From assembly GCF_050920415.1 (NCBI RefSeq), contig NZ_CP169309.1: a DNA stretch of 64,000 bases, one strand, 5' to 3'. Positions within the stretch are counted from its first letter, which is position 1; each line of letters starts with the position of its first letter. Origin of the DNA: Escherichia coli. GTDB taxonomy: Bacteria > Pseudomonadota > Gammaproteobacteria > Enterobacterales > Enterobacteriaceae. The notes beneath the pieces are model-generated. The model was given only the letters and a program-made list of their open reading frames with translations. It had not been told where the DNA came from and did not search any database. The translations under genes were made by a program, and so were the position numbers. This document shows positions 1 through 64,000 of the stretch, in pieces.

Positions 1-100
1 CTTTCGCTGAAAGAATTTTTAATGAAGGCGGCGCTGGTGCAAAAAATCACGCAATTGTCGATTTAGGTAACGGTTTTATTGATATTGTTAGAATCAAATA
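1..100 (+). CDS. hypothetical protein, 3' end only (5'-partial at window edge)
   Basis: Open frame 3 runs from the window edge to TAA at 98-100 and is followed by a stem-loop plus T-run; convergent with the phage structural genes. Confidence 0.3.
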
Positions 101-108
101 AGACAAAC

Positions 109-130
109 GCCCGGATCTACCGGGCTTTTT
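109..130. terminator. bidirectional rho-independent terminator-like hairpin
   Basis: GCCCGG-ATCTA-CCGGGC stem-loop followed by TTTTT on the plus strand, lying between convergent ORFs. Confidence 0.5.
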
Positions 131-803
131 CTTGCTCACGATTTTTCATTCTTTCGAGTACCTTTTTAGCGGCCTCCATTTGCTCGTCATAAGCACGTTT
201 ATTTATGTGAACGTTTGGTTTGCTTCTTTCGTTTCTTTCGTCTGGCGGCGTTTTAGCACGCACAGCGGCCCTGTATCCGGTCATAGTCATATTCCATGCT
301 TCGGATTCTGATAACCCCAGGTGAGCTACGGCAGAATAAACGAATTCAAGAACGTCAAATGTCGGCTTATACTCCCCCTCCCGGATCTCCCCGACGTCTT
401 CTTCCGGGCCGTCTCCGATTAATCCATGGTACATGCAATGCTGCGCCAGCGTGATAACGTCATCAGTAGGCATCAAACCGGGCTTTAGTCGTAACTTGCC
501 TGAAGGGGTAAACCTACATTCGCCCAATAACGAGCCTATTTCGTCGTCTGAGCAACATTTAAGGATGTGCATAGATGTTTGCACCATCTCACCATAACAC
601 CGCGCCAGAATACGATTGCGTAGGTCTGGATCTGCTGGCAAGCGTGATGGATATTTGCCACCGTGGATTGTTGCGAAGTATTCGACCAGTTCGCTGTCAC
701 CACCGATCTTAGCCATTGCAGCGAAGCACGGATTGAATACATAACGCTTGCCGTCTACCACCGCAGCGAATTGCCCGGTACGAACATGAATCATAATTAT
801 CAC
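117..803 (-). CDS. hypothetical phage protein (possible tail assembly protein)
   Basis: 228-aa ORF downstream of the putative tail tube gene in a co-directional structural operon; no recognisable motif. Confidence 0.35.
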   Translation of the reverse strand: MIIMIHVRTGQFAAVVDGKRYVFNPCFAAMAKIGGDSELVEYFATIHGGKYPSRLPADPDLRNRILARCYGEMVQTSMHILKCCSDDEIGSLLGECRFTPSGKLRLKPGLMPTDDVITLAQHCMYHGLIGDGPEEDVGEIREGEYKPTFDVLEFVYSAVAHLGLSESEAWNMTMTGYRAAVRAKTPPDERNERSKPNVHINKRAYDEQMEAAKKVLERMKNREQEKAR

Positions 804-848
804 CCTAAAAGAAAGGGGCCAAATGGCCCCGATTATTGATCTTGTTTG

Positions 849-1325
849 TTATTCTACCGGGATATCGCCTACCGTTACCTGGCCCGCGCTTTCGCACTCA
901 ATAGACCAGGTGGAAACGTCGTCGTGTGGATCTTCTTCTTTGAAGGTCGTGCAAAGGAACGGACCTTCAGTTACGTCTACAGGAGAAACAATCTTCAGCC
1001 ATACATAAGGTTGCGCTCCGGTGGCTTCACCTGGCGTCATTACGTGGCGTTTCAGCGCTTTCTGATTATGGATTTCTTCAGTACGGGATACGCCGTCGCC
1101 GGAGAAAGAAACGGATTTGTAAGTAACCATTGATTCTTTCGTGTAATCGGCTGATTTATCGGCGGTGGCGTCTGCGGTTTCCCATTCAACGGAAAGTGTT
1201 TTACCACGCATCATGCCTAACGCTTTGTACGCTCCAGCTTCCGGCTTCGCATTTGGACAAGCGATAGCGAAGAATACAGCAACGTCACGGCCTGTAAACG
1301 TGCCTTTTTCGCAAGTCTGAGACAT
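849..1325 (-). CDS. putative phage major tail/tube protein
   Basis: 158-aa ORF; position after neck/tail-completion genes and composition typical of siphovirus tail tube proteins. Confidence 0.4.
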   Translation of the reverse strand: MSQTCEKGTFTGRDVAVFFAIACPNAKPEAGAYKALGMMRGKTLSVEWETADATADKSADYTKESMVTYKSVSFSGDGVSRTEEIHNQKALKRHVMTPGEATGAQPYVWLKIVSPVDVTEGPFLCTTFKEEDPHDDVSTWSIECESAGQVTVGDIPVE

Positions 1326-1337
1326 GTTAATTACCTC

Positions 1338-1724
1338 TTATCTTGATATGATGGTTTGAAAAGCTACGGTAAAAATAAAGCGCCCTTCTCTTGTCTGTAT
1401 TGCAGGAATAGCGCCAACTGGCTTCATGTGTGTAATTTTATCAGTTTTATATTCTGTTAACATACTTTGGCGGATGGCGTCAGCAAGGTCTTCCACTTCA
1501 CTGATATTTGCATCATTACGCGCCGAAATAACCAGGATGCGGAAATAATCACGGGTTATTGATTCTTCACCAGCCGCGCCGCCGTTCTGCTGGATCACGA
1601 TGTATCTGTCATTATTCGAATTACTTCGCTCATTCCAGAAACGGGCCTGCAAAATATAGCCCTCATCGTATCCGTGAGACTGTATCCAGTCTCTTATATT
1701 GTCGTAGACTTCGCTGCGTTTCAT
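1338..1724 (-). CDS. phage tail/neck component
   Basis: 128-aa ORF, start/stop overlap with neighbours in the structural operon. Confidence 0.35.
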   Translation of the reverse strand: MKRSEVYDNIRDWIQSHGYDEGYILQARFWNERSNSNNDRYIVIQQNGGAAGEESITRDYFRILVISARNDANISEVEDLADAIRQSMLTEYKTDKITHMKPVGAIPAIQTREGRFIFTVAFQTIISR

Positions 1725-2185
1725 ACTTTGTAACCTTCTACAATCTCTTTATAAATATCGTCGGCGTTGTTTGGATCTTCGAATGCCTTACGCAAAAATT
1801 CCGGCTCCGCGTTTGGGTCCCAATATTTACCTTTGCCAGTACCGCCGCCGAACTCAATTACCTGTTTCGGGCCGAAATCTGAAAGGTTATTGGTTTTCCC
1901 GAAATGTTCGCGCGGCTGGCCTTTTAATGTGCCCGGCATATTGTGCACCCATTCAGCATAGCGGGCCGTGTATCCAAGACGTAATTGCAAACCGTCCGCC
2001 GTGTTACCTATATACTGAAATTGACTGTTAATTAAAAACCCCGTATCGACCGGGGTCATGTTCGCCGCGAAGCCACCAGCCAGCATCCCTACTCGCCATA
2101 ACACCTCATGAGTTTTCTTATCTGTGATTTCCTTTAGCTCCTGCTTTAATCGCTCCCTGACACGTTTAACACCCTTGATAGGCAT
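1721..2185 (-). CDS. phage head-tail joining / tail completion protein
   Basis: 154-aa ORF in the structural operon, 4-nt overlap with the downstream gene. Confidence 0.35.
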   Translation of the reverse strand: MPIKGVKRVRERLKQELKEITDKKTHEVLWRVGMLAGGFAANMTPVDTGFLINSQFQYIGNTADGLQLRLGYTARYAEWVHNMPGTLKGQPREHFGKTNNLSDFGPKQVIEFGGGTGKGKYWDPNAEPEFLRKAFEDPNNADDIYKEIVEGYKV

Positions 2186-2187
2186 GA

Positions 2188-2556
2188 TTAACCCCCTGTC
2201 ACGATCTTATAATCCGGCGTGTCGTTAAACATGCTCATGTCCCATTCAACGATCCCGGTAATAACGTTGGCCCCAGCCGCCAGCGGGTCGGAAATATTAG
2301 TAGTGTCGCCAGTGGCAATCATCCAGCCGTTTTTCGGGCGCTGCACTGGCTGCATATTATGAAGCAGTTCGGTAAATACGGTTATTGTATTGCTAACCTC
2401 ATTGCCGTTTGTGTCTGTTGCAGTGCCGTCGGTGCGCTCCCATGCGCAGTTAATCAGGTATGGTGCGCCGTATACGTCGGCGTTTGTCCAGTCGTCATGC
2501 GTTACGGGGTAGATGGTGGCTAATGCCTTGTAACTGAATCGCGCAATCTTACTCAT
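2188..2556 (-). CDS. phage structural protein (head-tail adaptor-like)
   Basis: 122-aa ORF, position between capsid and tail genes. Confidence 0.3.
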   Translation of the reverse strand: MSKIARFSYKALATIYPVTHDDWTNADVYGAPYLINCAWERTDGTATDTNGNEVSNTITVFTELLHNMQPVQRPKNGWMIATGDTTNISDPLAAGANVITGIVEWDMSMFNDTPDYKIVTGG

Positions 2557-2734
2557 AGCCGTAACTCCAGCTAATGACCTTTGGATGATTTTTCGCCACG
2601 CGCGGGCAAAGAATCACCCATTCACCAGCATCATTGAGATATGCCGCCACCTGTCGCCCGGTGTCAGTCTTCACCCATACGCGGGTAAACGGCTTCGGCA
2701 TTAGTGGCTTCGGTAGTGTTAGGTCGTTCCACAT
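2549..2734 (-). CDS. small hypothetical phage protein
   Basis: 61-aa ORF with coupled start/stop in the structural operon. Confidence 0.3.
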   Translation of the reverse strand: MWNDLTLPKPLMPKPFTRVWVKTDTGRQVAAYLNDAGEWVILCPRVAKNHPKVISWSYGYE

Positions 2735-2736
2735 TG

Positions 2737-3123
2737 TTACATCCTCCTACTCTTACCGATCCATAGTCCGGCGTGCGCGGTGGCTTCGGGATCTGCCGGG
2801 ATTAGTTCGGCTGTGCAATTATGTTTGTCAATTGAACGAAGCAACGAGCAAGCTGCCTTCCATCTTTTATTAAAATCGACATAGCGGTAGGACTGGCTCG
2901 CGCCGTTCGGCCCTGTCTGTGAGGAAATGTATTTATCAGCCTGAGTTAGTCCTAACAGGCCAATGAGATAAAGCTGAATTAATGTTGCAGTGGAGGCCGG
3001 ATAATTGGCATCAAGGCATTCGTTTACGCTATTAGCCTGCTCCACCAGCAAAGATAAGATAATGTCTGGCAGGTCAATACCCTGGCTTTCAAGATATTCC
3101 CGTGCCTGTTCTGTAGTGACCAT
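2737..3123 (-). CDS. phage head-tail connector-like protein
   Basis: ORF starting MVTTEQAREYL with a GGAG SD, immediately downstream of the capsid-gene terminator. Confidence 0.35.
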   Translation of the reverse strand: MVTTEQAREYLESQGIDLPDIILSLLVEQANSVNECLDANYPASTATLIQLYLIGLLGLTQADKYISSQTGPNGASQSYRYVDFNKRWKAACSLLRSIDKHNCTAELIPADPEATAHAGLWIGKSRRM

Positions 3124-3141
3124 TTTGTTTGCTCCACATAC

Positions 3142-3169
3142 AAAAAAAATCCCCGGCATTGCGCCGGGG
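3142..3169 (-). terminator. rho-independent terminator after the major capsid gene
   Basis: Minus strand CCCCGGCGCAATGCCGGGG hairpin followed by T8. Confidence 0.6.
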
Positions 3170-3189
3170 AGTTACAGGAAACGTTCTAA

Positions 3190-4245
3190 TTAAGATTTTT
3201 TACCGTAAACGACACCGGAACGGCCTAACATGTCGCTGGTGATCTGTAAGCCTTCTGCTGACATGATGCGGAAGTTGTAGTTATCGGTAGGCATGAGGCG
3301 CGGTAGCGGAACTACACCAGTAGTCATACCGATCAGCGGGGTAATCACTGATTTCTGGCGCTGGTAAGCGATGAACTCGTTACCTTTCAGTGCGAAGGTC
3401 TGACGAATTTCACCAACCGGGATGTACGGTTTAATTACATCCAGGACGCGACCAACAACCGCACCATTAACGACGTGAGGCGCGGCAAGGTTAGCCATGA
3501 TTTCAGGGGATACCCACATAACATCGTATTTAGCTACGAAGTTGTTGCGGGCCAGAGTACCGAAAGCGCCAGTAGTAAAGAATGCGATAATTTCCTGGAA
3601 GGTCATCGTAGTGAGATCTTCATTGGTCATCTTTAACTGCTGGGTATTGCGGTGATTTTTGATACCCTGTGCTTTTTTGCCTTCAACGACGATACGGTCG
3701 CTCCCTTCAAGGTAGAAGCGAACACGTTCTTTGTTGAATTTTTTCAGTTTCAGGCGCTGGCTATCCAGAGCAAGGTCGACACCAACGGTGTTTAAACCTG
3801 CTGCGTGACGCCAGTTAACCCCGTAACCTGCCGTGAACATCGGAATCGGATCGCCATCGCTACCGTATTCAGTATGATCGAAGCCATGAGGGGCTTGACC
3901 ATCCATAGAAATGACGACTTCATCATTGATGTCACCTGCTACGCTGTACATTTTCAGTGTTTTACCGATTGGCAGTACAGTCTGCACCCCCATCAGGTCG
4001 TTTACGATCTCGATACCAATTTCTTCGGTGTTTAGTTCGATGATCTGGTTGTCAATTTCCTGCCAGAACTCACGGGCAAAACCGCCAACGGCGTTACATG
4101 CCAGCATTTCAGGGGTCATATTGGCACGGTTAGCAGCAATCATAGAATCATGCTGCTGATTAAAGATGTTACGTTGCGCCCACATTTCTTGCCAGTGACT
4201 TTGCATACGGGCGTTAGTAGCAAGGTTTTCCCTAGTAAAATACAT
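3190..4245 (-). CDS. major capsid protein
   Basis: 351-aa ORF downstream of scaffold/decoration-like genes and followed by a strong attenuating terminator. Confidence 0.5.
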   Translation of the reverse strand: MYFTRENLATNARMQSHWQEMWAQRNIFNQQHDSMIAANRANMTPEMLACNAVGGFAREFWQEIDNQIIELNTEEIGIEIVNDLMGVQTVLPIGKTLKMYSVAGDINDEVVISMDGQAPHGFDHTEYGSDGDPIPMFTAGYGVNWRHAAGLNTVGVDLALDSQRLKLKKFNKERVRFYLEGSDRIVVEGKKAQGIKNHRNTQQLKMTNEDLTTMTFQEIIAFFTTGAFGTLARNNFVAKYDVMWVSPEIMANLAAPHVVNGAVVGRVLDVIKPYIPVGEIRQTFALKGNEFIAYQRQKSVITPLIGMTTGVVPLPRLMPTDNYNFRIMSAEGLQITSDMLGRSGVVYGKKS

Positions 4246-4260
4246 TATGTATACCTCTCG

Positions 4261-4683
4261 TTATGCAATACGGACGCGAATAAAGTCAACTTCTCCCAGG
4301 GTTACGTTTTCCTGGCAGTAGGCGACAGCAATTTCAGGTGTTTCTGCTTCTGCATTAACCAGACGGAAGCCAGTTGCATCAATGGTGATAGCTGCGTCTT
4401 TGACGTAATCGCCAGCCGGGAGACGGATTGCGAACTCACGCCCCTCTTCCATGTAGTCAGCGACCATCATTTCATCTTTTGCGATCTTGTCACCAATGCC
4501 TTTACCCTGGTGATAAGCAGGCATAGCAACATATAAACGACCTTCTCCTTTGGTTGCCGGAGTGAATTTGCCGTTAGCGATAACAACAGGTGCGCCAGGT
4601 TGAACGTCAGCGGCTGCTAGATAGCTTTCGGTAATGGATTTACCGTCAATATTTACACGACGAAAACGAAACATTGTTATCAC
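4261..4683 (-). CDS. phage head structural protein (decoration-like)
   Basis: 140-aa ORF between the scaffold-like and capsid genes. Confidence 0.35.
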   Translation of the reverse strand: MITMFRFRRVNIDGKSITESYLAAADVQPGAPVVIANGKFTPATKGEGRLYVAMPAYHQGKGIGDKIAKDEMMVADYMEEGREFAIRLPAGDYVKDAAITIDATGFRLVNAEAETPEIAVAYCQENVTLGEVDFIRVRIA

Positions 4684-4686
4684 CCC

Positions 4687-5961
4687 TTATGCTTTGAAAT
4701 AGGTGTTAAAGTCCGGGACTTCGCCTTTTTTACCTTCGTTTGCTGCGTTGGTTGCCATCGGCGCGGCTTTGCCCAGGGATTTAAACATTGCATCGAGCGC
4801 ATCACCGCTTAATGCGTTAGCAACAATTTCGCCGTGTACTTTCGCAACTGCGGCGCGTTTTTCTGCTTCTTCTTTATTTGCGTTGGCTGCAATTTTTTCT
4901 TTAATTGCTTTCTGGTTGGTCTGTAATTCTTCCACGCTTGCCTGTACTGGTTTCAATGCCTCTGCTACTGCATTAGCGATATTGGCTGATAAGCCTTCGT
5001 TAATTTCTTTTACCAGTTCGGCGCGTTCTTCTTTGGTCAAAGGCATGGGATCGTCCTCCGATTTATTGGCCTTAATTTTTTCATTCAGGGAGAAAAGATT
5101 AGAAAGGTGTTCAGCGAACTGCGTAAACCAGGATTTACTTTCCTCGTTGGTTGCAAGCTCGCCATTATTGAGAATAATTTTATCAGCCTGTTTTTCATAT
5201 GCGCAAACTTGAGCACTTTCTGTATTAGTGGCGATCGTCACCTCTTTATCAGTAAAGTCCACTACATACACATAATCAGCATCAGGGAATAATTCCCGCG
5301 CCGCGTCGGTTAATTGTTTCTCAAGTGTGCGGTAGCTGTTTTCTTTCATTGCCACTGCCATTAACGGTCTCGCCTGGTCAGTATTAACCATCAGGCCAAC
5401 CCCTTGCTCAGGTGATGCGGCGGGCGGCTCATGCAGCAAAATAGCGTCATGGTCGATCGACATGATTTTCACTACATGATCAGCACCCTGGGCTTTCATT
5501 TCTTCGGTGGCTGGCATACGCTGGCGATATACAGCGACGGAGGACCAGATCGGATCCTTGCTTTCACCTTTTTCCAGTGCTTCCAGTCGGGTTAATAATT
5601 CGCGCCCCTGTTCTGAATGGCTGGCTGTTTCAATATCCACCCATTTTTCCACATAAACACGATTGCCGCGTAATTCAACGTTTCTGTTCCACGCTCCACA
5701 AAAACCCGTATTCAATCCTTCAGGGCTAAATGCGGAAACAAATTTACCGTCCACGGTAGGATGGCCCAGCGGGGCAAGCGTACCCTCCAGTGACTGGTAA
5801 TTAGCGATAATTTCAGCTTCCGGGTAATATTCCCGATTCATTACGATGTTAAAGGGTAACGTGTAGGACGGGACAACAATATGTTCACGCCCGTTATACG
5901 TTTCACGGCGGATTGTATTAGCGGTTAATTTTGTATTAACCTGAATCAATTCTTTACTCAC
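4687..5961 (-). CDS. phage scaffolding/prohead protein
   Basis: 424-aa ORF with a long charged coiled-coil-like C-terminal half (EEAEKRAAVAKV...), position before the capsid gene. Confidence 0.4.
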   Translation of the reverse strand: MSKELIQVNTKLTANTIRRETYNGREHIVVPSYTLPFNIVMNREYYPEAEIIANYQSLEGTLAPLGHPTVDGKFVSAFSPEGLNTGFCGAWNRNVELRGNRVYVEKWVDIETASHSEQGRELLTRLEALEKGESKDPIWSSVAVYRQRMPATEEMKAQGADHVVKIMSIDHDAILLHEPPAASPEQGVGLMVNTDQARPLMAVAMKENSYRTLEKQLTDAARELFPDADYVYVVDFTDKEVTIATNTESAQVCAYEKQADKIILNNGELATNEESKSWFTQFAEHLSNLFSLNEKIKANKSEDDPMPLTKEERAELVKEINEGLSANIANAVAEALKPVQASVEELQTNQKAIKEKIAANANKEEAEKRAAVAKVHGEIVANALSGDALDAMFKSLGKAAPMATNAANEGKKGEVPDFNTYFKA

Positions 5962-5967
5962 GGTTTT

Positions 5968-6912
5968 TTACTCCCAATCTTCGCCATATTTAGCGTGCGC
6001 AACTTTATAGTTTTCTTGCGCCCGATTTAATATTCGTTCGTTTAATATGTTACCGTCTTCGTCAACTAATACGGTAATCGTGCTACATTTGCAGTTAATA
6101 GAATTTGGGGATCTGCTCCACCATTCGCGCTGCTCATCTATGGTGTATGTTTTCCCGTGCCGTTGCGCGTGCGATAGCCTGGTTGTCGGTGACAATGCCG
6201 AAATGTGCATTTGCATAGTGCGCAGATTAAATTCTTCTGTCGCCGCTTCTGCCTCATCCATACGCGCTGTGCGTAACGCTGTGCATATTTCAGTTCGGGC
6301 AATACGTTTGCATCTGTATAGCGGTAACTGCGTATCCTGATTCAATGTGCGCGCTATTTCCAGTGGATTTAAACCACGGGCCATGCCTTCAGTTAATCGG
6401 CGGGCCATATCCTTTTTTATCTGTGCGGTCAGACCGCGCATCTCTTCAAATACACGGGTACGCACCAGGGCAAGGCGTGTGCGGTAAGTTGTGCTGGATA
6501 GCACGGCGGATACATCAGGATAAGCGCTTGAATATGTGACAGACTGGTTAGCAAGGTTGGCGTATTCCTGCGCGGTCCCTCGCTGATATGCAACCTTCAC
6601 GTACTCCTGCCAAAACCAAAAACTTTCCGGGTCGGTTAGCTCGAATATCTCATCAATCATGTTGCTGGCATCCTCCAGCATGTCGTGCAATTCATCCATG
6701 TAAATCTGGAAGGTGTATTTCTTATTAACAGCCAGGCTATATTGTATTCTGTCCAGTATGGCGATATATGGATCGGCTATTTTCTTCAGGCAGGATTTAA
6801 AACGCTTAATAGCGCCCGACCGCAACTTACCTGTCATGGTCGGGTCTTCGGTGTTAGATGGCATTATCGCGGAGGGCGGTATTCTCCTGATTATTTTCTT
6901 CACCTTCATCAT
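5968..6912 (-). CDS. phage head morphogenesis protein (Mu F / SPP1 gp7-like)
   Basis: 314-aa ORF directly after the portal gene; true start possibly internal (table start overlaps the portal gene end). Confidence 0.4.
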   Translation of the reverse strand: MMKVKKIIRRIPPSAIMPSNTEDPTMTGKLRSGAIKRFKSCLKKIADPYIAILDRIQYSLAVNKKYTFQIYMDELHDMLEDASNMIDEIFELTDPESFWFWQEYVKVAYQRGTAQEYANLANQSVTYSSAYPDVSAVLSSTTYRTRLALVRTRVFEEMRGLTAQIKKDMARRLTEGMARGLNPLEIARTLNQDTQLPLYRCKRIARTEICTALRTARMDEAEAATEEFNLRTMQMHISALSPTTRLSHAQRHGKTYTIDEQREWWSRSPNSINCKCSTITVLVDEDGNILNERILNRAQENYKVAHAKYGEDWE

Positions 6913-8227
6913 CGTTTTCCTCGTCTTCCAGTTCTACTTCACTAGCTGGGCCATCGTATCCGGCAGCTTCGCGGATCTCATCGCCGCTAAATATTTCCTC
7001 ACCAGTAGCGAGACATGCCTGATTGATTTGCGCCATCTTGTGTGCCGCTTCCAGTAGTTCGGCTTTTGTCATAGCATTCAGGTCATCCCATAAAACTGAT
7101 ATATCGACTGGCATACTGATAAGGCGTAGATCTGCCATCTTGCGGAATAGTTCTTCAAGCTCGCCTCCGATTTCCTCACGACGGGTCATACAGCGATTAT
7201 TGAAGTAGCGGAGGTCTTCAGTTGATGCGCGTTCACCCTGCTGATTGCCAACCAGAATACGCGTTGGAATGTCGATACCAGCGGCGGCGGTTTGCAGGTT
7301 GACGTCATAGGTTGCAGATGGATCGGCTACGGCAGTGACCAGCGGGCTAACGGTAGCTCCCTGTAATGCCATCATCACATCATTACCTTTGTTTATATCC
7401 TCTGCCGCTTCATTGAATTTTTCGCGTAGCTCTGTAACGTCGCAACCGTATGTTGCAGCCAGAGAACGGAAATCAATCTCTTTGTCGAATGAGATAGCTA
7501 GTTGACGTGCGGCGTTTTTAAGGAATGACTCACCGCTACCACCTTCCACTTTCTCCAGCGAAACGAAAGCGTTATAGGATGGCTCAAGGAAAGCGATAGC
7601 ATCATCAGAATAGTCACCAAATATAAAGATCCGGTCTGGATGGATTTTCCTTGCTATGGTCTTATTGTTGATGCGTTCTTTGTATTCCCACCATGTCGGC
7701 AGGCCATAGTTTTCATTATCCGGGTTTTCTTCGAAGTCCTTCGGCGTCAGAGCGCCAGCCCACACAGGGGTGAATTTGGCAATGCCTGCACCTTTCGTCA
7801 CTGGCTTATCCCACGGCTGGCTATCTCTGACATGAATTAACAGGCCCGCATAACGACCGATGAGGCGGCGGCGATCACATTCAGCTATGACGCGCCAGAA
7901 TCGATTATCGAATCGTTTTTTGATTTCTCTTTCCCACGGCGTTTCCTTTTCTGCTTTCTCGTCTTCCGTGCCTTCAATCATCGCTGGCCTGGTGCGCCAA
8001 CACGTCGTGATAATCTTTTCAATAGCACCGTGAGCGATACCACCGCGACGATACAGCTTATAAAGATCATCATAGGTGATCTCTTCTTTGAATCCGTATT
8101 CACTCCAGGCGGCATCACGCTTTGCATCAATACCCATTGAGAAAGGATGCGCGGCGGCATAGCGTGCAAAGGCCACCTGACGTTGTGACAAGGCAGCATT
8201 AACCGCCAATTCTAAATTGGATGGCAT
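6854..8227 (-). CDS. phage portal protein
   Basis: ~457-aa ORF immediately downstream of terL; start chosen at MPSNLE with an AGGAG SD. Confidence 0.45.
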   Translation of the reverse strand: MPSNLELAVNAALSQRQVAFARYAAAHPFSMGIDAKRDAAWSEYGFKEEITYDDLYKLYRRGGIAHGAIEKIITTCWRTRPAMIEGTEDEKAEKETPWEREIKKRFDNRFWRVIAECDRRRLIGRYAGLLIHVRDSQPWDKPVTKGAGIAKFTPVWAGALTPKDFEENPDNENYGLPTWWEYKERINNKTIARKIHPDRIFIFGDYSDDAIAFLEPSYNAFVSLEKVEGGSGESFLKNAARQLAISFDKEIDFRSLAATYGCDVTELREKFNEAAEDINKGNDVMMALQGATVSPLVTAVADPSATYDVNLQTAAAGIDIPTRILVGNQQGERASTEDLRYFNNRCMTRREEIGGELEELFRKMADLRLISMPVDISVLWDDLNAMTKAELLEAAHKMAQINQACLATGEEIFSGDEIREAAGYDGPASEVELEDEENDDEGEENNQENTALRDNAI

Positions 8228-8306
8228 AATGTTTACTCCTGAATGCATGTTTACGCGTTGCTACGCGAAAAATAGAAAAATTCGTGATGGATTTGTGAGA
8301 TGGTTT

Positions 8307-9791
8307 TTAAAATCCGCGCAGGCGCTTAGGTAACATAAGGCCCATTGCCTGAGGCTGGCTTAATTCAGTGATACCCCATACCATTGCGTCGAGGCGGTCC
8401 GGGGATTTTTTAGCGGTAGCTGGCACGTATTCCATCATTTGATTTTCCAGCGTGTACAGGCTGCCTGTGTGGGCCACCCTTCCCTGTGCATACAGTGCCG
8501 ATATTGGCTCGGCGCGGGCGAATTTACCTTTGCTTGCGTGCACCTTAACAATGCGGCCTTTGAATCCGGCATTACGTAGCGTGGCTTCCGCCATCTCCCC
8601 GCCCTGGTTTGTTTCGATAACTATCGCGTCAGCTTCATGGATCTCATAAGCGTTCATTGCGGCTTGCGCCCAGTCGTTAGGAGACATGCGGCCTGAGTAG
8701 TCGCCGTCTACTGAATATTGCGCGTGCTTACCACCACCATAAGCGGAACAAGCCATAATCCCTGTTTCGTCAGACTCTTCCGATGATGTTGTTGCCGGGT
8801 CAATGGCTATCACCGTGCGGATCTTGTCCTGCGTTATCTGCATCCGGTGAGCGGCGGTTATCATCGCTTCAGTCCATAACGCGCCTTCTTCGTCGAATTT
8901 ACGCGGGCGCTGCATGTACTGGGCCTCAAATGACCGTCTGTGCGCCTTCAGTCCGGCTTCATGGCTGTCATTGTGCTTTTTAGGCCATAGCCAGCCGTCC
9001 GGCAGGTTGTGAGCAATAGGGATGGCGAATTCGTTTTCCGGGTACAGATCCCAATAGTCGATGCTATTGTCGATCTTCACTGGCAGGTTAAGGTGATACC
9101 ATTTCTCACCACTGCCACCGCGTAACAGGTAGCCGGACAAATCATCGTAGTGGATGCGCTGCATAATGACGATCACGGGCGTGGTTTGCACTGCCAGACG
9201 TGAAGCCAGCGTGTCGTTATAGTTGGTCTTTACCTTCTCCCGCATCACATCAGAGTAAGCGTCAGCGGGCTTTAATGGGTCGTCGATAATCATCGCGCCG
9301 TTAAAGCCTGGCTCCATGTAACCAGCACGAAAACCCGTAATCTGACCGTGTGACGATGCGGCATATATCCCGCCGCCCTGTTCCGTCCACCACATCGATT
9401 TACTGTTGGCATCGTTGCGGATCTTCATGGGCCATAGCTTTTGGTATTCCTGCGAACAAACCATGCTTCTGACTGTCGATGAATTGAGTAATGCCAGATT
9501 GTCGGAATAGGAAACATGAAGGAAGCGTGTGCGGGGATTTATTGCGAGGGACCGCGCCATCATATTGATGGTTGCGATCATGGTTTTACCGTACCCTGGG
9601 GGGATGTTAATGATGAGGCGGGTAATCTCACCATTAATAACACGCTGTAGCGCATCACGGATGGCTATGTGGTGTCCTGAGATTAACATCTTCGTTCCGT
9701 TTGCTTGCTTGTAGAAGTAACGGTTGAAGAACAGGCCATCGTTTTCACATTTTGACTGAATAACCCTTTCTTTGATGGACAACATAATCAC
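8307..9791 (-). CDS. terminase large subunit
   Basis: 494 aa; Walker A-like PPGYGKT motif near the N-terminus, nuclease-like C-terminal half; follows terS. Confidence 0.6.
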   Translation of the reverse strand: MIMLSIKERVIQSKCENDGLFFNRYFYKQANGTKMLISGHHIAIRDALQRVINGEITRLIINIPPGYGKTMIATINMMARSLAINPRTRFLHVSYSDNLALLNSSTVRSMVCSQEYQKLWPMKIRNDANSKSMWWTEQGGGIYAASSHGQITGFRAGYMEPGFNGAMIIDDPLKPADAYSDVMREKVKTNYNDTLASRLAVQTTPVIVIMQRIHYDDLSGYLLRGGSGEKWYHLNLPVKIDNSIDYWDLYPENEFAIPIAHNLPDGWLWPKKHNDSHEAGLKAHRRSFEAQYMQRPRKFDEEGALWTEAMITAAHRMQITQDKIRTVIAIDPATTSSEESDETGIMACSAYGGGKHAQYSVDGDYSGRMSPNDWAQAAMNAYEIHEADAIVIETNQGGEMAEATLRNAGFKGRIVKVHASKGKFARAEPISALYAQGRVAHTGSLYTLENQMMEYVPATAKKSPDRLDAMVWGITELSQPQAMGLMLPKRLRGF

Positions 9792-10273
9792 ACCTCGTCT
9801 TCTACTTCCTGGACGATGCGGGCGATCTCTTCTTTCGTGACTTCAACCTGGACGGGCGCTTCTTCCTTGTTGCCAATAATCTCTTGTGTGACGCGTTCGC
9901 CATATTTACGCGGTTGCAGTTTTGCCAGTAACCATTTGCGCGTTTCAATCATTAGTTGGTGGCGGCGTAGTTGGTCTTTATCAACGTTTTTAGCATCATC
10001 AGCAATGTCGATGATTTCATCAGCTAATACCTCGAAACCGATCTCCTTCGCGCGCATATACATGTCCGAAAATTCAGGCACATCCCTAAACCACTTAAGA
10101 ATTGTTGAACGTGATGGCATACCAGGCATCTTCGAAATTTTGTTAACGCTCTGACCGTCCGCCACCAGCTCACAAATCTCTAACGCCTTTTCTTCGGTAT
10201 AACCATGCGGACGGCCCACCTTTTTAGCGGCTGGCTTTTTGTCGTCAGCATTTGCCTTTTTAGTGCGGGCCAT
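9788..10273 (-). CDS. terminase small subunit
   Basis: 161 aa, N-terminal HTH-like segment, acidic C-terminus, 4-nt overlap with terL. Confidence 0.5.
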   Translation of the reverse strand: MARTKKANADDKKPAAKKVGRPHGYTEEKALEICELVADGQSVNKISKMPGMPSRSTILKWFRDVPEFSDMYMRAKEIGFEVLADEIIDIADDAKNVDKDQLRRHQLMIETRKWLLAKLQPRKYGERVTQEIIGNKEEAPVQVEVTKEEIARIVQEVEDEV

Positions 10274-10283
10274 ATTTCACCTC

Positions 10284-10367
10284 TCAATATTTATTGATGA
10301 TATATACGCAAGCTACAAAACTTGCACAGTATGTTAATACTTCCAACCAGTCGAATAGCTCTTTCAT
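10284..10367 (-). CDS. small hydrophobic peptide 1 (27 aa, MKELFDWLEVLTYCASFVACVYIINKY)
   Basis: ATG 10367 to TGA 10284; single predicted TM helix; first member of a nine-gene tandem array. Confidence 0.4.
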   Translation of the reverse strand: MKELFDWLEVLTYCASFVACVYIINKY

Positions 10368-10377
10368 TGTTTACCCT

Positions 10378-10449
10378 TTACATAATCGAAAGCGCCCAGG
10401 TAATAAGGACGATAGCCAAAACCATGCAGATAAAATCTGACTCTCTCAT
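10378..10449 (-). CDS. small hydrophobic peptide 2 (23 aa, MRESDFICMVLAIVLITWALSIM)
   Basis: AAGGTGG SD 7 nt upstream of the ATG; single TM helix; 10-nt gap to the next ORF. Confidence 0.45.
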   Translation of the reverse strand: MRESDFICMVLAIVLITWALSIM

Positions 10450-10524
10450 ATTGTCCACCTTGTTTACGCGAAGAAAACAATAACAGCTAACAGCGTGCAT
10501 ATAGCCATAATTAAGAAATCACTA

Positions 10525-10599
10525 TCAGACATTGATAATCACTCCCACGATAATTAACGCTGCTATACATACGAACAATACAGCTTCGATAACATCCAT
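10525..10599 (-). CDS. small hydrophobic peptide 3 (24 aa, MDVIEAVLFVCIAALIIVGVIINV)
   Basis: AGGTGAG SD upstream; single TM helix. Confidence 0.45.
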   Translation of the reverse strand: MDVIEAVLFVCIAALIIVGVIINV

Positions 10600-10607
10600 T
10601 CGCTCAC

Positions 10608-10676
10608 CTATTGAGTTAGCGCGGTCATGGTAAGAACAATCGCAACGATCAGGAAAAAGAAATCAAGCCATTTCAT
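10608..10676 (-). CDS. small hydrophobic peptide 4 (22 aa, MKWLDFFFLIVAIVLTMTALTQ)
   Basis: GGGAG SD; start overlaps the stop of peptide 5 (ATGA); single TM helix. Confidence 0.45.
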   Translation of the reverse strand: MKWLDFFFLIVAIVLTMTALTQ

Positions 10677-10753
10677 TTTTTAAACTCCCGATAAACATCT
10701 ACGGCAATCACTGTAATAACAGCCACCAGCAATAGCATTTCATATGCGTTCAT
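10673..10753 (-). CDS. small hydrophobic peptide 5 (26 aa, MNAYEMLLLVAVITVIAVDVYREFKK)
   Basis: AGGTGAA SD; single TM helix; translationally coupled to peptide 4. Confidence 0.45.
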   Translation of the reverse strand: MNAYEMLLLVAVITVIAVDVYREFKK

Positions 10754-10761
10754 GCTTTCAC

Positions 10762-10836
10762 CTATACAACGTTATTCCACCAGAAATAGATAATGACTGC
10801 GACCAACGACCACCAGATGAGATCGTAAATGTTCAT
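10762..10836 (-). CDS. small hydrophobic peptide 6 (24 aa, MNIYDLIWWSLVAVIIYFWWNNVV)
   Basis: Single TM helix, Trp-rich; 8-nt gap to peptide 5; weak SD. Confidence 0.35.
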   Translation of the reverse strand: MNIYDLIWWSLVAVIIYFWWNNVV

Positions 10837-10848
10837 GATTAAATACCG

Positions 10849-10923
10849 TCAGCTCTCAATGAATATCATGATCGCCAGCCATACAGCGACGCAGGCAGAA
10901 AGAACAATAAGCGGATCAATCAT
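10849..10923 (-). CDS. small hydrophobic peptide 7 (24 aa, MIDPLIVLSACVAVWLAIMIFIES)
   Basis: GGGTGG-like SD; single TM helix. Confidence 0.4.
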   Translation of the reverse strand: MIDPLIVLSACVAVWLAIMIFIES

Positions 10924-10935
10924 ATTGCCACCCAT

Positions 10936-11031
10936 CTAATATTTGCTCATTACGGTTATAAGCACGGCGATAACGAAGCCAACCAGAAATATAGATATAC
11001 CTATTAATCCGGCGATGATGCTTTCGTCCAT
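10936..11031 (-). CDS. small hydrophobic peptide 8 (31 aa, MDESIIAGLIGISIFLVGFVIAVLITVMSKY)
   Basis: Single TM helix; start 2 nt after the stop of peptide 9. Confidence 0.4.
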   Translation of the reverse strand: MDESIIAGLIGISIFLVGFVIAVLITVMSKY

Positions 11032-11033
11032 AA

Positions 11034-11123
11034 CTAATCCTGCATAGACATAACCACCAGAAACAAGCAAAGGATGAATCCAGCCGCCATCCCACCGATG
11101 AAAGTTAGTATTGATGCGATCAT
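11034..11123 (-). CDS. small hydrophobic peptide 9 (29 aa, MIASILTFIGGMAAGFILCLFLVVMSMQD)
   Basis: Starts 2 nt after the stop of the upstream 176-aa gene; GAGG SD; single TM helix. Confidence 0.4.
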   Translation of the reverse strand: MIASILTFIGGMAAGFILCLFLVVMSMQD

Positions 11124-11125
11124 AA

Positions 11126-11656
11126 TCAGCCTCGTTTAAAGCTCATAACACGCGGTACAAGCGCTTCTTTTGCTTTCGGCTTACGTTTGCCTTTCTTTGC
11201 GGGTTTTTCTTCCTTCGGCTGTTCTAATGCCTGCTCGACGACTTCAGCCGCCTGCATTGCCGCTACTTGTGCTTCGTTTGATTCAGCCAGGATAGGGAAA
11301 AATGCATCGAAGATACGGCCTACCATGTAAGCGTAAGTCTCATTCGCCGGGTGAGTTGGATCAGTGATCGCCACGACGCCAACATCACTTAAAACGTGGA
11401 ATGTAGTGTGAGCGCATTCATGTACCAGCGTTCCTAACTCATTGTCGAATACTGCGATCACGTAGAAGTTACCGCCTTTCTCACCAGTGCAAGTAAGCGT
11501 CAATCCTCCAGCCAGTTCGAAATCAGGTTCGATTGGAATTCCTGCCTTTTCGCAAAATTCATAAAACATCTCGCGGGTCGGGCAAAAGAAAACGGTTGTA
11601 TGCTCAAAGAGCGGGATCTTGAATTGAGGCAACTTAATGCCTTTAGCCTTAGCCAT
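11126..11656 (-). CDS. hypothetical protein with HExxH motif (possible SprT-like zinc-metallopeptidase fold), basic C-terminal tail
   Basis: 176 aa; AGGAG SD; motif LVHECAHTTFH; lysine-rich C-terminus. Confidence 0.4.
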   Translation of the reverse strand: MAKAKGIKLPQFKIPLFEHTTVFFCPTREMFYEFCEKAGIPIEPDFELAGGLTLTCTGEKGGNFYVIAVFDNELGTLVHECAHTTFHVLSDVGVVAITDPTHPANETYAYMVGRIFDAFFPILAESNEAQVAAMQAAEVVEQALEQPKEEKPAKKGKRKPKAKEALVPRVMSFKRG

Positions 11657-11983
11657 CAGAATAATCTCCTGTCTGGTTTGCTTTTACTTCCTGTTTATAC
11701 AGCGGAAGGAATGACATAAAACACTGAAAACGGCGCTTCATCAGTACCGTTTCCAGAATTTTATAAAACTGGACCTGCTTAACATCTCTGATAAACAGAT
11801 CCGGGCGCTCGTCCTACGCATGGCAGGTGAGTGAATGGCGCTTTCTTCTACCCGGGTAGCGCCGACCTGTTAATGGGATGGATGATCCGGTATTACGTGT
11901 TTTTGACTATTCCGCCGTCGCTCGCGGGAAGGATTGCCCCGGTTATGGCTGGCTGGCGGAAACGGCGACACGTCCACGCGCTG

Positions 11984-12454
11984 TTATTTTTTGCGTAAGC
12001 ACTGCGTTTTGATATAGCTCTGAAGTCCGGTGATCTTCGCGTCTTTCTCTTTTAGTTGTTCTCTGAGGGATAGATAAGCCGATTCAGCGTCGGGAGTGAG
12101 TCTACAGGTGGCTCCATCAATGCGGCTGGCGGTTCCGGTATTGTCGAGTAATCGCACTGGCTCGGCGTTGACGTGCAACCGGATAGTACCGCTATCAATG
12201 CCTGCACGCAGATCGGCAATGTCAGATCTGATAGCTTTAATTTCATCGTGATACCTCTTATCAAGTTTTGACAGTTCGGCGTTTCGCTCCTTCATCTGCT
12301 GAATAGTGTTACTTGCTGTTTTTAGTGCGCCTTGCGTCACCGTGACTTCTTCCTGTAACCTTGCCGCCTCACCGTGGTAATAACATGTAACGGCAGCTAG
12401 CCCGGCAATAATGCAAACAACAACGGCGATGATTAACGCCTTTACCTTGTCCAT
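11984..12454 (-). CDS. i-spanin (Rz-like)
   Basis: 156 aa; N-terminal TM anchor, coiled-coil periplasmic domain; overlaps the endolysin 3' end; embedded Rz1 frame. Confidence 0.6.
12052..12246 (-). CDS. o-spanin (Rz1-like lipoprotein) embedded in the Rz frame
   Basis: Alternate frame inside Rz; signal peptide with LSGC lipobox; proline-rich mature part. Confidence 0.5.
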   Translation of the reverse strand: MKLKLSDLTLPICVQALIAVLSGCTSTPSQCDYSTIPEPPAALMEPPVDSLPTLNRLIYPSENN

Positions 12455-12933
12455 GTTTCACCCCATTCGCAAACGGCATATTCAACATCACGGCGATTGA
12501 TTAAACCTTGCCACTGCTTACCGCCAGCATAGATCCAGCGTTTAAGCTGTGCGCACGCTTCTGATTTCTTGCCGTCATTGAGTAGCTTCAATAAGGTTGA
12601 TGTTTTGAAATTGGTTGCGCCTACGTTATAGGCGAATGAATAAAGCGCCGCGCGGGTAAAATCTGATATTTCGACTTTAATATACGGGTCAATCGCTTTT
12701 GCGGTCTTGTGGAGATCTTTGTTTAACAAAGCATCGCATTCTGATTGCGTGTAAGTCTTACCAAGCATGATGTCTTTTCCGGTGTGACCATAGCAAACAG
12801 TCCATACACCGATAACATCACGATACGGATCGTACTCCACGCCTTCTAATGGTTTAACCATCACAGCCGCAATAGCGATCGCCCCACCAGCCGCCGCAGC
12901 AATAATCTTATTCTTCAGCGATTGGCTAATCAT
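12442..12933 (-). CDS. SAR endolysin (T4-lysozyme-like, phage 21 R-type)
   Basis: N-terminal Gly/Ala-rich SAR helix [17 protein letters not shown] then [18 protein letters not shown] catalytic region; start at MISQSL, 1 nt after the holin stop. Confidence 0.7.
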
Positions 12934-12934
12934 G

Positions 12935-13135
12935 TTACTTATTCCCCATTCGCGCGTCGTGTTCCTCTTGCGCTCGTTTGTTCTCCTGTGATTTGAAGTA
13001 ATAATTAACGGCAAATGTGCCTATGGTTGATAAGATACCCACAAATACAGCAACATCATTAATGGTTATCGCACCAAAAAAGGCCGTTACGGCCCCTACT
13101 GCATACGCGCACACCTCCCGTATTTTGTCGAACAT
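12935..13135 (-). CDS. pinholin-type holin (S21-like)
   Basis: 66 aa, two hydrophobic helices, charged C-terminus [15 protein letters not shown] resembling S21; GGAGG SD. Confidence 0.6.
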
Positions 13136-13153
13136 AGATTTACCTCCAACAAA

Positions 13154-13177
13154 GCAAAAACCCGGCGCGGGGCCGGG
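13154..13177 (-). terminator. rho-independent terminator just upstream of the holin (tR'-like)
   Basis: Minus strand CCCGGCCCCGCGCCGGG hairpin followed by TTTTT, about 20 nt before the holin RBS. Confidence 0.5.
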
Positions 13178-13413
13178 TAATTACAATTTCGCATTGTTAG
13201 GAAATATTTTAATCTATTTGTTTTTTATGCGCGATTATGGCTACAGTTTCTTAATTAATAGCCCATTATCAAGTAATAATTGCATTTGCTCGCGGCTCAT
13301 TAGTGAATCTTTCCAGTATGGGTCATCAATAGTCATAATCATCACTTTGTCGCCTTTTAGCATGTAGGCTATACCGAACAAAGTATGTGAATAAACACCA
13401 TCTTCGATCTCAT

Positions 13414-13596
13414 TCATAGTCCGCTAACCCTTACCACATCGCCGTTATAAAGCATGATTTCAATCATTGCTCGCGTCATCTCGATGAATGGCTTCCTCCA
13501 GTCACCACCATCAATACAGACACGAATATCATCACCTTCCACGCGGTAAAACATCTCGTCGATTAGTGTTACGGCGTATATACCATCTTCAATCAT
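13414..13596 (-). CDS. hypothetical protein, paralog of the adjacent gene
   Basis: 60 aa; shares a YR(V/L)EG...PF(I/L)(E/T)MT...I(I/E)(A/I)M core with the next ORF. Confidence 0.4.
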   Translation of the reverse strand: MIEDGIYAVTLIDEMFYRVEGDDIRVCIDGGDWRKPFIEMTRAMIEIMLYNGDVVRVSGL

Positions 13597-13866
13597 TTAA
13601 CTATCCTCTTTGAATAGCCTAAATTTAATATCGCCAATCTTGCGCCAGTATCCGTGATTAAACATCGCGATGATCTCCGCAGATGTCATAGTTAAAAACG
13701 GTTCATGCCACGGCTCAAGCTGGTGTAATCGCATCATTACGTGTTCACCTTCAAGGCGATAATAAGCGCGTGACGCCAATGACTGATAAACACCGTCATA
13801 TTTATGGTCGCTATTTCCCATTTTTACGCCCCTTAATGGCTCTTTTGATCTGCGTGCGCGTGGCAT
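13597..13866 (-). CDS. hypothetical protein, paralog of the adjacent gene
   Basis: 89-aa ORF, start uncertain; tandem duplicate of 13414-13596. Confidence 0.35.
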   Translation of the reverse strand: MPRARRSKEPLRGVKMGNSDHKYDGVYQSLASRAYYRLEGEHVMMRLHQLEPWHEPFLTMTSAEIIAMFNHGYWRKIGDIKFRLFKEDS

Positions 13867-14011
13867 CGACGAAAGCGATAAACACCGCTACAGGCCAGAA
13901 AGGAATCTCAAGGCCACCACGATCGAGATCATTAGATTTGATAAAACAATACATCAGGATAGCGCCAGCGATATAAAGGAGAAACACAGCAATGATAAGA
14001 CATTCAATCAT
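13811..14011 (-). CDS. small membrane protein
   Basis: 66 aa, two hydrophobic helices; GAGG SD; start overlaps the upstream ORF. Confidence 0.4.
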   Translation of the reverse strand: MIECLIIAVFLLYIAGAILMYCFIKSNDLDRGGLEIPFWPVAVFIAFVDATRTQIKRAIKGRKNGK

Positions 14012-14144
14012 CCTCTTTCTCCCCGCCTAAATATTGATATATTTCTTCAGCATTTTCCCCGCGCTCAAAACAATAATGTTCAAACATGCGCCAGTGTTCA
14101 CTAAGAAACATAACAATAAAATTGTTAACGTATTCGTCATCCAT
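14004..14144 (-). CDS. hypothetical small protein (46 aa, not in the ORF track)
   Basis: ATG 14144 with AGAGGA SD; fills the gap between flanking genes. Confidence 0.35.
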   Translation of the reverse strand: MDDEYVNNFIVMFLSEHWRMFEHYCFERGENAEEIYQYLGGEKEDD

Positions 14145-14146
14145 AG

Positions 14147-14398
14147 TTAATCATCCTCTTCATCGTCTTCTTGTTCAGCCAGGAAATCATCGACGGCACG
14201 GTAAGTGACTGGCGGGACGTATTCGAAATCATCACTATCAAGATCGAGCGTCCGGCTGTCGCCGTCGTCGTCCATCGTGTTCATCCCCAGCTCACCGAAA
14301 GGACCGTATCCAATGTGGCCCAGGTATTCGCAACCAGTCGTAAAGCCAGGGTATTCACCTTTACAACGGATTTTGTAAGGTTTATTTGATGCGCTCAA
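14147..14398 (-). CDS. highly acidic small protein (candidate DNA-mimic / anti-restriction)
   Basis: 83 aa with Asp/Glu-rich stretches (DDDGD, DLDSDD, EQEDDEEDD). Confidence 0.4.
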   Translation of the reverse strand: MSASNKPYKIRCKGEYPGFTTGCEYLGHIGYGPFGELGMNTMDDDGDSRTLDLDSDDFEYVPPVTYRAVDDFLAEQEDDEEDD

Positions 14399-14705
14399 TT
14401 TTTGAGTCTCCGTCTTCTGTCGGGGTTATTTTGTATTCTGCCGCCAGTTCTGCACCAACCAATTCAACCTCGATTTCAGGGAAAGGATTAAGCATCAGTG
14501 CGGCAAAAACAAAATGTTTAACGTGATTTGCATATTCAAGGTGTTTCACGTCAAAAGGTGGTTCCGATACGTGGAAGCATTTAACGTGCGCGTCGTCTTC
14601 AGTAGCTACACGGAAACATACGCCAGGTTGCCCGGCGAATTTGCCATTTTTTTCATCTTCTGAAATAGTGCCACGGAAAACTTTAACGCTGATAAATTTA
14701 GACAT
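14382..14705 (-). CDS. hypothetical protein
   Basis: 107-aa ORF in the co-directional array. Confidence 0.35.
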   Translation of the reverse strand: MSKFISVKVFRGTISEDEKNGKFAGQPGVCFRVATEDDAHVKCFHVSEPPFDVKHLEYANHVKHFVFAALMLNPFPEIEVELVGAELAAEYKITPTEDGDSKIERIK

Positions 14706-14708
14706 TGT

Positions 14709-14963
14709 TTATTCTCCTTCGTAAAAAACAGCTACCAGTTCAGGATTGTTTAATGGGTTGGAGCAAGAATAAAAACCACTTCGCAATAATCCTCTAAGCG
14801 CCTTTATTTTTCTGTGCGCCGGGATTGACTCGCTTAAATAGAAATCATCTTTCCTTTTGTCATAAGGTAGCTCGTAAAACCTACCATAATTGACGAATTG
14901 AACGACGCGGCTGTACTCACCATCAATCCTACTAACGCCGCGCCAAATCCTAAATACAACCAT
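14709..14963 (-). CDS. hypothetical protein
   Basis: 84-aa ORF, 3-nt gap to the downstream gene. Confidence 0.35.
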   Translation of the reverse strand: MVVFRIWRGVSRIDGEYSRVVQFVNYGRFYELPYDKRKDDFYLSESIPAHRKIKALRGLLRSGFYSCSNPLNNPELVAVFYEGE

Positions 14964-14965
14964 AA

Positions 14966-15265
14966 TTAAAACTCCGCACCAGGTAAGCTACGCGCTTCGT
15001 TAATATCGTCCTTTTCAATCCATTTCTTAGCGTGTATATCCATTACGGATATAGCGGCAACTGGCGCATAGTTATTTACTGAGTTGATGTGAAACAATTG
15101 GTTTTTGGTAAAAATCATGTCGTCGTCTGTTATATATAACCAGTCGCCGCGCTTACCAACAACAGTATGAGATCTTCCTAAGCTGTCTTTAAATTCATAA
15201 TTGCAGAAAACATCATCATTAGGCACTTCAACAAAACAGCACGCAATGAATTTAGCACTTTTCAT
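14966..15265 (-). CDS. hypothetical protein
   Basis: Start at MKSAKF with a GAAGGGTG SD; the longer table ORF would run through an intergenic hairpin. Confidence 0.35.
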   Translation of the reverse strand: MKSAKFIACCFVEVPNDDVFCNYEFKDSLGRSHTVVGKRGDWLYITDDDMIFTKNQLFHINSVNNYAPVAAISVMDIHAKKWIEKDDINEARSLPGAEF

Positions 15266-15308
15266 AATTACACCCTTCTGGTTTGATGGGGCCATCCGGC
15301 CCCGTGTT

Positions 15309-15449
15309 TTATTCTTCTTCGTCTCCTTTGAATCCTAAACACTCCGCGTATTCGTCAATGCTTAATGCTTCTTCCCCTGGTGCCAGTAATTCAAAATAGC
15401 GGGCGTATAACTCAAAAACCCAGGCCGGATATTTAGCGTTAGCGTTCAT
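15309..15449 (-). CDS. hypothetical small protein (46 aa, not in the ORF track)
   Basis: ATG 15449 preceded by an AAGGGGGTG SD. Confidence 0.35.
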   Translation of the reverse strand: MNANAKYPAWVFELYARYFELLAPGEEALSIDEYAECLGFKGDEEE

Positions 15450-15460
15450 GGTTCACCCCC

Positions 15461-15733
15461 TTAAGCCATGCGTGCGAATTCAAGCGCTTTGCATTCATAG
15501 TCTTCTTCTGCCTGTTCCACTACACGGATAATCATCTGATCGGCGTTTTCGAAGCCATAACCTTTAGCGAATTCATTAGCACCGCCTTCGTGGTCATGTT
15601 CTGCGTTCATCGCTTCCACATAGTGGAACTCAAGATTGTTAAGGTAGGGACTAGAAACGCCGTCCTCTTTTTCAATCAGATCCCAAATTGCATTGAATCG
15701 GGACTCTGTTTCTTCGTTAATCCAGCGTTTCAT
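15461..15733 (-). CDS. hypothetical acidic protein
   Basis: 90 aa; GGAGGG SD; preceded by a 108-bp intergenic region with an inverted repeat and a G13 tract. Confidence 0.4.
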   Translation of the reverse strand: MKRWINEETESRFNAIWDLIEKEDGVSSPYLNNLEFHYVEAMNAEHDHEGGANEFAKGYGFENADQMIIRVVEQAEEDYECKALEFARMA

Positions 15734-15774
15734 TTTTCTGCCCTCCGCATCGTTCTCTCTTCAGCTTCTTTATA

Positions 15775-15808
15775 ACAAAATGGCACTGCCGAAACAATGC
15801 CATTTTGT
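15775..15808. promoter_or_regulatory. inverted repeat ACAAAATGGCA-N12-TGCCATTTTGT (operator/promoter-like)
   Basis: Perfect 11-bp arms at 15775-15785 and 15798-15808; overlaps a TGTTATAAA extended -10-like element on the minus strand. Confidence 0.4.
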
Positions 15809-15815
15809 AAACTTT

Positions 15816-15828
15816 GGGGGGGGGGGGG
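15816..15828. repeat. homopolymeric G13 (C13 on the coding strand) tract
   Basis: 13 consecutive G at 15816-15828 in an intergenic region directly next to the inverted repeat. Confidence 0.9.
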
Positions 15829-15841
15829 TAGATCACGCTTT

Positions 15842-16057
15842 TTATTCGTCCTGCTTGAAGGCCACTACAACCGCGCGATCTTTGTTCTGAATCAACCACC
15901 AGCCACGCGCCTTGCTTGGCGCTGCATACCATAAGTGACCGTAAGTGTCTGTGACAACTAAAAACGGGTTTTTCTGTAATCCGCCTGGCTTTTCCGCTTC
16001 GTACTGGCAACCGTCCTCAAAACAATCAAGATCAGATCCGTGACACGTTAAAATCAT
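15842..16057 (-). CDS. hypothetical protein
   Basis: 71-aa ORF. Confidence 0.35.
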   Translation of the reverse strand: MILTCHGSDLDCFEDGCQYEAEKPGGLQKNPFLVVTDTYGHLWYAAPSKARGWWLIQNKDRAVVVAFKQDE

Positions 16058-16066
16058 ATTGCCCCC

Positions 16067-16279
16067 TTAATAACGCTCAAAACTGGCGGAAAAATCAATG
16101 CCTGATATCTCACCGCCACGATAAGTTGGCATAAATCCCCACACATCATCATGATCATCAATCAATACAAGCGCCACGCCAACATCGCTAATCCCATTGC
16201 CATAAACAATGTGAACATCATAAATACGCCCAGGAGTGAAAACGCTGTCATTACTTGAGTATGTGCATTTAACTTGCAT
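16067..16279 (-). CDS. hypothetical protein
   Basis: 70-aa ORF. Confidence 0.35.
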   Translation of the reverse strand: MQVKCTYSSNDSVFTPGRIYDVHIVYGNGISDVGVALVLIDDHDDVWGFMPTYRGGEISGIDFSASFERY

Positions 16280-16553
16280 TATCAGCCACCTTTAAATAAT
16301 TTTTTACATCAACATCAGCCGGATATCTGGAAAATTGCGCTAACCATTGTCCGGTAATGTTTTTCACCAGTGCATAATCAAGATCGCCGCAGTAGAATAC
16401 CTGGTACATTGCCCCTTCGTTATCACTCATAACGAATACCATCTGGTCAGTAGTCGCATTGCGCAATCTGTGAATTGTGTACGCCTGCCCCGTGGTAAAT
16501 TTATATTCGTTACAAGTTGTGCGGCAAAACATCCGGTCAAAATAGCTTTCCAT
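16269..16553 (-). CDS. hypothetical protein
   Basis: 94-aa ORF overlapping its neighbours. Confidence 0.35.
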   Translation of the reverse strand: MESYFDRMFCRTTCNEYKFTTGQAYTIHRLRNATTDQMVFVMSDNEGAMYQVFYCGDLDYALVKNITGQWLAQFSRYPADVDVKNYLKVADNAS

Positions 16554-16798
16554 CAGAAAACCCCTTTATAATCGACCGTGTATTTTGCTATCAGGTTCCA
16601 GTCGCAATAATTAAGCATGTCTCGCGGTTGCCAGCCTTTCATCCCGACCGCCCGCCGCGCAGCGTGACGGCGATAATCATCGTTATAGTCAGCTATGCAC
16701 CACGGCTGGAGAACAAACATATAATTTGCTTCATTAACCAGGATAGCCACCCGCTTTCCTGTTGCCTTGTCTTTTGCCCTGAAATAATTCACTTTCAT
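16553..16798 (-). CDS. hypothetical protein
   Basis: 81-aa ORF, ATGA-type overlap. Confidence 0.35.
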   Translation of the reverse strand: MKVNYFRAKDKATGKRVAILVNEANYMFVLQPWCIADYNDDYRRHAARRAVGMKGWQPRDMLNYCDWNLIAKYTVDYKGVF

Positions 16799-17010
16799 TT
16801 TAATACCTCGTCGATCAACATTTCTTCTTCCAGGTTAGCCGGACGTTTACGGAATATCCCGGCAAAAACCAGATCGTCGAGTAGGTCTTTACGCTTAAAT
16901 AACCACTCTTTCATTATTACCCCGTCATCGCTGCGATATACGACGCCGTTTTTCAGAAAATAAAAAGTGCGGGTATTTGTCTGAAGGTATAAATCTTCGT
17001 AAACGTCCAT
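16795..17010 (-). CDS. hypothetical protein
   Basis: 71-aa ORF. Confidence 0.35.
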   Translation of the reverse strand: MDVYEDLYLQTNTRTFYFLKNGVVYRSDDGVIMKEWLFKRKDLLDDLVFAGIFRKRPANLEEEMLIDEVLK

Positions 17011-17014
17011 GATA

Positions 17015-17242
17015 TTAACCCTCGACTATTTGCAGACCGCGCCCCTTGTCACCCACGAAGTCACCAAGACTGAACGTATACGACCACGCCGGATTGATAT
17101 AATGGTCATCAGCACCAGCGGCAATGAGATCAGCACCATTAATCATGCAAGTAACATCATCGCTATGAACTACATTAACTACCTTACCAACAACCTGTTT
17201 TAATGACGGGTATCCGTGATCGTGCAAGAATTTAACTTTCAT
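17015..17242 (-). CDS. hypothetical protein
   Basis: 75-aa ORF. Confidence 0.35.
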   Translation of the reverse strand: MKVKFLHDHGYPSLKQVVGKVVNVVHSDDVTCMINGADLIAAGADDHYINPAWSYTFSLGDFVGDKGRGLQIVEG

Positions 17243-17472
17243 TCCACTGTCTCCCAGCGGTCAATGCTGATTAAAAAATCCCGGATAGCGTGGCGTTCGT
17301 CGCGCGTTGGCTTGCGCTTCCGGTAAATCTTGAAATCGAACCATTCTTTTTCTTGTTCGAAATCCAGATCGTAAGCAAGCGCCTCAATATATCCGCATTC
17401 GTGATACTGGTACGCCACGCCAGCACGAACAAAAAAGCGGGTTTTATCCCGCTTGTGTTCATAAATACGCAT
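17239..17472 (-). CDS. hypothetical protein
   Basis: 77-aa ORF. Confidence 0.35.
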   Translation of the reverse strand: MRIYEHKRDKTRFFVRAGVAYQYHECGYIEALAYDLDFEQEKEWFDFKIYRKRKPTRDERHAIRDFLISIDRWETVE

Positions 17473-17482
17473 ATTTACCCCG

Positions 17483-17713
17483 TTATGCAGTTGTGTAGCT
17501 GTCTACCAGCTTTTCATCCTTCATTCTGGCAAGCTGTGCGATGTTCATCGTGTAGCCGCCATCAGAGAAAAGCCACTCCGCCGCCTTGCGACGAAAAGTA
17601 ATATCATCATGGTTGCGCGTCCATGTGGCGATCACCACGCGCTTTCCGTCAGTGGCAAACATAGATAATTCATTATCAACTACGTCGATAGCCTGCCAGA
17701 TTTTTAGCTCCAT
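17483..17713 (-). CDS. hypothetical protein
   Basis: 76-aa ORF. Confidence 0.35.
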   Translation of the reverse strand: MELKIWQAIDVVDNELSMFATDGKRVVIATWTRNHDDITFRRKAAEWLFSDGGYTMNIAQLARMKDEKLVDSYTTA

Positions 17714-18069
17714 GATTTATCCCCGTAAATTTTGAATAATTCCCGTGCTTCCTGATCTTCGAATAACTTCATATGCAGATCATGCAGGCGTCGCATTGTG
17801 CGGAAGCGTGGTCTGAATTCTTGACCCCTTTTAATGTATTTATCGCCAATTGAATAAATATGACCGTATGAATACCATCTATTACCGACCCAAATTAGAT
17901 AAATTTCACCCTCATAATTAAATTTGATTGTAAGCTCGTCAACCTCCATTATTAATCCTTTATCGAGTATATCATTTAGCATATCATCCCATTCTTTGAG
18001 GAATGGTTGTTGATAAAAACCGAAAAGAGTATTTACAGCGTGGCAAAGGTAATCAAGGATTATTTGCAT
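17704..18069 (-). CDS. hypothetical protein
   Basis: 121-aa ORF. Confidence 0.35.
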   Translation of the reverse strand: MQIILDYLCHAVNTLFGFYQQPFLKEWDDMLNDILDKGLIMEVDELTIKFNYEGEIYLIWVGNRWYSYGHIYSIGDKYIKRGQEFRPRFRTMRRLHDLHMKLFEDQEARELFKIYGDKSWS

Positions 18070-18073
18070 ATTA

Positions 18074-18289
18074 TCACCACATCATATAATAAACGTTATC
18101 GTTAGCTACTTCGTCGGCTTGTTCTTGTGTTAATAGCGGTGCGCTTTCCATAAAAGCATCAGAGTAATGCCACTCATAAACAAGCATACGCGCCCATTTG
18201 CGGCGCTGGCGCTTATTGTGTCGCAGATCATCAAAAGCCTTTAACGCTTTGTCATACGCCCTTACCAGGCGTTTACGGTTACTTTTCAT
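18074..18289 (-). CDS. hypothetical protein
   Basis: 71-aa ORF. Confidence 0.35.
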   Translation of the reverse strand: MKSNRKRLVRAYDKALKAFDDLRHNKRQRRKWARMLVYEWHYSDAFMESAPLLTQEQADEVANDNVYYMMW

Positions 18290-18299
18290 TTATTACACC

Positions 18300-18635
18300 T
18301 TAAAATCTGTATTGCCAGTAAATATCACACTTTATTGCGAATACCTTCACAGGATCAGGGCCGAATAGTGGATGTTGAATCGACTTGATTTCGTACCCCA
18401 TATAAGGCAATACGATAATCCGGTCTTTCTCATCATCAGATGGATAACCCCATTTAATGATTAATCTTGTGTACTCCCGCCCCTCAAGGCGTTTGCGCCA
18501 ATAGTCATTATAAAGCCGGTATTCCTCCACCTTCTTTCCAGCCCTGATAGCGTGGAAGTATTCTCCTTTTAAATTCAAATGCAGGTGCTTACTTGCCATT
18601 GCTATGATCCTGTAAACAGTCGTTATAGCCTTCAA
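18300..18635 (-). CDS. hypothetical protein (possible ASCH/PUA-like fold)
   Basis: 111-aa ORF; start uncertain; fold assignment is a weak impression only. Confidence 0.3.
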   Translation of the reverse strand: MKAITTVYRIIAMASKHLHLNLKGEYFHAIRAGKKVEEYRLYNDYWRKRLEGREYTRLIIKWGYPSDDEKDRIIVLPYMGYEIKSIQHPLFGPDPVKVFAIKCDIYWQYRF

Positions 18636-18870
18636 TGTATCCGGTTAATCCGGTGTTACTCACTGACCATTCAGCCGTCCGGCGCTTGATGGCTTCGTCC
18701 ATCGTGATTTCGCCACCTGGCCCGCCTGGCTCAATATATTTTTTTAAATCTCTTGCTATCCACGCCCTTAATTGTTGTGTATCACGGCACAACCTCGCGG
18801 ATAATGTCAGGTCATTAACCAGCTTTGCAAATAGATGTTCTTTTAATTTAGGCTTCATCATCGTCACCAC
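18589..18870 (-). CDS. hypothetical protein
   Basis: 93-aa ORF, start uncertain. Confidence 0.3.
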   Translation of the reverse strand: MVTMMKPKLKEHLFAKLVNDLTLSARLCRDTQQLRAWIARDLKKYIEPGGPGGEITMDEAIKRRTAEWSVSNTGLTGYIEGYNDCLQDHSNGK

Positions 18871-19048
18871 GCTTGTAAATTTTCACAGGCTTAATAGGGA
18901 TGGCGGGTAATTCACCTTCATTTAACGCGCTTGCCATACCCAATATTAAACGCGCTTCAGCACCAGTGACTTTTTTGCACCATGCGCCGCCTGTTTTATC
19001 TTCGAATAAGATAACGGCAAACTGATCGTTTATTTCCAGCTTATCCAT
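18848..19048 (-). CDS. hypothetical protein
   Basis: 66-aa ORF whose ATG overlaps the Q-like stop codon (TAATG). Confidence 0.35.
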   Translation of the reverse strand: MDKLEINDQFAVILFEDKTGGAWCKKVTGAEARLILGMASALNEGELPAIPIKPVKIYKRGDDDEA

Positions 19049-19770
19049 TATTCACCCCGTGTTACTCGTTTAATCTCACTTTCCGCGCGGGCCTCTTCTT
19101 TGAATAGCTCAGCTATGGCGTCTTCATAGAAAACCCGGTATTTTTTCCACCATGTTGATCGGCTTACCGGAAAGACAAGCTGGTTAACCGCCTGCCGGAC
19201 AAGATCTACCGGGAAACGCGAGTACCCGCGCCCGCCGCAGTGTTGGCACGTTTTGAATACTGGCATTTCCGCCGCTTCGCTGGCTGCTTTATCCGGTATC
19301 TCGCCGCGACCTTTGCATTGTTTACAATGATTGCGAACCTTTCCATGCCCCTTGCATTTTTTGCAAAGGTGTTTTTCTCCGTAGTCGTCAAACGTAAATT
19401 TATATCCGCCGCACTCCATACAAGTTTTTTCCGTCGCGGCGCTTTGGCAATAATCCCGAAACGCGAAAACGGCAACAAGAATAATAAGATCATTGCGTTG
19501 TTCTTCATTTAATTCCATCACGTATTCGTAATCTTTCGCCATAGCTCTTAAACGCTCTGTAAGTAATACTACGGCCCTGTGTTTTTCGGCTTGCGATAGT
19601 TCCATCTTCCCTAAAAAAGCGCTATATCCAAGCTCTACGCGCGATTGCGCCATACCAGCGGCGGTAAGCGCATCCGTCGTATTAAGTGCATCAGGTGATG
19701 TTCCCCGGCTTTCGTCTGATAATCGCGGTGATTTTGGGAAGTGGAATTTAAGAATGGATTCTAAATTCAT
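19048..19770 (-). CDS. antitermination protein Q-like
   Basis: 240 aa, cysteine-rich zinc-binding region (CMECGG...CKKCKGHGK...CKQCKGRG...CQHCGGRG), position after ninG/rusA as in lambdoid phages. Confidence 0.55.
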   Translation of the reverse strand: MNLESILKFHFPKSPRLSDESRGTSPDALNTTDALTAAGMAQSRVELGYSAFLGKMELSQAEKHRAVVLLTERLRAMAKDYEYVMELNEEQRNDLIILVAVFAFRDYCQSAATEKTCMECGGYKFTFDDYGEKHLCKKCKGHGKVRNHCKQCKGRGEIPDKAASEAAEMPVFKTCQHCGGRGYSRFPVDLVRQAVNQLVFPVSRSTWWKKYRVFYEDAIAELFKEEARAESEIKRVTRGE

Positions 19771-19952
19771 TATTTGCCCTCATAACGTGCCGCCAGCCGT
19801 TTACGATCAGAAATGGATTGCACCAGCTTTCTTTCAAACTCTTTCAGCGCAAGTAATTCGCGCATGTGGAAAGCCTGGATTTGTCTGACCGTCTCTAAAT
19901 CACGCTCGTCGCGCTGAATATCTATTTGCAGATCTTTAACTTCGTTTTTCAT
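19770..19952 (-). CDS. small hypothetical protein
   Basis: 60 aa, charged helical; coupled between rusA and the Q-like gene. Confidence 0.35.
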   Translation of the reverse strand: MKNEVKDLQIDIQRDERDLETVRQIQAFHMRELLALKEFERKLVQSISDRKRLAARYEGK

Positions 19953-20356
19953 TGCTCACCCCACATATTCGTCGCGTATTCGTCAATATCCGGTAGCAGG
20001 TCGCCGCGTTCGCGTACCTTGATAAACAATCGCCCGCCTTTTACCTTCCGGCAGCGTACAATTTTTATTGAGTCGATTTGTCCGTCGTCAGTCCAGAATC
20101 CGGCGTAAGTAAGGCTATCAAAAAGGCATTTGGGGATATTATCCAGATCTCTGATCCGGTTATCCGGCGGCGCGGCATAAATGGCGATTGCCAGTCGGCA
20201 AGATAGGTTAATGTCTAAATTTAATAATTCGATGATGTCTTTTACTTGCTCCCGGTATTCCTTCCCCACTTTGCTGATATAGTGAAAACCGCGCGAATGT
20301 CGGTAATAGCGGTTATTCGATGGCGGGTAAGGCAGGCTAAAAGTATATTCATTCAT
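19949..20356 (-). CDS. rusA: Holliday junction resolvase RusA
   Basis: 135 aa; N-terminal LPYPPSNNRYYRH and downstream RDLDN match the RusA family. Confidence 0.75.
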   Translation of the reverse strand: MNEYTFSLPYPPSNNRYYRHSRGFHYISKVGKEYREQVKDIIELLNLDINLSCRLAIAIYAAPPDNRIRDLDNIPKCLFDSLTYAGFWTDDGQIDSIKIVRCRKVKGGRLFIKVRERGDLLPDIDEYATNMWGEQ

Positions 20357-20958
20357 GCCGCCTTTCTCCTTAAGGCGTCCAATTTTGCCTGATAGATGTT
20401 TATTAGCTCCTTACATTCTGCGATCGTCCATTTGTGCGTATCGTTGTTGTTCTCCAGTGCTACCACCCTGGCGAGGCCAATTTTTCGAATCAGCGCCGGG
20501 CGATACCCTCCGATGTTGCCGTCTAGTGTCTGGTTGCAGTGCCTGCATTGCTTGTGACAATTATCCTCGTTGAAGCGAAGGTGTCCGGCGGCGGCTACCG
20601 TCCTGTAATGGCCTGCATCCCACCCGCATTGCTCACCGTAGTAAGTCCCGCATGATATGCACGGCAATCGCGCGTCACGCTCGCGTATATAAGCGTTAAA
20701 AACGTTTTGCGCCTGTTTAATCCAGTAGCTACGCGGATTTAACTGCTTCCGCTTCCGGTTGCGTTCTTCCCGCTGGCTATCACGGCGTTTCTTCCGTTCC
20801 ATAGCCTTCATAGCCTTCTCACGGTCGCGGCATAGCTGATCAAACTTCAGTTCTTCCAGACATTCATCGCTGCACCACGTTTGATTGTGATATTTAGGCT
20901 CAAAAAAAACGCCGCAGCATTTGCAACGGCGTCTTATGGGTTTTTTAGGGTTCTGCAT
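20353..20958 (-). CDS. ninG: NinG (Rap) recombination protein
   Basis: RSYWIKQAQ...AYIRERD...PCISCG...WDAGHYRT...LRFNE...HKQC closely matches lambda NinG; start at MQNPKK with a GGGGTGG SD. Confidence 0.75.
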   Translation of the reverse strand: MQNPKKPIRRRCKCCGVFFEPKYHNQTWCSDECLEELKFDQLCRDREKAMKAMERKKRRDSQREERNRKRKQLNPRSYWIKQAQNVFNAYIRERDARLPCISCGTYYGEQCGWDAGHYRTVAAAGHLRFNEDNCHKQCRHCNQTLDGNIGGYRPALIRKIGLARVVALENNNDTHKWTIAECKELINIYQAKLDALRRKAA

Positions 20959-20972
20959 AAAAACCACCCCTA

Positions 20973-21149
20973 TTATTTTTGATTCTCTGTTTCGTTCAGC
21001 CTTTCGGCGTGTCCGGCCCTTAGCCGATGATCTAAGCATTCGTTGCACTCGTTACGGCCTCCTTTCTTCGTGCTGCATACATTGCACATTGCACGCATGA
21101 CGCTCTCTCGTTCATAGTCGTCATGCCATTGGTAATCATCAAAAGACAT
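20973..21149 (-). CDS. ninF: NinF-like small zinc-ribbon protein (58 aa, absent from the ORF track)
   Basis: AAGGAGAG SD; ESV(M/E)RA..C..C motifs and length equal to lambda NinF; directly upstream of ninG. Confidence 0.5.
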   Translation of the reverse strand: MSFDDYQWHDDYERESVMRAMCNVCSTKKGGRNECNECLDHRLRAGHAERLNETENQK

Positions 21150-21270
21150 AATGCTCTCTCCTTTTCAGGTGATTTCTACGCATTTCAGCGCTGCCGGATT
21201 TTTAAAGAGCATTTCGTTTGCTTGAAGTATACAAAATGGATGCACCTGAACAAGGCAAAAAGCGCCATTA

Positions 21271-21286
21271 TGTGACCAAAATCACA
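21271..21286. promoter_or_regulatory. CRP-like palindrome TGTGA-N6-TCACA
   Basis: TGTGACCAAAATCACA in the intergenic region upstream of ninF, 8 bp from a GCCATTTTGTAAACTTT element. Confidence 0.4.
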
Positions 21287-21308
21287 CAATGACGCCATTT
21301 TGTAAACT

Positions 21309-22067
21309 TTAGTCCGGTAAAACGCGGTTAAGCGTAGTCCGCGTGATGGCCCGGTCGTTAGCCAGGAATACAGCACGGGCGAAGCCGCGCGGCGTTAGTG
21401 ACCGGATCATCTTTGTTCGCTTTGCCCGGCCTCCGGTTTTCGCCCACCCAGGGTTATCACCAGAGTTAAGATCTACAGGTCTAAAAATCGGCTGTTTAAA
21501 TCCGTTGCCGCACCAGATGCAAGTTTTCTTCGTGTACGCGTCGCGCGCCGGGTAAACATCCGGGAAAGCAGGATGCTTGTCATCTTCCGGCAGATAGCCA
21601 CCGTAAGCGCACGGATTGAAGATAAAATCTGGTTTACGCCATAACGTTGACAGTGCTCCTACCGGATTTTCCACCATCCACGGGACGTTATACATGTCAG
21701 CCAGTGTTTCGACCAGTTTCGCGTTATATGCCGCCTTCACCTGGAAGTCAGGATCTTTTTCACGCTTGCTGGAGAACCAACGAGCGCCGGACACGGCGAG
21801 ATCGTCGCATGGTGGGAAGGCAAAAATAATGTCAGGATCTGGATAAACAGACAATTCAGGGGAGAATATTACCAGGAAATGGCTATCAATCCAGACATTG
21901 ACATATTCAATATTGGGATGAATTACTTTTACTCCGTCATAATCCCCGTGATTAGCGCCGTCATAGTTGAAGCAATAGCACTTATATCCAGCTTCAGCCC
22001 AATCTTTAACGGCGTACCCGCTGCCATCGTAAAGCGACCATACCACCCAATTTTTAAGACTGCTCAT
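21309..22067 (-). CDS. DNA cytosine-5 methyltransferase-like protein (compact, PCD variant)
   Basis: 252 aa with motif I-like LYDGSG, motif IV-like FPPCDDLAVSG (D where C5-MTases have Q), motif VI-like ENPVG. Confidence 0.45.
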   Translation of the reverse strand: MSSLKNWVVWSLYDGSGYAVKDWAEAGYKCYCFNYDGANHGDYDGVKVIHPNIEYVNVWIDSHFLVIFSPELSVYPDPDIIFAFPPCDDLAVSGARWFSSKREKDPDFQVKAAYNAKLVETLADMYNVPWMVENPVGALSTLWRKPDFIFNPCAYGGYLPEDDKHPAFPDVYPARDAYTKKTCIWCGNGFKQPIFRPVDLNSGDNPGWAKTGGRAKRTKMIRSLTPRGFARAVFLANDRAITRTTLNRVLPD

Positions 22068-22573
22068 CTTCTACCCTCAAACGTAAAATAGCGGCGCATG
22101 ATGATAGTAATCACCGTTACCGCTGCCATTTTTGAGATGAATTGCATAGCTGATATTTCAGGCATGAATGCCATAAACGATAGCGTAGGAAAAATTAACG
22201 CATCGCCAATGGCGGACGCTATATTTGCAGGCCAGCGTTTTGAATCGAAATCACCAGGTAAAACCCGGTAAACGCCGCCAGAAATAAGCGCACCGGAAAC
22301 AACCGCGACGAATGACGCGATCGCCACCATCCCGGCGTCGTAATTTATCAGCACCGTGATTGCGCCAGCGGCGGCGCATGTTGTAGCCGACCATTTCAGG
22401 CCGCCGTCATATAACAAGAAGTCACGAATCATCATATTGACGCACACAGCGGCTACCGTGGTGATCGGAATTACCCACGGGCCGCAATGGTTAACAATAA
22501 GATTAATGATCACGAAAACGGCGACATAAACGCAGGCTAATAACCTGTCAATTGTCACCTTTTCCATTTGGAT
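22064..22573 (-). CDS. integral membrane protein (4-5 predicted TM helices)
   Basis: Hydrophobic ORF between the two methyltransferase-like genes; start uncertain. Confidence 0.4.
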   Translation of the reverse strand: MQMEKVTIDRLLACVYVAVFVIINLIVNHCGPWVIPITTVAAVCVNMMIRDFLLYDGGLKWSATTCAAAGAITVLINYDAGMVAIASFVAVVSGALISGGVYRVLPGDFDSKRWPANIASAIGDALIFPTLSFMAFMPEISAMQFISKMAAVTVITIIMRRYFTFEGRR

Positions 22574-23060
22574 CATACCTCTTATCGCGAATAGCTTCTG
22601 ATCTATCAAACTTCACATTAAGCCGATTAGTGGCCTCACCGTTAAACATCACAGTATGGATTGTTTTTCCTGGAATAAGCGACGGATCCGGCCCTGATAA
22701 ATCATCGTAAAGTTTTATCCCTCCGCCAATTGGGAGATCAAAAACAGCTTGTTTCTTCCTTTGTTCTTCCTCACGCTCCGTTAATATTTGTTCAGCTTTT
22801 AGTGCGCTGTAGCTAATCAAATCGATTAACGTATCAGTAGGGTCGCTTCCATTGCTTAAAATGGCCTCTAATCGCGCTTCCTTAAGGCAAATCATTAGAT
22901 CCCATACATCAAGCGGGGTTAAATCTGCTCCCTTCTTAGCGTTGTAAATAGCGGCTATTTTTGGCGCTGATTTTTCCTCTTTTTTGTCGTAGCCGTTTTG
23001 TTTGCCTCTTTGCTCTATTGTTTCCGCTGCAAGTCTTAACAAGTCTGTTGCCTTAGTCAT
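22548..23060 (-). CDS. hypothetical protein
   Basis: Start at MTKATDLL with an AGAGGTG SD; about 170 aa. Confidence 0.35.
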   Translation of the reverse strand: MTKATDLLRLAAETIEQRGKQNGYDKKEEKSAPKIAAIYNAKKGADLTPLDVWDLMICLKEARLEAILSNGSDPTDTLIDLISYSALKAEQILTEREEEQRKKQAVFDLPIGGGIKLYDDLSGPDPSLIPGKTIHTVMFNGEATNRLNVKFDRSEAIRDKRYDPNGKGDN

Positions 23061-23592
23061 TATTCGCACCTCTTGCATATAGCTCTTTACGTGTTATCTG
23101 CGTGAAAATACATTCATGTCTGCACCGTGGATGCCAGATTAAAAACAAGCTCCCCTTATTATTCCCGCTCGCTGGCTTACCAGTAGCGGCATTAATAAAC
23201 GCCAGCCGCCCGCGCGTAATTAATCGGCATTCGTTTGCCGTCTCCACGCCGTTCATAAACCAGCCAACAGAAATGTCGGCTGGCAATAACATTACGCATC
23301 CGATATGGTTTCGGTTGTGTTCAAGCGCCGCTTTATCAACGAATGGCCCCGGATTAGAATATGGTGGATTAAGCCAGACATACTCACCAGGCATTGCCAC
23401 CGCTCCCCACGGATAATGCAACGTGTCCATTTCTTCGGTTATATATCGCGGAACTAATGCGTTTGCTTTGTTTGCCGCCACGTCCGCGACGAATTCGAAT
23501 TCCCGATCCATTCCTCTAAAAACTGGTTTTGGCGTTTGCCATAAGTCTTTTATTTCTTTCGGCGTATGGCTGCCGCCGTAATCATTTTTCAT
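23053..23592 (-). CDS. DNA N6-adenine methyltransferase (phage Dam-like orphan MTase)
   Basis: 179 aa with the catalytic NPPY motif (WLNPPYS) and Dam-family size. Confidence 0.6.
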   Translation of the reverse strand: MKNDYGGSHTPKEIKDLWQTPKPVFRGMDREFEFVADVAANKANALVPRYITEEMDTLHYPWGAVAMPGEYVWLNPPYSNPGPFVDKAALEHNRNHIGCVMLLPADISVGWFMNGVETANECRLITRGRLAFINAATGKPASGNNKGSLFLIWHPRCRHECIFTQITRKELYARGANND

Positions 23593-23601
23593 TACGCCCC
23601 C

Positions 23602-23835
23602 TTAGAAATAATCCTGATCTGTTCCCCAGCGGTTATTCAGATACCCCACCAACCACACAAAACGCTCAATACTGATTAGCGGGGCGACCTTGCGATAATG
23701 CTTGTCGAGTATCAGCCGCGTGGCTTTATCGCTGTAGCCGTTCTTTTCTACCTCCGCTTTGCAGGCCGAAAGCGCGGCGCGTGCGGCAGTCTTTACGGCG
23801 TTAAATTGCGGCTCAGACATATTAAATAAAGCCAT
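23602..23835 (-). CDS. hypothetical protein
   Basis: ORF in the array; start codon uncertain. Confidence 0.3.
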   Translation of the reverse strand: MALFNMSEPQFNAVKTAARAALSACKAEVEKNGYSDKATRLILDKHYRKVAPLISIERFVWLVGYLNNRWGTDQDYF

Positions 23836-23839
23836 AGGA

Positions 23840-24091
23840 TCACCATGTATCATCCCAATCCGGCGCGGCAGTCCAGCAAAAACCAATGAATGCGCTCACA
23901 GCCAATAAAGCGCGGGCTGCAAAAAGAATATTCCCAATGTCGTTAAATTCAGGCAGCGACCACGTAATAAACATAGCCCCAAGCATGACAACACCGATAA
24001 CAGTCAGGGCCGCAAGGAAAACAAAAAGCGTAGCCAAAAGCCACGCCCCCAACCAGTTAAAAAAGCTCTTAAGCATTTTAAACGTCCTCAA
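23840..24091 (-). CDS. small membrane protein
   Basis: 83 aa, two to three hydrophobic helices. Confidence 0.4.
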   Translation of the reverse strand: MRTFKMLKSFFNWLGAWLLATLFVFLAALTVIGVVMLGAMFITWSLPEFNDIGNILFAARALLAVSAFIGFCWTAAPDWDDTW

Positions 24092-24281
24092 TTACCCCGC
24101 CTTTCACGCGTTCTTTAATATCCCATACGTGAGGCTTGCATATTTCTTGATAATAGCGATCCGGCCTGCTGCCGAAATACCATTTACCATCCATATAAAA
24201 ATAAACGCCAGAAAAATTACCAGGTGCGGCCTTTGTTGCTGATTCTGGAATTTTCCATTCTCTGTAATTTTTAAATCGCAT
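24078..24281 (-). CDS. hypothetical protein, paralog of the adjacent gene
   Basis: 67 aa; G(N/G)FSG(V/C)Y(F/Y)Y motif shared with 24271-24465. Confidence 0.35.
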   Translation of the reverse strand: MRFKNYREWKIPESATKAAPGNFSGVYFYMDGKWYFGSRPDRYYQEICKPHVWDIKERVKGGVIEDV

Positions 24282-24465
24282 GTAATGACACCTCCCTGAT
24301 AAGTTTGCTTAACTCAATGTTTATTAATCTGCGGAAATGTTGCTTTCCATCAGCAAAGTGCACCAAGTAAATATCACCAACAATGTTATAGTAGTAACAG
24401 CCGCTAAAACCAATTCCTGCCAATTTAGCGTTATCAGGCAACGTATAACCGCCAACATTTTTCAT
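24271..24465 (-). CDS. hypothetical protein, paralog of the adjacent gene
   Basis: 64 aa; GAGGTGA SD. Confidence 0.35.
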   Translation of the reverse strand: MKNVGGYTLPDNAKLAGIGFSGCYYYNIVGDIYLVHFADGKQHFRRLINIELSKLIREVSLHAI

Positions 24466-24468
24466 ATA

Positions 24469-24561
24469 TCACCTCATATGGTATTCAATAAACCACCTGA
24501 TAAACAGGCATAAGGCAATAAAACCCCAGCAACAGCACATATAAAACAATGTGTCGTCCAT
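24469..24561 (-). CDS. small hydrophobic peptide (30 aa, MDDTLFYMCCCWGFIALCLFIRWFIEYHMR)
   Basis: ATG 3 nt after the upstream stop; TGAGG SD; single TM helix; not in the ORF track. Confidence 0.35.
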   Translation of the reverse strand: MDDTLFYMCCCWGFIALCLFIRWFIEYHMR

Positions 24562-24563
24562 AA

Positions 24564-24782
24564 TTAAGCCTCAATAACACCGTAATCAAACGTGCCTAAA
24601 TACCGTTCGATACTTACAACCTCAATACCATCAATGCACCGTTTCCACACAGACACCTGGCTTTCATTTTCTCTGAAGTGCATATTAGAAAGCACTTCAT
24701 CGGCTGGATAGCCTTTCCCAGCGGCGTAGGCATCGTGACCTACGCCACCTTCTACGCAATAAAGCATGAATTCGCGTTCCAT
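24564..24782 (-). CDS. hypothetical protein
   Basis: 72 aa; GGAGG SD. Confidence 0.4.
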   Translation of the reverse strand: MEREFMLYCVEGGVGHDAYAAGKGYPADEVLSNMHFRENESQVSVWKRCIDGIEVVSIERYLGTFDYGVIEA

Positions 24783-24863
24783 TTTTGCTTCCTCCGCACC
24801 GTAAACCTTTTGATTTCGGATTACAAAACGGATATGCGATTACAATACATAATGTATATTCAT

Positions 24864-24879
24864 GTGATCGGAATCACTC
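24864..24879. promoter_or_regulatory. CRP-like palindrome TGTGA-N6-TCACT
   Basis: TGTGATCGGAATCACT in the intergenic region upstream of gene 24564-24782, flanked by an ATACAT-A-ATGTAT palindrome. Confidence 0.35.
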
Positions 24880-24881
24880 GG

Positions 24882-25501
24882 TTAATGCAGTACACGTTTT
24901 CCCTGTTCAGGCATCGGCTGTGCGTTTTTCCTTGCATCGTTAAGCGTAGCGATAGCTGCCTGTACTCCCAAAACACTAGCGCGCATATCATCGCCAACAA
25001 AATTACCGTAAAGCACAGGAATAAAAGCCTTAATGTTATCTTCTTCGTGTCCTTCCTCAATAAATTTCTGCAACATCTTAACTTCAAATATTTTTTCATC
25101 ATTCCGCGAATAGAATACAAAGAAGCGCTACCCATTCTGTTTTCATCAATAGGGAAGATAACAGCACTACCAAAAGCCATAGGATCAACATCTTCAGGCA
25201 CTGGAACGCGTCCGAATTCTTCCTCCATGCGTTTTACAAAAGAAAGGCAGAATACATAACGCGCCACCGTTGTTTTTTCTTCCAGGCTTAAAGACACGTA
25301 ATCGCGGATTGACGCATCCATCATAATATCAACAATATGTAGCGCCAGGTTTAAATCACCGTCATACACGCCAGCATCCATATCTTTTAATACTTCGTGA
25401 TAATCCTTAGTTACCACTTCGTGAAAGCTCGCGTCTTCTGTGTAGCGAGTGATTAACATGCCTTCGCTGCCGAGTGAATAAGCTGTTTTGATGTTGTTCA
25501 T
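24882..25501 (-). CDS. hypothetical protein with an apparent -1 frameshift at an A6 run (programmed shift or pseudogene)
   Basis: N-terminal ~135 aa in one frame; a protein-like C-terminal 64-aa ORF in the -1 frame ends just before the intergenic region; frames join near A6 at 25091-25096. Confidence 0.35.
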
Positions 25502-25514
25502 GATATTTATCCTT

Positions 25515-25847
25515 TTATAGTGGGTGATGCCATTTCATTTCTGTTTCTGAATTAAACGGGTTTCCTTCGCTTGAAAGGAATAAATCACGCTCCCGTTTCA
25601 GTTCTTCCGGGCTTATTTCTATTTCATCAATCTGACCGAACGATCCCGGCATCATTCTTTTTAAATCAGATAGCGGACGCATAAGGCCGCAACCGCGTAA
25701 CAGCATATCGACCGCGAATTGTCTACGTCCGGCGGCGTCATTAAAGCGCCGTGCCCAGGGCACAACCACGATCCGGCGTTCGAATTCGATAAATAGTGAT
25801 AGCTTGTTTGTTTCGCTATCATATGCTTTATGGAATTTAATTTTCAT
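25515..25847 (-). CDS. hypothetical protein
   Basis: 110-aa ORF. Confidence 0.35.
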   Translation of the reverse strand: MKIKFHKAYDSETNKLSLFIEFERRIVVVPWARRFNDAAGRRQFAVDMLLRGCGLMRPLSDLKRMMPGSFGQIDEIEISPEELKRERDLFLSSEGNPFNSETEMKWHHPL

Positions 25848-26028
25848 TTAACACCTCGACGTATTGCTCAAGATGCCATTTACCAACTTCATCCATGTTT
25901 TCGTCGTATATAATGACCTCTCCGCCTTGCCTGAATCTGAAAGCAGTAGCTGTAAATTCACGGCCCCACCACGCCTTTAAGCGCTCCCCGCCTTTCAGGT
26001 GTTTAACCTTTACTTCTTTTATAGCCAT
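25837..26028 (-). CDS. hypothetical protein
   Basis: 63-aa ORF. Confidence 0.35.
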   Translation of the reverse strand: MAIKEVKVKHLKGGERLKAWWGREFTATAFRFRQGGEVIIYDENMDEVGKWHLEQYVEVLNEN

Positions 26029-26291
26029 ACGCCAAACATCCCATTCAGTCCGGCGAACAATTTCCGCCAGTGGTTTTCAGCATAAGCCCGGAACGGCTTA
26101 ACGCGAACATTGCGGGCCTTCAGTTCAATCTTGTCGAAGAAACGCGGCTCTATAATTGTTCCGTCCAGATATTTAACCAGGATCGGGCGCTCAAGATCGT
26201 TATAAGTCTTGTTCAGCACGACCAGGCCAGGGTCGCTACGATATTCTGGCAAAATAACAAGATCGCCCTCTTTTGCATTCCAAGTAACCAT
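26019..26291 (-). CDS. hypothetical protein
   Basis: ATG at 26291 overlaps the stop of the upstream small peptide ORF. Confidence 0.35.
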   Translation of the reverse strand: MVTWNAKEGDLVILPEYRSDPGLVVLNKTYNDLERPILVKYLDGTIIEPRFFDKIELKARNVRVKPFRAYAENHWRKLFAGLNGMFGVWL

Positions 26292-26410
26292 CACATCACC
26301 CCCTTACCAATAAAAGCCAATACCGCAGCAAGTGCTCCACAAAATACAACCGTAAACAGGAAACAAATAACGCAAAACGCGACATTCACAATGTCCTTAC
26401 CGACTTTCAT
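26291..26410 (-). CDS. small hydrophobic peptide (39 aa)
   Basis: MKVGKDIVNVAFCVICFLFTVVFCGALAAVLAFIGKGVM; GAGG SD; not in the ORF track. Confidence 0.35.
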   Translation of the reverse strand: MKVGKDIVNVAFCVICFLFTVVFCGALAAVLAFIGKGVM

Positions 26411-26418
26411 GATTAACC

Positions 26419-26532
26419 TCACATATTAGTAATCAGTTTTATGATCGCTACCGTGATATAAAGAGAAGCAGCAAGATAAGCAACAGCTATTGCAACTCCA
26501 GCGGATAACGCTGCTATTTTGATTATGTTCAT
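26419..26532 (-). CDS. small hydrophobic peptide (37 aa)
   Basis: MNIIKIAALSAGVAIAVAYLAASLYITVAIIKLITNM; GGAGG SD; ATGA overlap with the upstream gene. Confidence 0.4.
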   Translation of the reverse strand: MNIIKIAALSAGVAIAVAYLAASLYITVAIIKLITNM

Positions 26533-26780
26533 TTTTCAGCCTCCGCAATAAATCTATCCAACCATTTATTATTCGCCAGGCGTTCGGCATCTTCGCCAAA
26601 TGATTTACGATCGCTTAATTCCTGTCGAGTAGGGAAAGGCCATTTATCAACCCAGCCCGCAGACGTTTCGAATTCATAGTTGCCGCCGCCGAAATCAACA
26701 AATACATCACTATCATCAAGGCTTTCAGCAGTTCTCTGAAAACCTCTACCGTTATTTTCGCTTAATGTTGTAGCTGTCAT
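26529..26780 (-). CDS. hypothetical protein
   Basis: About 83 aa starting MTATTLSENN; table start is probably too long. Confidence 0.3.
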   Translation of the reverse strand: MTATTLSENNGRGFQRTAESLDDSDVFVDFGGGNYEFETSAGWVDKWPFPTRQELSDRKSFGEDAERLANNKWLDRFIAEAEK

Positions 26781-26793
26781 GATTAACACCTCA

Positions 26794-27072
26794 TTAATCG
26801 TTAATAACCTGGCCCATACGCCCGCGATATTTGCGCATACGTGGATCGACATATTCAGGCCAATGCATATCCGGTTTTCTTTGCAGTGGGTAAAAACTTG
26901 CCTGCCAGTTGTCGAACCATATTTGCTTTGCGTACAGGTCACTAAATCTTTTTGCCATCCGATCCGCTGCCGTGCCGCATAAAAAAAGCCCGCGATCGAT
27001 TTGATCACGGGCTTCTTTTAATACTTGCTCTTTTGTTCGTGGTTGCGGTGGCGGTTTTAGATAATCACTCAT
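26794..27072 (-). CDS. hypothetical protein
   Basis: About 92 aa starting MSDYLKPPPQ; the upstream extension overlaps ssb. Confidence 0.3.
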   Translation of the reverse strand: MSDYLKPPPQPRTKEQVLKEARDQIDRGLFLCGTAADRMAKRFSDLYAKQIWFDNWQASFYPLQRKPDMHWPEYVDPRMRKYRGRMGQVIND

Positions 27073-27088
27073 CGCTAACGCATTGATT

Positions 27089-27508
27089 CTAAAAAGGAAT
27101 ATCGTCGTCGAAGTCCATCGGAGGCGGATTATTCCCGTTATTATTCTGCTGCTGCGGCGGCGCTTTCTGCTGCTGTCCTTGCTGCTGGCCTTGTTGGTTA
27201 ACATTCATGAATTCAAATTCGTTAACCGCCACTTCTACCGCAGTCCCCTTCGTGCCGTCGTTCCGGTCATATTGCCGAACATCCAGGCGACCGCTTACCA
27301 CTATTTTTCCACCCTTGCGGATATGTGGCGCTAATTTTTCCGCACGCTCGCCAAATACCAGACAAGTGATCCACATTACCCGCTTATTATCACCGTAGCC
27401 ATTCGTTACAGCTAACGGGAAGCTACCGATCGCTTTACCGCTTTGCGTGTAGCGGACTTCCATGTCATTTCCGATATTCCCGCCCAGCGTAATTGAATTT
27501 AAGCTCAT
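27089..27508 (-). CDS. ssb: single-stranded DNA-binding protein
   Basis: 139 aa; OB-fold region, Gln/Gly/Pro-rich linker and acidic C-terminal tail MDFDDDIPF. Confidence 0.75.
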   Translation of the reverse strand: MSLNSITLGGNIGNDMEVRYTQSGKAIGSFPLAVTNGYGDNKRVMWITCLVFGERAEKLAPHIRKGGKIVVSGRLDVRQYDRNDGTKGTAVEVAVNEFEFMNVNQQGQQQGQQQKAPPQQQNNNGNNPPPMDFDDDIPF

Positions 27509-28149
27509 TAACCCATCTCCCCGTTAAGCTCTGATTTTCTGATCTGGTATACGTCGCTCGCTTTCTGTCGTTGCTCTGAGTTTTCAGGTAATAACTTCCA
27601 GCATTTAGCAAAAATATCTTTAAGTGCTTTTTCGTCCTGCGCTTTCGCTGCCGCATCACAGAAACGTGCTAATACTTCATCAGGATTTGGCGGCGCTTTC
27701 TGCTGCTGCGGTTGTTGTTTTGGTGGGTTTTTCTGTTGTCGCGGCTGCTGGCCTGTCTGCTTCGCGTAAGCATCAGTATCAGGATCGCGAGCATCATCTA
27801 TACAGAATAAACCGTTCAAAGCATATTTCCGCGCGTAACTTGATGTTGCTCCTGTTAGCTGGCTGGCGTCCATACCCTTCTTGCTTTCTTCCTCCCTGGC
27901 ATAAGCAGTTACCGCTATTACGTCTTCACCGTCGCTTAGCGTCGCCGTAGCTTTCACATAATAGCGATTGCCGATCAGGACAATTTCATCACTAACAGTC
28001 AGCGTGATATTTTGAAGCAGTGGTTTAACCGCCTCTAAAATATCCTCCGCCGACCTGTAATTATACCCGCCAAAATTATTACGCTGATTTTTCGGCGCGT
28101 TCAGCGTTTGCTGAATCGTCCATAGTTTTTTATGTAACTCTGTTTTCAC
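27508..28149 (-). CDS. Erf-family single-strand annealing protein
   Basis: 213 aa; N-terminal LNAPKNQ...FGGYNYRSAEDILEAVKPLL resembles P22 Erf; followed by ssb. Confidence 0.55.
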   Translation of the reverse strand: MKTELHKKLWTIQQTLNAPKNQRNNFGGYNYRSAEDILEAVKPLLQNITLTVSDEIVLIGNRYYVKATATLSDGEDVIAVTAYAREEESKKGMDASQLTGATSSYARKYALNGLFCIDDARDPDTDAYAKQTGQQPRQQKNPPKQQPQQQKAPPNPDEVLARFCDAAAKAQDEKALKDIFAKCWKLLPENSEQRQKASDVYQIRKSELNGEMG

Positions 28150-28298
28150 CCTTTAATCTCCTTCGCTGTTAACACTACGTATAAGGCTTTATTCGCGGCG
28201 CTCCACATTTCGGCATCGTGAAGCATTTCCGCTACCGCCAGTTTGAATTGAAGCGCCCGAATAACCATAATGTCACCTCCGGATGTTTACATTTTGTA

Positions 28299-28589
28299 TT
28301 AATGGTAGCGGACTTTATCCAGGGGTTTTTCCCCTAAATGGCGTGGTTGCGTTGCGTGGTAGTAGCTGCCGCTTTCATTTTCCGTATACCATTTTACTGG
28401 TCCTTTGCGACGTTCTTTAATGCTATTTGGTTTGCATCTTTCCTCGTTTGCAAATCGAATAGCTTTATCCACATTGTCTGTTTTATTGATTGCAGGTGAT
28501 GATTTTCTTTCGTTTTCTCTTTTTATCCTTCTGCGTTCCCTGGCATTCAGTTTACTGTCACATTTGCCATACATAATTGTAACGCTCAT
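28299..28589 (-). CDS. N-like transcription antitermination protein
   Basis: 96 aa with an arginine-rich motif NARERRRIKRENERK near the N-terminus; first gene after pL; boxA/boxB nut site in its leader. Confidence 0.5.
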   Translation of the reverse strand: MSVTIMYGKCDSKLNARERRRIKRENERKSSPAINKTDNVDKAIRFANEERCKPNSIKERRKGPVKWYTENESGSYYHATQPRHLGEKPLDKVRYH

Positions 28590-28644
28590 AATCTGATCTC
28601 CGTATATCCTTGATGAAACTTAATAAAAATCATCTTCGTTAATT

Positions 28645-28682
28645 GCCGCACTTCCAGCGGCTGACCAGATTGTTAATGAGCG
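28645..28682 (-). promoter_or_regulatory. nutL-like site (boxA CGCTCATTAACAA + boxB hairpin)
   Basis: Minus strand CGCTCATTAACAA, then TCTGGTCA, then GCCGC-TGGAAGT-GCGGC, ~60 nt upstream of the N-like ATG. Confidence 0.5.
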
Positions 28683-28936
28683 GCTTAACATCTTTCAACT
28701 AATCCCGCAATCATCGCCGTTCCCGGCGTGACCTTGCTCACTCCAAGCAAGCTGACTCGTCGCCTTGCGTGCGGTTTCGTGGGGGATGTAACGCTTTAAA
28801 CACCCCATGCGCCTTGTTATCAGTGCCGCTTTCGGTCCCCCATCGGGGAGTTACTCCACGGTTGACAAGGTGTTAAGCCTGATTTTTAAAGTGCCAGGAA
28901 GTTGCTTTTGTTACCTGCGCCCTTCCTTTGACTCGC

Positions 28937-28965
28937 AATATACGCCCCGTAAAACACCGAGTCAA
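28937..28965 (-). promoter_or_regulatory. pL-like sigma-70 promoter
   Basis: Minus strand TTGACT, 17-bp spacer, TATATT; two CATTTTGTAT motif copies immediately upstream. Confidence 0.45.
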
Positions 28966-29057
28966 TCCATTTTGTATACTTTTTTAAAACATTTTGTATG
29001 CTATTGATATTTAAGCAATAAATAACGCTTCCTGTTTACGTTTTGGTGTTTTCCGGG

Positions 29058-29082
29058 CAAAGAAAAGCCGCCATCCGGCGGC
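29058..29082 (-). terminator. rho-independent terminator downstream of the repressor gene
   Basis: Minus strand GCCGCC-GGAT-GGCGGC hairpin followed by TTTTCTTT, 7 nt after the CI stop. Confidence 0.6.
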
Positions 29083-29088
29083 TAATGT

Positions 29089-29736
29089 TTATGGCAGGTT
29101 TACGATCTTCGCATCAACCACCACACCTATGATTTTTGATTCTGGATTCATAGGGATTGGCGGATACAGAGGGTTGAGCGAACGTAAAAGCCTTTGACCT
29201 CCATCAATAATCAACTGTTTAAACGTCGGTATCTGCCCTTCCTCAAGCTGGGCTATAACCAGTTTGCCGTCAATAGCTGGCGCGTGCGGATCGACAAGTA
29301 TCATCGTCCCCGCTGGTATACTCAATCCTTGCGGCGCGTTCATTGATTCGCCTTTAGCTACCAGCCAATAACTATCATCTGAACAAATAACGCTAGTCGT
29401 AACGTGTGGTAATGTTGATCGCCTTGTATCATCCATATTGTTTACTGTGTCCTTCCAGTCAACAACCGGGTAACTGCCTAAATCACGCTGCGGCGCTCCC
29501 GGTAACGTGTTAGAAACAGAATCATCAATGACCATTCCATCATGTGTAACAGTGAATTGCCGACGACCAAGCGCCCGCATAATCCGCGCAATATCTTCAA
29601 GATTTGGCTCGCGGCGACCGTTAAGCCAGTGTGACAGGCCGCCTTTAGTTATCCCCATGAGATCCGCGAGTGAATCCTGGCTCATGCCTTGCGCTCGCAT
29701 GAGCTGCTTTGCTAAGTCATACCATTTTGTTTTCAT
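29089..29736 (-). CDS. CI-type prophage repressor (HTH + S24 LexA-like peptidase domain)
   Basis: 215 aa; N-terminal XRE-type HTH (QDSLADLMGITKGGLSHWLNGRR), C-terminal AKGESM serine and downstream Lys of S24 self-cleaving repressors. Confidence 0.75.
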   Translation of the reverse strand: MKTKWYDLAKQLMRAQGMSQDSLADLMGITKGGLSHWLNGRREPNLEDIARIMRALGRRQFTVTHDGMVIDDSVSNTLPGAPQRDLGSYPVVDWKDTVNNMDDTRRSTLPHVTTSVICSDDSYWLVAKGESMNAPQGLSIPAGTMILVDPHAPAIDGKLVIAQLEEGQIPTFKQLIIDGGQRLLRSLNPLYPPIPMNPESKIIGVVVDAKIVNLP

Positions 29737-29795
29737 GTCGCTACCCTATAACCTCAAAAAGTTTGATACAAGTCACAAAATGTATTTTTCAAGTC

Positions 29796-29823
29796 TTGAC
29801 CTAAAAACGCCATTCTGTAAACT
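29796..29823 (+). promoter_or_regulatory. pR-like sigma-70 promoter overlapping an operator-like motif
   Basis: TTGACC, 16-bp spacer, TAAACT; GCCATTCTGTAAACTT overlaps the spacer and -10. Confidence 0.45.
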
Positions 29824-29900
29824 TGCAGACAAGGTAGGGCCATAGTTGCAAAGACGCAAGAAAAAAGATAACGGAATAGCACAAAAAGGCGCATACCTTA

Positions 29901-29933
29901 TGCTCTTTAATAATCTGGTGTCGCTGCGAAGCG
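29901..29933 (+). promoter_or_regulatory. nutR-like site (boxA TGCTCTTTAATAA + boxB hairpin)
   Basis: TGCTCTTTAATAA, then TCTGGTGT, then CGCT-GCGAA-AGCG in the pR leader. Confidence 0.5.
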
Positions 29934-30041
29934 AAAAACAAATATCACGCAACGGCGGGATCTGTTAAGCGGTCAATCACTGCTACCTAATACTAATGGG
30001 ATACCCGCCCGCGCGTTCACTCTAACATAGGAGAAAACACA

Positions 30042-30296
30042 ATGAGTATGCACATGATGAATGAAGTATGGAAATTAAAACTTAACAGCCCTATTCAAAA
30101 ACTTGTCTTAATGGCGATGGCTGAAAAGGCAGATAACAAAGGACGGGTACATGTATCACGCAAAGAAGTAGCCGCAATGTGTGAACTTCCTGTTTATACG
30201 GTACATGATGCCTTCGCCGCGTTAATGGATAAAGGATTTGTTTGTCGTCTTGATGCATTCAGTGATGTCTATGTAGTGATGTTGCCGGAGGAATGA
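30042..30296 (+). CDS. winged-HTH DNA-binding protein (Cro-position, replication-associated HTH)
   Basis: 84 aa; first gene of the rightward operon with an AGGAG SD; directly precedes the replication initiator gene. Confidence 0.4.
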   Translation: MSMHMMNEVWKLKLNSPIQKLVLMAMAEKADNKGRVHVSRKEVAAMCELPVYTVHDAFAALMDKGFVCRLDAFSDVYVVMLPEE

Positions 30297-30299
30297 TCC

Positions 30300-31400
30300 A
30301 TGAAGTGGTTTAAGCATGATAGCGATGCGAACCGCGATGAAAAGCTCCAAAACGTTTTGCTTGATTATGGTCTGGAAGGATACGGGCTTTACTGGTATTG
30401 CATCGAGTTAATAGCTTATGAAGTAGATCAACATAATCTGACATTCGAACTAAAACACGATGCGAGAATTATTGCCCGTAACGTCGGATCAACTCCGAAA
30501 CGTGTAGAAGAAATGATGAGATACTTCATCGAAGTTGGCTTGTTCGATTGCTCGCATGGCGTTGTAAGATGCCTGTCGTTAGCAAAAAGACTTGATCAAT
30601 CAATGGCTTCATCAAAAAGCGAATTTAGGGAAGCAATTAAAAGGCTAAACGTCAAAAAAAATAAAAAGTTAGATAATCCTTTAGTGGAAGTAAATAATTC
30701 ACCAGATACAGAAAAAGAAAAAGAAAAACCATGGCACAACCATGATGCAGCCATGGCACAACCATGTCATAGCCATGGATTAGAAGTAGAAGTAGAAGAA
30801 GAAATAGAAAAAGATATATACACTTCGTGTATTAGCGAAAATGGACAAAAAACGGTCAATCAGGACGGTGTAAGCGAAGCTGCCTTGCGTTGCCTGGCTT
30901 TCTACAACGAAAAGGCAGGATGCAAGTGTCGTGATACTAAGCCATTCATCGAACTACTGACAGAAACAAAAACACGTAAGGCATATACGGAGGAAGAGAT
31001 CACATTAGTAATTGAGTGGGCTTTAACCCAATGGCGTAGCCGTGGTGGAGTACCTAAGCCTATCAACATTTGCCGGGTAACTAAGTTTGATGGGTATCTG
31101 GCTGATGCTGAACAATGGCGCAAGTTATCAGCTACTGTAAACGCTGCCGACGTGGTGGGAGAATTTAACAGCACGTTTGACGGCCTGTTACCACCTGCCG
31201 AACTGGATCGGGATCTTGAACGCAAGATCTATGCGTTCACTGACTACCTGAAAGACAAAAGTATTAACGGCTTTGTCGCCTACTTCGAAACGTTCAAAAA
31301 CACGGCTTCAGATTTTTACTTCGGCAATGGCTTCACTGCGACACTTGATTTTCTGCTTAAACCAAAAACGCTACGTGATACACGCGCTGGCGTTCTTTGA
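30300..31400 (+). CDS. phage replication initiation / replisome organiser-like protein
   Basis: 366 aa; N-terminal MKWFKHDSDANRDEKL segment typical of phage replisome organisers; acidic repeat-containing middle; position upstream of the helicase. Confidence 0.4.
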   Translation: MKWFKHDSDANRDEKLQNVLLDYGLEGYGLYWYCIELIAYEVDQHNLTFELKHDARIIARNVGSTPKRVEEMMRYFIEVGLFDCSHGVVRCLSLAKRLDQSMASSKSEFREAIKRLNVKKNKKLDNPLVEVNNSPDTEKEKEKPWHNHDAAMAQPCHSHGLEVEVEEEIEKDIYTSCISENGQKTVNQDGVSEAALRCLAFYNEKAGCKCRDTKPFIELLTETKTRKAYTEEEITLVIEWALTQWRSRGGVPKPINICRVTKFDGYLADAEQWRKLSATVNAADVVGEFNSTFDGLLPPAELDRDLERKIYAFTDYLKDKSINGFVAYFETFKNTASDFYFGNGFTATLDFLLKPKTLRDTRAGVL

Positions 31401-31533
31401 CCAACCACGATCCGCAAAAATCCAAAATTACCCATAAAACAACCTCACCAGCGAGCTAAATAGCATATGCTGCTACACTTGCTTACCTTTTTGCGATTAG
31501 CTCGTTATAGAGCGTTACAGAGAGGATTTTAAA

Positions 31534-31635
31534 ATGGACGGTAAACACGTTTTCGCCCTGGCCTTTGCCATCGCTGCGGCAATCGCTGTTAACGTCGCTT
31601 TGTTCGGCGGTTTGTACCTTCTCGTTAATCCATAA
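31534..31635 (+). CDS. small hydrophobic peptide (33 aa, MDGKHVFALAFAIAAAIAVNVALFGGLYLLVNP)
   Basis: GAGAGGA SD 7 nt upstream; single TM helix; in the intergenic region after the initiator gene. Confidence 0.4.
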   Translation: MDGKHVFALAFAIAAAIAVNVALFGGLYLLVNP

Positions 31636-31796
31636 CCTACCTACCAGTCTGTAAATCGAAAATTAGCCACCTGATAGCGCCTCTGGCGCAAAAAAGACAC
31701 TGCACCCTTACAAGTGGGTTACGCGGTGGAATTTTGCGTTGTAGCGCGTTTTACGGAAAATAAATATACATTCTGTAAACATGAGGAAGTAACATT

Positions 31797-32915
31797 ATGT
31801 CGCAAAGAAAGATCAGCGATGAGGAATTAATCGCTGAGTACAAGAAGGGGAAAACTTACAAGCAAATAGCCGAAGAATATGGAATGGCAAAACGCAACGT
31901 CGAACGACTGGGCGCGCGGTTGGCGAAACGCGGTTTAATATCCACGCGTCGCGCGCCGGGTTTTGGCGTCAATGGTGAGTCTTTGCTCGTTGATAAAGAT
32001 GGCAATGTAATCATGCGCTGGATTAAAACAGCCCGTGACCGTGATGAAATGGAAAGGCTAATGCAAGCGGCTTGCGATGCTTTCACGGAAGAAATACCCC
32101 GAGCGGAGGCCGTGCCAGTGCCGGAAATTGATTTTCAAAAAAGTCTGGCCCTTTATCCGGTATTCGATTTGCATATAGGGGCGCTTGCTCATAAAGCTGA
32201 GTGCGGCGAAAGCTACGACACCGGGATCGCTGAACGCGTGCTAAATGATTTCTTTGACTACGCGGTAGGCGCTGCGCCAATGTCTGAAAAGGCTGTTTTG
32301 CTTCTCGGCGGTGATGTGCTTCACACTGACGGCCTGTTACCAGTGACGCCATCAAGTAATCACGTTTTAGATTGTGATTCACGCTACGCAAAACTGGTTT
32401 ATGTGGCGATCCGGTCGGTCCGGCGTGCGGTCGGGAAGATGTTACTAAATCATAAGGATGTCGAGATCCAGGTATTATCCGGTAATCACGACCAATCAGG
32501 TATGATCTGGCTACGTGCTGCGCTTGCGGCTTTTTACGAAGATGAGCCGCGTGTGACTGTTGACGTGTCACCTGCCATTGTCCACCACACACAGTACGGC
32601 AAAACATTCCTTGCTTACCACCACGGGCACACTATCAAAAAGCCAGAAAATTTACTTTCTGCCTGCGTTTCTGACTGGCGGGAGGATTTCGGCAAGTCGT
32701 CGGCGGTTTACGCTCATTGCGGGCACTGGCATCATCAACGGCTGATTGAATCATCGTTAGGCGTTGTCGAGTATCACGGCACATTAGCTGGCAAAGACGC
32801 TTATTCAACGAATGGCGGCTGGCGGTCGCGGAGGCTGGCGGCGGTAATAATTTACAGTCCTGATCACGGGGAGATCGGGCGCTTTGTTTATTACCCTGAA
32901 TATTCCATTTTGTAA
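31797..32915 (+). CDS. HTH-domain / calcineurin-like metallophosphoesterase fusion protein
   Basis: N-terminal HTH (KTYKQIAEEYGMAKRNVERL); C-terminal phosphoesterase motifs DLH, GGDVLH, GNHD, GHWHH; GAGGAAG SD. Confidence 0.5.
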   Translation: MSQRKISDEELIAEYKKGKTYKQIAEEYGMAKRNVERLGARLAKRGLISTRRAPGFGVNGESLLVDKDGNVIMRWIKTARDRDEMERLMQAACDAFTEEIPRAEAVPVPEIDFQKSLALYPVFDLHIGALAHKAECGESYDTGIAERVLNDFFDYAVGAAPMSEKAVLLLGGDVLHTDGLLPVTPSSNHVLDCDSRYAKLVYVAIRSVRRAVGKMLLNHKDVEIQVLSGNHDQSGMIWLRAALAAFYEDEPRVTVDVSPAIVHHTQYGKTFLAYHHGHTIKKPENLLSACVSDWREDFGKSSAVYAHCGHWHHQRLIESSLGVVEYHGTLAGKDAYSTNGGWRSRRLAAVIIYSPDHGEIGRFVYYPEYSIL

Positions 32916-32933
32916 ACCTGAGGAAATACCATA

Positions 32934-34355
32934 ATGGTGACTGAGCAAGTAAACTCATTACGCCAGGAACGGGAAGCTGCTGTGATAGGTGGACTCCTGT
33001 TAGGCGGGCTTACTCCTAACGCGCAAGATGTTCTTGCTACGCTCGATCCTGAAGTCTTCACCATTCCACTATATAAACGAGCGTTTGAGATCATCCGGGC
33101 GCAAGCCAGAAACAGAAACCTTATTGACGCGCTGATGGTCGGTGATGAAATCGGTAACGAAAATTTTGTCCCGCTAATGCAAACTGCGCGATCGTGTCCA
33201 TCTGCCGCCAACCTGAAGGGGTACGCCGCGCTATTGCAGGAGGAATATCAGCGGCGGCAAATGCTGGAACTAATGGACGATATACGCTACAACCTGGAAA
33301 CCGGGACACTTGAATCTGTCAGGGAGACGATGAAATATTTTGATTCCCGGTATTCAAAATTAAAGGTAACAAAAGATCAGATTATCCCGGTGCTGTTGCG
33401 CGATGCTGTCCAGGAATACACGGAAGTGCTAAGTAAACGCATGGAGTGTGGCGTGAACTCTGACAACATCAAAACAGGGATTGACCCACTCGACGAAATG
33501 TTAGGCGGCATTAACGCTACTGATCTGGTGCTTATAGCTGGACGCCCAGGGTCTGGTAAATCTGCGTTGGCGTTGGCAATTGCCCGCGCGGCGGCTGAAC
33601 GTCCATACCCTGGCAGCGAAGGTCAACGGGTCGGCGTTTTGCTGTTCACGCTTGAAATGTCGCTCGATCAGATGACTGAACGAGCTATCGCTGGCGCTGG
33701 GAATTTATCAACGGATTGCCTACGTAATCCGGTAAAACTGGATGACGAAGGATGGGCGCACGTTGCCCAGGGGATGAGCGCCCTTGCCGATCTCGATGTG
33801 TGGATTGTTGACGCATCGCAGTTAACGGTTGAGGAAATACGCGCCACCGTCGAACGGATGAAACAGGACCATCCTAATCTTGGAATGGTGATGATTGACT
33901 ACATCGGGTTAATGAAACTGGCTAAGGCCGAACGTCATGATCTCGCCGTAGGGCAATTGTCGTGGTCATTGAAAATGATGGCGAAAGAGTTGCGCGTGCC
34001 AGTGGCGGCGCTGGCGCAATTATCCCGCCGCGTTGAAGAACGACCGAACAAGCGCCCGAACAATTCTGATCTGCGTGATTCCGGTAATCTTGAACAAGAC
34101 GCAGACCGGATCATCATGGTCTACCGCGACGGCTACTACAACGAACAATCAGTTGCCCGCGAATACATGGAGATCATCGTTTCAAAAAACCGTCACGGGA
34201 AAACGGGGACTGTTTACCAGCGGTTTGACGATAACGGCAACATCATTCCATGCGACCAGGCTCGCGCGGCGTCCGCCTGCATCCAGTCAATGCAACAACG
34301 TCCGGCAGCAAGCCGATTCTCCCCACGAAATAACCAGAATAACTCATCCTTTTAA
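32934..34355 (+). CDS. replicative DNA helicase (DnaB family)
   Basis: 473 aa; Walker A GRPGSGKSALAL, Walker B VMIDYIGLM, C-terminal LAQLSR...RPNNSDLRDSG...ADRIIMVYRD motifs. Confidence 0.8.
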   Translation: MVTEQVNSLRQEREAAVIGGLLLGGLTPNAQDVLATLDPEVFTIPLYKRAFEIIRAQARNRNLIDALMVGDEIGNENFVPLMQTARSCPSAANLKGYAALLQEEYQRRQMLELMDDIRYNLETGTLESVRETMKYFDSRYSKLKVTKDQIIPVLLRDAVQEYTEVLSKRMECGVNSDNIKTGIDPLDEMLGGINATDLVLIAGRPGSGKSALALAIARAAAERPYPGSEGQRVGVLLFTLEMSLDQMTERAIAGAGNLSTDCLRNPVKLDDEGWAHVAQGMSALADLDVWIVDASQLTVEEIRATVERMKQDHPNLGMVMIDYIGLMKLAKAERHDLAVGQLSWSLKMMAKELRVPVAALAQLSRRVEERPNKRPNNSDLRDSGNLEQDADRIIMVYRDGYYNEQSVAREYMEIIVSKNRHGKTGTVYQRFDDNGNIIPCDQARAASACIQSMQQRPAASRFSPRNNQNNSSF

Positions 34356-34434
34356 TTAACTTGAGCAAACGGCTTACCGGAAAGTTGATCTCTTTCTGGT
34401 GGCTGTTTTCGCGCTTAAAACGAGGCGAAAAACA

Positions 34435-34992
34435 ATGAGCATTGAACTTGAAACAAAAGTTATCAATATCCTTGAACTGGACGGCATCGCAACAATGCAC
34501 CAGCTACGCCAGAAAACCGGATTATCAGCGGAATATGACGAAGCCGGATGTTTGCCTGAGACAATTAAACACTTGATTGATACTGGTATTGTCGAGCGTG
34601 TATATACATATTTCGGACCGCGCCGCAGATTATTGGGGTATCGAATTAAATATTTGTATGCACAACGTCGTGATCGTGTGGCGGCGTTATTTAGTGACTA
34701 CAGCGTTAAGAAGCGTATGCGTGACATTAGCGCGGAAACTGGTATCCCGTGGAATTACCTGTCGCGCACGCTGCGTTTAATGGTACTTGATGAAACGCTT
34801 TGCATAGACACCAATAAACACGGCCTTAACTTTTACTCACTGTTTAAACCTGGTCGCTTTGGTCACGCTAATGATCTCGCGTTTGATTTTGACAGCCGCC
34901 TGAATGAATACCGGAAAAATAACGGCCTGTTACCGGATAAACCAGTATTTGAGATCGAAAAACTTAACGGTGAAACGGGGTTAGAATTATGA
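34435..34992 (+). CDS. hypothetical protein (N-terminal winged-helix-like)
   Basis: About 185 aa starting MSIELETK; unknown function. Confidence 0.35.
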   Translation: MSIELETKVINILELDGIATMHQLRQKTGLSAEYDEAGCLPETIKHLIDTGIVERVYTYFGPRRRLLGYRIKYLYAQRRDRVAALFSDYSVKKRMRDISAETGIPWNYLSRTLRLMVLDETLCIDTNKHGLNFYSLFKPGRFGHANDLAFDFDSRLNEYRKNNGLLPDKPVFEIEKLNGETGLEL

Positions 34993-35195
34993 GACGGGTA
35001 ATCTTTTATTCAGTTGAAACGTTTGTCGACGATACGCGCGTTTATTATCCGTGGGAAGTATACGACGCAAAGGTGTATACACCGCCACTGATGCGGAAAT
35101 ATAAACACGTAAAATTTAACCGGGTTTTTGTGCCAATGCGCGATGCATTGCGGGCGCTGCGCGGGGAATTACGAAACACAATGCGGATTGTGTAA
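34989..35195 (+). CDS. hypothetical protein
   Basis: 68 aa, 4-nt overlap with the upstream gene. Confidence 0.35.
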   Translation: MRRVIFYSVETFVDDTRVYYPWEVYDAKVYTPPLMRKYKHVKFNRVFVPMRDALRALRGELRNTMRIV

Positions 35196-35206
35196 GGAGG
35201 GGATTA

Positions 35207-35403
35207 TGAACAAGGATTTAGAATTGACCGTGGAGGATTTAAGCACGATTGCGGAATACATGCGCGGCGATGATCCTGATAAACCTGTCACTGTTGACAT
35301 GAAATATTTAAAAGGCGCTTACATGACAAGCTCGCGGCTAATTTCTTTGCAGGCGATTATGTATGCGCGGGCGCAATGGAAAAATAGCAACGGTGTATTA
35401 TGA
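35207..35403 (+). CDS. hypothetical protein
   Basis: 65 aa starting MNKDLELT with an AGGAGG SD; overlaps the ninB start. Confidence 0.4.
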
Positions 35404-35831
35404 GGCAAATTAGATTTGAAGTAGTTAATGACGCCGTGAAAGAAAATGCTATCAGGCAGATAAGGGAAATACAGCCTGATAGCAAAAGCCCGCTGATAAT
35501 TACCATCCAGGAGAAAACCCGCTCACTAAGCCAAAATGCGTTGCTTTGGGCGCTGCTAACCGACATTAGCGATCAGGTTAATTGGTACGGCAAGAAGCTG
35601 TCTCCGGAAGACTGGAAAGCGGTATTCACTGCCGGACTTAAGAAATATGGCGTCGTCCCTAACCTGGATAAATCCGGCTTCGTTGTATTGGGAACGTCTA
35701 CAAGCCGGATGAGCAAATCGGAATTCAGTGAACTAATCGAATTAATTTACTCGTTCGGTGCTGAACATAATGTCCAATGGTCGGGTGATACGAAATTAAA
35801 TGAGGAATTCATAAAACGCTGGGGGCAATAA
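35400..35831 (+). CDS. ninB: NinB recombination protein
   Basis: 143 aa; IQEKTRSLSQNALLWALL...VPNLDKSGFVVLGTSTSRM closely parallels lambda NinB. Confidence 0.75.
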   Translation: MRQIRFEVVNDAVKENAIRQIREIQPDSKSPLIITIQEKTRSLSQNALLWALLTDISDQVNWYGKKLSPEDWKAVFTAGLKKYGVVPNLDKSGFVVLGTSTSRMSKSEFSELIELIYSFGAEHNVQWSGDTKLNEEFIKRWGQ

Positions 35832-36007
35832 TGGCGCGTTATTATATGGCTAAACCTACCGGAATTTTGTATAAGGTTGATGGCGAATACGTTTTTTATT
35901 TTCACAACCAGGCGCGAGAGTGGCGATTGTGTCACGCGCACTTTCAGCACGAAATAGAAAACCACCCTGAATATTTTATTAAGGTTGACAATGTAACGGT
36001 GGCGTAA
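35831..36007 (+). CDS. hypothetical protein (58 aa, not in the ORF track)
   Basis: ATG overlaps the ninB stop (TAATG). Confidence 0.35.
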   Translation: MARYYMAKPTGILYKVDGEYVFYFHNQAREWRLCHAHFQHEIENHPEYFIKVDNVTVA

Positions 36008-36022
36008 CTGAGGATAGGCAAA

Positions 36023-36667
36023 ATGAATAAACTTAAAGCAATTGGCGTAATTCGCCATCGTGTAGACCCGGACTACCCTTCTTTTGAGGTTGCCACATAC
36101 CGCAACGAATACCAATATGGATCATCTTTCCTTGTGGGTGTTCGCGCTGATACTGGCGGCACTTATTCAGTTATGGCGGCTTCATGTGTTTTTGAAGAAT
36201 ATAAAAATATAGATGATGACGGCATGAATAAAGAAAGCGAAATTATTGATGAATTAATCGAAGATGAGCGGCATGATTGCGATGCGCCGAAAGTCACGGA
36301 ATGGAAACCAGGAGAAAAGCCTCCGTGCGGCGTGTGGCTTGATTGTTATTATCCTGATGGCTATCACATTGGGATTTTAATGTTTAAATTTATCGGTGAT
36401 AAATACGGGGTATACACAGAAAAAGGCAGTATACAGAAAGAAAATGCTATTGAATGGGGTTTTTATAATTATTATTTATACGTTGATCCGAAAGAAAAAG
36501 CACTGGCACAAATTGCGTTTGCGTTGGCTGCTAAGGTTATTGGTGAGGATGCGGCAGGAGAAATAAATTTCAATCGTGATAATGATTATTCGCGTGATTA
36601 TCGGAATATGGCAAAAGCCATTATTAATGGGGATATCCCGCTAACTAAATATAACGGGGATAAGTGA
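36023..36667 (+). CDS. hypothetical protein
   Basis: 214 aa; GAGG SD; unknown function. Confidence 0.4.
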   Translation: MNKLKAIGVIRHRVDPDYPSFEVATYRNEYQYGSSFLVGVRADTGGTYSVMAASCVFEEYKNIDDDGMNKESEIIDELIEDERHDCDAPKVTEWKPGEKPPCGVWLDCYYPDGYHIGILMFKFIGDKYGVYTEKGSIQKENAIEWGFYNYYLYVDPKEKALAQIAFALAAKVIGEDAAGEINFNRDNDYSRDYRNMAKAIINGDIPLTKYNGDK

Positions 36668-36897
36668 TGGATAAAACCGCGACATTGTTATTGACTACGG
36701 CACGAATAAGGGAAATGCTCGGAGGAATAAGTAGGACAACATTCAGAGTATGGAAAATGAAATGGGAAGCGGCTGGAACACCATTTCCTGAACCGCTTCA
36801 CGAATTATCAACTACGTCGCGCCCTGTATATCGTTATCAAGATGTAATGCAGTTCTTTAAGTCAGTAGGCTTGCTTTCTGATACTGATAAAACGTAA
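36664..36897 (+). CDS. AlpA/Xis-family DNA-binding protein (putative excisionase)
   Basis: 77 aa; IREMLGGISRTTFRVW...FPEP...RPVYRYQDVMQFF fits the AlpA-type HTH pattern; adjacent and convergent to the integrase. Confidence 0.55.
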   Translation: MMDKTATLLLTTARIREMLGGISRTTFRVWKMKWEAAGTPFPEPLHELSTTSRPVYRYQDVMQFFKSVGLLSDTDKT

Positions 36898-38057
36898 TTA
36901 GCCCATAATTCCGCAGCGTCTTTCTGTTCTTCTACATAATCATATCTGTCATAAACTCCTAATACTCCGCCCAGGGTATGGCCCAACATTTTTTCGGCTA
37001 CCTGGGCGGTCACGCCTAATGCCGCTAAATGCGTGCGGCACGTCCGGCGCAAATCATGCGCAGTAAAACCCGCCTTAAATCCAATTTCATTACTAAGCCT
37101 TGTCGCTAGTCTTGTGCACACAGCTTTATCCATTGGTTTACCATCCAGCGACAATACCGCAGGGAAAACTATGTCGAAGTTGTGACAATTAAACATCATG
37201 CTTAATAGCTCGACGCTTAACGTTGACAGGCCGCGCGTAAACCGCTTTTTGTTTTTGGATAGTTCCGCAGGAATATTCCATACCCTGTTATTGAGATCAA
37301 AATGTTCACGCTTTGCTAGCCTCAATTCTACCGTCCTGCATCCTGTTAATAGCAGTAGTCTGAAGAATGTCATATTGGCCTTAGACATAAAATCGCCAGT
37401 CGTAAAACGCCAGAATTCCCCTACTTCCTCGCCAGATAAATATCTGTCGATCTTGCGCGGCGGTTTGCCAACGTCTTCCACTCGCAACAAGCGGATCTCG
37501 TTGTCTTTTACTATCCCTTTCCTTTGCGCCATAGCGACAATGGATTTCATGCGTCGTAACATCGCGCCAGCCTGTACCGGATGGCCCGCTTTCGTTATCT
37601 CTGAGAATATTGCCTCCCACGCCCTTGCGTTAATGTCATCCACAATAAAATCGCCATACCTCTTGATTATGTGCTTTTGTAAGTTTTGCTTGATCTCTTT
37701 GTATCCCTTAATTTCCCTGGTCGTCTGTTTATTAAGATAGTTGTTAACGATATCGCTAACGGTTGCTCTCGCCCTCGCCTCTTCAATGCGCTGCTTCTTA
37801 GCAAGTCCGGGATCTTTGCCGTCTGCTAATATCGCCTTGCACTCAATTACCGCTAGCCTGGCTTCCTTTAGCGTCATTATGCCATAGTTGCCTAGCTTCA
37901 TTCTTTTAGGCTTCCCGTCATACCTGTAGCGATACTGAAACGTAATTACGCCTTTCGGGCTTACCCTTACTGACAGACCGCCGCCATCCGGGATCTCGAC
38001 CGGACCATCATAACTTTTACCGTGGATGCTTCTTAACTTAGTGTCAGATAACGCCAT
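36837..38057 (-). CDS. tyrosine-type site-specific integrase (P4-like)
   Basis: 406 aa; C-terminal catalytic region with HDLRRT and LGHT...Y; lies at the prophage-chromosome junction. Confidence 0.8.
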   Translation of the reverse strand: MALSDTKLRSIHGKSYDGPVEIPDGGGLSVRVSPKGVITFQYRYRYDGKPKRMKLGNYGIMTLKEARLAVIECKAILADGKDPGLAKKQRIEEARARATVSDIVNNYLNKQTTREIKGYKEIKQNLQKHIIKRYGDFIVDDINARAWEAIFSEITKAGHPVQAGAMLRRMKSIVAMAQRKGIVKDNEIRLLRVEDVGKPPRKIDRYLSGEEVGEFWRFTTGDFMSKANMTFFRLLLLTGCRTVELRLAKREHFDLNNRVWNIPAELSKNKKRFTRGLSTLSVELLSMMFNCHNFDIVFPAVLSLDGKPMDKAVCTRLATRLSNEIGFKAGFTAHDLRRTCRTHLAALGVTAQVAEKMLGHTLGGVLGVYDRYDYVEEQKDAAELWANYVLSVSESKPTDLKNCITS

Positions 38058-38404
38058 AATCGCCCCTTATTTGGTGCACAACATGGTACACAAATCATGG
38101 TTTACGCAATATAACGCAAAAGCGCGCTTGTTTACAGCGAAAACCAGTAAATCTACTAAATTCATGGCGTTAGGGGTGATTTTGCTTGCGTATGTTTACG
38201 CTTGTGCGCGGTATGTAGCATTAGAAAGAGAAATGCTGCTGACCAACAGCGCACAACACGTGACTGAAACAGAGTGCTTCATAAGTTACCCTCAAACCTG
38301 CGTTAATAATCATGCGTAATTATTTGTTTCGCCTTAAAGAAATGCAAACAACTTCCGGCAAAAAAGTGATACGAGATCGATAACATAGCGTTGAAGAAAA
38401 GGAT
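38058..38404. mobile_element. prophage right attachment junction (exact att core not determinable)
   Basis: Non-coding region between the integrase 5' end and host mpaA; no tRNA recognised. Confidence 0.35.
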
Positions 38405-38464
38405 TTGATAATCCGCAAAATTTGCACAACACTGCCTGTAATACTTCCTGAACCAGAGACGATC

Positions 38465-39193
38465 ATGACCGTAACTCGCCCACGCGCCGAACGCGGCGCA
38501 TTTCCGCCCGGTACAGAACATTACGGACGTTCATTATTGGGCGCGCCTTTGATCTGGTTTCCGGCCCCAGCCGCCAGTCACGAAAGTGGTTTGATTCTGG
38601 CTGGCACCCACGGTGATGAAAACTCTTCGGTCGTGACCCTCTCCTGTGCTCTGCGGACATTGACACCTTCTTTGCGCCGCCATCATGTGGTGCTGTGTGT
38701 GAATCCTGACGGCTGCCAGTTAGGGTTACGGGCCAATGCTAATGGCGTGGATTTAAATAGAAACTTTCCGGCAGCAAACTGGAAGGAAGGTGAAACGGTT
38801 TATCGCTGGAACAGCGCCGCTGAAGAACGTGATGTCGTTTTACTGACAGGTGACAAACCTGGCTCCGAACCTGAAACTCAGGCGCTGTGCCAGCTTATAC
38901 ATCGCATTCAACCTGCCTGGGTGGTCTCATTCCACGATCCACTGGCCTGTATTGAAGACCCCAGACACAGCGAATTAGGTGAATGGCTGGCCCAGGCGTT
39001 TGAATTGCCACTGGTAACCAGCGTCGGTTATGAAACGCCTGGCTCTTTCGGCAGTTGGTGTGCAGATCTGAACTTGCATTGCATCACCGCAGAGTTTCCG
39101 CCCATCTCCTCCGACGAAGCCAGCGAAAAATATCTCTTTGCGATGGCAAACTTGCTGCGCTGGCATCCTAAAGATGCAATTCACCCGTTGTGA
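38465..39193 (+). CDS. mpaA: murein peptide amidase A
   Basis: 242 aa starting MTVTRPRAERGAF, matches E. coli MpaA. Confidence 0.8.
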   Translation: MTVTRPRAERGAFPPGTEHYGRSLLGAPLIWFPAPAASHESGLILAGTHGDENSSVVTLSCALRTLTPSLRRHHVVLCVNPDGCQLGLRANANGVDLNRNFPAANWKEGETVYRWNSAAEERDVVLLTGDKPGSEPETQALCQLIHRIQPAWVVSFHDPLACIEDPRHSELGEWLAQAFELPLVTSVGYETPGSFGSWCADLNLHCITAEFPPISSDEASEKYLFAMANLLRWHPKDAIHPL

Positions 39194-40133
39194 ACTGAAG
39201 CGCCGGTTCCACATCTACCGCCAGCCAGGTCGGTCCGTCAAGATCGGCGAAACTGACCTGCGGCACCAGCGGTAAAGCGGCGCTAATGGCACGAGAGGTA
39301 CACAACATGCAGCCCAGCATCAGACTAAAACCTTGTGCACGTGCTTCAGTCGCCAGCGCCAGCGCTTCCGTCAGGCCACCCGTTTTATCGAGCTTAATGT
39401 TAACCATCTCATAGCGCCCTTGCAGCGCCTTCAGATTGCTACGAGTATGACAACTTTCATCTGCACAAATCGGTAACGGATGAATAAAATTCTCCAGTGC
39501 CGCATCGTCCTGCGCAGGAAGCGGTTGTTCAAGCATCGCAACGCCTAAATCCGCCAATAGCTGGCAACGCGCCGCCAACCCTTCTGAACGCCAGGATTCA
39601 TTTGCATCAACGATCAGCGTCGCATCGGGCACAGCTGTGCGAATTGCCACCATCCGCTCACTGATAAGATGGTTATCCAGCTTCACTTTCAGTAATTTCG
39701 CGCCTGCCTGCCAGAGTGTTGATGCACTATTGGCCATCTGATCAGGCGTACCGATGACTACCGTCTGGGCAGTGGTGACTGTCTCGGGAAGCGTTATGCC
39801 GATCAAATCAGCCAGCGATTGCTGCTGTTTTCGCGCCGCCAGATCCCACAATGCACAATCCAGCGCATTACGTGCTGCGCCGGCAGGGAGAATTTTTTGC
39901 AACTCCTCCCGTGTCAGCCCTTTCTCTAATTGCGGCACGACGCTCATAATTTGCGCCATTACCGAGGCATCACTTTCTCCATAACGCGGATACGGCGTGC
40001 ATTCACCGGTGCCTTTAATACCTTCTTCTTCCAGTTCAACCACCACCACGCGCGCTTCACTACGACTTCCCCGAGCAATCACAAACGGGGTATGTAAGGG
40101 CCAGGCTTCCTCAAATACCTTAACGGTTCTCAT
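39168..40133 (-). CDS. ycjG: L-Ala-D/L-Glu epimerase
   Basis: 321 aa starting MRTVKVFEEAWPLH, enolase-superfamily; conserved neighbour of mpaA and tpx. Confidence 0.8.
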   Translation of the reverse strand: MRTVKVFEEAWPLHTPFVIARGSRSEARVVVVELEEEGIKGTGECTPYPRYGESDASVMAQIMSVVPQLEKGLTREELQKILPAGAARNALDCALWDLAARKQQQSLADLIGITLPETVTTAQTVVIGTPDQMANSASTLWQAGAKLLKVKLDNHLISERMVAIRTAVPDATLIVDANESWRSEGLAARCQLLADLGVAMLEQPLPAQDDAALENFIHPLPICADESCHTRSNLKALQGRYEMVNIKLDKTGGLTEALALATEARAQGFSLMLGCMLCTSRAISAALPLVPQVSFADLDGPTWLAVDVEPALQFTTGELHL

Positions 40134-40251
40134 CTTTACTCCTTGTTGTCGCGGTGGTCTGCAGATTAAGCGCAAATAGCGTTTGCTGTGTTATTGACAG
40201 TTAGCATAAACTAGGTGTGACGTTAACTATATGTAAACAGGAAAGATAATC

Positions 40252-40758
40252 ATGTCACAAACCGTTCATTTCCAGGGCAACCCGGTTACAGTCGCCAATT
40301 CCATCCCGCTGGCGGGTAGCAAAGCGCAGACTTTTACTCTCGTGGCAAAAGATCTGTCTGACGTCACCCTCGGTCAGTTTGCGGGTAAACGCAAAGTGCT
40401 GAACATTTTCCCGAGTATTGATACCGGTGTTTGCGCCGCATCAGTACGTAAGTTTAACCAACTGGCAACCGAGATCGACAACACCGTTGTGCTGTGTATC
40501 TCTGCTGATCTGCCGTTCGCCCAGTCTCGTTTCTGCGGCGCAGAAGGTCTGAACAACGTTATCACCCTCTCCACTTTCCGTAACGCTGAATTCCTGCAAG
40601 CCTACGGTGTGGCAATTGCTGATGGCCCACTGAAAGGTCTGGCAGCGCGTGCCGTTGTGGTTATCGATGAAAATGACAATGTGATTTTCAGCCAGCTGGT
40701 TGATGAAATCACCACCGAGCCGGATTACGAAGCAGCTCTGGCTGTACTGAAAGCATAA
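40252..40758 (+). CDS. tpx: thiol peroxidase
   Basis: 168 aa, matches E. coli Tpx. Confidence 0.9.
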
Positions 40759-40764
40759 GTTAAT

Positions 40765-40793
40765 ATGCCTGATGGTGTTGCACCATCAGGCAT
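40765..40793. terminator. bidirectional terminator hairpin between tpx and tyrR
   Basis: ATGCCTGATGGTG-TTGC-ACCATCAGGCAT perfect palindrome. Confidence 0.6.
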
Positions 40794-40801
40794 ATTCGCG
40801 C

Positions 40802-42343
40802 TTACTCTTCGTTCTTCTTCTGACTCAGACCATATTCCCGCAACTTATTGGCAATCGCGGTATGCGAAACGCCGAGACGTTTTGCCAGTTTGCGCGTGCT
40901 GGGATAATTGCGATAAAGCTGACTTAATACCGAGCGTTCAAAACGGCTGGTAATTTCGTCCAGCGAACCTTCCATCGCATCTTCGCCCACGGCTACCGTT
41001 GCGGCGTCATAATCCGGCAACAAAATATCCTGAGGACGCAGCTCATAGCCGTCCAGTTGTGTCAGTGCGCGATAGATAGCGTTCTTTAACTGCCGCACAT
41101 TTCCCGGCCACGCATAACGCGTAAGTACAGTATTCAGGTCAGCGGCCAGTTTCGGACGCGGCACGCCCTGCTCGTCGGCAAAGCGGGCGACGAACAGCTC
41201 GGTTAACGGCATGATGTCCTGCGGACAGTCACGTAACGGCGGCAGATTGAGCGTCAACACGTTCAGACGATAATAGAGATCTTCACGGAACACGCCTTTT
41301 TGCACCAGTTCGACCAAATTCTTCTGCGTAGCGCAAATAACCCTTACATCGACATGCACTTCATGATCTTCACCAACTCGACGGAAAGTACCATCATTAA
41401 GGAAACGCAGTAATTTCGCCTGCATCCTTGGCGACATCTCGCCTATCTCATCTAACAGCACCGAACCACCGTTCGCCTGCTCAAAGAACCCTTTTTTACC
41501 TTCCGGAGCATGACCAAACAGTTCACTCTCGACCGCATCTTCCGGTATAGACGCGCAGTTCAGCGCCAGATAAGGTTTGCCCGCTCGTGGGCTTGCCTGA
41601 TGGCAGGCGTAGGCAAAGAGATCTTTACCTGTACCGGTGTCACCCGTAATCAGCAACGGCGCGCTTAGCATCGCCAGTTTCTGCGCCTGTTCGACAACAT
41701 GCTTCATTTTCGGGCTGACGGCGACAATTTGACTGAAGGCACTGACGTCCTGTGCAGCGACATTCTGCAACTGACGACCCATACGAATCGTCGAGCGCAA
41801 CATCACCACCGCACCGGTCAGAACGTGTTGATCATTTTCATCCTGAAGATAAACAGGCGTAATCTCCATCAGGAAATTCTGCCCATTAATAACGACATGC
41901 TCGTTATGCGAGTCTTGCGGTTCGCTTTCCAGCCAGCGTAAAAAATTAAAGCCGTTAATTAATTGCGCGGCGGTATGGTTGCGCAGGCGATCCAATTTTT
42001 GCCCAAAAAGCTGACAGCTCGCCGGGTTCGCCATATCCACTTTGCTTTTCATATCAACAGAAAGCACAGGCTCAGGCAACGCCTCCAGTAACGCGCTCAA
42101 CGCCAGATGCTCACGTTCGGAAGGCATCCACGGAACAGTGCGCACATCGGTAACACCTGCAATACGGCGTATTTCGGCCATCAGACTGCTGAAACTTTCA
42201 AATTCCAGTTCGGCAAAATTGAGGTAGATTCGCCCAATGGGGTCAATCTCAATACCGCGTAAATCAATACCTCTTAGCACGAGTAGATCGAGTAATTCGC
42301 GGGTCAGACCGAGTCGGTCTTCACAAAAGACTTCCAGACGCAT
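40802..42343 (-). CDS. tyrR: transcriptional regulator TyrR
   Basis: 513 aa starting MRLEVFCEDRLG; sigma-54-type AAA+ core and C-terminal HTH. Confidence 0.9.
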   Translation of the reverse strand: MRLEVFCEDRLGLTRELLDLLVLRGIDLRGIEIDPIGRIYLNFAELEFESFSSLMAEIRRIAGVTDVRTVPWMPSEREHLALSALLEALPEPVLSVDMKSKVDMANPASCQLFGQKLDRLRNHTAAQLINGFNFLRWLESEPQDSHNEHVVINGQNFLMEITPVYLQDENDQHVLTGAVVMLRSTIRMGRQLQNVAAQDVSAFSQIVAVSPKMKHVVEQAQKLAMLSAPLLITGDTGTGKDLFAYACHQASPRAGKPYLALNCASIPEDAVESELFGHAPEGKKGFFEQANGGSVLLDEIGEMSPRMQAKLLRFLNDGTFRRVGEDHEVHVDVRVICATQKNLVELVQKGVFREDLYYRLNVLTLNLPPLRDCPQDIMPLTELFVARFADEQGVPRPKLAADLNTVLTRYAWPGNVRQLKNAIYRALTQLDGYELRPQDILLPDYDAATVAVGEDAMEGSLDEITSRFERSVLSQLYRNYPSTRKLAKRLGVSHTAIANKLREYGLSQKKNEE

Positions 42344-42490
42344 GGGAACCTTCACCTGAAAAAAGAACAATTAATATGATGATATGACACTATTTGGATA
42401 GCAGGAAGGTTTCTGTCAACAATCATTGACACAAAGACGGAAAAACGGGCACTTCGGCGTAAAGATATCCGGTCAGCACCCGATATTGCA

Positions 42491-43552
42491 TTATTTTTCG
42501 CTGGGCGTTTTGCCTTTTTGCAGCGTCTCTTTCACCTGACCGATAAGCTGACGACGGAAATCCCCGAGGCGAGGTTTGTCATCGTCAATCCACGGCAGCG
42601 GGCGGCAAAGCTCCATAGCTTTAATCCCCAGTCGTGCCGTCAGAAGTCCAGCACCAATTCCCTGAGCTGCGCGGGTAGACAAACGCGCAGCGAGATCTTG
42701 CGACATCCAGTCCATCCCCACTTCGCGCACCAATTCGCTGGCTCCGGCAAAAGCGATATTCAGCAATACCAGCTTAAACAGGCGCAAACGGCTGTAATAT
42801 CCCAGTTCAATGCCATACAGCGTGGCGATGCGATTGATCAAACGCAGATTGCGCCAGGCGATAAATGCCATATCCACCAGCGCCAGCGGGCTAACGGCGA
42901 TCATTAACGTTGATTCCGCCGCTGAGCGACTGATTTCGCGCCGCGCCTGGGCATCTAAAACCGGCTGGACCAGATGAGCATACAGGCTGACCACTTCACG
43001 ATCGTTCTGCGTTTCATGGATTGAGGCATACCAGCGTTGCAGTGCCGGATGCGACTGGTCGATGCCCGCCTGCTGCGCCAGTTTTTCGCAGAATGCACGG
43101 CCTTTACCCGTGCCGTGGCTGTGCAACAAATCGCGCGCTTCGTCGCGTTCATGGGCGCGCTGTCGCAAGCGCCATAAGCGCCGCCACTCTGTTACCACAG
43201 AACCTACGCCAGCGCCGATAATCAATGCCCCAGCGGCACAGCCGCCCAGGGCCACCCAGTCCTGAGTTTGCCAGGCGTTCATCGTCCACTGCACACCCTG
43301 ACCAACAACGCTTGCACCAAACAGAGCCAACCCGCCCATCACCATTTTGCGCCACAGGCTGCGTTTCGGACGTAACGCTGCGTCCATCACCGCTTCAACT
43401 TGCCCCTCTTCTTCCTGCGCTTCGTCGAGCGTGGCCGGGGCAAAATTTTGCGCCTGATTTTCGTCAAAGGTCTGCTGCGCCCTGAATTTTGGATTCTGAT
43501 CGACCTCCAGTGGACCGTCGAAATCAATACGTGGTTTTAACGGTTCGGTCAT
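42491..43552 (-). CDS. ycjF: UPF0283 inner membrane protein YcjF
   Basis: 353 aa; conserved partner of ycjX. Confidence 0.8.
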
Positions 43553-44946
43553 CGCAATTTATCTCCTATTAAAAATTCCAGCGCAGCATCAAGGCGAATA
43601 TGCGGCAACGGTTTGTCGACATCCATTACCTGCGGGCGAAACGCCTCAAACTGGAAGCCTTGCTTATCCCAGAACGCCTGGCCAGGCAAACGTGCGGGAA
43701 CTTCGCCAGGATACACAGTGAGCGGTGCGCCATCGCTGAGTCGATTACCGCGCAGCGCCGGGATTTTCTCACCGTTAACATCAATAATGCCGCTGGTGGT
43801 CGCCTGAACTGACGCCAGCCCCAGGCAGTCCATGCTGATCCCTTCGAACGCCGCATTTTGCCAGGCATCCTGAATCAGTTGTTGCAGTAATGAAACCATA
43901 TTGGCGTGCTGATCGATGGTCACATGATCCGCTTTAGTGGCAGCAAACAATAGCTTATCGATAACCGGCGAAAACAAGCGCCGGAACAAGGTACGCTGCC
44001 CGTAGTGGAAGCTTTGCATCAGCTGCGTCAGCGCCAGACGCATATCATTGAATGCTTGTGGTCCACTGTTGAGAGGTTGCAGGCAATCCACCAGCACAAT
44101 CTGCCGATCAAAGCGCAGAAAATGATTTTTATAGAATCCCTTCACCACTTTCTCGCAGTAATAATTAAATCGTTCGCGCAGCATTCCGGCATTGGTGTGC
44201 TTGTCGGCTTGTGCTAGTTTTGATTCGCCCCAGGCATCGACATCTGGCCACGGGAAGAATTGCAGCGCGGGCGCACCTGCCATATCGCCCGGCAAGACAA
44301 AACGCCCAGGCTGAATAAAGTGCAGCCCCTGCTGTTTGCAGTGGTGGAGATAATCGGTCCATGCGGCAGCAATGTCTGCAAGACGGTTTTCGTCGGCAGG
44401 TGCTAGTGGGTCCAGCCCTTCGCACATCATTCGCCATTTTGCCGACCATTCGCCGCGCTGACCATTGAGTAAGCCCGTCATCTGGCGCGACCAGCTTAAA
44501 TAGTCCTGCGCCAACATCGGCAAGTCGAGTAACCATTCGCCAGGATAATCCACTATCTCCAGATACAACGTGGAAGTGTCTTTGAAGTGACGCAACAGCG
44601 AATCGTTCGATTTATAGCGTAGCGCCAGGCGAATCTCACTGACGCCGCGTGTTGGGGTTGGCCAGGCGGGAGGATCGCCATATAACTGCGCCAGCCCTTC
44701 ATCGTAGGTGAAGCGCGGAATGCCAAAGTCACGCTGGGGAATGCGTTTTACGCCCAGCAGGCGCTCTTCACGCACCGCACTTAATAGCGGCAAGCGTGCT
44801 CCGGCATGAATATTGAGCAACTGATTGACCATCGCAGTGATAAACGCGGTTTTGCCGCTGCGGCTAAGTCCGGTTACAGCGAGGCGCAGATGTCTGTCGA
44901 CACCCCGATTCACCAGCGCATTAAGTTCATTTTTAAGTCGCTTCAT
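43549..44946 (-). CDS. ycjX: P-loop NTPase YcjX
   Basis: About 465 aa from MKRLKNELN; Walker A GLSRSGKT. Confidence 0.8.
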
Positions 44947-45090
44947 TGCTGTCCTGTGGACCAGAAAAAAATCATTCGTAAGGATATGAATGTGGGGGCC
45001 ATGCCCTTGATTATCAACTGCCCGTGTTGTCATCTTGAGGCGAACTCCATAAGATGTGCAGCATTCACGTTCGGACGGAGTTCCTGACCT

Positions 45091-46089
45091 ATGTCCCCTA
45101 CTATTTATGATATTGCCAGGGTTGCCGGCGTATCAAAATCCACCGTATCACGCGTGCTGAATAAGCAAACCAATATCTCCCCGGAAGCGCGCGAAAAAGT
45201 GTTACGGGCCATTGAAGAATTACAGTATCAGCCAAATAAACTGGCCCGCGCGCTGACCTCTTCGGGCTTTGATGCCATTATGGTGATTTCTACCCGCTCG
45301 ACCAAAACTACGGCGGGTAACCCGTTTTTCTCCGAAGTTTTGCATGCCATTACCGCCAAAGCGGAAGATGAGGGTTTCGACGTGATATTGCAGACGTCGC
45401 ACAACCCGGCTGAAGACTTACAAAAATGTGAAAGCAAAATTAAGCAGAAAATGATTAAAGGCATTATTATGCTAAGTTCGCCAGCAGATGAGTCTTTTTT
45501 CGCCCAACTCGATAAATACGATATTCCGGTGGTAGTAATTGGCAAAGTTGAAGGTGAATATGCCCATGTTTATTCTGTCGATACCGATAATTTTGGCGAC
45601 AGTATTGCGCTGACCGATGCATTAATTGAAAGTGGACATAAAAATATTGCCTGCCTGCATGCTCCGCTTGATGTTCATGTTTCGGTTGATCGCGTTAATG
45701 GCTATAAGCAAAGTCTGGAAGATCATAATATTGCAGTGCGCAGTGAGTGGATCGTTGACGGCGGTTATACCCATGAGACAGCATTAAAAGCCGCACGGCA
45801 ATTATTAAGTCAGTCACCGTTGCCTGAGGCAGTGTTTGCTACTGACAGCCTGAAATTAATGAGCATTTATCGTGCGGCGGCAGAGAAAAACATTGCTATT
45901 CCGCAGCAGTTAGCGGTGGTGGGTTATAGTAATGAAACGCTGTCGTTTATATTAACGCCTGCACCGGGCGGCATCGATGTTCCGACGCAGGAGTTAGGTC
46001 AACAAAGCTGCGAGTTATTATTCCGCTTAATTGCCGGAAAACCGTCACCACAAAATATTACCGTTGCCACGCATATGTCGTTGAAATAA
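45091..46089 (+). CDS. ycjW: LacI-family transcriptional regulator YcjW
   Basis: 332 aa; N-terminal LacI HTH ([21 protein letters not shown]). Confidence 0.85.
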
Positions 46090-46109
46090 ATGCCAGCTAC
46101 GTTGCCTGA

Positions 46110-46186
46110 ATGCCGGATGCGATGCTGGCGCATCTTATCCGGCCTACATTTATAAACCGGATAAAGTACTCGCGCCGCATCCGGCA
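46110..46186. repeat. REP/BIME-type extragenic palindromes
   Basis: GCCGGATGCGATGCTGGCGCATCTTATCCGGCC and CGCGCCGCATCCGGCA copies. Confidence 0.55.
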
Positions 46187-46199
46187 ATTTAGCACATTA

Positions 46200-47105
46200 T
46201 CAGAACGCGTAATTCACACCGACACCTGCATAATGGAATTTATCGCTGTCGCCTTCATCGTGATCCTGCCACTCAAACGCGTATTCCAGCGAAACGGAAA
46301 GACCATTCTGGAAATCATAACCGTAAAACAAACCAAGACGGTTAAAATCATGGCCTTCACGTTCGATATCATCCTGCCAGTCCCAGTTACTCCAGCGATC
46401 CAACCCAATGCGCGTATACGGTGTTACCGAGTGATTGCCGAGCGTCAGCGGTAAATAGGCGCGAATTTCTTGCGTGGAGAATTCACCGTTATTGCGGCTG
46501 TCGTCCATATTGAAGCCGCGCTCGAGATAATAGTTCACCCGCAAGGCAACCGTTTCGTTGAAGGTATATTGCAGACCCGTTTCCGTTTCGACACGGGTAT
46601 CAGCATAACCGGTCGTATTCAGATCGTTGGCAAATTTATACATCGACAGCCAACCGTTGAAACGTAAATCGTCAGTCAGTTTCACATCCCAGTCTGGCGC
46701 GATTTTCCAGCGCTGCATATTTGCCGTGTCTTTACCCGGTTCATCAACGTAGTGATAACCATAGTTACGGAAACCACCGGTCAGGCCGAAACTGAAATCA
46801 TCGCTTTCGAGAAACTGATAATGCACTTCCAGTTCCGGGCGATCAAACCAGGTTCCACGTTTACCCGCGCTATAATCTACCGGCCCTTCCTGGTAATAAG
46901 CCAGCGATATTCTCCACGGCCCATTGGCAGCATTAAAATAGACGGAAGGCTCCGCCAGCCCGTCCATATCTTCGCCATAACCCTCAACGTTTTCTATTTC
47001 GTACATCGCGCCGATATTAAAGTGCCAGTCTTTTTTTTCCTCAGCCTGTGCGCAGGCCATTCCCGCACACATCACCAGTGCGGTACAGGGTAATAACTTT
47101 TTCAT
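46200..47105 (-). CDS. ompG: outer membrane porin OmpG
   Basis: 301 aa with signal peptide; matches OmpG. Confidence 0.9.
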   Translation of the reverse strand: MKKLLPCTALVMCAGMACAQAEEKKDWHFNIGAMYEIENVEGYGEDMDGLAEPSVYFNAANGPWRISLAYYQEGPVDYSAGKRGTWFDRPELEVHYQFLESDDFSFGLTGGFRNYGYHYVDEPGKDTANMQRWKIAPDWDVKLTDDLRFNGWLSMYKFANDLNTTGYADTRVETETGLQYTFNETVALRVNYYLERGFNMDDSRNNGEFSTQEIRAYLPLTLGNHSVTPYTRIGLDRWSNWDWQDDIEREGHDFNRLGLFYGYDFQNGLSVSLEYAFEWQDHDEGDSDKFHYAGVGVNYAF

Positions 47106-47149
47106 TATTGTTCCTTGTATTATCCTGGGGGAATGCCTTCCCCCTGTAT

Positions 47150-48232
47150 TTAGCGAATTGCTATTTCCGTTTCTGCATCAAAGAAATGACATTTGGTCAT
47201 ATCAAAATGAATAGTGACGTTTTCTCCTGCATGATAATCATTTAACGCACCGGCACGGACCACCAGCTCGTGCCCCCCAACCGTGGTGTAGAGCATAAAT
47301 TCCGCACCGGTTAATTCCGCCACGCTAATTTTGGCGGAAATGTTATTTTCCTCTTGCGCATCCGGATGAATATCCTCCGGGCGTATTCCCATCACGATGG
47401 GTTTATGCAAACTTTCCTGCGTTTTCAGAACGGCTAATTTATCTTCGGGAATGGTTAATTTAAGCGTTTCCGTAACGAATTTATCGCCATCGATCGTGCC
47501 GCGAATAAAATTCATTGCTGGTGACCCAATAAATCCGGCAACAAACATATTCGCCGGTTGGTTATAGACCGTTTTCGGCGCACCGACCTGCTGAACAATC
47601 CCATCCTTCATAATGACAATCCGCGTCGCCATGGTCATCGCTTCGGTCTGATCGTGGGTCACGTAGATCATGGTGGTGTTCAGTTTCTGATGCAGCTTGC
47701 TGATTTCCGCGCGCATTTGTACGCGCAGCTTGGCATCCAGGTTAGAGAGCGGTTCATCCATCAAAAACACGCCCGCTTCACGCACAATCGCCCGTCCGAG
47801 CGCCACACGCTGGCGTTGCCCGCCGGAAAGCGCCCCCGGCTTGCGTTTCAGGTACTCACGCAGGCCGAGGATTTGCGCCGCCCAGTTAACCCGCTCATCA
47901 ATCACCTCTTTGGCGATTTTTTGCATCTTCAGGCCAAACGCCATGTTGTCGTAGACCGTCATATGCGGATACAGCGCGTAGTTCTGGAAAACCATCGCAA
48001 TATTGCGCGCTTTGGCCGGAACGTCATTCATTCGTTTGCCGTCGATCAACAGATCGCCGCCGCTGATCTCCTCAAGCCCGGCAATCATACGCAGCGTCGT
48101 CGATTTACCGCAGCCCGACGGACCGACAAACACGATGAACTCTTTATCGGCAATCTCCAGGTTGAAGTCCTTCACCACATGCACCTGGTTATCGTAGATC
48201 TTTTGAATATGTTGTAACGAAAGCTGTGCCAT
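47150..48232 (-). CDS. ycjV: ABC transporter ATP-binding protein YcjV (intact)
   Basis: 360 aa; Walker A GPSGCGKST, signature LSGGQRQR; MalK-like. Confidence 0.85.
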   Translation of the reverse strand: MAQLSLQHIQKIYDNQVHVVKDFNLEIADKEFIVFVGPSGCGKSTTLRMIAGLEEISGGDLLIDGKRMNDVPAKARNIAMVFQNYALYPHMTVYDNMAFGLKMQKIAKEVIDERVNWAAQILGLREYLKRKPGALSGGQRQRVALGRAIVREAGVFLMDEPLSNLDAKLRVQMRAEISKLHQKLNTTMIYVTHDQTEAMTMATRIVIMKDGIVQQVGAPKTVYNQPANMFVAGFIGSPAMNFIRGTIDGDKFVTETLKLTIPEDKLAVLKTQESLHKPIVMGIRPEDIHPDAQEENNISAKISVAELTGAEFMLYTTVGGHELVVRAGALNDYHAGENVTIHFDMTKCHFFDAETEIAIR

Positions 48233-48245
48233 GTTGATTCCTTTG

Positions 48246-48905
48246 CTATACGTTTTGCCAGAAGGCCGATAACCGCGGCCAGGTCAGAGATTCCGTTGAG
48301 GGCAGCAACAGTTGCGCCCCGGTTAAGCTCGTGCCGATCCCCACCGAGCGCATACCGCTGGCGTTAATGGCGTCAATGCCCGCCTGCGCATCTTCAATGC
48401 CAATGCAGGCCTGTGGAGGCACGCCCAGCCCGGCACAGGCGGCGAGAAAGATTTCCGGATCCGGTTTCGAGTGTTTAAGTTGGGAAGCGTCCGCGCAGAA
48501 GGTGAAAAACTCGCGCAGCTCCAGCGCCGCTAAAATTGTTGGGGCATTCAGAGAGACGGAGGCCAGCCCTACCGGGATGCCTTGCGCCCGAAGATCTGCC
48601 AGCAAAGGCCGAATTCCCGGCAGAACAGCGTTAACCGTCAGTTCGCGCAGTGAGTGGACGTAGAGCAGATTTTTGCGATACGCCAGTTGCGCCCGCTCTT
48701 GCACGTTAAAGTCGCCCTCTTTGCCCCCGTGTTGCAGAATGCGCCGCAGGGACTCATCGCGGCTGATCCCTTTTAACGTCTCGTTAAATTGCGCATCGAT
48801 GCTGATGCCGATTTCGGCGGCAATCTGCTGCCATGCCTGGAAGTGCAGATGTGCGGTGTCGGTGATCACGCCATCCAGATCGAAAATTACCCCTTGTAGT
48901 TTCAT
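48246..48905 (-). CDS. ycjU: beta-phosphoglucomutase
   Basis: 219 aa; HAD motif [10 protein letters not shown]. Confidence 0.85.
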
Positions 48906-51169
48906 TCATCCTCCTGATGTTTGGTAGCGGTCCCATTGAAGGGCAAAATAAAATCACCCAAACAGAAAACAGATTCTTCAGTCACGGAAATAAGCTGACC
49001 GTTCAACCGCATTGAAACGGGCGCAGAAGTTCGAATCGCAATACGCTGCGCGTCGAGAGTGACCTGTAATTCGCAGCCCTGCCAGAACAAAGGGAAAGAT
49101 AACTGTTGCCACTGCTCAGGTAACGCTGGGTTCAGATGTAATTCGCCGTCGCGCACGCTGACTCCGGCAAAACCCTGAATCGCCCCCAGCCAGATAGCGC
49201 CAGTTGCGGCGGCATGGATACCGTCATCGCAGCTATGCGGATCAGCACCAAGATCGATTTCACTCCCCTCGCGCCAGAACGGGTAACTCTGCGCAAGCAA
49301 GCCACAACGCGCGGCAACAATGCCGTGGATCGCTTTACTCAATGACGAGTCGTGAATGGTGCGCGGTTCATAAAATTGCAGATTGGCGAGACAAGAGGCC
49401 GCTGAAAATTGTTCTGGTAGCATGTAATTGAGCATCACCACATCGGCCTGCTTGAGGATCTGCATCTCGTTCACTTCTGCGCGTGAATAATCCAGCAGAA
49501 TGGTTTGTTTGCCTGCCGCCGCTTTGTATTTCGCCAGATCTATCGCCGGTTTCGCCATAAACGAATCATCCTGCGGCAAAACGCCGTCGGGCTGAATTTC
49601 TGGCATCCACAGCTCTTTGAGGAACATGTCGGCACGATGAATAAACGCATCGTCGCTACAGCCAAACTGGCGAGCAATATTCAGTGCCTGTTGGACGTTG
49701 TAGCAGGCCATATAACTTGTGTATGCGTTATTGTTAACGTGTTCGGTATATTCGTCTGGCCCAATAACATCATGAATTTCCAGACGATCGTTAACCCTTA
49801 CCGCGCGGCTAATCCAGAACTTTGCGGTCTCCAGCAGTAGCGCCATGCCTTCGTGAGCAACGAAGCTTTCATCCCCCGTTACCTGCCAGTATTGAATAAC
49901 CGCCCAGGCGATATCGGCAACCAGATGATGTTCCGCCTGCGCTGAGGCCACTTTTTGCCGTAGCCCGGTACGAATGTTTATGGCGGCAAATTCCGGGGTC
50001 TCTTCTTCGCCGCTGCGTGCGCTTTCCCACGGAAATAGCGCGCCCTGCCAGCCATTGCGTCGCGCTTTCTCCTGCGCCCCCGGTAAGTTGTGCCAGCGAT
50101 AGCGCAGCAAACTCCGGGCAATCGTCGGTTCGCTAAACAGATGGAACGGCAGCAGGAACACTTCCGTATCCCAGAAAACATGGCCTTTGTAGCCTTCCCC
50201 GGTTAAGGCTTTTGCCGCAATGCTGCTACGCTCGTCGTGGGCGGGCGTCATAATACGCAAATGATAAAGCGCATAGTCTAACGCCCGCTGATCGTGCGTA
50301 TCGCAACTCTTTACCGTGATACGACGTTTCTGCCACCATTGCTGCCAGTTTTCTGTCGATGCTGCAAGAAGTTGGTCATAACTCTGTTGTGTACACATTT
50401 CAAGCTGGCGAAGCGACGCACTGCCCCACTCGTCTAAAGCGGCTTGTCGGTCATCCCGCCAGTCAATCCACACCCGCTTTTGCAAGGTCAGTGTTTCACC
50501 TGTGCGAAGTTGCGCGCTGGTATGTTGCAGCAAACGGCGCTCTTTGGCGGTATAGCACTGCTGAACGTCACCACTCGCCTGACAGTGACAACTGATTGCC
50601 ACATCACTGCGCCCATCCTGGGTGGTGTAGATCCCCTGCATCAAATGCTGACCAAACACCCGGACCTGGGTTTCATCCAGATGCTGGCGACCGTGGTTGG
50701 TTTGCGTGGCGTTAATGCCTGTTGAGATCAGCACTGATGCCTCGGCGTCCAGCGGGGTAATACTGATTTCCAGCGCGATCAGCGGCAGTTGATCTGTCGA
50801 AACAAAACGACGACTTGCAAGGGTAAACCGTGCGCCGTCGCTGCTGCGCCAGATAACACTGCGGCGTAATTCTCCACTGGCAAAGTCAAGCTCACGCTGC
50901 CACGCTTCGCGGGATAACGAAAAAATCTCGCCGTTTAGGGTAATTTCCATTCCCACCACGTCTGGCAGATTCACCAGTTCGTTGATTTCTCCTTTCCCGG
51001 CTCGATGATAAAGCCCTGCCAGATACATGCCGCGCGTCTGCCGCGTGTAATCTTCTTCATGGCTGGCACGAAGCCCAAGATAGCCGTTCCCCTGCGCCAT
51101 TAATGAGGCATATTTATTCAGGGTATGCTGGCTGAATTGGGGTTCCGTTAATGTTACTGGCCTGGTCAT
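48902..51169 (-). CDS. ycjT: kojibiose phosphorylase (GH65)
   Basis: 755 aa; conserved ycj operon position. Confidence 0.85.
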
Positions 51170-52221
51170 AATTCCACACGCATCCCTGTTTCTGCGGATT
51201 GATACAGCGCCGCCACCAGTTGCTGGATGATGTACCCTTGCTCGGCGTCGGCAATCATCACAGGCTTGCCCTGTACGTGATTGATAAAGGCTTCCATGCT
51301 GCGCAAATGACGGTTGTCGTCGGCCAGTTCCCGTTGCATCAGCGTCATTAATTCACCGTTGTTATCGGTGTAGATATGCGCCGGAAACAGCGTGGCTCCC
51401 GCTTTATCGCCGCAAAAGCTGACGTTCATCATCGACTGTTCGCGGATGTTGAGTGCAAATGATGTCTCCAGCAAAAGAATGCCGCCGTTATGAAATTCAA
51501 TGGTGCCAAACAGCGAATCTTCGACGCTGTAGGTTGCCGGGTCCCACTCACCAAATTGACCACAGCTCTTTTGAGTACCTATTTTCTGAAAGCTGTGCGC
51601 CGTGACGCTTTTCACCGCCGGAAAGCCCAGCACATACATCGCGGCATCCAGCATATGAATGCCAATGTCGATCAGCGGGCCGCCACCCTGCAGTTCTTTA
51701 TTGGTAAAGACACCCCAGCCGGGAACGCCGCAGCGACGCAGGGCGCGGGCGGTCGTGACGTAAATCTCACCCAAAACGCCGTTGGTCACCTGTTCACGCA
51801 ATTGTTGCGTATCAAGGGCAAAACGATGGTGAAAGTCGTAGGCCAGCACCTTGCCCCGTTTGCGCGCGGTATCACACATCTCCCGCGCCTGTTCTGGTGT
51901 CATGGCGGGCGGTTTCTCGCACATCACATGGCAGCCTGCCTCCAGCGCCATCAGGGTATGCTCGTAATGAAAACGGTTAGGTGAACAGACGCTTACCACG
52001 TCAGGTTTTACCGCCAGCAGCATGGCCTGCGGATCGTCCCACACGGATGCGTTCCCGTATTTCTCTGCCAACGCCTGCGCCTGGGAAAGGCGGCTGTCAC
52101 AGACAGCCACCAGTTCCAGATCGTTGCGGGTGCAGTAGTACGAAGCATGAACCTTATCCGCCACCTGGCCCGCGCCTATTATCGCGACCCGCAGCGGAGA
52201 GCTTGTCATTGCACTTTTCAC
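51166..52221 (-). CDS. ycjS: Gfo/Idh/MocA-family sugar dehydrogenase
   Basis: 351 aa; N-terminal Rossmann motif VAIIGAGQVA. Confidence 0.85.
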   Translation of the reverse strand: MKSAMTSSPLRVAIIGAGQVADKVHASYYCTRNDLELVAVCDSRLSQAQALAEKYGNASVWDDPQAMLLAVKPDVVSVCSPNRFHYEHTLMALEAGCHVMCEKPPAMTPEQAREMCDTARKRGKVLAYDFHHRFALDTQQLREQVTNGVLGEIYVTTARALRRCGVPGWGVFTNKELQGGGPLIDIGIHMLDAAMYVLGFPAVKSVTAHSFQKIGTQKSCGQFGEWDPATYSVEDSLFGTIEFHNGGILLLETSFALNIREQSMMNVSFCGDKAGATLFPAHIYTDNNGELMTLMQRELADDNRHLRSMEAFINHVQGKPVMIADAEQGYIIQQLVAALYQSAETGMRVEL

Positions 52222-52230
52222 AAAGACCTC

Positions 52231-53019
52231 TTAGCAGGTGCGCAACCAGGCCAAAGAATCACGGTACGCCTGAGCAGGATCTTCTGCCCGAATGCGCCCT
52301 TCATACACCACATAGCCCTGATAGTTATCGGCGCGCAGCTGTTCAAACAGCGCGTGGAAATCGAGGGTGCCGCTGCCCGGCTGATAGCGATGGTTATCGG
52401 CAATATGCACATGACCAAGCAGGTCACGGTTGTCATGCAGCGCCTGCGCCAGGTTATCCTCTTCGATGTTCATGTGATAGAAATCGCCGATAATCTGCAC
52501 ATGTTTAAGGTTGTTTTCGACGATGTAACGACGAGCATCGGCGAGCGTGTTGATCATGTGGTCCTGATAGCGGTTTAGCGGTTCGAGATACACCACCGTT
52601 CCGGTACGCGCGGCCACCTTTTCCAGGAAACGCAGGGAATCGCTCACCATTTGACGATCGCCGTCCAGGCTGCGCGGTGAGGTCATCGGCGGTAAGCGGA
52701 AGGTAAACATGCCCCACGCAGCCGGAACGACAATACCTTTACCGCCCACTTCCGCCAGCGCCTCAAGAATGCGCTCGATCTGCTTTAAACCATTAAGACG
52801 ACGCTCTTCGATAAAGTCGCCAATCCAGCCGTCATAGCCGCCGCAGGCGGTGGTCACCGGTAAACCGGTTTCTTTGATCGCTGCTTTGACTTCTTCGAGA
52901 TTGTTGACCAGCAGTTTGCCGTCAATCTCAAAACCATCAAAACCCATCTCTTTGATATAACGAAATTTCTCCAGAATATTTTCCGGAAAGAAGGCCTGAT
53001 TCTGTGTGCCGATTTTCAT
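52231..53019 (-). CDS. ycjR: sugar-phosphate isomerase/epimerase (xylose-isomerase-like TIM barrel)
   Basis: 262 aa; conserved operon position. Confidence 0.85.
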   Translation of the reverse strand: MKIGTQNQAFFPENILEKFRYIKEMGFDGFEIDGKLLVNNLEEVKAAIKETGLPVTTACGGYDGWIGDFIEERRLNGLKQIERILEALAEVGGKGIVVPAAWGMFTFRLPPMTSPRSLDGDRQMVSDSLRFLEKVAARTGTVVYLEPLNRYQDHMINTLADARRYIVENNLKHVQIIGDFYHMNIEEDNLAQALHDNRDLLGHVHIADNHRYQPGSGTLDFHALFEQLRADNYQGYVVYEGRIRAEDPAQAYRDSLAWLRTC

Positions 53020-53035
53020 TTTTCCGTCCTTAGAA

Positions 53036-54088
53036 TTAAAAAGTTACGCCCATTTTGATGCTCTGTTCCGGATGCTGGTCGACATACTGCATGTAGCTTT
53101 CCGGGCTGTTAGCAAAGGTCACCACCGGGTCGATTAAATCTTCACAATTGAGATAACCGTTCATCAGCAGTTCCCAGCAGGTTTCTTCAATACGCTTGCG
53201 GCTCCAGCGCGGATAATCCGGGTTCGGTTCACTGCACGCACGAGAGAAGACAATTTTGGCGTTGTTGAAATGCGCTTCGCGTCCGAGGTTAAAACCTTCG
53301 GCAAATGGTTTGGCAAATGCGACATACGAGATGGTGCCGCCATAAGCCAGGCCGCGCAGTGCCGATTGCAGCGCGTCGGCGTAGCCGCTGGTTTCGATAA
53401 TCACATCGGCACCCTGCTTGCCGGTCAGCGTTTTAATCTCTTTGCCTACATCCGTGCCAATGGGGTTAAGGCAGAAATCCGCCCCGTGGCGACGGGCAAT
53501 ATCACAGCGATGAGCGATAGGATCGACACCAATCACCACCGACGCGCCAGCGCGTTTTGCCAGTTGAATGGCAATTTGACCAATCGCGCCAAGCCCGACT
53601 ACCACCACAAAATCGCCCACACGCACGTTGGCATCGCGCACGCCGCTCATGGCAAACTGCGCCGGGTCGTAACAGACGGCGTTTTTCCACGAGCTACCTT
53701 GCGGCATTTTGCGCAGTTTGTAGTTATTCACCGCGTTAATGATGACCGTTTCGGAAAGCGGGCCGTAGCCGCATACGCTGTCGCCCACCGCGTAGTCGGT
53801 AACCTCGCTGCCGCACTCGATAATGTCGCCAACCACCATGTTGCCAAGCTGGAACTTGCCAAACTCAATGCCGCGCGGCGCATCTGCCGGACGGGGGGTG
53901 AACATCTGCCATTCGCCATTAAAGTCTTCATTAATAAACGGGCTGGCGGCGCGGAAATCGACCACTTCCGTCCCGTGTTTCGGCGCGCCGAACCGCACGC
54001 GGATCTTCACTTCATTGGCTGAAATCGCCCTGTCTTCATACTCCACCAACGCGGCAACGCGCGGTGCTGTGGCTACTAACTTTTTCAT
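53036..54088 (-). CDS. ycjQ: zinc-type alcohol/sugar dehydrogenase
   Basis: 350 aa; MDR family GLGAIGQ NAD-binding motif. Confidence 0.85.
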   Translation of the reverse strand: MKKLVATAPRVAALVEYEDRAISANEVKIRVRFGAPKHGTEVVDFRAASPFINEDFNGEWQMFTPRPADAPRGIEFGKFQLGNMVVGDIIECGSEVTDYAVGDSVCGYGPLSETVIINAVNNYKLRKMPQGSSWKNAVCYDPAQFAMSGVRDANVRVGDFVVVVGLGAIGQIAIQLAKRAGASVVIGVDPIAHRCDIARRHGADFCLNPIGTDVGKEIKTLTGKQGADVIIETSGYADALQSALRGLAYGGTISYVAFAKPFAEGFNLGREAHFNNAKIVFSRACSEPNPDYPRWSRKRIEETCWELLMNGYLNCEDLIDPVVTFANSPESYMQYVDQHPEQSIKMGVTF

Positions 54089-54118
54089 GTAAAACTCCTT
54101 GTCAAGAAACTGGCCGCT

Positions 54119-54961
54119 TTAGCCCTTCACGCCACCGGCGGTCAAACCACTCTTAATAAAACGTTCCGAAAGTGCATACATAATCACCACCGGCAATGCG
54201 GTCACCAGCGAGGCCGCCATCATTCGGCCCCAGATGTAATCAGGGGTACTGAACAGCGCGTTCAGGCCTACCGGTAAAGTGAAATTGCTGGCGCTGGAGA
54301 GGAAAATCGAGGCAAACAGATAGTCGTTCCACGCCACCATAAAGCAGTAGACGAACACGGATATCAGCCCGGACATCGCCAGCGGTACCGTGATGCGGAA
54401 GATGATTTGCAGCCGGTTGAGGCCATCCATCATCGCCGCTTCTTCGATTTCATCGGGGATGGTGTCGAAGTAGCTTTTCAGCATAAACACAGCGGTAGGC
54501 AGGGTTTGCGTCACCATGGTGATGATCAGCGCCATCTCGGTGTCATAAACGCCAAGCGCGGTGATGATTTTGAACAGCGGCACCACCAGCAAAATGCCGG
54601 AGAACATGTACACCGTGTAAAAGCTGGCGTTGATGGTCATTCGCCCTTTAAAGCGCAGGCGGGAAAGCGCGTAAGCCCCGAGAATGCCGAGAAATACTGC
54701 TATCACGGATGAAACTACCGACACCACCAGGCTGTTACGGAAATAATCGACAAACGGGAAAATCACCGGGTTAAAAATGTCGACGTAATGCTCCAGCGTC
54801 CACTGCTGTGGCAGCAGCGTAGGATGCAGCGAGATCGCCTCTTTCGCGCTTTTGAACGAGGTCATCAGCATCACAAAAAAGGGAAACAGCGTGATGATGA
54901 GAAACAGCGCCAGCCCGCAGTAAAAACCGATGCGACTGAGTGTGCGTTTATTTGTTGCCAT
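54119..54961 (-). CDS. ycjP: ABC transporter permease
   Basis: 280 aa; MalG-like multi-TM permease. Confidence 0.85.
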   Translation of the reverse strand: MATNKRTLSRIGFYCGLALFLIITLFPFFVMLMTSFKSAKEAISLHPTLLPQQWTLEHYVDIFNPVIFPFVDYFRNSLVVSVVSSVIAVFLGILGAYALSRLRFKGRMTINASFYTVYMFSGILLVVPLFKIITALGVYDTEMALIITMVTQTLPTAVFMLKSYFDTIPDEIEEAAMMDGLNRLQIIFRITVPLAMSGLISVFVYCFMVAWNDYLFASIFLSSASNFTLPVGLNALFSTPDYIWGRMMAASLVTALPVVIMYALSERFIKSGLTAGGVKG

Positions 54962-55829
54962 TGAGGTTCACCCGTTTTCTGGTCAGCAGAATGACAGCGA
55001 AAATAATGATGAAGAGCACCACTGAGATCGCCGCCGCTTTCCCTAAGTCATTAAAGGCAAAGGCGGTTTTGTAGAGATAGACGCCGAGAATATCGACCTT
55101 GGTCGTCAGCAAATAAACGTCAGCGAACATGTAGAACATCCAGATGGTACGCAGAGTCACCACCGTCGCCAGGACCGGCATAATCGCGGGCAGCGTGACG
55201 ATGCGAAACCGTTGCCAGGCATTCGCGCCGTCCATCTCTGCCGCTTCGTACAGCGATTTATCAATGGTCTGCAAAATCGCCAGAAACGAGATAAAGGCAT
55301 ACGGGAAGTAGCGCCAGATGGCGAACAGCACCACCAGCACAAAACTACTGCCCGGGTTATCGAACCACAGCGGCGCCTGCTCATAGAGATGCAGAAGATC
55401 GACGCCGAGGTAGTTCACAATGCCGTAGCCGTTGTTGAACATGTATTTCCAGGCGAACACCAGCGAAATGGACGGCGTTACGTAGGAGAGGATTACCAAC
55501 GAACGCGCGGTTTTGCGCAGGCGAAACTCGCGGTTGAAAAACATCGCCACCGCCAGGCCGAGCACGGTGCTACCTGCCACCACCAGCGCGGTATACCAGA
55601 CCGTCATCCACAGCGAGTGCCAGAAGCCGGGATCGGAGAGAATACGCACATAGTTGCTCACCCCAACAAACGTTGCCTCGATGTTGGGATTGAGCGGCAG
55701 ACGTAAAAAACTAATTTCGATATTCGACACCATTGGCCACGCCACCAGACCGCCCAGCAGTAATAAGCTGGGCGCGAGAAGCAGCAGCGCAAAGGGCATA
55801 TCGGAACGACCTGAAAAAAGCCTGTTCAT
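54948..55829 (-). CDS. ycjO: ABC transporter permease
   Basis: 293 aa; MalF-like permease. Confidence 0.85.
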   Translation of the reverse strand: MNRLFSGRSDMPFALLLLAPSLLLLGGLVAWPMVSNIEISFLRLPLNPNIEATFVGVSNYVRILSDPGFWHSLWMTVWYTALVVAGSTVLGLAVAMFFNREFRLRKTARSLVILSYVTPSISLVFAWKYMFNNGYGIVNYLGVDLLHLYEQAPLWFDNPGSSFVLVVLFAIWRYFPYAFISFLAILQTIDKSLYEAAEMDGANAWQRFRIVTLPAIMPVLATVVTLRTIWMFYMFADVYLLTTKVDILGVYLYKTAFAFNDLGKAAAISVVLFIIIFAVILLTRKRVNLNGNK

Positions 55830-55849
55830 TGCGGATTCCTGTCCTGGGA

Positions 55850-57142
55850 TTAGTGCTGTTCGATCAGTTCATCCAGCTTTTTCTGGCTCGCTTGCAGCGT
55901 GGTTGAGAGATCGGCTTTCCCCACGGTGACGTTATGCACCATTGAACTCACCACACCAGACCCCGTCACATCGCCCATGCGGGTAAAGTTTTTGTCCCCT
56001 ACCGCACCAAAGACCTGAATGTTTGGCAGTTCGCTAATCAACTGATTCGGCAAGTCTCCCAGCGCCTTAATCACGTCGTTATCTTTCCAGGTGGCAGTCG
56101 TCACAACCGCTTTGTTCACCGGCAGCGCCGCGCCTGGCGACATCATCACCCAGTCGGCAATGTTGTCCGCCTGCTCCATAAAGGTGACAAATTTTTCTGC
56201 CGCTTCCGTCTCTTCGCTCTTTTGCCCGGCGGTAATGGTCAGCGAGGTCAACATGCCGTAGACCGCCGAGTTTTTCTCGGTTGGCACCACGAAACCGACA
56301 TTTTTCGGGTCACCTTCTTTAATCACAGCCGGAAGGATATAGGTGGAGTAAATCGCCATCGGCGCGGTGCCGTTCATAAAGGCGTCTTTCACTTCCATAA
56401 TGTCGTTAGAACCCGGCATGGTGTTGGCAGCAAGGTCGCGGTAATAGGTCAGCGCCTGCATCATCTCCGGCGTATCAAGGGTGATTTTGCCTTCGGCGTT
56501 AAAAACGTTGGCCTGATTGGATAACGCAAACTGAGAGAACGATTGTTCCGTCAGTACGCTTTCTGCCGTCGGCAGTGCAATACCGTATTTTTTATTCGCC
56601 GGATCGTTCAGTTTCTGTGCGACATCCAGCAACTGTTGCCAGTTTTTCGGCTCATCCAGCCCGGCTTTTGCCAGCACATCTTTGCGATACCAGATACCGC
56701 CAATCCATGCGCTGACAGGAACACCGGTCCAGGCGCTACCATCTTCGGTGCGCACAATCCGCAGAACGCCGTCATAAAACGCGCCTTCACCGACATTACT
56801 GATGACCGTAGCAACCGCTTTGCGATCGATAAGCTGTTCTTTGTCCATCACTTTCGCGTAGTCATGGCTGGTTTCGATCACTTCCGGCAGCGAGCCGCTA
56901 CGGGAAAGGGTGATGACTTTGGTGTTATAGGCATCTTCTTCCACCGGCACTTGTTTAACAGTGATGCCTGGGTTTTCTTTTTCAAAACGCGCAATTAAAT
57001 GACTAATTACCGCCTGGCGTTCCTGTTCCACCGAAGAATGCATAAACTCGATGGAAACATTCGTTTTATTTTCTTCTTTACAACCTGAAATCAGGGCGCA
57101 GGAAACCAGTGCTGATAACAGCACGATTTTTGATTTAATCAT
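55850..57142 (-). CDS. ycjN: ABC transporter periplasmic sugar-binding protein
   Basis: 430 aa with signal peptide/lipobox-like N-terminus. Confidence 0.85.
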   Translation of the reverse strand: MIKSKIVLLSALVSCALISGCKEENKTNVSIEFMHSSVEQERQAVISHLIARFEKENPGITVKQVPVEEDAYNTKVITLSRSGSLPEVIETSHDYAKVMDKEQLIDRKAVATVISNVGEGAFYDGVLRIVRTEDGSAWTGVPVSAWIGGIWYRKDVLAKAGLDEPKNWQQLLDVAQKLNDPANKKYGIALPTAESVLTEQSFSQFALSNQANVFNAEGKITLDTPEMMQALTYYRDLAANTMPGSNDIMEVKDAFMNGTAPMAIYSTYILPAVIKEGDPKNVGFVVPTEKNSAVYGMLTSLTITAGQKSEETEAAEKFVTFMEQADNIADWVMMSPGAALPVNKAVVTTATWKDNDVIKALGDLPNQLISELPNIQVFGAVGDKNFTRMGDVTGSGVVSSMVHNVTVGKADLSTTLQASQKKLDELIEQH

Positions 57143-57155
57143 GAGATGTTCCTTT

Positions 57156-58835
57156 TTATTTAATCCACATAACCTGCCAGGGGCGCAGCGTTATTTCATT
57201 ATCCACTATATCAACTTCACTAATCAGATCCCGACCGTGCAGGTCAGTAATATTTATATGCAGAATATTTTCACTGACATTAAACAACCCCGTCAGACAA
57301 TCACCAGTTGCAGTGCTTCTTCGAATACGCATTACAGATGAATTAACCGTATCGATGGTAAAACTATTATCCGGATGAAATTCTTTATGCCGGCGACGAA
57401 GCGTAATTAAATGCGACAACTGATGATATACTGCGTGCCTGAGTGTCGTTTCATCGTTCAGTTCACTGGCTATCTCTTCACTACGATATTTCTTACGGTT
57501 AATCGCACGGTTATATCCCGGCTTTTCGACACCAGCGTAATCATTACGTGAACCCAGAATACTTTGAATATAGACAGCAGGCACACCGGGAAAGGTTAAC
57601 AATATGGCATGAGCAAGAATAAACCGGGCACAGCGTTCTTCGTCACTGCAATCGCGATGGCTCAATGCGTCCATGTAGGTCACATTCATTTCATACGGAC
57701 TGCGCGTACCATCGGGATTATTTTTCCAGTTTACTAATGCCCCTTCCTGCTGTAACGCCTCGACTAGCGCTAATATCTCGCTTTCAGGCAACAAGCCTCG
57801 CAGTGGGTTAAGTCCAATACCATCATGAGACGCGAGGAAGTTAAACCAGGTGGTTTTGCTGGAAGGCAACGTCAGACTTTGCGCCCACTGGCACAGCGCC
57901 TGGACGTTCTGTTTTTGCACCGCATGTAACACCAGCGGCGGCAGTGAGAACTGGTACACCATATGCGCTTCGTCATCGCCGTTGCCAAAGTAAGCAATGT
58001 TGTCTTTATGCGGGACATTGGTCTCAGTAATGATGACCGTCCCCGGCGCGACGCTGTCAGTAATGGCGCGTAACAGTTTGATAATTTGATGTGTTTTATC
58101 CAGGTGGATGCAACTCGTTCCCGGCTCTTTCCACATAAAGCCAACGGCATCCAGACGGACATACTCTGCGCCTTTTTCCAGGTAACACATCAGCACATCT
58201 ACCATCGCCAGTAATACATCTGGGCTGCGATAATTGAGGTCAATTTGATCGTCGCTAAAGGTCGTCCATAAATGGCGCATTGAATTATCGTGCATTTTAA
58301 ACGGCGTTAATAAGGGTAACGCGCGTGGGCGAGTGACGGCGCTAAGATCGGTTTGCGGGTCAACAGCAATGAAAAAGTCTTCAAAGCCTGGCTTTTGTTG
58401 TAAATAGTTTTTAAACCATTCACTTTTAGCCGACATGTGGTTGCAGACAAAATCAAACATTAAATGACTGCATTCACCGAGTTGCTGAATATCCTGCCAC
58501 TCCCCCGCTTCACTGGCGACCTGATGATAATCAATTACCGAAAAGCCATCATCAGATGACCATGGATAAAACGGCAATAAATGAACATGTGAAAAAATGC
58601 TTTGCAGCCAGTGATGGTAAAACTGATTAAATGTGGGTAGTGGTTTTAAATCATTACTGTGAAATTGATCGGCATAGGTAATTAACACGACATCACTTTC
58701 ATCCCAGTGTTTTTTACGTCGCTGTGTAATTAATCTTTTCGCACTCTCAAGACGCGTTACAAGTTTCTGTAAATGAGTCGCGGTAAATGTTCCACCGTAG
58801 ATTTCGTCCAGGTAATCCGTAATTTTCTGTTTCAT
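57156..58835 (-). CDS. ycjM: sucrose-phosphorylase-family glycoside phosphorylase
   Basis: About 559 aa from MKQKITDYLDEIYG; GH13_18-like. Confidence 0.8.
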   Translation of the reverse strand: MKQKITDYLDEIYGGTFTATHLQKLVTRLESAKRLITQRRKKHWDESDVVLITYADQFHSNDLKPLPTFNQFYHHWLQSIFSHVHLLPFYPWSSDDGFSVIDYHQVASEAGEWQDIQQLGECSHLMFDFVCNHMSAKSEWFKNYLQQKPGFEDFFIAVDPQTDLSAVTRPRALPLLTPFKMHDNSMRHLWTTFSDDQIDLNYRSPDVLLAMVDVLMCYLEKGAEYVRLDAVGFMWKEPGTSCIHLDKTHQIIKLLRAITDSVAPGTVIITETNVPHKDNIAYFGNGDDEAHMVYQFSLPPLVLHAVQKQNVQALCQWAQSLTLPSSKTTWFNFLASHDGIGLNPLRGLLPESEILALVEALQQEGALVNWKNNPDGTRSPYEMNVTYMDALSHRDCSDEERCARFILAHAILLTFPGVPAVYIQSILGSRNDYAGVEKPGYNRAINRKKYRSEEIASELNDETTLRHAVYHQLSHLITLRRRHKEFHPDNSFTIDTVNSSVMRIRRSTATGDCLTGLFNVSENILHINITDLHGRDLISEVDIVDNEITLRPWQVMWIK

Positions 58836-59004
58836 GTTGCCTTTCCGTGGTAGCGGTCCCATGAGACGAGAGACTACTCCGCAGAAAATAAACTGTCAAT
58901 TGAGCACAAGGGTTTTAGTCACGCAGGAAATCATTTTTTACCAGGGAAAAAGCGTATTTGTGAACTGACGCAAATAATCTATGGGGATGTAAATAAGGTG
59001 TGAC

Positions 59005-59031
59005 AGAAAAAGTAAACGGCGCATAAGCGCC
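59005..59031 (-). terminator. rho-independent terminator of the psp operon
   Basis: Minus strand GGCGCTTATGCGCC hairpin followed by a T-rich run, just downstream of pspE. Confidence 0.55.
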
Positions 59032-59048
59032 GCTTAGGGGGGATTCTT

Positions 59049-59363
59049 TTAACCTTTGACCTTCGGCATTGCGATGTCTTTCAGGCCGCCAGCGTTCTCA
59101 ACGTGGGTATATCCCATCTCGCTAAGGATCTCTTTTGCCTGCCCTGACTGGCGTCCGGCATTGCAATACACTTTCACGGTGTCGTTTTTATCCGGAACGG
59201 CGGTGGCAATGCGCTCTTTCACTTCCTTCAGGGGAATATTGATGGCTCCCTGAACGTGCTCTTGCTGATACTGCTCTGGAACACGAACATCGATCCAGTG
59301 TTCAGCGGCGAAAACGGGCAGTGAAAACACCAGTGTCAGAGCAAGTAAGCCTTTTTTAAACAT
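59049..59363 (-). CDS. pspE: thiosulfate sulfurtransferase PspE (rhodanese)
   Basis: 104 aa with signal peptide; matches PspE. Confidence 0.9.
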   Translation of the reverse strand: MFKKGLLALTLVFSLPVFAAEHWIDVRVPEQYQQEHVQGAINIPLKEVKERIATAVPDKNDTVKVYCNAGRQSGQAKEILSEMGYTHVENAGGLKDIAMPKVKG

Positions 59364-59437
59364 GTAAGCGTCCTTCTATGGATGAAAATTGCCATCCATA
59401 ATACGCCTTAGCTTTAACAATTTTTGCGAAACTCCCC

Positions 59438-59659
59438 TCACCTTTTATAACGCTGCGCCAGTTTATTGGCAGCCCGACTTAACAGCGGTTCCAGCGCCAC
59501 GGCCAGCAACATTTTCAGCGGTCGGCGAGCAACTGATTTTATCGCCCAGCCAGCTACACCTGCCGGGCCATAGCGCAGTGCGGTAAGAAGTACCAGCTTG
59601 CCTGCTAATTTGAAACCAGGCTTCACCTTTTGCCCGGCCTGTTGCCAGCGAGTATTCAT
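59438..59659 (-). CDS. pspD: phage shock protein D
   Basis: About 73 aa from MNTRWQQAG. Confidence 0.8.
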
Positions 59660-59667
59660 AACTTTCC

Positions 59668-60027
59668 TCACAGTTGACGGAAACGGCTACGTAACGTGAA
59701 AGTATCGGAAGTGACATAACGTTCCATCTCGCGTAAACGCGTTTCACTTGCCGCCAGTTCACGGTCGACATCATCCAGCAATTCGCTGCTGGAAGGTAGC
59801 TGCTCACCAAAGGCCATGTTGTCCGGCATTGGATCAAGCGCAAATGACAAAATGATGTAAGCAACCAGGGTAAACAGCGCCAGGCCGAAGAAAATCGACA
59901 GCACCACCAGGATACGTACCAGTTTTACCGGTACATCAAAATAGTTGGCAATCCCGGCGCAGACGCCACGTACCATGCCCTGCTGTGGAATACGCCATAA
60001 TTTTTTATTGAGATTAATACCCGCCAT
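59668..60027 (-). CDS. pspC: phage shock protein C
   Basis: 119 aa; membrane anchor. Confidence 0.9.
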
Positions 60028-60251
60028 TAGCGATCCCTCCAGTTCGGATGTTCTGCATCAAGAATGGATTCCAGTGCCTGAATACGTTCGCGCATCCGTT
60101 TTGCTTCATCAGCCAGTTGCGCTAATCGTTGCTGCTCACTTTGCGACAATTCACCGCGACCGGAACGATTGCTGTAATGCAGCCATAACCAGATCGGTAA
60201 AACAAACAGCACAAAAATGGTTAACGGAATAGCCAGAAATAGCGCGCTCAT
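60027..60251 (-). CDS. pspB: phage shock protein B
   Basis: 74 aa, matches PspB. Confidence 0.9.
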   Translation of the reverse strand: MSALFLAIPLTIFVLFVLPIWLWLHYSNRSGRGELSQSEQQRLAQLADEAKRMRERIQALESILDAEHPNWRDR

Positions 60252-60304
60252 AAGGACTCCTTAGACGATGAGCGGCGGCGCGTTCGGACGCCGCCTGGAT
60301 GTTA

Positions 60305-61045
<741 letters not shown>

Positions 61046-61139
61046 TTATCTTTTTGATTTATAAAGATCTGATTGAAGAATCAACAGCAACATGCCAGGA
61101 TGAGTTAGCGAATTACACTAACAAGTGGCGAATTTCATC

Positions 61140-62117
61140 ATGGCAGAATACAAAGATAATTTACTCGGTGAGGCGAACAGCTTTCTCGAAGTGCTGGAAC
61201 AGGTTTCGCATCTCGCACCGCTGGACAAACCGGTGCTCATCATCGGCGAGCGCGGCACAGGTAAAGAGCTGATTGCCAGCCGTCTGCATTATCTCTCCTC
61301 CCGTTGGCAGGGGCCGTTTATTTCCCTTAACTGCGCGGCGTTAAATGAAAATCTGCTGGATTCCGAACTGTTTGGTCACGAAGCGGGCGCGTTTACCGGT
61401 GCGCAAAAACGTCATCCAGGGAGATTTGAACGTGCCGACGGCGGTACGCTATTTCTTGATGAACTCGCTACGGCACCGATGATGGTACAGGAGAAATTAT
61501 TGCGCGTGATTGAGTACGGTGAACTGGAGCGCGTTGGCGGCAGCCAGCCATTGCAGGTGAATGTGCGGTTGGTATGCGCGACGAATGCCGATCTCCCGGC
61601 GATGGTCAATGAAGGTACTTTTCGCGCTGACCTGCTCGACCGGCTGGCTTTCGATGTAGTGCAACTGCCGCCCCTGCGCGAGCGCGAAAGCGACATTATG
61701 CTGATGGCAGAACACTTTGCCATTCAGATGTGTCGGGAAATCAAGCTGCCTCTGTTCCCGGGTTTTACGGAGCGCGCCAGAGAAACATTGCTGAATTATC
61801 GCTGGCCAGGAAATATTCGTGAATTGAAAAACGTGGTGGAACGTTCGGTGTATCGCCACGGCACCAGCGATTATCCGCTTGATGACATTATTATTGATCC
61901 CTTTAAACGGCGTCCGCCTGAAGACGCTATCGCCGTTTCAGAAACCACCTCGCTTCCAACGCTGCCGCTGGATTTACGTGAGTTTCAGATGCAGCAGGAA
62001 AAAGAGTTGCTGCAACTCAGTTTGCAACAAGGGAAATATAACCAGAAGCGCGCGGCTGAATTACTGGGGTTAACCTATCATCAGTTCCGCGCGTTGTTGA
62101 AAAAGCACCAGATTTAG
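61140..62117 (+). CDS. pspF: psp operon transcriptional activator PspF
   Basis: 325 aa from MAEYKDNLLGEANSF; sigma-54 AAA+ activator with GAFTGA. Confidence 0.9.
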   Translation: MAEYKDNLLGEANSFLEVLEQVSHLAPLDKPVLIIGERGTGKELIASRLHYLSSRWQGPFISLNCAALNENLLDSELFGHEAGAFTGAQKRHPGRFERADGGTLFLDELATAPMMVQEKLLRVIEYGELERVGGSQPLQVNVRLVCATNADLPAMVNEGTFRADLLDRLAFDVVQLPPLRERESDIMLMAEHFAIQMCREIKLPLFPGFTERARETLLNYRWPGNIRELKNVVERSVYRHGTSDYPLDDIIIDPFKRRPPEDAIAVSETTSLPTLPLDLREFQMQQEKELLQLSLQQGKYNQKRAAELLGLTYHQFRALLKKHQI

Positions 62118-62136
62118 CGAAGTTGGGCAATACAAC

Positions 62137-62218
62137 TTGCCGGATGCGGCGTGAACGCCTTATCCGGCATACATAATGAATACGTCGTTTGCAGGCCTGA
62201 TAAGCGCAGCGCATCAGA
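62137..62218. repeat. REP-type extragenic palindromes
   Basis: GCCGGATGCGGCGTGAACGCCTTATCCGGC and GCAGGCCTGATAAGCGCAGCGCATCAG copies between pspF and puuE. Confidence 0.55.
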
Positions 62219-62236
62219 CATTATTGCGTTGGGCTA

Positions 62237-63502
62237 TTAATCGCTCAGCGCATCCTGCAATATTTTCATTGCCGCATCGAATTGCGCATCCGGGATGGTC
62301 AGCGGATACAGGAAGCGAATCACGTTGCCGTATGCACCACAGGTCAGCAGGAGCAGCCCCTGCGCCAGCGCGCGTTGCTGGATTTTCTGTGCAATCGCCG
62401 CTGACGGCTCGCCCGTTTGCGGATCGTTAAACTCTGCCGCAATCATCGACCCCAGACCGCGTACCGCCGCGATGGCCGGAACGCTTTCTTTGGCATCAAT
62501 CAACGTATTTGTCAGACGCTGGCCCAGTTGATTAGCGCGTTCACAGAGTGATTCTTTGTCGATAATGTTGAGCACCGCGTGCGCGGCAGCCACCGCCAGC
62601 GGGTTCCCGGCGTAGGTACCACCAAGTCCGCCCGGCGCGGGCGCGTCCATAATATTCGCGTTACCGACCACGCCCGAAAGCGGCATCCCGCCCGCGAGGC
62701 TTTTCGCCATTGTCATTAAGTCCGGCTTATCGGCGTAGTGATCCATGGCAAACAGTTTACCGGTACGCGCAAAGCCGCTTTGCACTTCATCGGCAATCAT
62801 CACAATACCGTGCTCGTCGCACAGGCGGCGAATGGCGGCAACCAGCTCTTTTGGCGCAACGTTGAAACCGCCTTCGCCCTGCACCGGTTCGAAAATAATC
62901 GCCGCCACCTGCTTCGCTTCAATGTCCGATTTAAACAAGCGTTCGATGGCATCGAGGGAGTCCTGCGTTGAAACGCCATGTAAATCTGACGGATAAGGTA
63001 CGTGATACACCGAACCGGGGAACGGGCCGAAGCCGATTTTGTACGGCGCGACCTTTCCGGTCAGCGCCATGGTCATATATGTACGACCGTGGAAGCCGCC
63101 GCTAAACGCAATCACGCCAGGGCGTCCGGTATGGGCGCGGGCGATTTTCACCGCGTTCTCCACCGCTTCCGCATCGGTGGTGAAGAACGCGGTTTTAGCC
63201 TGCCCGCTCACCGGGGCAAGGGCGTTGATTTTCTCCGCCAGGGTGACGTAGCTTTCGTACGGCACAATCTGATACGCCGTGTGGGTAAACTGTTGCAATT
63301 GCTGCTCCACCGCCGCGACCAGATCAGGGTGGCGATGCCCGGTATTCAGCACCGCAATGCCTGCGGCGAAATCGATATATTCGTTGCCCTCTACATCCTT
63401 CAGCGTGGCGTTTTCTGCCGACTGGGCGAAGAAGTTACACATCACGCCAACCCCGCGTGGGGTAGCAGAAAGACGACGCTGATGGAATTCATTGTTGCTC
63501 AT
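62237..63502 (-). CDS. puuE: 4-aminobutyrate aminotransferase PuuE
   Basis: 421 aa class-III PLP aminotransferase, matches PuuE. Confidence 0.9.
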   Translation of the reverse strand: MSNNEFHQRRLSATPRGVGVMCNFFAQSAENATLKDVEGNEYIDFAAGIAVLNTGHRHPDLVAAVEQQLQQFTHTAYQIVPYESYVTLAEKINALAPVSGQAKTAFFTTDAEAVENAVKIARAHTGRPGVIAFSGGFHGRTYMTMALTGKVAPYKIGFGPFPGSVYHVPYPSDLHGVSTQDSLDAIERLFKSDIEAKQVAAIIFEPVQGEGGFNVAPKELVAAIRRLCDEHGIVMIADEVQSGFARTGKLFAMDHYADKPDLMTMAKSLAGGMPLSGVVGNANIMDAPAPGGLGGTYAGNPLAVAAAHAVLNIIDKESLCERANQLGQRLTNTLIDAKESVPAIAAVRGLGSMIAAEFNDPQTGEPSAAIAQKIQQRALAQGLLLLTCGAYGNVIRFLYPLTIPDAQFDAAMKILQDALSD

Positions 63503-63539
63503 GTTTCACACCTTTTGACTCTTCACTGTTAATCGGAAA

Positions 63540-64000
63540 TTAAACGCCCAGACGATCGCGCAGGCTGTAATAAGCCGCGCCCATCGCGGTAAATGGCACG
63601 CGCAGCGTGCGCCCGCCGGGGAACGGGTAATGCGGCAGATTGGCGAAGGCGTCGAAGCGTTCGGCGTCACCGCGCAGCAGTTCAGCAATCAAACGCCCGG
63701 CAAGATGGGTACAGGTGACGCCGTGGCCGCTGTAACCCTGCATGTAATAGATGTTGGTATCAAGGCGATCGAACTGCGGCATGCGCGACAAGGTCAGCAG
63801 GAAGTTGCCCGTCCAGCGGTAATCAATTTTCACGCCCTTCAGCTGCGGGAAGGTTTTCAGCAGTTTCGGCACCACAAGACGCTCAACGTCATCCGGGTCG
63901 CGCGCGCCGTAGACCACGCCGCCGCCGTACAGCAGGCGGTTATCGGCAGTCAGGCGGTAGTAATCAAGAAGATAGTTACAGTCTTCCACACAGTAGTTTT
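63540..64000 (-). CDS. puuB: gamma-glutamylputrescine oxidase PuuB, 3' part (5' end beyond the window)
   Basis: C-terminal FAD-oxidase-like sequence reading to the window edge. Confidence 0.75.
   Translation of the reverse strand, partial: NYCVEDCNYLLDYYRLTADNRLLYGGGVVYGARDPDDVERLVVPKLLKTFPQLKGVKIDYRWTGNFLLTLSRMPQFDRLDTNIYYMQGYSGHGVTCTHLAGRLIAELLRGDAERFDAFANLPHYPFPGGRTLRVPFTAMGAAYYSLRDRLGV

Follow-up and report, generated by a model that had tools for sequence, protein, structure and literature searches.

Ten ATG-initiated ORFs of 22–31 codons each occupy the minus strand between a gp49-like gene and the terminase small-subunit gene terS (positions 10284–11123 of the window, that is, the whole 64-kb stretch of Escherichia coli DNA that was analyzed), and comparative evidence from related phages showed them to be genuine protein-coding genes. 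The array is carried in the late operon of an mEpimmI (mEp021-type) prophage of gut E. coli, and it was shown to be a lineage-specific modular micro-gene locus, located between the gp49-like gene and terS in every mEpimmI-type (mEp021-like) coliphage. The sequence-only reading of this DNA had placed a run of tiny minus-strand ORFs here, and they are indeed present; it had counted nine at a spacing of 0–12 nt, but there are ten, and the measured spacing ranges from −8 to +14 nt. The one ATGA overlap it had noted exists between cassettes E and F, but G and H form a second overlapping pair (ATGTCTGA). The cassettes and their flanking genes are listed in Table 1.

The earlier description had also set the array against the canonical lambdoid late region. 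The mEpimmI group is Nus-dependent and non-lambdoid (PMC11893012), so the late region of lambda is not the right standard for it; its prevalence in human faecal samples is reported to equal that of lambdoid phages (PMC11893012). Terminase, portal and tail genes mark the host element as a tailed phage. The cassettes share their strand with the pinholin, SAR endolysin, Rz/Rz1 and packaging genes, no minus-strand promoter or terminator was detected inside the array, and the only neighbors of the locus are the gp49-like gene, terS, terL and the lysis genes. The lysis cassette, which had been named as the adjoining feature, ends at 11984, and the gp49-like gene adjoins the array instead; the distance from the endolysin to the array start is 1.3 kb, via Rz, a 327-nt gap and the gp49-like gene. 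The holin/antiholin slot beside the endolysin is already filled by a canonical 66-aa class II holin, and the Gly/Ala-rich N-terminus of the endolysin is of the SAR type (PF16080 is recorded on relatives). The gp49-like gene, which immediately precedes the array in every case, belongs to phrog_1365 and has no Pfam match; its residues H79, E80, H83, N105 and E106 are invariant, and its P22-like homologue is Orf129. A "metallopeptidase" beside terS in CBW1004C-Prop1 was considered as a gp49 homologue and rejected (E = 0.087, HExxH absent). For terS, PF20901 is recorded on relatives. The GC content drops to 38–41% over the array.

Table 1. Cassettes of the array and neighboring genes, with positions in the window.
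Feature	Position	Strand	Product and remarks
terS, terminase small subunit (Sf6-type)	9788–10273	−	phrog_1482, E = 1.9e-51; downstream boundary
Cassette J	10284–10367	−	27 aa MKELFDWLEVLTYCASFVACVYIINKY; ends 10 nt ahead of terS ATG
Cassette I	10378–10449	−	23 aa MRESDFICMVLAIVLITWALSIM
Cassette H	10464–10532	−	22 aa MSDSDFLIMAICTLLAVIVFFA
Cassette G	10525–10599	−	24 aa MDVIEAVLFVCIAALIIVGVIINV; 8-nt overlap with H
Cassette F	10608–10676	−	22 aa MKWLDFFFLIVAIVLTMTALTQ
Cassette E	10673–10753	−	26 aa MNAYEMLLLVAVITVIAVDVYREFKK; stop overlaps F start (ATGA)
Cassette C	10762–10836	−	24 aa, Trp-rich MNIYDLIWWSLVAVIIYFWWNNVV
Cassette B	10849–10923	−	24 aa MIDPLIVLSACVAVWLAIMIFIES
Cassette A2	10936–11031	−	31 aa MDESIIAGLIGISIFLVGFVIAVLITVMSKY
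Cassette A1	11034–11123	−	29 aa MIASILTFIGGMAAGFILCLFLVVMSMQD; starts 2 nt past gp49 stop
gp49-like gene	11126–11656	−	176 aa, HExxH...NE motif, basic C-tail; upstream boundary
Holin, class II	12935–13135		66 aa, 2 TMDs, 20-residue charged tail; lysis cassette

The array is far beyond chance. Nine to ten chained TM-like mini-ORFs were found in the region; none of 2000 dinucleotide shuffles exceeded 4, and the rest of the 64-kb window never exceeded 3 per 852 nt. The Shine-Dalgarno strings quoted in the earlier reading exist (AAGGTGG for I, AGGTGAG for G, GGGAG for F and H, AGGTGAA for E), and the anti-SD duplex energies range from −3.4 to −7.0 kcal/mol, where the background averages −2.5, which places the SD sites above background. 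Stop codons lie within the SD of the following ORF (TAGGTGA), and many junctions are ATGA overlaps. Among 501 junctions, 33% overlap and 60% are spaced by 0–15 nt, giving 93% that overlap or are at most 15 nt long; ORFs cover a median 92% of the array interval, which always ends 9–10 nt, or one small ORF, ahead of terS. The array is not a DNA repeat, as had been stated: TRF finds nothing, and the sole repeats are short RBS-junction repeats (ATAGGTGA). The peptides are not all unrelated to one another, however: hhalign detects the paralogue groups F/I/I'/H, A0/A0b and C/E. Length cut-offs, as supposed, are the reason why the mini-ORFs went unnoticed.

The comparison set consisted of 69 related phages, with 67 arrays in the family counts and 60 arrays in some pair statistics. 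The pN/pS ratio in the 67 related arrays is 0.25 overall and 0.14–0.35 in each of 16 peptide families in its own frame, compared with 0.88–1.54 in control frames and 0.35 in the antisense frame that shares the wobble position; the value for terS in the same genomes is 0.19. Where the frame changes from one genome to another, the ORFs stay intact, and decay affects only about 8 of roughly 630 cassettes. Frameshifts or stops in related phages, which the sequence-only reading had named as evidence against itself, are not the prevailing pattern: the minus-strand frames in the homologous regions of the 69 relatives are kept under purifying selection.

An explanation without genes, in which the ORFs would have arisen by chance in T-rich DNA or the region would be a structured RNA, a cos/pac packaging site or a reflection of opposite-strand coding, is largely refuted, and we give it hardly any credence. 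Its supports are the GC content of 38–41%, the opposite-strand ORFs of at least 40 codons in 58 of 60 arrays, and the near-total absence of the mini-ORFs from gene-caller output and RefSeq annotation. Against it stand the shuffles, which yield at most 4 chained ORFs where 9–10 are observed, and the frame-specific purifying selection in all families. The structured-RNA and plus-strand alternatives, both raised earlier, were looked for: there is no RNA signal (fold z = −0.11, no Rfam hits) and no credible plus-strand coding. The opposite-strand ORFs are inconsistent in length and start codon and cover 35% of their strand; xTx codons are expected to generate such ORFs. Prophage decay is ruled out by plaque-forming isolates with 5–12 cassettes (mEp021, 5; mEp010, 10; MagusPhagus, 12).

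Each cassette was described by its frequency among the 67 arrays and its own pN/pS. The A1 family occurs in 17 (pN/pS 0.28), has an SD duplex of −5.9 kcal/mol and a predicted insertion dG of −2.5 kcal/mol, and contains a GGMAAG small-xxx-small motif; A2 occurs in 58 (0.26), with D2, A7, G8 and G11 invariant. Cassette B (64/67; 0.30) has an alternative upstream in-frame ATG at 10935, which would give 28 aa, but the GGGTGG SD ahead of the 10923 ATG scores −5.8 kcal/mol versus −1.9 for the 10935 ATG. A possible lipobox in B (LSAC) was rejected by inspection: alleles read LSLC or LFAC, and a positively charged n-region is missing ahead of it. Cassette C (45/67; 0.34) is a paralogue of E, and its predicted insertion is marginal because the hydrophobic core is short. 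E (65/67; 0.24) and F (62/67; 0.18) overlap by 4 nt at 32 of 34 junctions; F, with its GGGAG SD at −6.9 kcal/mol, is a paralogue of I and I'. G (47/67; 0.35) and H (43/67; 0.29; SD GGGAG, −6.8 kcal/mol; paralogue of I) always join at −8 nt (38/38); they are found together in 38 arrays, G without H in 3, and H never without G. Cassette I (23/67; 0.27; SD AAGGTGG, −7.0 kcal/mol) and its paralogue I' are mutually exclusive, occurring together in 0 of 60 arrays (p = 9e-6); starting I at the ATG at 10500 would give 40 aa, but this longer ORF is spurious. J has the lowest hydrophobicity of the cassettes, a core of 15 aa and a pN/pS of 0.18, and it alone occurs in every array examined (67/67 plus L068, L069 and L075).

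Across the relatives there are about 20 peptide families in conserved order, with 2–13 cassettes per phage and 47 distinct arrangements among the 67 arrays, the smallest having 2–3 cassettes (L069, L046). The exact ORF is the unit of cassette gain and loss. Array content is almost uncorrelated with the flanking alleles (Mantel r about 0 for terS and 0.17–0.23 for gp49). The holin is nearly invariant and the array hypervariable; an apparent holin–array co-evolution (Mantel r = 0.36–0.40) was rejected, being driven by two phages with a divergent holin (L086 and L121), without which r = −0.11. Outside the mEpimmI group, no array was present in the three terS tblastn matches inspected (HK620, CBW1004C-Prop1 and Pseudomonas phage Flu_PA14_3, from a set that also includes Sf6-like, Ralstonia and Flavobacterium ones) or among the gp49 relatives inspected. 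P22-like phages have the gp49-like/terS neighborhood and no array, and none was seen in the other pinholin/SAR-lysis phages inspected. A search of 1.84 billion representative proteins with the A2 profile returned only members from the same array context.

The peptides (22–31 aa in this window, 20–47 aa across relatives) share one plan: an acidic N-tail of 2–6 residues, a single hydrophobic helix and, after it, a short C-tail that is neutral or basic. Asp or Glu is found within residues 2–7 in 198 of 221 unique peptides, the mean charge is −1.2 for the N-tail and +0.58 for the C-tail, and C-tails have 0–8 residues. GRAVY values are 0.8–2.6, and the hydrophobic cores of 13–18 residues are shorter than a bilayer span. 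The predicted insertion dG is −2 to −4.7 kcal/mol in 7 of 10 peptides, more favorable than for the TMDs of the phage's own holin. Cassettes C, E and J, with cores of 13–15 residues and marginal predicted insertion, may fail to span the membrane. Helical hydrophobic moments are low (0.08–0.73), leaving almost no polar face for pore formation, and no signal-peptide AxA site was found. The acidic N-tail together with a single helix suggests an N-out topology.

Database searches returned little. The ten peptides gave no lysis-category match in PHROGs, where the best matches were unknown-function families at E ≥ 0.05, and no relevant match in NCBIfam at E ≤ 1, including none to the toxin families Ibs, Ldr, ShoB, TisB, Hok, DinQ and Zor. 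PADLOC gave no matches to the array, and Rfam at two thresholds gave none, with Sib, Rdl, OhsC, IstR and Sok absent. Only 2 of the 10 exact peptides are present in a collection of about 15 billion proteins. The array ORFs are not mentioned in the mEpimmI paper (PMC11893012), an Enterobacteriaceae microproteome preprint or a phage small-protein review, and the peptide strings left no trace in the searchable literature.

Several known systems resemble the array in part. Type I toxins include Ibs (18–19 aa), ShoB (26), DinQ (27), TisB (29), Ldr (35) and Hok (about 50). Like the array products, with their 22–31 aa and GRAVY of 0.8–2.6, these are very short, very hydrophobic inner-membrane peptides, sometimes in tandem (ibs/sib, ldr/rdl) and often prophage-borne. 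However, type I units each come with a promoter, a structured mRNA and an antisense sRNA of their own, whereas the array ORFs form a polycistron at most 15 nt apart. A search for per-cassette antisense promoters found 4 promoter-like sites in 3.8 kb, compared with 7.7 expected from shuffles and with no per-cassette arrangement among them, and there is no room for structured 5' UTRs because 93% of the 501 junctions overlap or are at most 15 nt long. The type-I-toxin-like role suggested earlier fails on the organization that defines such systems: the array is a tightly coupled polycistron, with neither an antisense sRNA or promoter nor a toxin-family match.

Bacterial inner-membrane proteins of at most 50 aa are a described class (PMC7549839). 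The array peptides share with this class the size, a single predicted TM helix, the lack of a signal peptide, their own SD and a history of being missed by annotation, and conservation, purifying selection and RBSs mark them as real genes. Examples of the class are YohP (27 aa), KdpF (29 aa), CydH/YnhF (29 aa), MgtS (31 aa) and AcrZ (49 aa), and its members are thought to bind larger membrane proteins. Their genes are scattered and individually regulated, whereas the array packs 2–13 head to tail with combinatorial content, and its peptides have no similarity to any curated small-protein family in NCBIfam. The Pf3 major coat protein (44 aa) and the Ff proteins g7p (33 aa) and g9p (32 aa), the latter two from adjacent coupled tiny genes, are likewise tiny single-helix phage proteins with an acidic N-tail, no leader and overlapping or coupled cistrons, and by analogy they are a likely model for membrane delivery of the array peptides. 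In contrast to these filamentous-virion proteins, the array belongs to a tailed siphophage with no virion membrane, no homology was detected, and its cassette number and variability have no counterpart in Pf3 or Ff. Staphylococcal psm-alpha, with four peptides of about 21 aa, and the leaderless bacteriocins aureocin A70 and garvicin KS are multi-peptide operons, also with leaderless 20–35-aa peptides head to tail on one transcript; those peptides are amphipathic, cationic, ABC-exported and act on other cells. The array products, in contrast, have an acidic or neutral character and helices that are hydrophobic throughout, and the locus has neither a transporter nor an immunity gene nearby.

For the function of the peptides, we tentatively favor a role as late inner-membrane helix-binding modulators of pinholin/SAR-endolysin lysis, a reading that we hold possible rather than probable. 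Late in lytic growth, coupled translation of the late-operon polycistronic mRNA would produce the peptides, as suggested by gene order, the common strand, the lack of an internal promoter or terminator, and junctions that overlap or are at most 15 nt long. Judging from the charge distribution, the signal-less peptides would insert N-out/C-in into the inner membrane by a YidC-type route comparable to that of the Pf3 coat and Ff g7p/g9p. They would then act through transmembrane helix–helix contacts on membrane events at the end of infection, tuning the firing time of a depolarization-triggered pinholin/SAR-endolysin system; phage-specific cassette sets would adjust lysis timing, and the universal J might also be coupled to terS expression. 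Specific contacts rather than generic hydrophobicity are indicated by the invariant Gly and Ala residues (A7, G8 and G11 in A2), the I/I' exclusivity and the G–H linkage. Phage 21-type lysis systems fire on membrane depolarization and depend on TMD–TMD interactions, and the late-operon context with a 2-TMD class II holin and a SAR endolysin favors such a role. Accessory lysis regulators include the antiholins S21-71, P1 LydB and T4 RI/RIII, as well as the Mu gp25 "releasin" for SAR endolysins; these are late membrane proteins that make TMD contacts with holins or SAR domains, and the array would likewise be co-transcribed with a pinholin/SAR cassette. The known regulators, however, are single genes of 70–200 aa with soluble domains beside the holin or endolysin, whereas the array consists of ten helix-only peptides without homology in PHROGs. 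The idea that the peptides are holins themselves fails on their short C-tails, which lack a strongly charged cytoplasmic domain, the distance from the endolysin and the lack of a PHROGs holin profile match. The lysis role is weakened by the physical coupling of the array to terS, with Rz, the 327-nt gap and the gp49-like gene intervening, and by the contrast between a hypervariable array and a near-invariant holin, whose covariation is gone without the two outliers. Further points against it are the absence of the array from other pinholin/SAR and P22-like phages, the arrays of merely 2–3 cassettes, the 47 arrangements among 67 arrays, which resemble an accessory or conflict locus rather than a housekeeping timer, and the 13–15-residue cores of C, E and J.

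A close rival of the lysis-modulator reading, although on balance somewhat unlikely, is a conflict arsenal in which each peptide would act as a TM-helix ligand that blocks its own inner-membrane target, be it from the host or from competing phages. Candidate targets would be DNA-entry factors (ManYZ, PtsG), membrane effectors of abortive infection, transporters and proteases, and cassettes shuffled to suit hosts and competitors would form a late superinfection-exclusion or counter-defense repertoire. The hypervariable content in conserved order, its near independence of the flanking alleles, gain and loss of exact ORFs, paralogue expansion with mutual exclusivity, and purifying selection within families, which fits conserved targets, agree with this. 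DicB (PMC6832061) and P22 SieA (PMC10461980) are small prophage or inner-membrane proteins that block phage DNA entry and serve as precedents. Classical lysogen-expressed exclusion is nevertheless unlikely, since no promoter was detected for expression from the repressed prophage; counter-defense genes are usually early whereas the array is late, PADLOC and PHROGs give no matches, and selection within families is purifying, not diversifying. It is rather unlikely, though conceivable, that the array amounts to a combinatorial TM-helix library of more than 20 families of 20–47-aa peptides, each docking a different inner-membrane protein; its targets may include host transporters, DNA-entry factors, membrane-acting defense effectors and the phage's own pinholin, with one-ORF cassettes being shuffled.

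Generic membrane poisons, which would accumulate late, thin or depolarize the inner membrane and shut off PMF-dependent host processes in the manner of type I toxins, depending on dose and not on sequence, seem improbable. The peptides are indeed very short and extremely hydrophobic, of a size similar to that of Ibs, ShoB, TisB and DinQ, their 13–18-residue cores are below a bilayer span, and cassette number varies as a dose model predicts; but sequence constraint is as tight as in terS (0.25 vs 0.19), conserved motifs, order and exclusive paralogues are not predicted by dose or composition, the moments of 0.08–0.73 leave almost no polar face, and all organizational hallmarks of type I systems are absent. 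We consider it quite improbable that the peptides are single-helix subunits of one modular inner-membrane assembly, a late channel or scaffold. The small-subunit operons psbEFLJ and petGLMN provide the model for such a helix bundle, and tight translational coupling typical of stoichiometric complexes, the obligate G–H linkage, conserved small-xxx-small packing motifs and conserved cassette order fit it; yet J alone is universal, and viable phages with 5–12 cassettes and some arrays of 2–3 are incompatible with an obligate complex. Little weight falls on a translational relay in which the ORFs would convey ribosomes from gp49 to terS and thereby set terS output, the peptides being inert. The fixed end of the array 9–10 nt, or one small ORF, ahead of terS, the universal J, the stops within the next SD and the many ATGA overlaps agree with it, but we regard it as very improbable: a relay constrains ORF presence only, yet every family shows a pN/pS of 0.14–0.35 and invariant residues, hydrophobic helices and 5–13 steps would be needless, and P22-like phages, whose flanking genes are the same, manage without one.

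In summary, about 1.5% of the genome, with 2–13 genes per phage, is absent from annotation and PHROGs, and roughly 20 families under terminase-strength selection are essentially missing from a 15-billion-protein collection; gene-length cut-offs (90 nt) systematically conceal entire loci. The array is a tractable case of the phage "dark" micro-proteome: mEp021 has a K-12 host and only five cassettes, natural variants provide a ready presence/absence series, and paralogue exclusivity and G–H linkage supply genetic predictions. Were lysis tuning their sole role, the peptides would widen the known regulation of pinholin/SAR systems. Should they act as specific helix-binding modulators, minimal transmembrane inhibitors of E. 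coli inner-membrane proteins could be drawn from them, and the array would stand for a novel type of hypervariable accessory locus. If the helix repertoire is true, the array would represent an unrecognized class of phage accessory locus, devoted to late reprogramming of the host membrane and made of genes below the threshold of gene callers.

Ten ATG-initiated mini-ORFs lie on the minus strand at 10284-11123, where nine had been counted from the sequence alone. The array of these cassettes (A1 to J; see the table) starts 2 nt past the stop of a 176-aa gene, here called gp49-like (11126-11656), and ends 10 nt short of terS, the terminase small subunit gene (9788-10273). From A1 through J, the spacing is 2, 12, 12, 8, -4, 8, -8, 14 and 10 nt; the E/F overlap of -4 nt is ATGA, and the G/H overlap of -8 nt is ATGTCTGA. 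The Shine-Dalgarno (SD) strings quoted in the sequence-only reading are present in the window, and the anti-SD duplex energies of the cassettes range from -3.4 to -7.0 kcal/mol, whereas the background across the window is -2.5 +/- 2.5. The start of B is likely to be the ATG at 10923 rather than 10935, since GGGTGG precedes it.

The mini-ORF pattern is far beyond chance, with 9-10 chained TM-like mini-ORFs in the array against a maximum of 4 in 2000 dinucleotide-preserving shuffles and of 3 per 852 nt elsewhere in the 64-kb window. The view that the array is not a DNA repeat was correct, because TRF finds no tandem repeat in it and its sole direct repeats are 15-21-nt RBS junctions (e.g., ATAGGTGA). 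GC content falls to 38-41% across 10200-11000, compared with 46-54% in the flanks, and the coding strand of the array has a strong T excess, which fits the xTx codons of hydrophobic residues. More TM-like mini-ORFs (29-44 aa) lie between genes in the early region and form no array.

Cassettes of the array, lysis genes and early-region mini-ORFs in the window
Feature	Coordinates	Strand	Description
Cassette A1	11034-11123	minus	29 aa
Cassette A2	10936-11031	minus	31 aa
Cassette B	10849-10923	minus	24 aa
Cassette C	10762-10836	minus	24 aa
Cassette E	10673-10753	minus	26 aa
Cassette F	10608-10676	minus	22 aa
Cassette G	10525-10599	minus	24 aa
Cassette H	10464-10532	minus	22 aa
Cassette I	10378-10449	minus	23 aa
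Cassette J	10284-10367	minus	27 aa
Holin	12935-13135	minus	66 aa, two TMDs, class II; probably pinholin
Lysis cassette, holin + endolysin	12442-13135	minus	phage-21 type
Rz	11984-12454	minus	carries embedded Rz1
Rz1 lipoprotein ORF	12052-12264		within Rz
Early-region TM-like mini-ORFs	24324-24458, 24469-24561, 26419-26532, 16162-16251, 14027-14140	minus	isolated or paired

Coding was evaluated by comparing 67 arrays: one in the window, 7 from deposited phages, 12 from E. coli prophages and 47 from IMG/VR contigs. Three further, divergent contigs joined the set afterwards. Every complete locus has the layout gp49-like gene, mini-ORF array, terS. The 628 mini-ORFs represent 235 unique peptides in about 20 families. 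At the median they occupy 92% of the interval, and only about 8 cassettes show signs of decay. By Nei-Gojobori counts over unique alleles, pN/pS in the ORF frame was 0.25 for the whole set and 0.14-0.35 within each of 16 families, compared with 0.19 for terS and 0.09 for gp49 in those genomes. The other frames gave 0.88-1.54, except for 0.35 in the antisense frame, which is the expected artefact of shared wobble positions. The mini-ORFs also survive single-base spacer indels that shift their frame relative to their neighbours (mEp010 versus mEp554). Judged by this comparison of sequences, the mini-ORFs are real genes. Neither the RNA structure nor the plus-strand coding raised in the sequence-only reading was supported, and the minus-strand frames are the ones under selection. 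A structured RNA fails as an alternative, with no Rfam match and a fold no better than shuffles (z = -0.11). Opposite-strand coding fails as well: those ORFs have no constant length or start codon, extend over only 35% of the strand and are a product of xTx-rich sense codons.

Cassette order is conserved, whereas cassette content is not. Including the further families found in relatives, the order is A0, A0b, A1 or x13, followed by A2, B, C, D2, E, I', F, G, H, I, K47 and J. Arrays hold 2-13 cassettes in 47 arrangements among the 67, and no other array in the sample has the arrangement seen in the window. J occurs in every array; E, B, F and A2 are present in nearly all, and the remainder are accessory. 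Junction distances are kept with or without the neighbour (8 nt from C to either D2 or E; 11 nt from B to either C or E), which indicates that cassettes are gained and lost as exact one-ORF units. Profile-profile comparison with reversed-sequence controls detected paralogy within F/I/I'/H(/G), A0/A0b(/A1) and C/E, and tandem duplication with divergence built at least part of the array. G and H occur together in 38 arrays, G alone in 3 and H alone in none. I and I' never co-occur (0/60 arrays; Fisher p = 9e-6, which ignores phylogenetic non-independence), and A0b and A1 are alternatives, a co-occurrence pattern that is not phylogeny-corrected. Cassette content is nearly uncorrelated with the flanking alleles (Mantel r about 0 for terS and 0.17-0.23 for gp49). 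The variation does not reflect prophage decay, since plaque-forming isolates carry 5-12 cassettes each; the mEp021 array consists of B, E, I', F and J.

Some relatives' loci (labelled L002, L069 and so on) have additional features. The mEp021-type arrays (L002 2165-2235; L006, L047, L052) contain a 59-69-nt non-coding F-J spacer with a conserved hairpin, GGACGCGCATTTTATGCGCTTCC, that is absent from the window. A soluble acidic 43-48-aa ORF (e.g., MVSNEELKMADEIRKALDAAENNETVYFSEREVEKMMDEFKLKFEKDN), hypothetical in RefSeq and not in the window, lies between J and terS in others (L010 1084-1230, L017 1084-1227, L028, L067, L075 4373-4504). HNH endonuclease genes occur at three positions in the late region (L007 2750-3235, L069 5250-5753, L068 2752-3273), the sites being gp49/array, terS/terL and endolysin/Rz; they look like mobile homing-type insertions.

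The region matches mEpimmI coliphages at 84-92% identity (mEp021, mEp010, mEp013, mEp044, mEp515, mEp554 and phage MagusPhagus), and, of 5426 complete E. coli genomes, 34 carry matching prophages. The mEpimmI coliphages are Nus-dependent and non-lambdoid (PMC11893012), so the lambda late region, used as the yardstick in the sequence-only reading, is not the right comparison. PHROGs calls on the array neighbours were terS, terL, Rz-like spanin and endolysin. The gp49-like gene belongs to phrog_1365; its protein has no Pfam match, its HExxH...NE motif is invariant and its tail is basic. Its N-domain is 43% identical to Orf129 of P22-like Salmonella phages, where the lysis genes are followed in turn by orf118, Orf129, one 134-aa ORF and terS. 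Because these phages keep Orf129 before terS without mini-ORFs, the gp49-like gene is a conserved pre-terminase gene followed by a variable slot, which holds micropeptide genes in the mEpimmI lineage only. The array is absent from the other terS relatives inspected (HK620, CBW1004C-Prop1 and Pseudomonas phage Flu_PA14_3), and an A2 family profile matched only members of the same arrays among 1.84 billion representative proteins.

RefSeq/PGAP leaves the mini-ORFs almost wholly unannotated, with none in the mEp021 record. PHANOTATE-based deposited records (PP18000x) merge or mis-start cassettes and call some with wrong boundaries; mEp010_82 (L003 2176-2319), for example, is a 47-aa CDS that shares its stop with H and overruns the whole of G. 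The true micro-genes are thus partly hidden even where records annotate something. Among about 15 billion collected proteins, exact copies of only 2 of the 10 peptides are present, since most fall below the usual 90-nt gene-calling threshold.

The lysis genes lie upstream of the array, and all genes from holin through portal lie on one strand. The endolysin N-terminus is a typical Gly/Ala-rich SAR domain, and the lysis system is, by its sequence features, of the phage-21 pinholin/SAR type. Immediately upstream of the holin there is a terminator-like hairpin, which is likewise annotated in relatives. A consensus-based scan detected no minus-strand promoter or terminator inside the array, and 93% of 501 junctions overlap or are at most 15 nt apart. 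We infer that array expression is late, polycistronic and translationally coupled. The 327-nt gap between Rz and the gp49-like gene (11657-11983) has no convincing ORF; its counterpart in the mEp021 record carries an annotated terminator (TERM_6), and 30-42-aa ORFs are called there in other records. The gap could contain a regulatory or packaging site.

The peptides of all families follow a common plan. After Met comes a tail of 2-6 residues that includes an acidic one; an unbroken hydrophobic stretch of 13-27 residues follows, and 0-8 residues form the C-terminal tail. D or E occurs within residues 2-7 in 198 of 221 unique peptides, and the mean charge is -1.2 for the N-tail and +0.58 for the C-tail, from which the positive-inside rule predicts an N-out/C-in topology. 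On a position-independent Hessa-type scale, the predicted insertion energies of A1, A2, B, F, G, H and I are -2 to -4.7 kcal/mol, more favourable than those of the TMDs in the holin of the phage itself; with cores of just 13-15 residues, C, E and J are marginal. Given their low helical hydrophobic moments, the peptides do not qualify as amphipathic pore-formers. Some invariant positions (A7, G8 and G11 in A2; other examples are GGMAAG in A1 and CGMMLG in D2) suggest helix packing rather than mere greasiness.

Relay by-products and generic membrane poisons are disfavoured, as the peptides appear too constrained, and an obligate fixed complex is disfavoured by a composition that seems too variable. 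Two other readings are comparably likely. Pinholin/SAR lysis is governed by TMD contacts and membrane energisation. Tentatively, and by a narrow margin over the other, we favour the reading in which the peptides would act late in the inner membrane, binding helices to modulate the terminal membrane programme and thereby tuning the firing time of the depolarisation-triggered pinholin/SAR-endolysin system. This lysis modulation would fit that background, the inferred co-transcription with that system, the apparently late-only expression and the helix-only peptides with packing motifs, but the coupling of the array is to terS and not to the lysis genes, and the array is hypervariable while the holin is nearly invariant. 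An apparent holin-array link (Mantel r = 0.36-0.40) was spurious, disappearing once two outlier genomes were removed (L086 and L121; IMG/VR 2700989400_000004 and 3300045988_076772). No genomes other than these two have a divergent holin (about 50% identity); they lack the otherwise very common F, G and H and carry the rare x15 or x11, an anecdote at n = 2. Cassette shuffling, paralogue expansion and independence from flanking genes would suit instead a conflict arsenal, in which helix ligands target membrane proteins of the host or of competitors, although the apparent absence of lysogenic or early expression speaks against it.

Among known systems, bacterial small membrane proteins come closest to the array in how it works, and its insertion is likened to that of Pf3 coat and Ff g7p/g9p. 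The type-I-toxin-like role proposed from the sequence is not supported, as the array lacks the per-gene promoter, UTR and antisense sRNA of such systems and any toxin-family match. Nor is a holin identity supported for the peptides: they lack the charged C-domain, are not next to the endolysin and match no holin-family profile. Unlike leaderless multi-peptide bacteriocins and PSMs, they are not amphipathic or cationic, and the locus lacks an exporter gene. They belong to no sequence family in PHROGs, NCBIfam or PADLOC, and no published account of these ORFs, or of any similar array, was found in the literature. We describe them as phage/bacterial small membrane proteins organised as a dense, combinatorial, lineage-specific array.

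Follow-up and report, generated by a model that had tools for sequence, protein, structure and literature searches.

A predicted zincin-like metallopeptidase encoded between the lysis and packaging genes of an mEp021-type coliphage

Introduction

Between the lysis cassette and the terminase genes of a phage-like region of Escherichia coli lies a gene for a small protein with a putative zinc-binding motif, followed almost without a gap by a series of genes for very short membrane peptides. The arrangement raises the question of whether this protein is a metallopeptidase and, if so, whether the peptides are its substrates or its partners. The initial annotation of the locus had suggested that a metallopeptidase-like protein co-transcribed with nine membrane peptides could process them or act together with them. 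We address the question here in the window, i.e., the whole stretch of 64,000 nucleotides that was analysed; all coordinates refer to this window and all features named below lie on its minus (-) strand. The reading that we favour, with moderate confidence, is that the gene encodes a soluble, stand-alone and minimal zinc metallopeptidase of the predicted HExxH-plus-glutamate type, which would serve an accessory late function independently of the peptides.

The gene and its phage context

The open reading frame (ORF) of 176 codons is present at 11126-11656, as had been described; its strand, left unstated in that description, is the minus strand. The coding sequence (11126..11656) is delimited by the ORF list, and its nucleotide identity and its PHROG match mark it as a homologue of gene mEp021_49 and as a member of the protein family PHROG 1365. 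Direct reading of the sequence places a Shine-Dalgarno element AGGAG (11666-11670) 9 nt 5' of the ATG, in keeping with the strong ribosome-binding site attributed to the gene. Estimated over 47 related viral contigs and the window, dN/dS is 0.06 for codons 1-125 (at a dS of about 0.56), 0.08 for the last 26 codons, and 0.025 for the last 10; the gene is under strong purifying selection, in its domain and in its tail alike. The low values at the 3' end imply that the tail is conserved as protein and not only as DNA.

The surrounding region is 84-89% identical at the DNA level to the Escherichia phages MagusPhagus, mEp010, and mEp021 and their relatives; the window is an mEp021-type (mEpimmI) coliphage or prophage. 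These phages form a Nus-dependent, non-lambdoid assemblage designated 'mEpimmI' (PMC11893012). All 7 of 7 phage records of the mEpimmI type carry the gene. Among 5426 complete E. coli genomes it is found in 33, each time as a single chromosomal copy; a plasmid search returned prophage-like copies only, with no tie to plasmid leading regions. The homologue mEp021_49 is annotated as 'hypothetical protein' and is not discussed in that paper. The paper does report mass spectrometry of the mEp021 virion, by which 16 proteins were identified: two of these are noted as coming from genes outside the main structural cluster, which map upstream of the lysis region and not at the position of this gene, and, as far as the consulted text shows, the homologue of the window protein is not among the 16 (PMC11893012).

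Read along the minus strand, the order of genes is lysis cassette, a gap of 327 nt, the gene under study, nine small ORFs, small terminase, large terminase, and portal. The lysis cassette as a whole (11984..13135) lies upstream of the gene and comprises, by Pfam and the ORF list, a holin (PF16080; 12935-13135), a lysozyme (PF00959; 12442-12933), and an Rz protein (PF03245; 11984-12454) with an embedded second ORF. The small terminase subunit (Sf6_terminase, PF20901; Pfam E 5.4e-38) is encoded at 9788..10273. The placement between lysis genes and peptide array given by the initial annotation is thus correct, and the ORF represents a genuine late gene of a temperate coliphage of the mEp021 type. 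The 327 nt that separate the Rz stop from the start codon hold weak hairpins, and in related phage records a terminator is annotated in this gap; co-transcription with the lysis genes would therefore depend on late antitermination, and we propose that the gene is read from such an antiterminated late transcript. Scans for RNA families (Rfam), promoters and terminators between 9.7 and 13.5 kb were negative for RNA families and for minus-strand promoters, and showed no canonical terminator adjoining the gene.

Active-site signature and predicted fold

An HExxH motif alone is weak evidence for a peptidase. In an alignment of 123 diverse family members that are 25-40% identical to the query, only five columns are invariant in all 123: G51, H79, E80, H83, and E106. 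Y110 is found in 120 of the 123 aligned members, G93 in 111, and N105 in 79, and the family consensus can be written as (hydrophobic strand)-GVFD-x4-TLxHExxH-x20-NExxCYL. The string LVHECAHTTFH, to which zinc binding had been ascribed, does occur in the translation. Within it the HExxH part holds up: H79, E80, C81, A82, and H83 (HECAH, 11408..11422) contain two predicted zinc ligands and the predicted catalytic base. The last histidine of the string does not, as H87 is replaced by F, Y or D in most relatives. Another histidine, H102, belongs to an insertion that only the E. coli lineage has. With H87 variable and H102 confined to one lineage, the third zinc ligand is likely to be E106 rather than a histidine. 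This residue belongs to the segment NETYAY (N105-Y110; 11327..11344), which also holds the nearly invariant Y110, and it is situated 23 residues after H83. The signature thus reads as HExxH plus a downstream glutamate, the gluzincin pattern, and not as HExxH plus histidine; the invariance of H79, E80, H83, and E106 in 123 diverse homologues, together with the low dN/dS, lifts the motif above chance.

The AlphaFold2 model of residues 1-129, built from the 123-sequence alignment, has a pLDDT of 92.9 and a pTM of 0.87. Strands are predicted at residues 11-13, 21-25, 51-57, and 63-69, and helices at 28-38, 74-91, and 103-128, so that the putative catalytic domain (residues 1-128; 11273..11656) has the predicted order beta-beta-alpha-beta-beta-alpha(HExxH)-alpha(Glu). 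The HExxH motif is carried by helix 74-91 and E106 lies near the start of the helix that follows. The zincin core described for phage and plasmid metallopeptidases consists of a three-stranded sheet with one helix before and two after it, the HExxH residing on the first of the two later helices and the glutamate on the second (PMC5512222); the predicted order of secondary-structure elements matches this core exactly. In the full-length model the last helix runs on to residue 144, and residues 146-176 are disordered with a pLDDT below 50. A Foldseek comparison of the model with the PDB gave no significant match.

If general zincin chemistry applies, H79, H83, and E106 would hold a single Zn2+ ion and E80 would act as a general base that activates the zinc-bound water. 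The edge strand ahead of the active-site helix (the GVFD strand with G51) would bind the substrate backbone, and Y110 may help to stabilise the transition state.

Relationship to known peptidase families

Searches with single sequences against Pfam, NCBIfam, PDB sequences, and PADLOC returned no match, or only matches labelled 'unknown'. For the query protein Pfam yielded nothing at E<=1, and the PADLOC-DB defence HMMs gave no match at E<=0.1 for the window protein or for two of its phage homologues, Orf-129 and HkcC (see below). Neither a match to PF06114 nor pairing with an XRE-type repressor gene, the hallmarks of ImmA/IrrE (M78) peptidases, was found. At the level of the family, a profile search of PDB sequences gave 18 weak matches, 13 of which are zinc peptidases, among them myroilysin (the best, E 0.03), an M35 peptidase, BMP-1/tolloid, and thermolysin; the alignments with myroilysin and the M35 peptidase cover a strand plus the HExxH. 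The SprT-like Pfam profile gave sub-threshold matches in 18 of the 123 family members (best E 1e-4). Aligned by hhalign with the ArdC-type PF18818 domain, the family reached 74.7% over 46 columns that span a strand and the HExxH, the glutamate region remaining unaligned. One relative is labelled automatically as 'PolyVal metallopeptidase' in nr.

Three groups of small or phage-borne HExxH proteins call for closer comparison. The MPTase-PolyVal domain (PF18818, e.g., the C-terminal domain of ArdC) has in common with the window protein the HExxH on one helix and the glutamate on the next, the setting in phages and mobile elements, and the three-stranded sheet with a backing helix, which for the window protein is predicted from the model (PMC5512222). 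It differs in being a domain of large multidomain proteins that are delivered into the cell, whereas the window protein stands alone; Pfam assigned PF18818 neither to the query nor, in precomputed domain assignments, to any close homologue, none of which carries a Pfam domain.

SprT-like proteins, Spartan, and Wss1 (PF10263) resemble the window protein in being small HExxH proteases, and a profile search for SprT/Spartan folds had been suggested for it. The outcome speaks against this family. PF10263 did not match the query, and neither hhalign (5% probability) nor the family HMM with the --max setting matched E. coli SprT (YggI). In SprT, Spartan, and Wss1 the third zinc ligand is a histidine; in the window protein it is predicted to be a glutamate, and a zinc ribbon is lacking. 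Membership in SprT/Spartan was rejected on these grounds.

PhageMetallopep (PF18894), described in Pfam as 'putative phage metallopeptidase', is another uncharacterised HExxH phage protein whose gene shortly precedes that of the small terminase. The protein has a length of about 210 aa, carries a separate PHROGs label, and directly follows a PHROG 1365 member in two loci (L098 and L109). In hhalign the family and PF18894 scored a probability of 1.4%, with no detectable similarity beyond the HExxH, PF18894 being represented by a single sequence in this comparison.

The link to known peptidases is therefore moderate. We read PHROG 1365 as a separate, uncurated family that probably belongs to the zincin superfamily, outside both the SprT-like proteins and PF18818. 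A contrary reading is that the protein is no working protease at all but a structural or regulatory zinc-binding protein, or a pseudo-enzyme, its resemblance to zincins being superficial. It draws on the want of a significant hit among curated peptidase families and solved peptidase structures, on the very small size of the domain, and on a zinc geometry that is predicted only. Yet the two histidines and two glutamates are invariant in 123 of 123 members, including E80, which would be needless for pure metal binding; the predicted order of secondary-structure elements is that of the zincin core; and the weak matches point consistently to zinc peptidases. We consider the contrary reading hardly probable. 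On the same grounds, that is the family-wide invariant signature, the zincin-like order of elements and the consistency of the weak matches, the description of the protein as metallopeptidase-like is retained.

Members of PHROG 1365 and their genomic position

The match of the window protein to PHROG 1365 (E 1.5e-30) joins residues 1-131 to positions 3-124 of the 127 in the profile. The family, annotated as 'unknown function', comprises stand-alone proteins of about 120 aa. A search of 1.84 billion representative proteins with the family profile gave 229 matches at E<=1e-3, nearly all of them stand-alone proteins of 110-140 aa; over the whole family, members stand alone at 110-190 aa. Two giant 'homologues' (P0145 and P0159, of 5-7 thousand aa) were discarded as eukaryotic repeat proteins whose match is confined to an N-terminal KLPxFKIPLF stretch. 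A second large protein search with the same profile returned the same E. coli proteins again and nothing further.

Several members occur in well-known phages. In ST64T and phage L they are Orf-129 and Orf129, respectively, both flanked by lysis gene 15 on one side and by dec and the terminase genes on the other; in HK620 the member is HkcC. P22 contains an intact member ORF of 121-125 aa, located on the late-transcript strand between sieA and orf59a. ORF49 of Ralstonia phage RSB3, gp24 of the N4-like Pseudomonas phage phCDa, and mEp013_66 also belong to the family. HkcC, Orf129 of ST64T and phage L, and mEp021_49 reach E 1e-28 to 1e-45 against PHROG 1365 and E 1e-36 to 1e-41 against our family profile; they share the invariant HExxH...NE..Y with the window protein, and each lies on the strand of the late transcript in its temperate enterobacterial phage. 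The P22-like members are 35-44% identical to the window protein, measure 121-129 aa, and are devoid of the acidic spacer and the lysine-rich tail. Their position may differ too: the HkcC/P22 copy follows ejection gene 16 in the immI region and does not precede the terminase. A literature search on HkcC, Orf129, and the mEp021 protein found no functional study. We take the window protein to be an uncharacterised, seemingly zincin-like phage peptidase, and not a new kind of system.

To place the family more broadly, 80 further viral contigs with distant members were fetched, of which 46 are non-redundant; few seed sequences were used, so that all counts of neighbours are lower bounds. In at least 23 of the 46 loci a small-terminase (TerS) gene is recognisable within three ORFs downstream, and in 12 it adjoins the family gene at a distance of 2-10 nt; these TerS neighbours span at least 8 PHROG families. 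On the upstream side, at least 13 of the 46 have a homologue of Rz, endolysin or holin of the window no more than three ORFs away. The usual slot of the family is thus lysis cassette, PHROG 1365 gene, small terminase. Other neighbours are a decoration protein (ST64T), the PF18894 protein mentioned above, HNH endonucleases, and an HTH-phosphoesterase; DUF2560, tried as a conserved partner, was rejected, being adjacent in only 8 of the 46 loci. The family has no conserved partner gene; what is conserved is the slot on the late transcript where the lysis and packaging modules meet. Temperate phages are well known to carry accessory genes there. The adjacency to terminase may reflect such a hot spot or may reflect function.

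Neighbourhood to the lysis genes could be taken to mean that the protein is a lysis-timing factor, cleaving the holin, an antiholin, the anchor of a SAR endolysin, a spanin component, or a controlling host protease. The gene directly follows Rz in the window, the recurrence of lysis-gene homologues upstream in the loci just counted fits the idea, and in RSB3 the gene is located two ORFs after the lysozyme gene. Against these points stand the 327-nt gap and the terminators annotated within it, the distance of the P22/HK620 copy from the lysis genes, and the diversity of lysis gene types with which the family associates; moreover, lysis cassettes of the type found in the window work without a protease-like factor. 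A role in lysis timing is in our view highly unlikely.

The membrane-peptide array

The nine peptide genes reported downstream of the gene are borne out by a small-ORF scan combined with hydropathy, which found nine ORFs of 22-31 aa (10284..11123), each preceded by a Shine-Dalgarno element and each with a strongly hydrophobic stretch of membrane-helix strength. They are located at 11034-11123, 10936-11031, 10849-10923, 10673-10753, 10608-10676, 10525-10599, 10464-10532, 10378-10449, and 10284-10367. The 2-nt junction described for the first of them is likewise as stated: only TT separates the stop codon TGA from the start (ATG) of a hydrophobic ORF of 29 aa (11034-11123). At this junction (CGAGGC-TGA-TT-ATG; 11121..11134) the Arg-Gly codons of the upstream gene provide the Shine-Dalgarno sequence (GAGG) of the next, and synonymous variants at the junction codons stay G-rich. 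A stop, 2 nt, and the ATG of a hydrophobic ORF of 20-38 aa are kept in 46 of 47 related loci. Judged by this conservation, translational coupling of the putative protease gene to a peptide gene is real in this lineage.

Could the enzyme then mature, degrade or work with the downstream membrane peptides, for instance as a membrane-peripheral protein held by its basic tail? The coupling to a gene for a single-TM peptide, seen in the window and kept by 46 of 47 close relatives, would suit such a role, as would the location beside the lysis genes, and the polybasic stretch and short hydrophobic patch of the tail could bind anionic lipid. The composition of the array argues otherwise. At least seven unrelated, interchangeable types of peptide occupy the junction among close relatives; the array is a mosaic, in which single 50-nt bins are found in only 32-98% of related loci; and the peptides amount to about one TM helix each, with neither a leader nor a common cleavage motif. 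In mEp013 an HNH endonuclease gene takes the same position and the tail of the protease differs. A relative that is 55% identical (P0121, encoded in loci L095 and L096) has retained the long spacer as well as a basic tail with KRG at its end, and its gene is coupled to TerS itself: after the KRG codons come TAA, ACT, and the small-terminase ATG, and peptide genes are absent. In P22-like phages, in Ralstonia phage RSB3, and in most of the 46 diverse loci the enzyme is encoded with no array of this kind.

Of the two parts of the proposal in the initial annotation, co-transcription with the peptides is plausible given the conserved stop-TT-ATG junction, while the suggestion that the protein processes the peptides or acts with them is not supported, given the interchangeability of the junction peptide, P0121, and the absence of the array from most loci of the family. 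We regard a partnership with the peptides as very improbable. The interchangeable peptides and the array-free relatives make the array look like an insertion into a pre-existing protease-TerS junction, and the simplest history would be a lineage-specific, shuffled insertion; across the family the protease appears to be independent of it. In the model that we prefer, the nine peptide genes would be a cassette-like insertion of this kind, and their products neither partners nor substrates of the protease.

Spacer and lysine-rich tail

Behind the core of about 125 aa, the window protein has an acidic helical spacer rich in Ala, Glu, and Gln (about residues 126-146; 11219..11281), delimited from the model, and a lysine-rich C-terminal tail PKEEKPAKKGKRKPKAKEALVPRVMSFKRG (11129..11218) that is predicted to be disordered. 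The lysine-rich character noted initially is confirmed by the 9 K and 3 R among the last 30 residues; the tail consists of a polybasic stretch and a short hydrophobic end. The spacer varies in length among relatives, in which indels in the spacer helix bring the total length of the protein to 172-194 aa, and the 176-aa form of the window is a short-spacer variant. A long extension composed of spacer and tail is found in only 4 of 122 family representatives. About 30% of the family, however, have a short net-basic tail, e.g., KKKK, ARLRRRR, KEIRRRRKRG or AKSKRKRKKKK, which suggests that polyanion binding may have been useful repeatedly to enzymes of this family. In the present lineage the architecture of core, variable acidic spacer, and conserved polybasic tail looks like a tether; DNA, RNA or the inner surface of the membrane are possible targets.

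DNA-binding segments activate Spartan and Wss1, and the basic region of the window protein could take on their role. A further alternative is a DNA-tethered protease akin to SprT/Spartan/Wss1 or the peptidase domain of ArdC, which would bind DNA by its lysine-rich tail and, in concert with terminase, strip DNA-bound host proteins or nucleases from the DNA that is being replicated or packaged. The conserved polybasic tail on a flexible spacer, the recurrence of basic tails in the family, the weak SprT-like and PF18818 profile signals, and the immediate adjacency to TerS, often with a gap of 2-10 nt and across many TerS families, are all in line with it. The adjacency can, however, be explained by the hot spot at the module boundary, and the copies of P22 and HK620 are not beside terminase. 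Some 70% of the family members have no basic tail, the protein has no DNA-binding domain, E. coli SprT is unmatched, and the third ligand differs. We therefore hold this alternative to be unlikely.

Proposed role and significance

The preferred reading, a stand-alone minimal metallopeptidase acting late and apart from the peptides, can be carried somewhat further. In the mEp021-type phages the tail would most likely tether the enzyme to a polyanion, be it DNA or RNA or the inner face of the membrane. As an accessory endopeptidase it could perhaps cut one or a few cytoplasmic proteins of host or phage late in infection, counter-defence or host shut-off being the most likely roles. A bolder version, to which we assign a small chance, holds that PHROG 1365 comprises widespread, unrecognised late endopeptidases whose place ahead of terminase is functional. 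Tethered to a polyanion, they would clear or destroy specific host proteins at the time of packaging, either proteins bound to DNA on the concatemer or immune sensors of terminase or portal; in the mEpimmI phages they may act at the membrane with the shuffled single-TM peptides.

If the preferred reading is true, temperate enterobacterial phages and their distant relatives make an unstudied zinc protease of about 120 residues late in infection. Its carriers would include P22, HK620, ST64T, phage L, the gut-prevalent mEpimmI group, and phages of Ralstonia and Pseudomonas. As a zincin scaffold the enzyme would rank with the smallest, and it could reveal a new host target or a route of counter-defence; both P22 and mEp021 are tractable, which makes genetic testing easy. 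From a practical point of view, the peptide array and the protease are best studied as separate modules. For annotation, 'hypothetical protein' could be replaced by 'putative zincin-like metallopeptidase', and the member ORF of P22, which is intact and yet unannotated in the reference record BK000583, falls under the same name.

Genes flanking the protease gene

The lysis genes that lie upstream of the gene for the predicted zincin-like metallopeptidase (the "protease" of PHROG 1365) suggest, by their sequence features, a pinholin/SAR-endolysin/Rz-Rz1 cassette, because the lysozyme (lysis region 12442-13135, minus strand) has an N-terminal stretch of 20 residues resembling a signal-anchor-release (SAR) segment, the holin of 66 aa is of the two-TM type (HP1/P21-like Pfam families), and a second ORF (12052-12264, minus strand) is embedded in Rz. 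Between Rz and the protease gene there is a gap of 327 nt (11657-11983, minus strand) with two small ORFs on the same strand: one of 26 aa (11741-11821), and one of 30 aa (11649-11741) that overlaps the start codon of the protease gene. The gap also contains a GGCGCT...AGCGCC hairpin without a T-run; in related phage records a rho-independent terminator is annotated in this gap. Only about every second related locus has the segment 11750-11850.

Downstream of the protease gene are nine tandem ORFs of 22 to 31 aa (10284-11123, minus strand), each preceded by an SD and encoding essentially a single hydrophobic helix; several of them overlap slightly or follow one another, stop to start, at a distance of 0 to 2 nt. 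In a comparison of 47 related viral contigs the array peptides behave as shuffled cassettes: the first position can be occupied by at least seven different peptides, and any given 50-nt bin of the array region is found in only 32 to 98% of the related loci.

Family members and their neighbours in other phages

Phage P22 carries an intact ORF of this family, 121-125 aa long, with the motifs HECAH and NETYCY, on the late-transcript strand (BK000583.1 13849-14226, or 2489-2866 of the corresponding contig L010, plus strand). It is 35% identical to the window protein. The P22 reference annotation (BK000583.1) lists no CDS at 13849-14226, between sieA and orf59a/mnt; the HK620 equivalent is annotated and named hkcC.

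In P22-like phages the protease gene is often adjoined by a gene for a DUF2560 protein (PHROG 571; 77-118 aa), which is upstream in ST64T (Orf-118; 3141-3497 of contig L005) and downstream elsewhere. This arrangement is not universal, being present in 8 of the 46 diverse loci. In two other viral contigs (L098 and L109) the PHROG 1365 gene is followed, after 3 nt, by a gene for a 212-aa PF18894 protein ("putative phage metallopeptidase"; motif VEHELYH), and in L098 the small terminase gene comes next; these contigs therefore hold a tandem of two unrelated HExxH proteins at the lysis/packaging boundary. The PHROGs label for the second protein is "transposase".

HNH (HNH_3/AP2) endonuclease genes have entered the lysis-protease module at different points: directly 3' of the protease gene in mEp013 (L008 2152-2637), where the protease has an alternative C-terminal tail (...YIVAWRSRYAMG), and between the lysozyme and Rz genes in viral contig L094 (3752-4273). 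The Mu-F-like head morphogenesis protein of L094 matches an intein-splicing domain.

False homologues

Two eukaryotic giant repeat proteins of 5 to 7 thousand aa (P0145 and P0159; their repeats contain WGIQLPAFKIPLFG) matched the family profile with E-values of about 1e-9 to 1e-11. We rejected them as homologues: the score comes only from many copies of a short KLPQFKIPLFE-like stretch, corresponding to the family N-terminus. Such repeat-driven scores are a trap for automated homology calls.

Follow-up and report, generated by a model that had tools for sequence, protein, structure and literature searches.

A conserved, putatively structured non-coding RNA between the lysis and packaging genes of mEpimmI coliphages

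The comparison of related sequences supports the presence of a structured non-coding RNA on the minus strand of the 327-bp gap that separates the spanin genes from the HExxH gene in the window, the 64,000-nucleotide stretch of Escherichia coli DNA analysed here, which is that of an mEp021-like (mEpimmI) coliphage. The module is non-coding, constrained and base-paired, has a defined strand, ends in a terminator-like hairpin and is narrowly distributed. Its core would represent, as far as sequence comparisons can tell, a new, narrowly distributed structured RNA family without match to described RNA families, and this family appears to be confined to the mEpimmI phages of E. coli. The explanation that we tentatively favour is that of a terminator-bounded stable RNA or transcript-punctuation module, transcribed in the sense of the late operon. 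The features of the locus are collected in Table 1.

Table 1. Features of the gap and of its surroundings, in window coordinates.
Feature	Position	Strand	Basis and remarks
Terminase large subunit, terL	8307-9791	-	
Terminase small subunit, terS, Sf6-like	9788-10273	-	PF20901
HExxH gene, 176 aa	11126-11656	-	phrog_1365; ATG 11654-11656
Shine-Dalgarno AGGAG of the HExxH gene	11666-11670	-	9 nt before the ATG; conserved in the alignment
Hairpin in the minority-cassette leader	11687-11708	-	fold; no U-tract
Long hairpin and U-tract, predicted intrinsic terminator	11716-11764	-	inverted repeat; -21.2 kcal/mol
Optional module, about 58 nt	11773-11830	-	indel in BLAST and MAFFT; in 17 of 51 aligned relatives and in the window
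Hydrophobic ORF, 55 aa	11831-11998	+	ORF list
Conserved core, putatively structured RNA, 149 nt (147-149 nt in the family)	11835-11983	-	RNAalifold consensus, pair counts, covariance model, diversity
Helix P1	11978-11981 with 11838-11841	-	closes the domain; 5' strand is the first bases past the Rz stop codon
Helix P2	11968-11973 with 11895-11900	-	long arm P2-P3-P3a-P3b inside P1
Helix P3	11955-11961 with 11910-11916	-	
Helix P3a	11948-11953 with 11920-11925	-	
Helix P3b	11938-11940 with 11926-11928	-	caps the long arm
Apical loop of P3b, NCAAUCCUU	11929-11937	-	alignments, variable-site list
Helix P4	11889-11892 with 11849-11852	-	branched arm bearing hairpins P4a and P4b
Helix P4a	11885-11888 with 11876-11879	-	
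Helix P4b	11865-11869 with 11853-11857	-	
Invariant purine stretch AGAAGAAAG, three A-R-N triplets	11841-11849	-	predicted single-stranded between P4 and the P1 3' strand
Best ORF candidate, 35 aa, GTG start	11870-11977	-	no Shine-Dalgarno sequence; in frame with Rz
Rz i-spanin	11984-12454	-	PF03245 E=8.9e-25; phrog_13; TAA stop codon 11984-11986
Rz1, embedded in Rz	12052-12264	-	ORF list
Lysozyme	12442-13014	-	PF00959
Holin	12935-13135	-	ORF list
t5-homologue hairpin ACCCGGCCCCGCGCCGGGT, then TTTTGC	13160-13178	-	24 nt upstream of the holin start; position of TERM_5 / t5 in mEp021
Q antiterminator	19051-19770	-	PF03589 E=1.9e-29; 95% identical to mEp021 gp37

The gap occupies exactly positions 11657-11983 between the Rz and HExxH ORFs of the ORF list, as the earlier note had placed it, and every gene around it lies on the minus strand, in the order holin, lysozyme, Rz/Rz1, gap, HExxH gene, small ORFs, terS and terL. 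A nucleotide search of the segment, which that note had proposed, matched seven phages of the mEp021/mEpimmI group and prophages in 34 of 5426 complete E. coli genomes, at one place in each, without the multiple copies per genome of a REP/MITE-like mobile repeat. The mEpimmI phages are Nus-dependent non-lambdoid coliphages from human faeces, about as common as the lambdoid phages among the Nus-dependent coliphages of this source, and in the paper that describes them a predicted terminator is the sole annotation in the gap, the region being left without discussion (PMC11893012). PGAP places no annotation in the gap in the 12 E. coli prophage loci inspected, and the phage records carry PHANOTATE-based mini-ORFs which differ from record to record. 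The description of the gap as GC-rich holds for the 149-nt core, to which the excess is confined (0.591, in the top 5% of 149-bp windows), but not for the whole gap, whose GC content of 0.508 against 0.484 for the window is reached by one third of all 327-bp windows, nor for its 3' part outside the core (0.438). Elsewhere, parts of the window between 40001 and 64000 have a GC content of 0.52-0.54, against 0.44-0.48 in the phage late region, a rise that may correspond to a different module or to flanking host DNA.

The absence of a convincing ORF from the gap is confirmed, and indeed strengthened, by the comparison of relatives. Of the six mechanically called ORFs (25-55 aa) that reach into the gap, none stays in a constant frame across relatives, and none has a match in Pfam or PHROGs. 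Single-nucleotide indels near 11863 and 11908 are found in every combination and do not compensate each other, and a 58-nt indel is also present. The best candidate, starting at GTG 11977, acquires two unrelated C-termini through a 1-nt indel and has lost its start codon in some relatives, and its variable sites at codon positions 1, 2 and 3 number 2, 7 and 8, with no enrichment at the third position. On the plus strand, 19 of 52 relatives have frameshifts in the ORFs of 55 and 44 aa, whose least variable phase is the third codon position. Read-through of the Rz stop codon into the 35-aa ORF was considered and rejected: the frame is a different one where the alternative gene lies upstream, and an open run of 27-38 codons is nothing out of the ordinary. 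Neither a kept frame nor a third-position excess, the two marks of coding sequence, is thus found in the gap.

The constraint on the core was measured on 42 distinct loci gathered via the neighbouring HExxH protein and not via the gap or the RNA, a procedure that avoids selection bias. In this set the nucleotide diversity is 0.046 for the core, 0.071 for the terminator hairpin and 0.234 for the leader 11657-11711; at codon positions 1, 2 and 3 it is 0.065, 0.045 and 0.198 in the lysozyme gene, 0.138, 0.084 and 0.185 in Rz, and 0.046, 0.023 and 0.272 in the HExxH gene. Set against flanking third positions of 0.185-0.272, the core therefore evolves like amino-acid-changing sites, 4-6 times more slowly than the synonymous-type sites of both flanks. 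A 19-sequence BLAST-derived alignment displays long invariant runs in the gap and ordinary third-position variation in the flanking coding sequence. A constraint exceeding that on the neighbours' synonymous sites argues against the degraded gene remnant that had been suggested for the gap, as does the lack of resemblance to any protein family, plasmid, or E. coli sequence outside the prophage family. Within the core, the unpaired positions are as conserved as the paired ones (0.042 vs 0.050). Simple stability hairpins are not expected to conserve their unpaired bases as strongly as their paired ones, and the equality hints at a more specific role (ligand, protein or tertiary fold) than that of a generic 3' end.

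The core starts straight after the Rz stop codon, about 2-3 nt downstream of it, and the helices predicted in it derive from an RNAalifold consensus computed on 51 distinct aligned sequences; in the pair counts, standard pairs occupy 99.2-99.4% of the cells. The pairs were tested on 59 distinct sequences, metagenome copies included, with a mean column identity of 95%. Double-sided changes occur in 21 cells against 5.2 in shuffles, none of the 500 shuffles reaching 21, and controls in which the partner is slid by 1-3 columns give 0-2 such cells. Only five of the 898 pairs of variable core columns covary, and four of these five lie in register in the predicted helices P2 (A:U to G:C across 78 nt), P3 (C:G to U:G to U:A), P4 (A:U to G:U to G:C) and P4a (A:U to G:C); the neighbours of these in-register pairs are invariant, and the compensatory changes span 10-78 nt. 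Variants that preserve the structure are common (about 102 cells) and reach high frequency, whereas disruptive variants are rare, 17 cells in all and 1-3 sequences each; the 1-nt indels sit in the P4b hairpin loop and in the P2/P3 junction. The variation also has a strand: G:U cells outnumber A.C cells by 92 to 6, and paired cells make up 99.2% of the structure on the minus-strand RNA as against 95.0% on its complement. The 92:6 excess gives the polarity as that of the minus-strand RNA, sense to the late operon.

The core alone folds no better than shuffled sequence (z=+1.08), the folding z being -4.79 for the gap's 3' part and -2.35 for the whole gap, so that the case for its structure rests on covariation among closely related sequences. 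This covariation is consistent yet built on few events, the sequences all being close relatives. The core thus presents the purifying selection and the compensatory changes above controls that are generic to conserved structured RNAs, but not a distinctive fold energy. Among the possibilities raised in the earlier note, it is the structured RNA that gains support, from conservation, compensatory changes and strand-specific G:U variation; where that note had envisaged a spacer shared by related phages without any conservation of structure, the structure is conserved in the relatives. Structure prediction, which it had also called for, gives a closed multi-helix domain, then a hairpin module, then a 49-nt hairpin with a U-tract.

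Certain unpaired elements of the core are particularly constant. The P3b loop CAAUCCUU is near-invariant in the 51-sequence alignment and varies at its first base only; the window has a G at this base (11937), found in one of 52 sequences, in a column that shows all four bases. A second peculiarity of the window is the base at 11854, a singleton C in place of the T of the 51 other aligned sequences; it turns an A:U pair of P4b into A.C. The stretch AGAAGAAAG may be an Hfq distal-face motif. Finally, the P4b loop GGCGCU could pair with AGCGCC at 11837-11842 in a pseudoknot that would compete with P1, all the bases concerned being invariant.

The narrow distribution of the core emerges from several searches. 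A covariance model built from it (R1), applied to the sequences already collected, scores all 88 copies at 170-194 bits, these copies being near-identical; the window copy, the sole one in the window, scores 183 bits, and R1 finds no core copy in the P22-like phages whose equivalent slot holds an HExxH homologue. A 24-mer has no match in 100,044 representative genomes, and the 13 matches of a gapped motif in unrelated taxa of such genomes were all rejected by R1. In metagenomes a gapped two-block motif recovered 22 true copies, all near-identical, and two chance matches. The plasmid search came back empty, and the viral, genome and metagenome collections searched yielded no divergent relative. 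Against Rfam 15 (4227 models), the intervals 11000-12600 and 11690-11995 gave chance-level matches only, at E-values up to 10: these were HDV-like, snoRNA and miRNA hairpins of 15-16 bits, to be compared with gathering scores of 35-100, and none lay in the core.

Alignment to related prophages, proposed at the outset as a way of learning which gene occupies this slot, indicates that the slot holds the RNA module, preceded in some relatives by an HNH gene or by a 100-aa ORF. Wherever a gene has been inserted after Rz, the insert lies upstream of the core and never inside it; the module remains intact and adjoining the HExxH gene, and the sequences become homologous again from the CAG(C/T)GCG at the opening of P1 onward. 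The HNH endonuclease gene (200 aa; phrog_374, E=2.4e-55) stands between Rz and the core at L006:1896-2498 and L014:1835-2437, on the minus strand in both loci. Its last 12 nt or so duplicate the 3' end of Rz, and it looks like a free-standing homing endonuclease landed at the module's upstream edge. The 100-aa ORF is inserted after Rz in L011, L013 and L049. On the other side, the HExxH gene lies directly downstream of the module in the loci examined. The 47 viral loci obtained via the HExxH protein are largely contigs retrieved earlier via the module's own 19-mer, and the five HExxH contigs that the 19-mer scan had missed all carry the module, with a single substitution in the 19-mer.

The HExxH protein itself bears an HECAH motif and a Lys/Arg-rich basic C-terminal tail, and it has no match in Pfam, NCBIfam, PADLOC or PDB. 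Homologues 35-43% identical are found in P22-like phages (ST64T gp49, phage L Orf129, HK620 hkcC and epsilon34 gene 70), that of ST64T occupying the equivalent slot between lysis genes and terminase. From the HExxH gene to terS, the interval 10284-11123 on the minus strand is a run of very small hydrophobic, membrane-like ORFs (26-44 aa). Relatives have other sets of mini-ORFs there, and one O157:H7 prophage an opposite-strand gene of 129 aa (L010:639-1028, plus strand); this interval appears to be a variable accessory region.

Within the gap, the core is followed by elements of unequal constancy. The optional module forms an 11+2-bp hairpin at 11771-11802, which is 100% paired in its 17 copies, and a small hairpin at 11808-11831; the idea that this 58-nt insert is a mobile element was rejected, since it is found solely at the gap locus (12 E. 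coli genomes, one place each). The segment 11716-11764 is probably an intrinsic terminator, and probably a bidirectional one: a stable stem-loop with the core stem CUGGAAACGG / CCGUUUUCAG is followed by the U-rich tract UGUUUUAU and preceded by an A/U tract, and a G:C to A:U compensatory change occurs in seven sequences. It corresponds to TERM_6 in the mEp021 record and to the ARNold prediction T11 in the mEp013 record, both computational annotations. A simple terminator scan made no call here, the 13-nt loop exceeding the 3-8 nt stated as its limit. Between this hairpin and the HExxH start codon, the leader is one or the other of two unrelated cassettes. In the majority cassette (e.g. L001:3932-4000) there is a second GC-rich hairpin, CCCUGCGG...GCGGGGG, then UUAUAUUUUU, which yields a predicted tandem terminator; the window leader 11657-11711 is the minority cassette, present in 13 of 52 sequences.

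Upstream of the gap, the control elements of the late operon can be recognized. Among the mEpimmI terminators, t1, t2 and t5 are demonstrated, and t3 and t4 predicted (PMC11893012). The Q homologue carries a DnaJ-like CxxCxGxG zinc-finger repeat, and its distance to the holin gene is about 6 kb here against about 2 kb in mEp021, so that more small genes lie between Q and the lysis cassette; an N-like system is also present in the phage family. Since a t5 homologue precedes the holin gene and Q is present, the polymerase that reaches the gap is expected to be already terminator-resistant, which makes efficient termination at the gap uncertain. In a simple promoter scan, the 600 nt upstream of the core gave no promoter on the minus strand, and the core itself gave none in the antisense direction; on manual inspection, the TTGACG/CATAAC and TATTAC candidates had the wrong spacings. 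The lack of a promoter upstream of the core fits transcription as part of the operon. The window contains no tRNA or tmRNA.

The model we propose from these data is the following. The module would be transcribed as the tail of the lysis-cassette transcript, in the order core, optional hairpin module, and one or two intrinsic terminators. The terminator(s) would define or stabilise a discrete 3' end, and the 3'-UTR part of the lysis transcript would accumulate as a stable RNA of about 210-270 nt. At the lysis/packaging boundary these terminators would also serve the late operon as punctuation and would shield it from transcription that is antisense or has not been antiterminated. A conserved partner, Hfq or another host or phage factor, would bind to the invariant loops CAAUCCUU and AGAAGAAAG; the A-R-N triplets of AGAAGAAAG, together with the U-tail, would presumably suit Hfq. 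Of the properties of an Hfq-dependent 3'-UTR sRNA, those found here belong to the level of sequence only, namely a terminator with a U-tail and the invariant AGAAGAAAG. Sequences complementary to the CAAUCCUUCCC loop show no enrichment within the window, where no target for the loop came to light. The accumulation of the RNA, its binding partner and its role are what we infer, and all three stay conditional in the model.

A non-coding segment of 150 nt that evolves slowly, keeps its pairs and is free of insertions qualifies as a strong candidate for an RNA that functions in a temperate phage's late programme, and the boundary between lysis and packaging genes is where a control of the dosage or timing of the two programmes is expected. 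Isolates are in hand (mEp021, mEp010, mEp013, mEp044, mEp515 and mEp554), and all of them grow on E. coli K-12. If the module proved to be simply a terminator-associated stabiliser, the annotation would still have been corrected, and the databases would gain a new RNA family.

The main rival to the stable RNA is a control of read-through exerted in cis, in which the core would act as a riboswitch-like attenuator or as a put/EAR-like antitermination element gating the terminator(s) into the HExxH, terminase and morphogenesis genes. We regard it as possible, though doubtful. The layout of a closed multi-helix domain, terminator(s) and genes within a long operon suits such a control, and so do loops and junctions conserved like the stems, as they are in aptamers and polymerase-binding RNAs, the adjacency to the HExxH gene which the module keeps despite upstream gene insertions, and the tandem sense-direction terminators of most relatives. 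The toleration of a 58-nt hairpin between core and terminator argues, however, against a tight expression platform, and the sole obvious anti-terminator pairing, CCGUUUCC with GGAAACGG, is of chance-level length and broken in 22 of 51 sequences; no conserved, mutually exclusive terminator/anti-terminator pairing, the mark of a riboswitch or attenuator, was thus found in the gap. The phage family, moreover, already has the Q antiterminator (PF03589) and an N-like system. No Rfam family was matched either. Rfam includes the EAR/epsC motif and riboswitch classes, and put may be absent from it; homology or a fold shared with put or EAR was accordingly not found, in a comparison where put has perhaps no Rfam model. 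A bolder version, which we consider unlikely, would make the core a new class of cis-acting RNA gating transcription or transcript fate between the lysis cassette and the packaging/morphogenesis genes. Located upstream of tandem terminators, such an RNA might cause antitermination by binding polymerase or a factor, or might sense a ligand or the state of the host. If true, this would raise the interest of the module, in a phage family whose prevalence in the human gut equals that of the lambdoid phages.

More improbable is a spacer with terminators only, in which the core itself would be functionless and would owe its low diversity to a recent horizontal spread among mosaic phages. The 88 near-identical copies, the lack of any divergent relative in the viral, genome and metagenome collections and the unremarkable thermodynamic z-score of the core are what such a spread would leave. 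It is nevertheless hard to see how, without selection, a sweep in 42 distinct phages could be confined to about 150 bp when the flanks on both sides are 4-6 times more diverse; the high-frequency variants preserve the structure, the disruptive ones being singletons, and the compensatory changes lie 10-78 nt apart.

The packaging or recombination site suggested in the earlier note belongs to a wider reading in terms of DNA (pac or terminase recognition, a target of recombination or homing, or a site where a protein binds DNA, duplex or single-stranded), which we hold to be very improbable. The position of the gap between the lysis and packaging modules is in its favour, as are a short GCCAGCCAGCC iteration, the HNH endonuclease gene at the upstream edge in some relatives, and the conserved 'unpaired' bases, which would suit a protein-binding site. 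P22-type headful phages have pac in or beside terS; here the Sf6-like terS (PF20901) lies 1.5 kb from the gap, across the variable region of small ORFs, and the deposited phage genome ends lie elsewhere, the region being at about 25.5 kb of the 54.7-kb mEp021 record, so that the gap is found neither in or beside terS nor at genome ends, where pac or cos would be. Long-range compensation and the predominance of G:U over A.C indicate instead a folded single strand of defined polarity, that is, RNA. Least credible of all is a small protein or a decayed gene (a 27-35-aa ORF from GTG 11977 on the minus strand, or the 55-aa plus-strand ORF), for although the former is open in nearly all relatives with its N-terminal 22 aa conserved, and several phage records contain PHANOTATE-based small-ORF calls, the unstable starts, C-termini and frames described above, the want of a Shine-Dalgarno sequence and the blank PGAP annotation in 12 of 12 prophage loci all speak against it. 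Three further candidates were also considered: the RNA antitoxin of a type III toxin-antitoxin system was rejected, there being no tandem or direct repeat family beyond chance pairs of 8-16 nt, as was an RfaH ops-like resemblance (GGGTAG) that matches 5 of 10 specified positions only, and no boxA/boxB-like nut motif was seen by eye.

Compared with known systems, the segment 11716-11764 is a direct homologue of the phage late-operon intrinsic terminators annotated as TERM_6 in mEp021 and T11 in mEp013, with hairpin, U-tract and upstream A-tract; termination at this site is itself a computational prediction, and the annotations span the hairpin only, so that the 149-nt core and the optional module lie outside them. 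With transcriptional riboswitches the module shares a closed multi-helix domain, conserved junctions and an intrinsic terminator followed by genes, but it differs from them in having no conserved alternative pairing, an optional hairpin before the terminator and no match to a known aptamer class. HK022 put and Bacillus EAR are processive-antitermination RNAs of intra-operon or leader position. Like them, the module is a conserved folded RNA with conserved loops, placed in cis just upstream of terminators in a very long operon; unlike them, it has no Rfam match and resides in a phage that already encodes Q and an N-like protein. Among the 3'-UTR-derived, terminator-ending bacterial sRNAs, the Hfq class II sRNAs carry A-R-N motifs. 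The module is much longer than 3'-UTR-derived sRNAs and is conserved uniformly over about 150 nt instead of in a short seed, but like them it starts at the upstream stop codon, has no promoter of its own that we could detect, and combines a U-tailed terminator with (A-R-N)x3.
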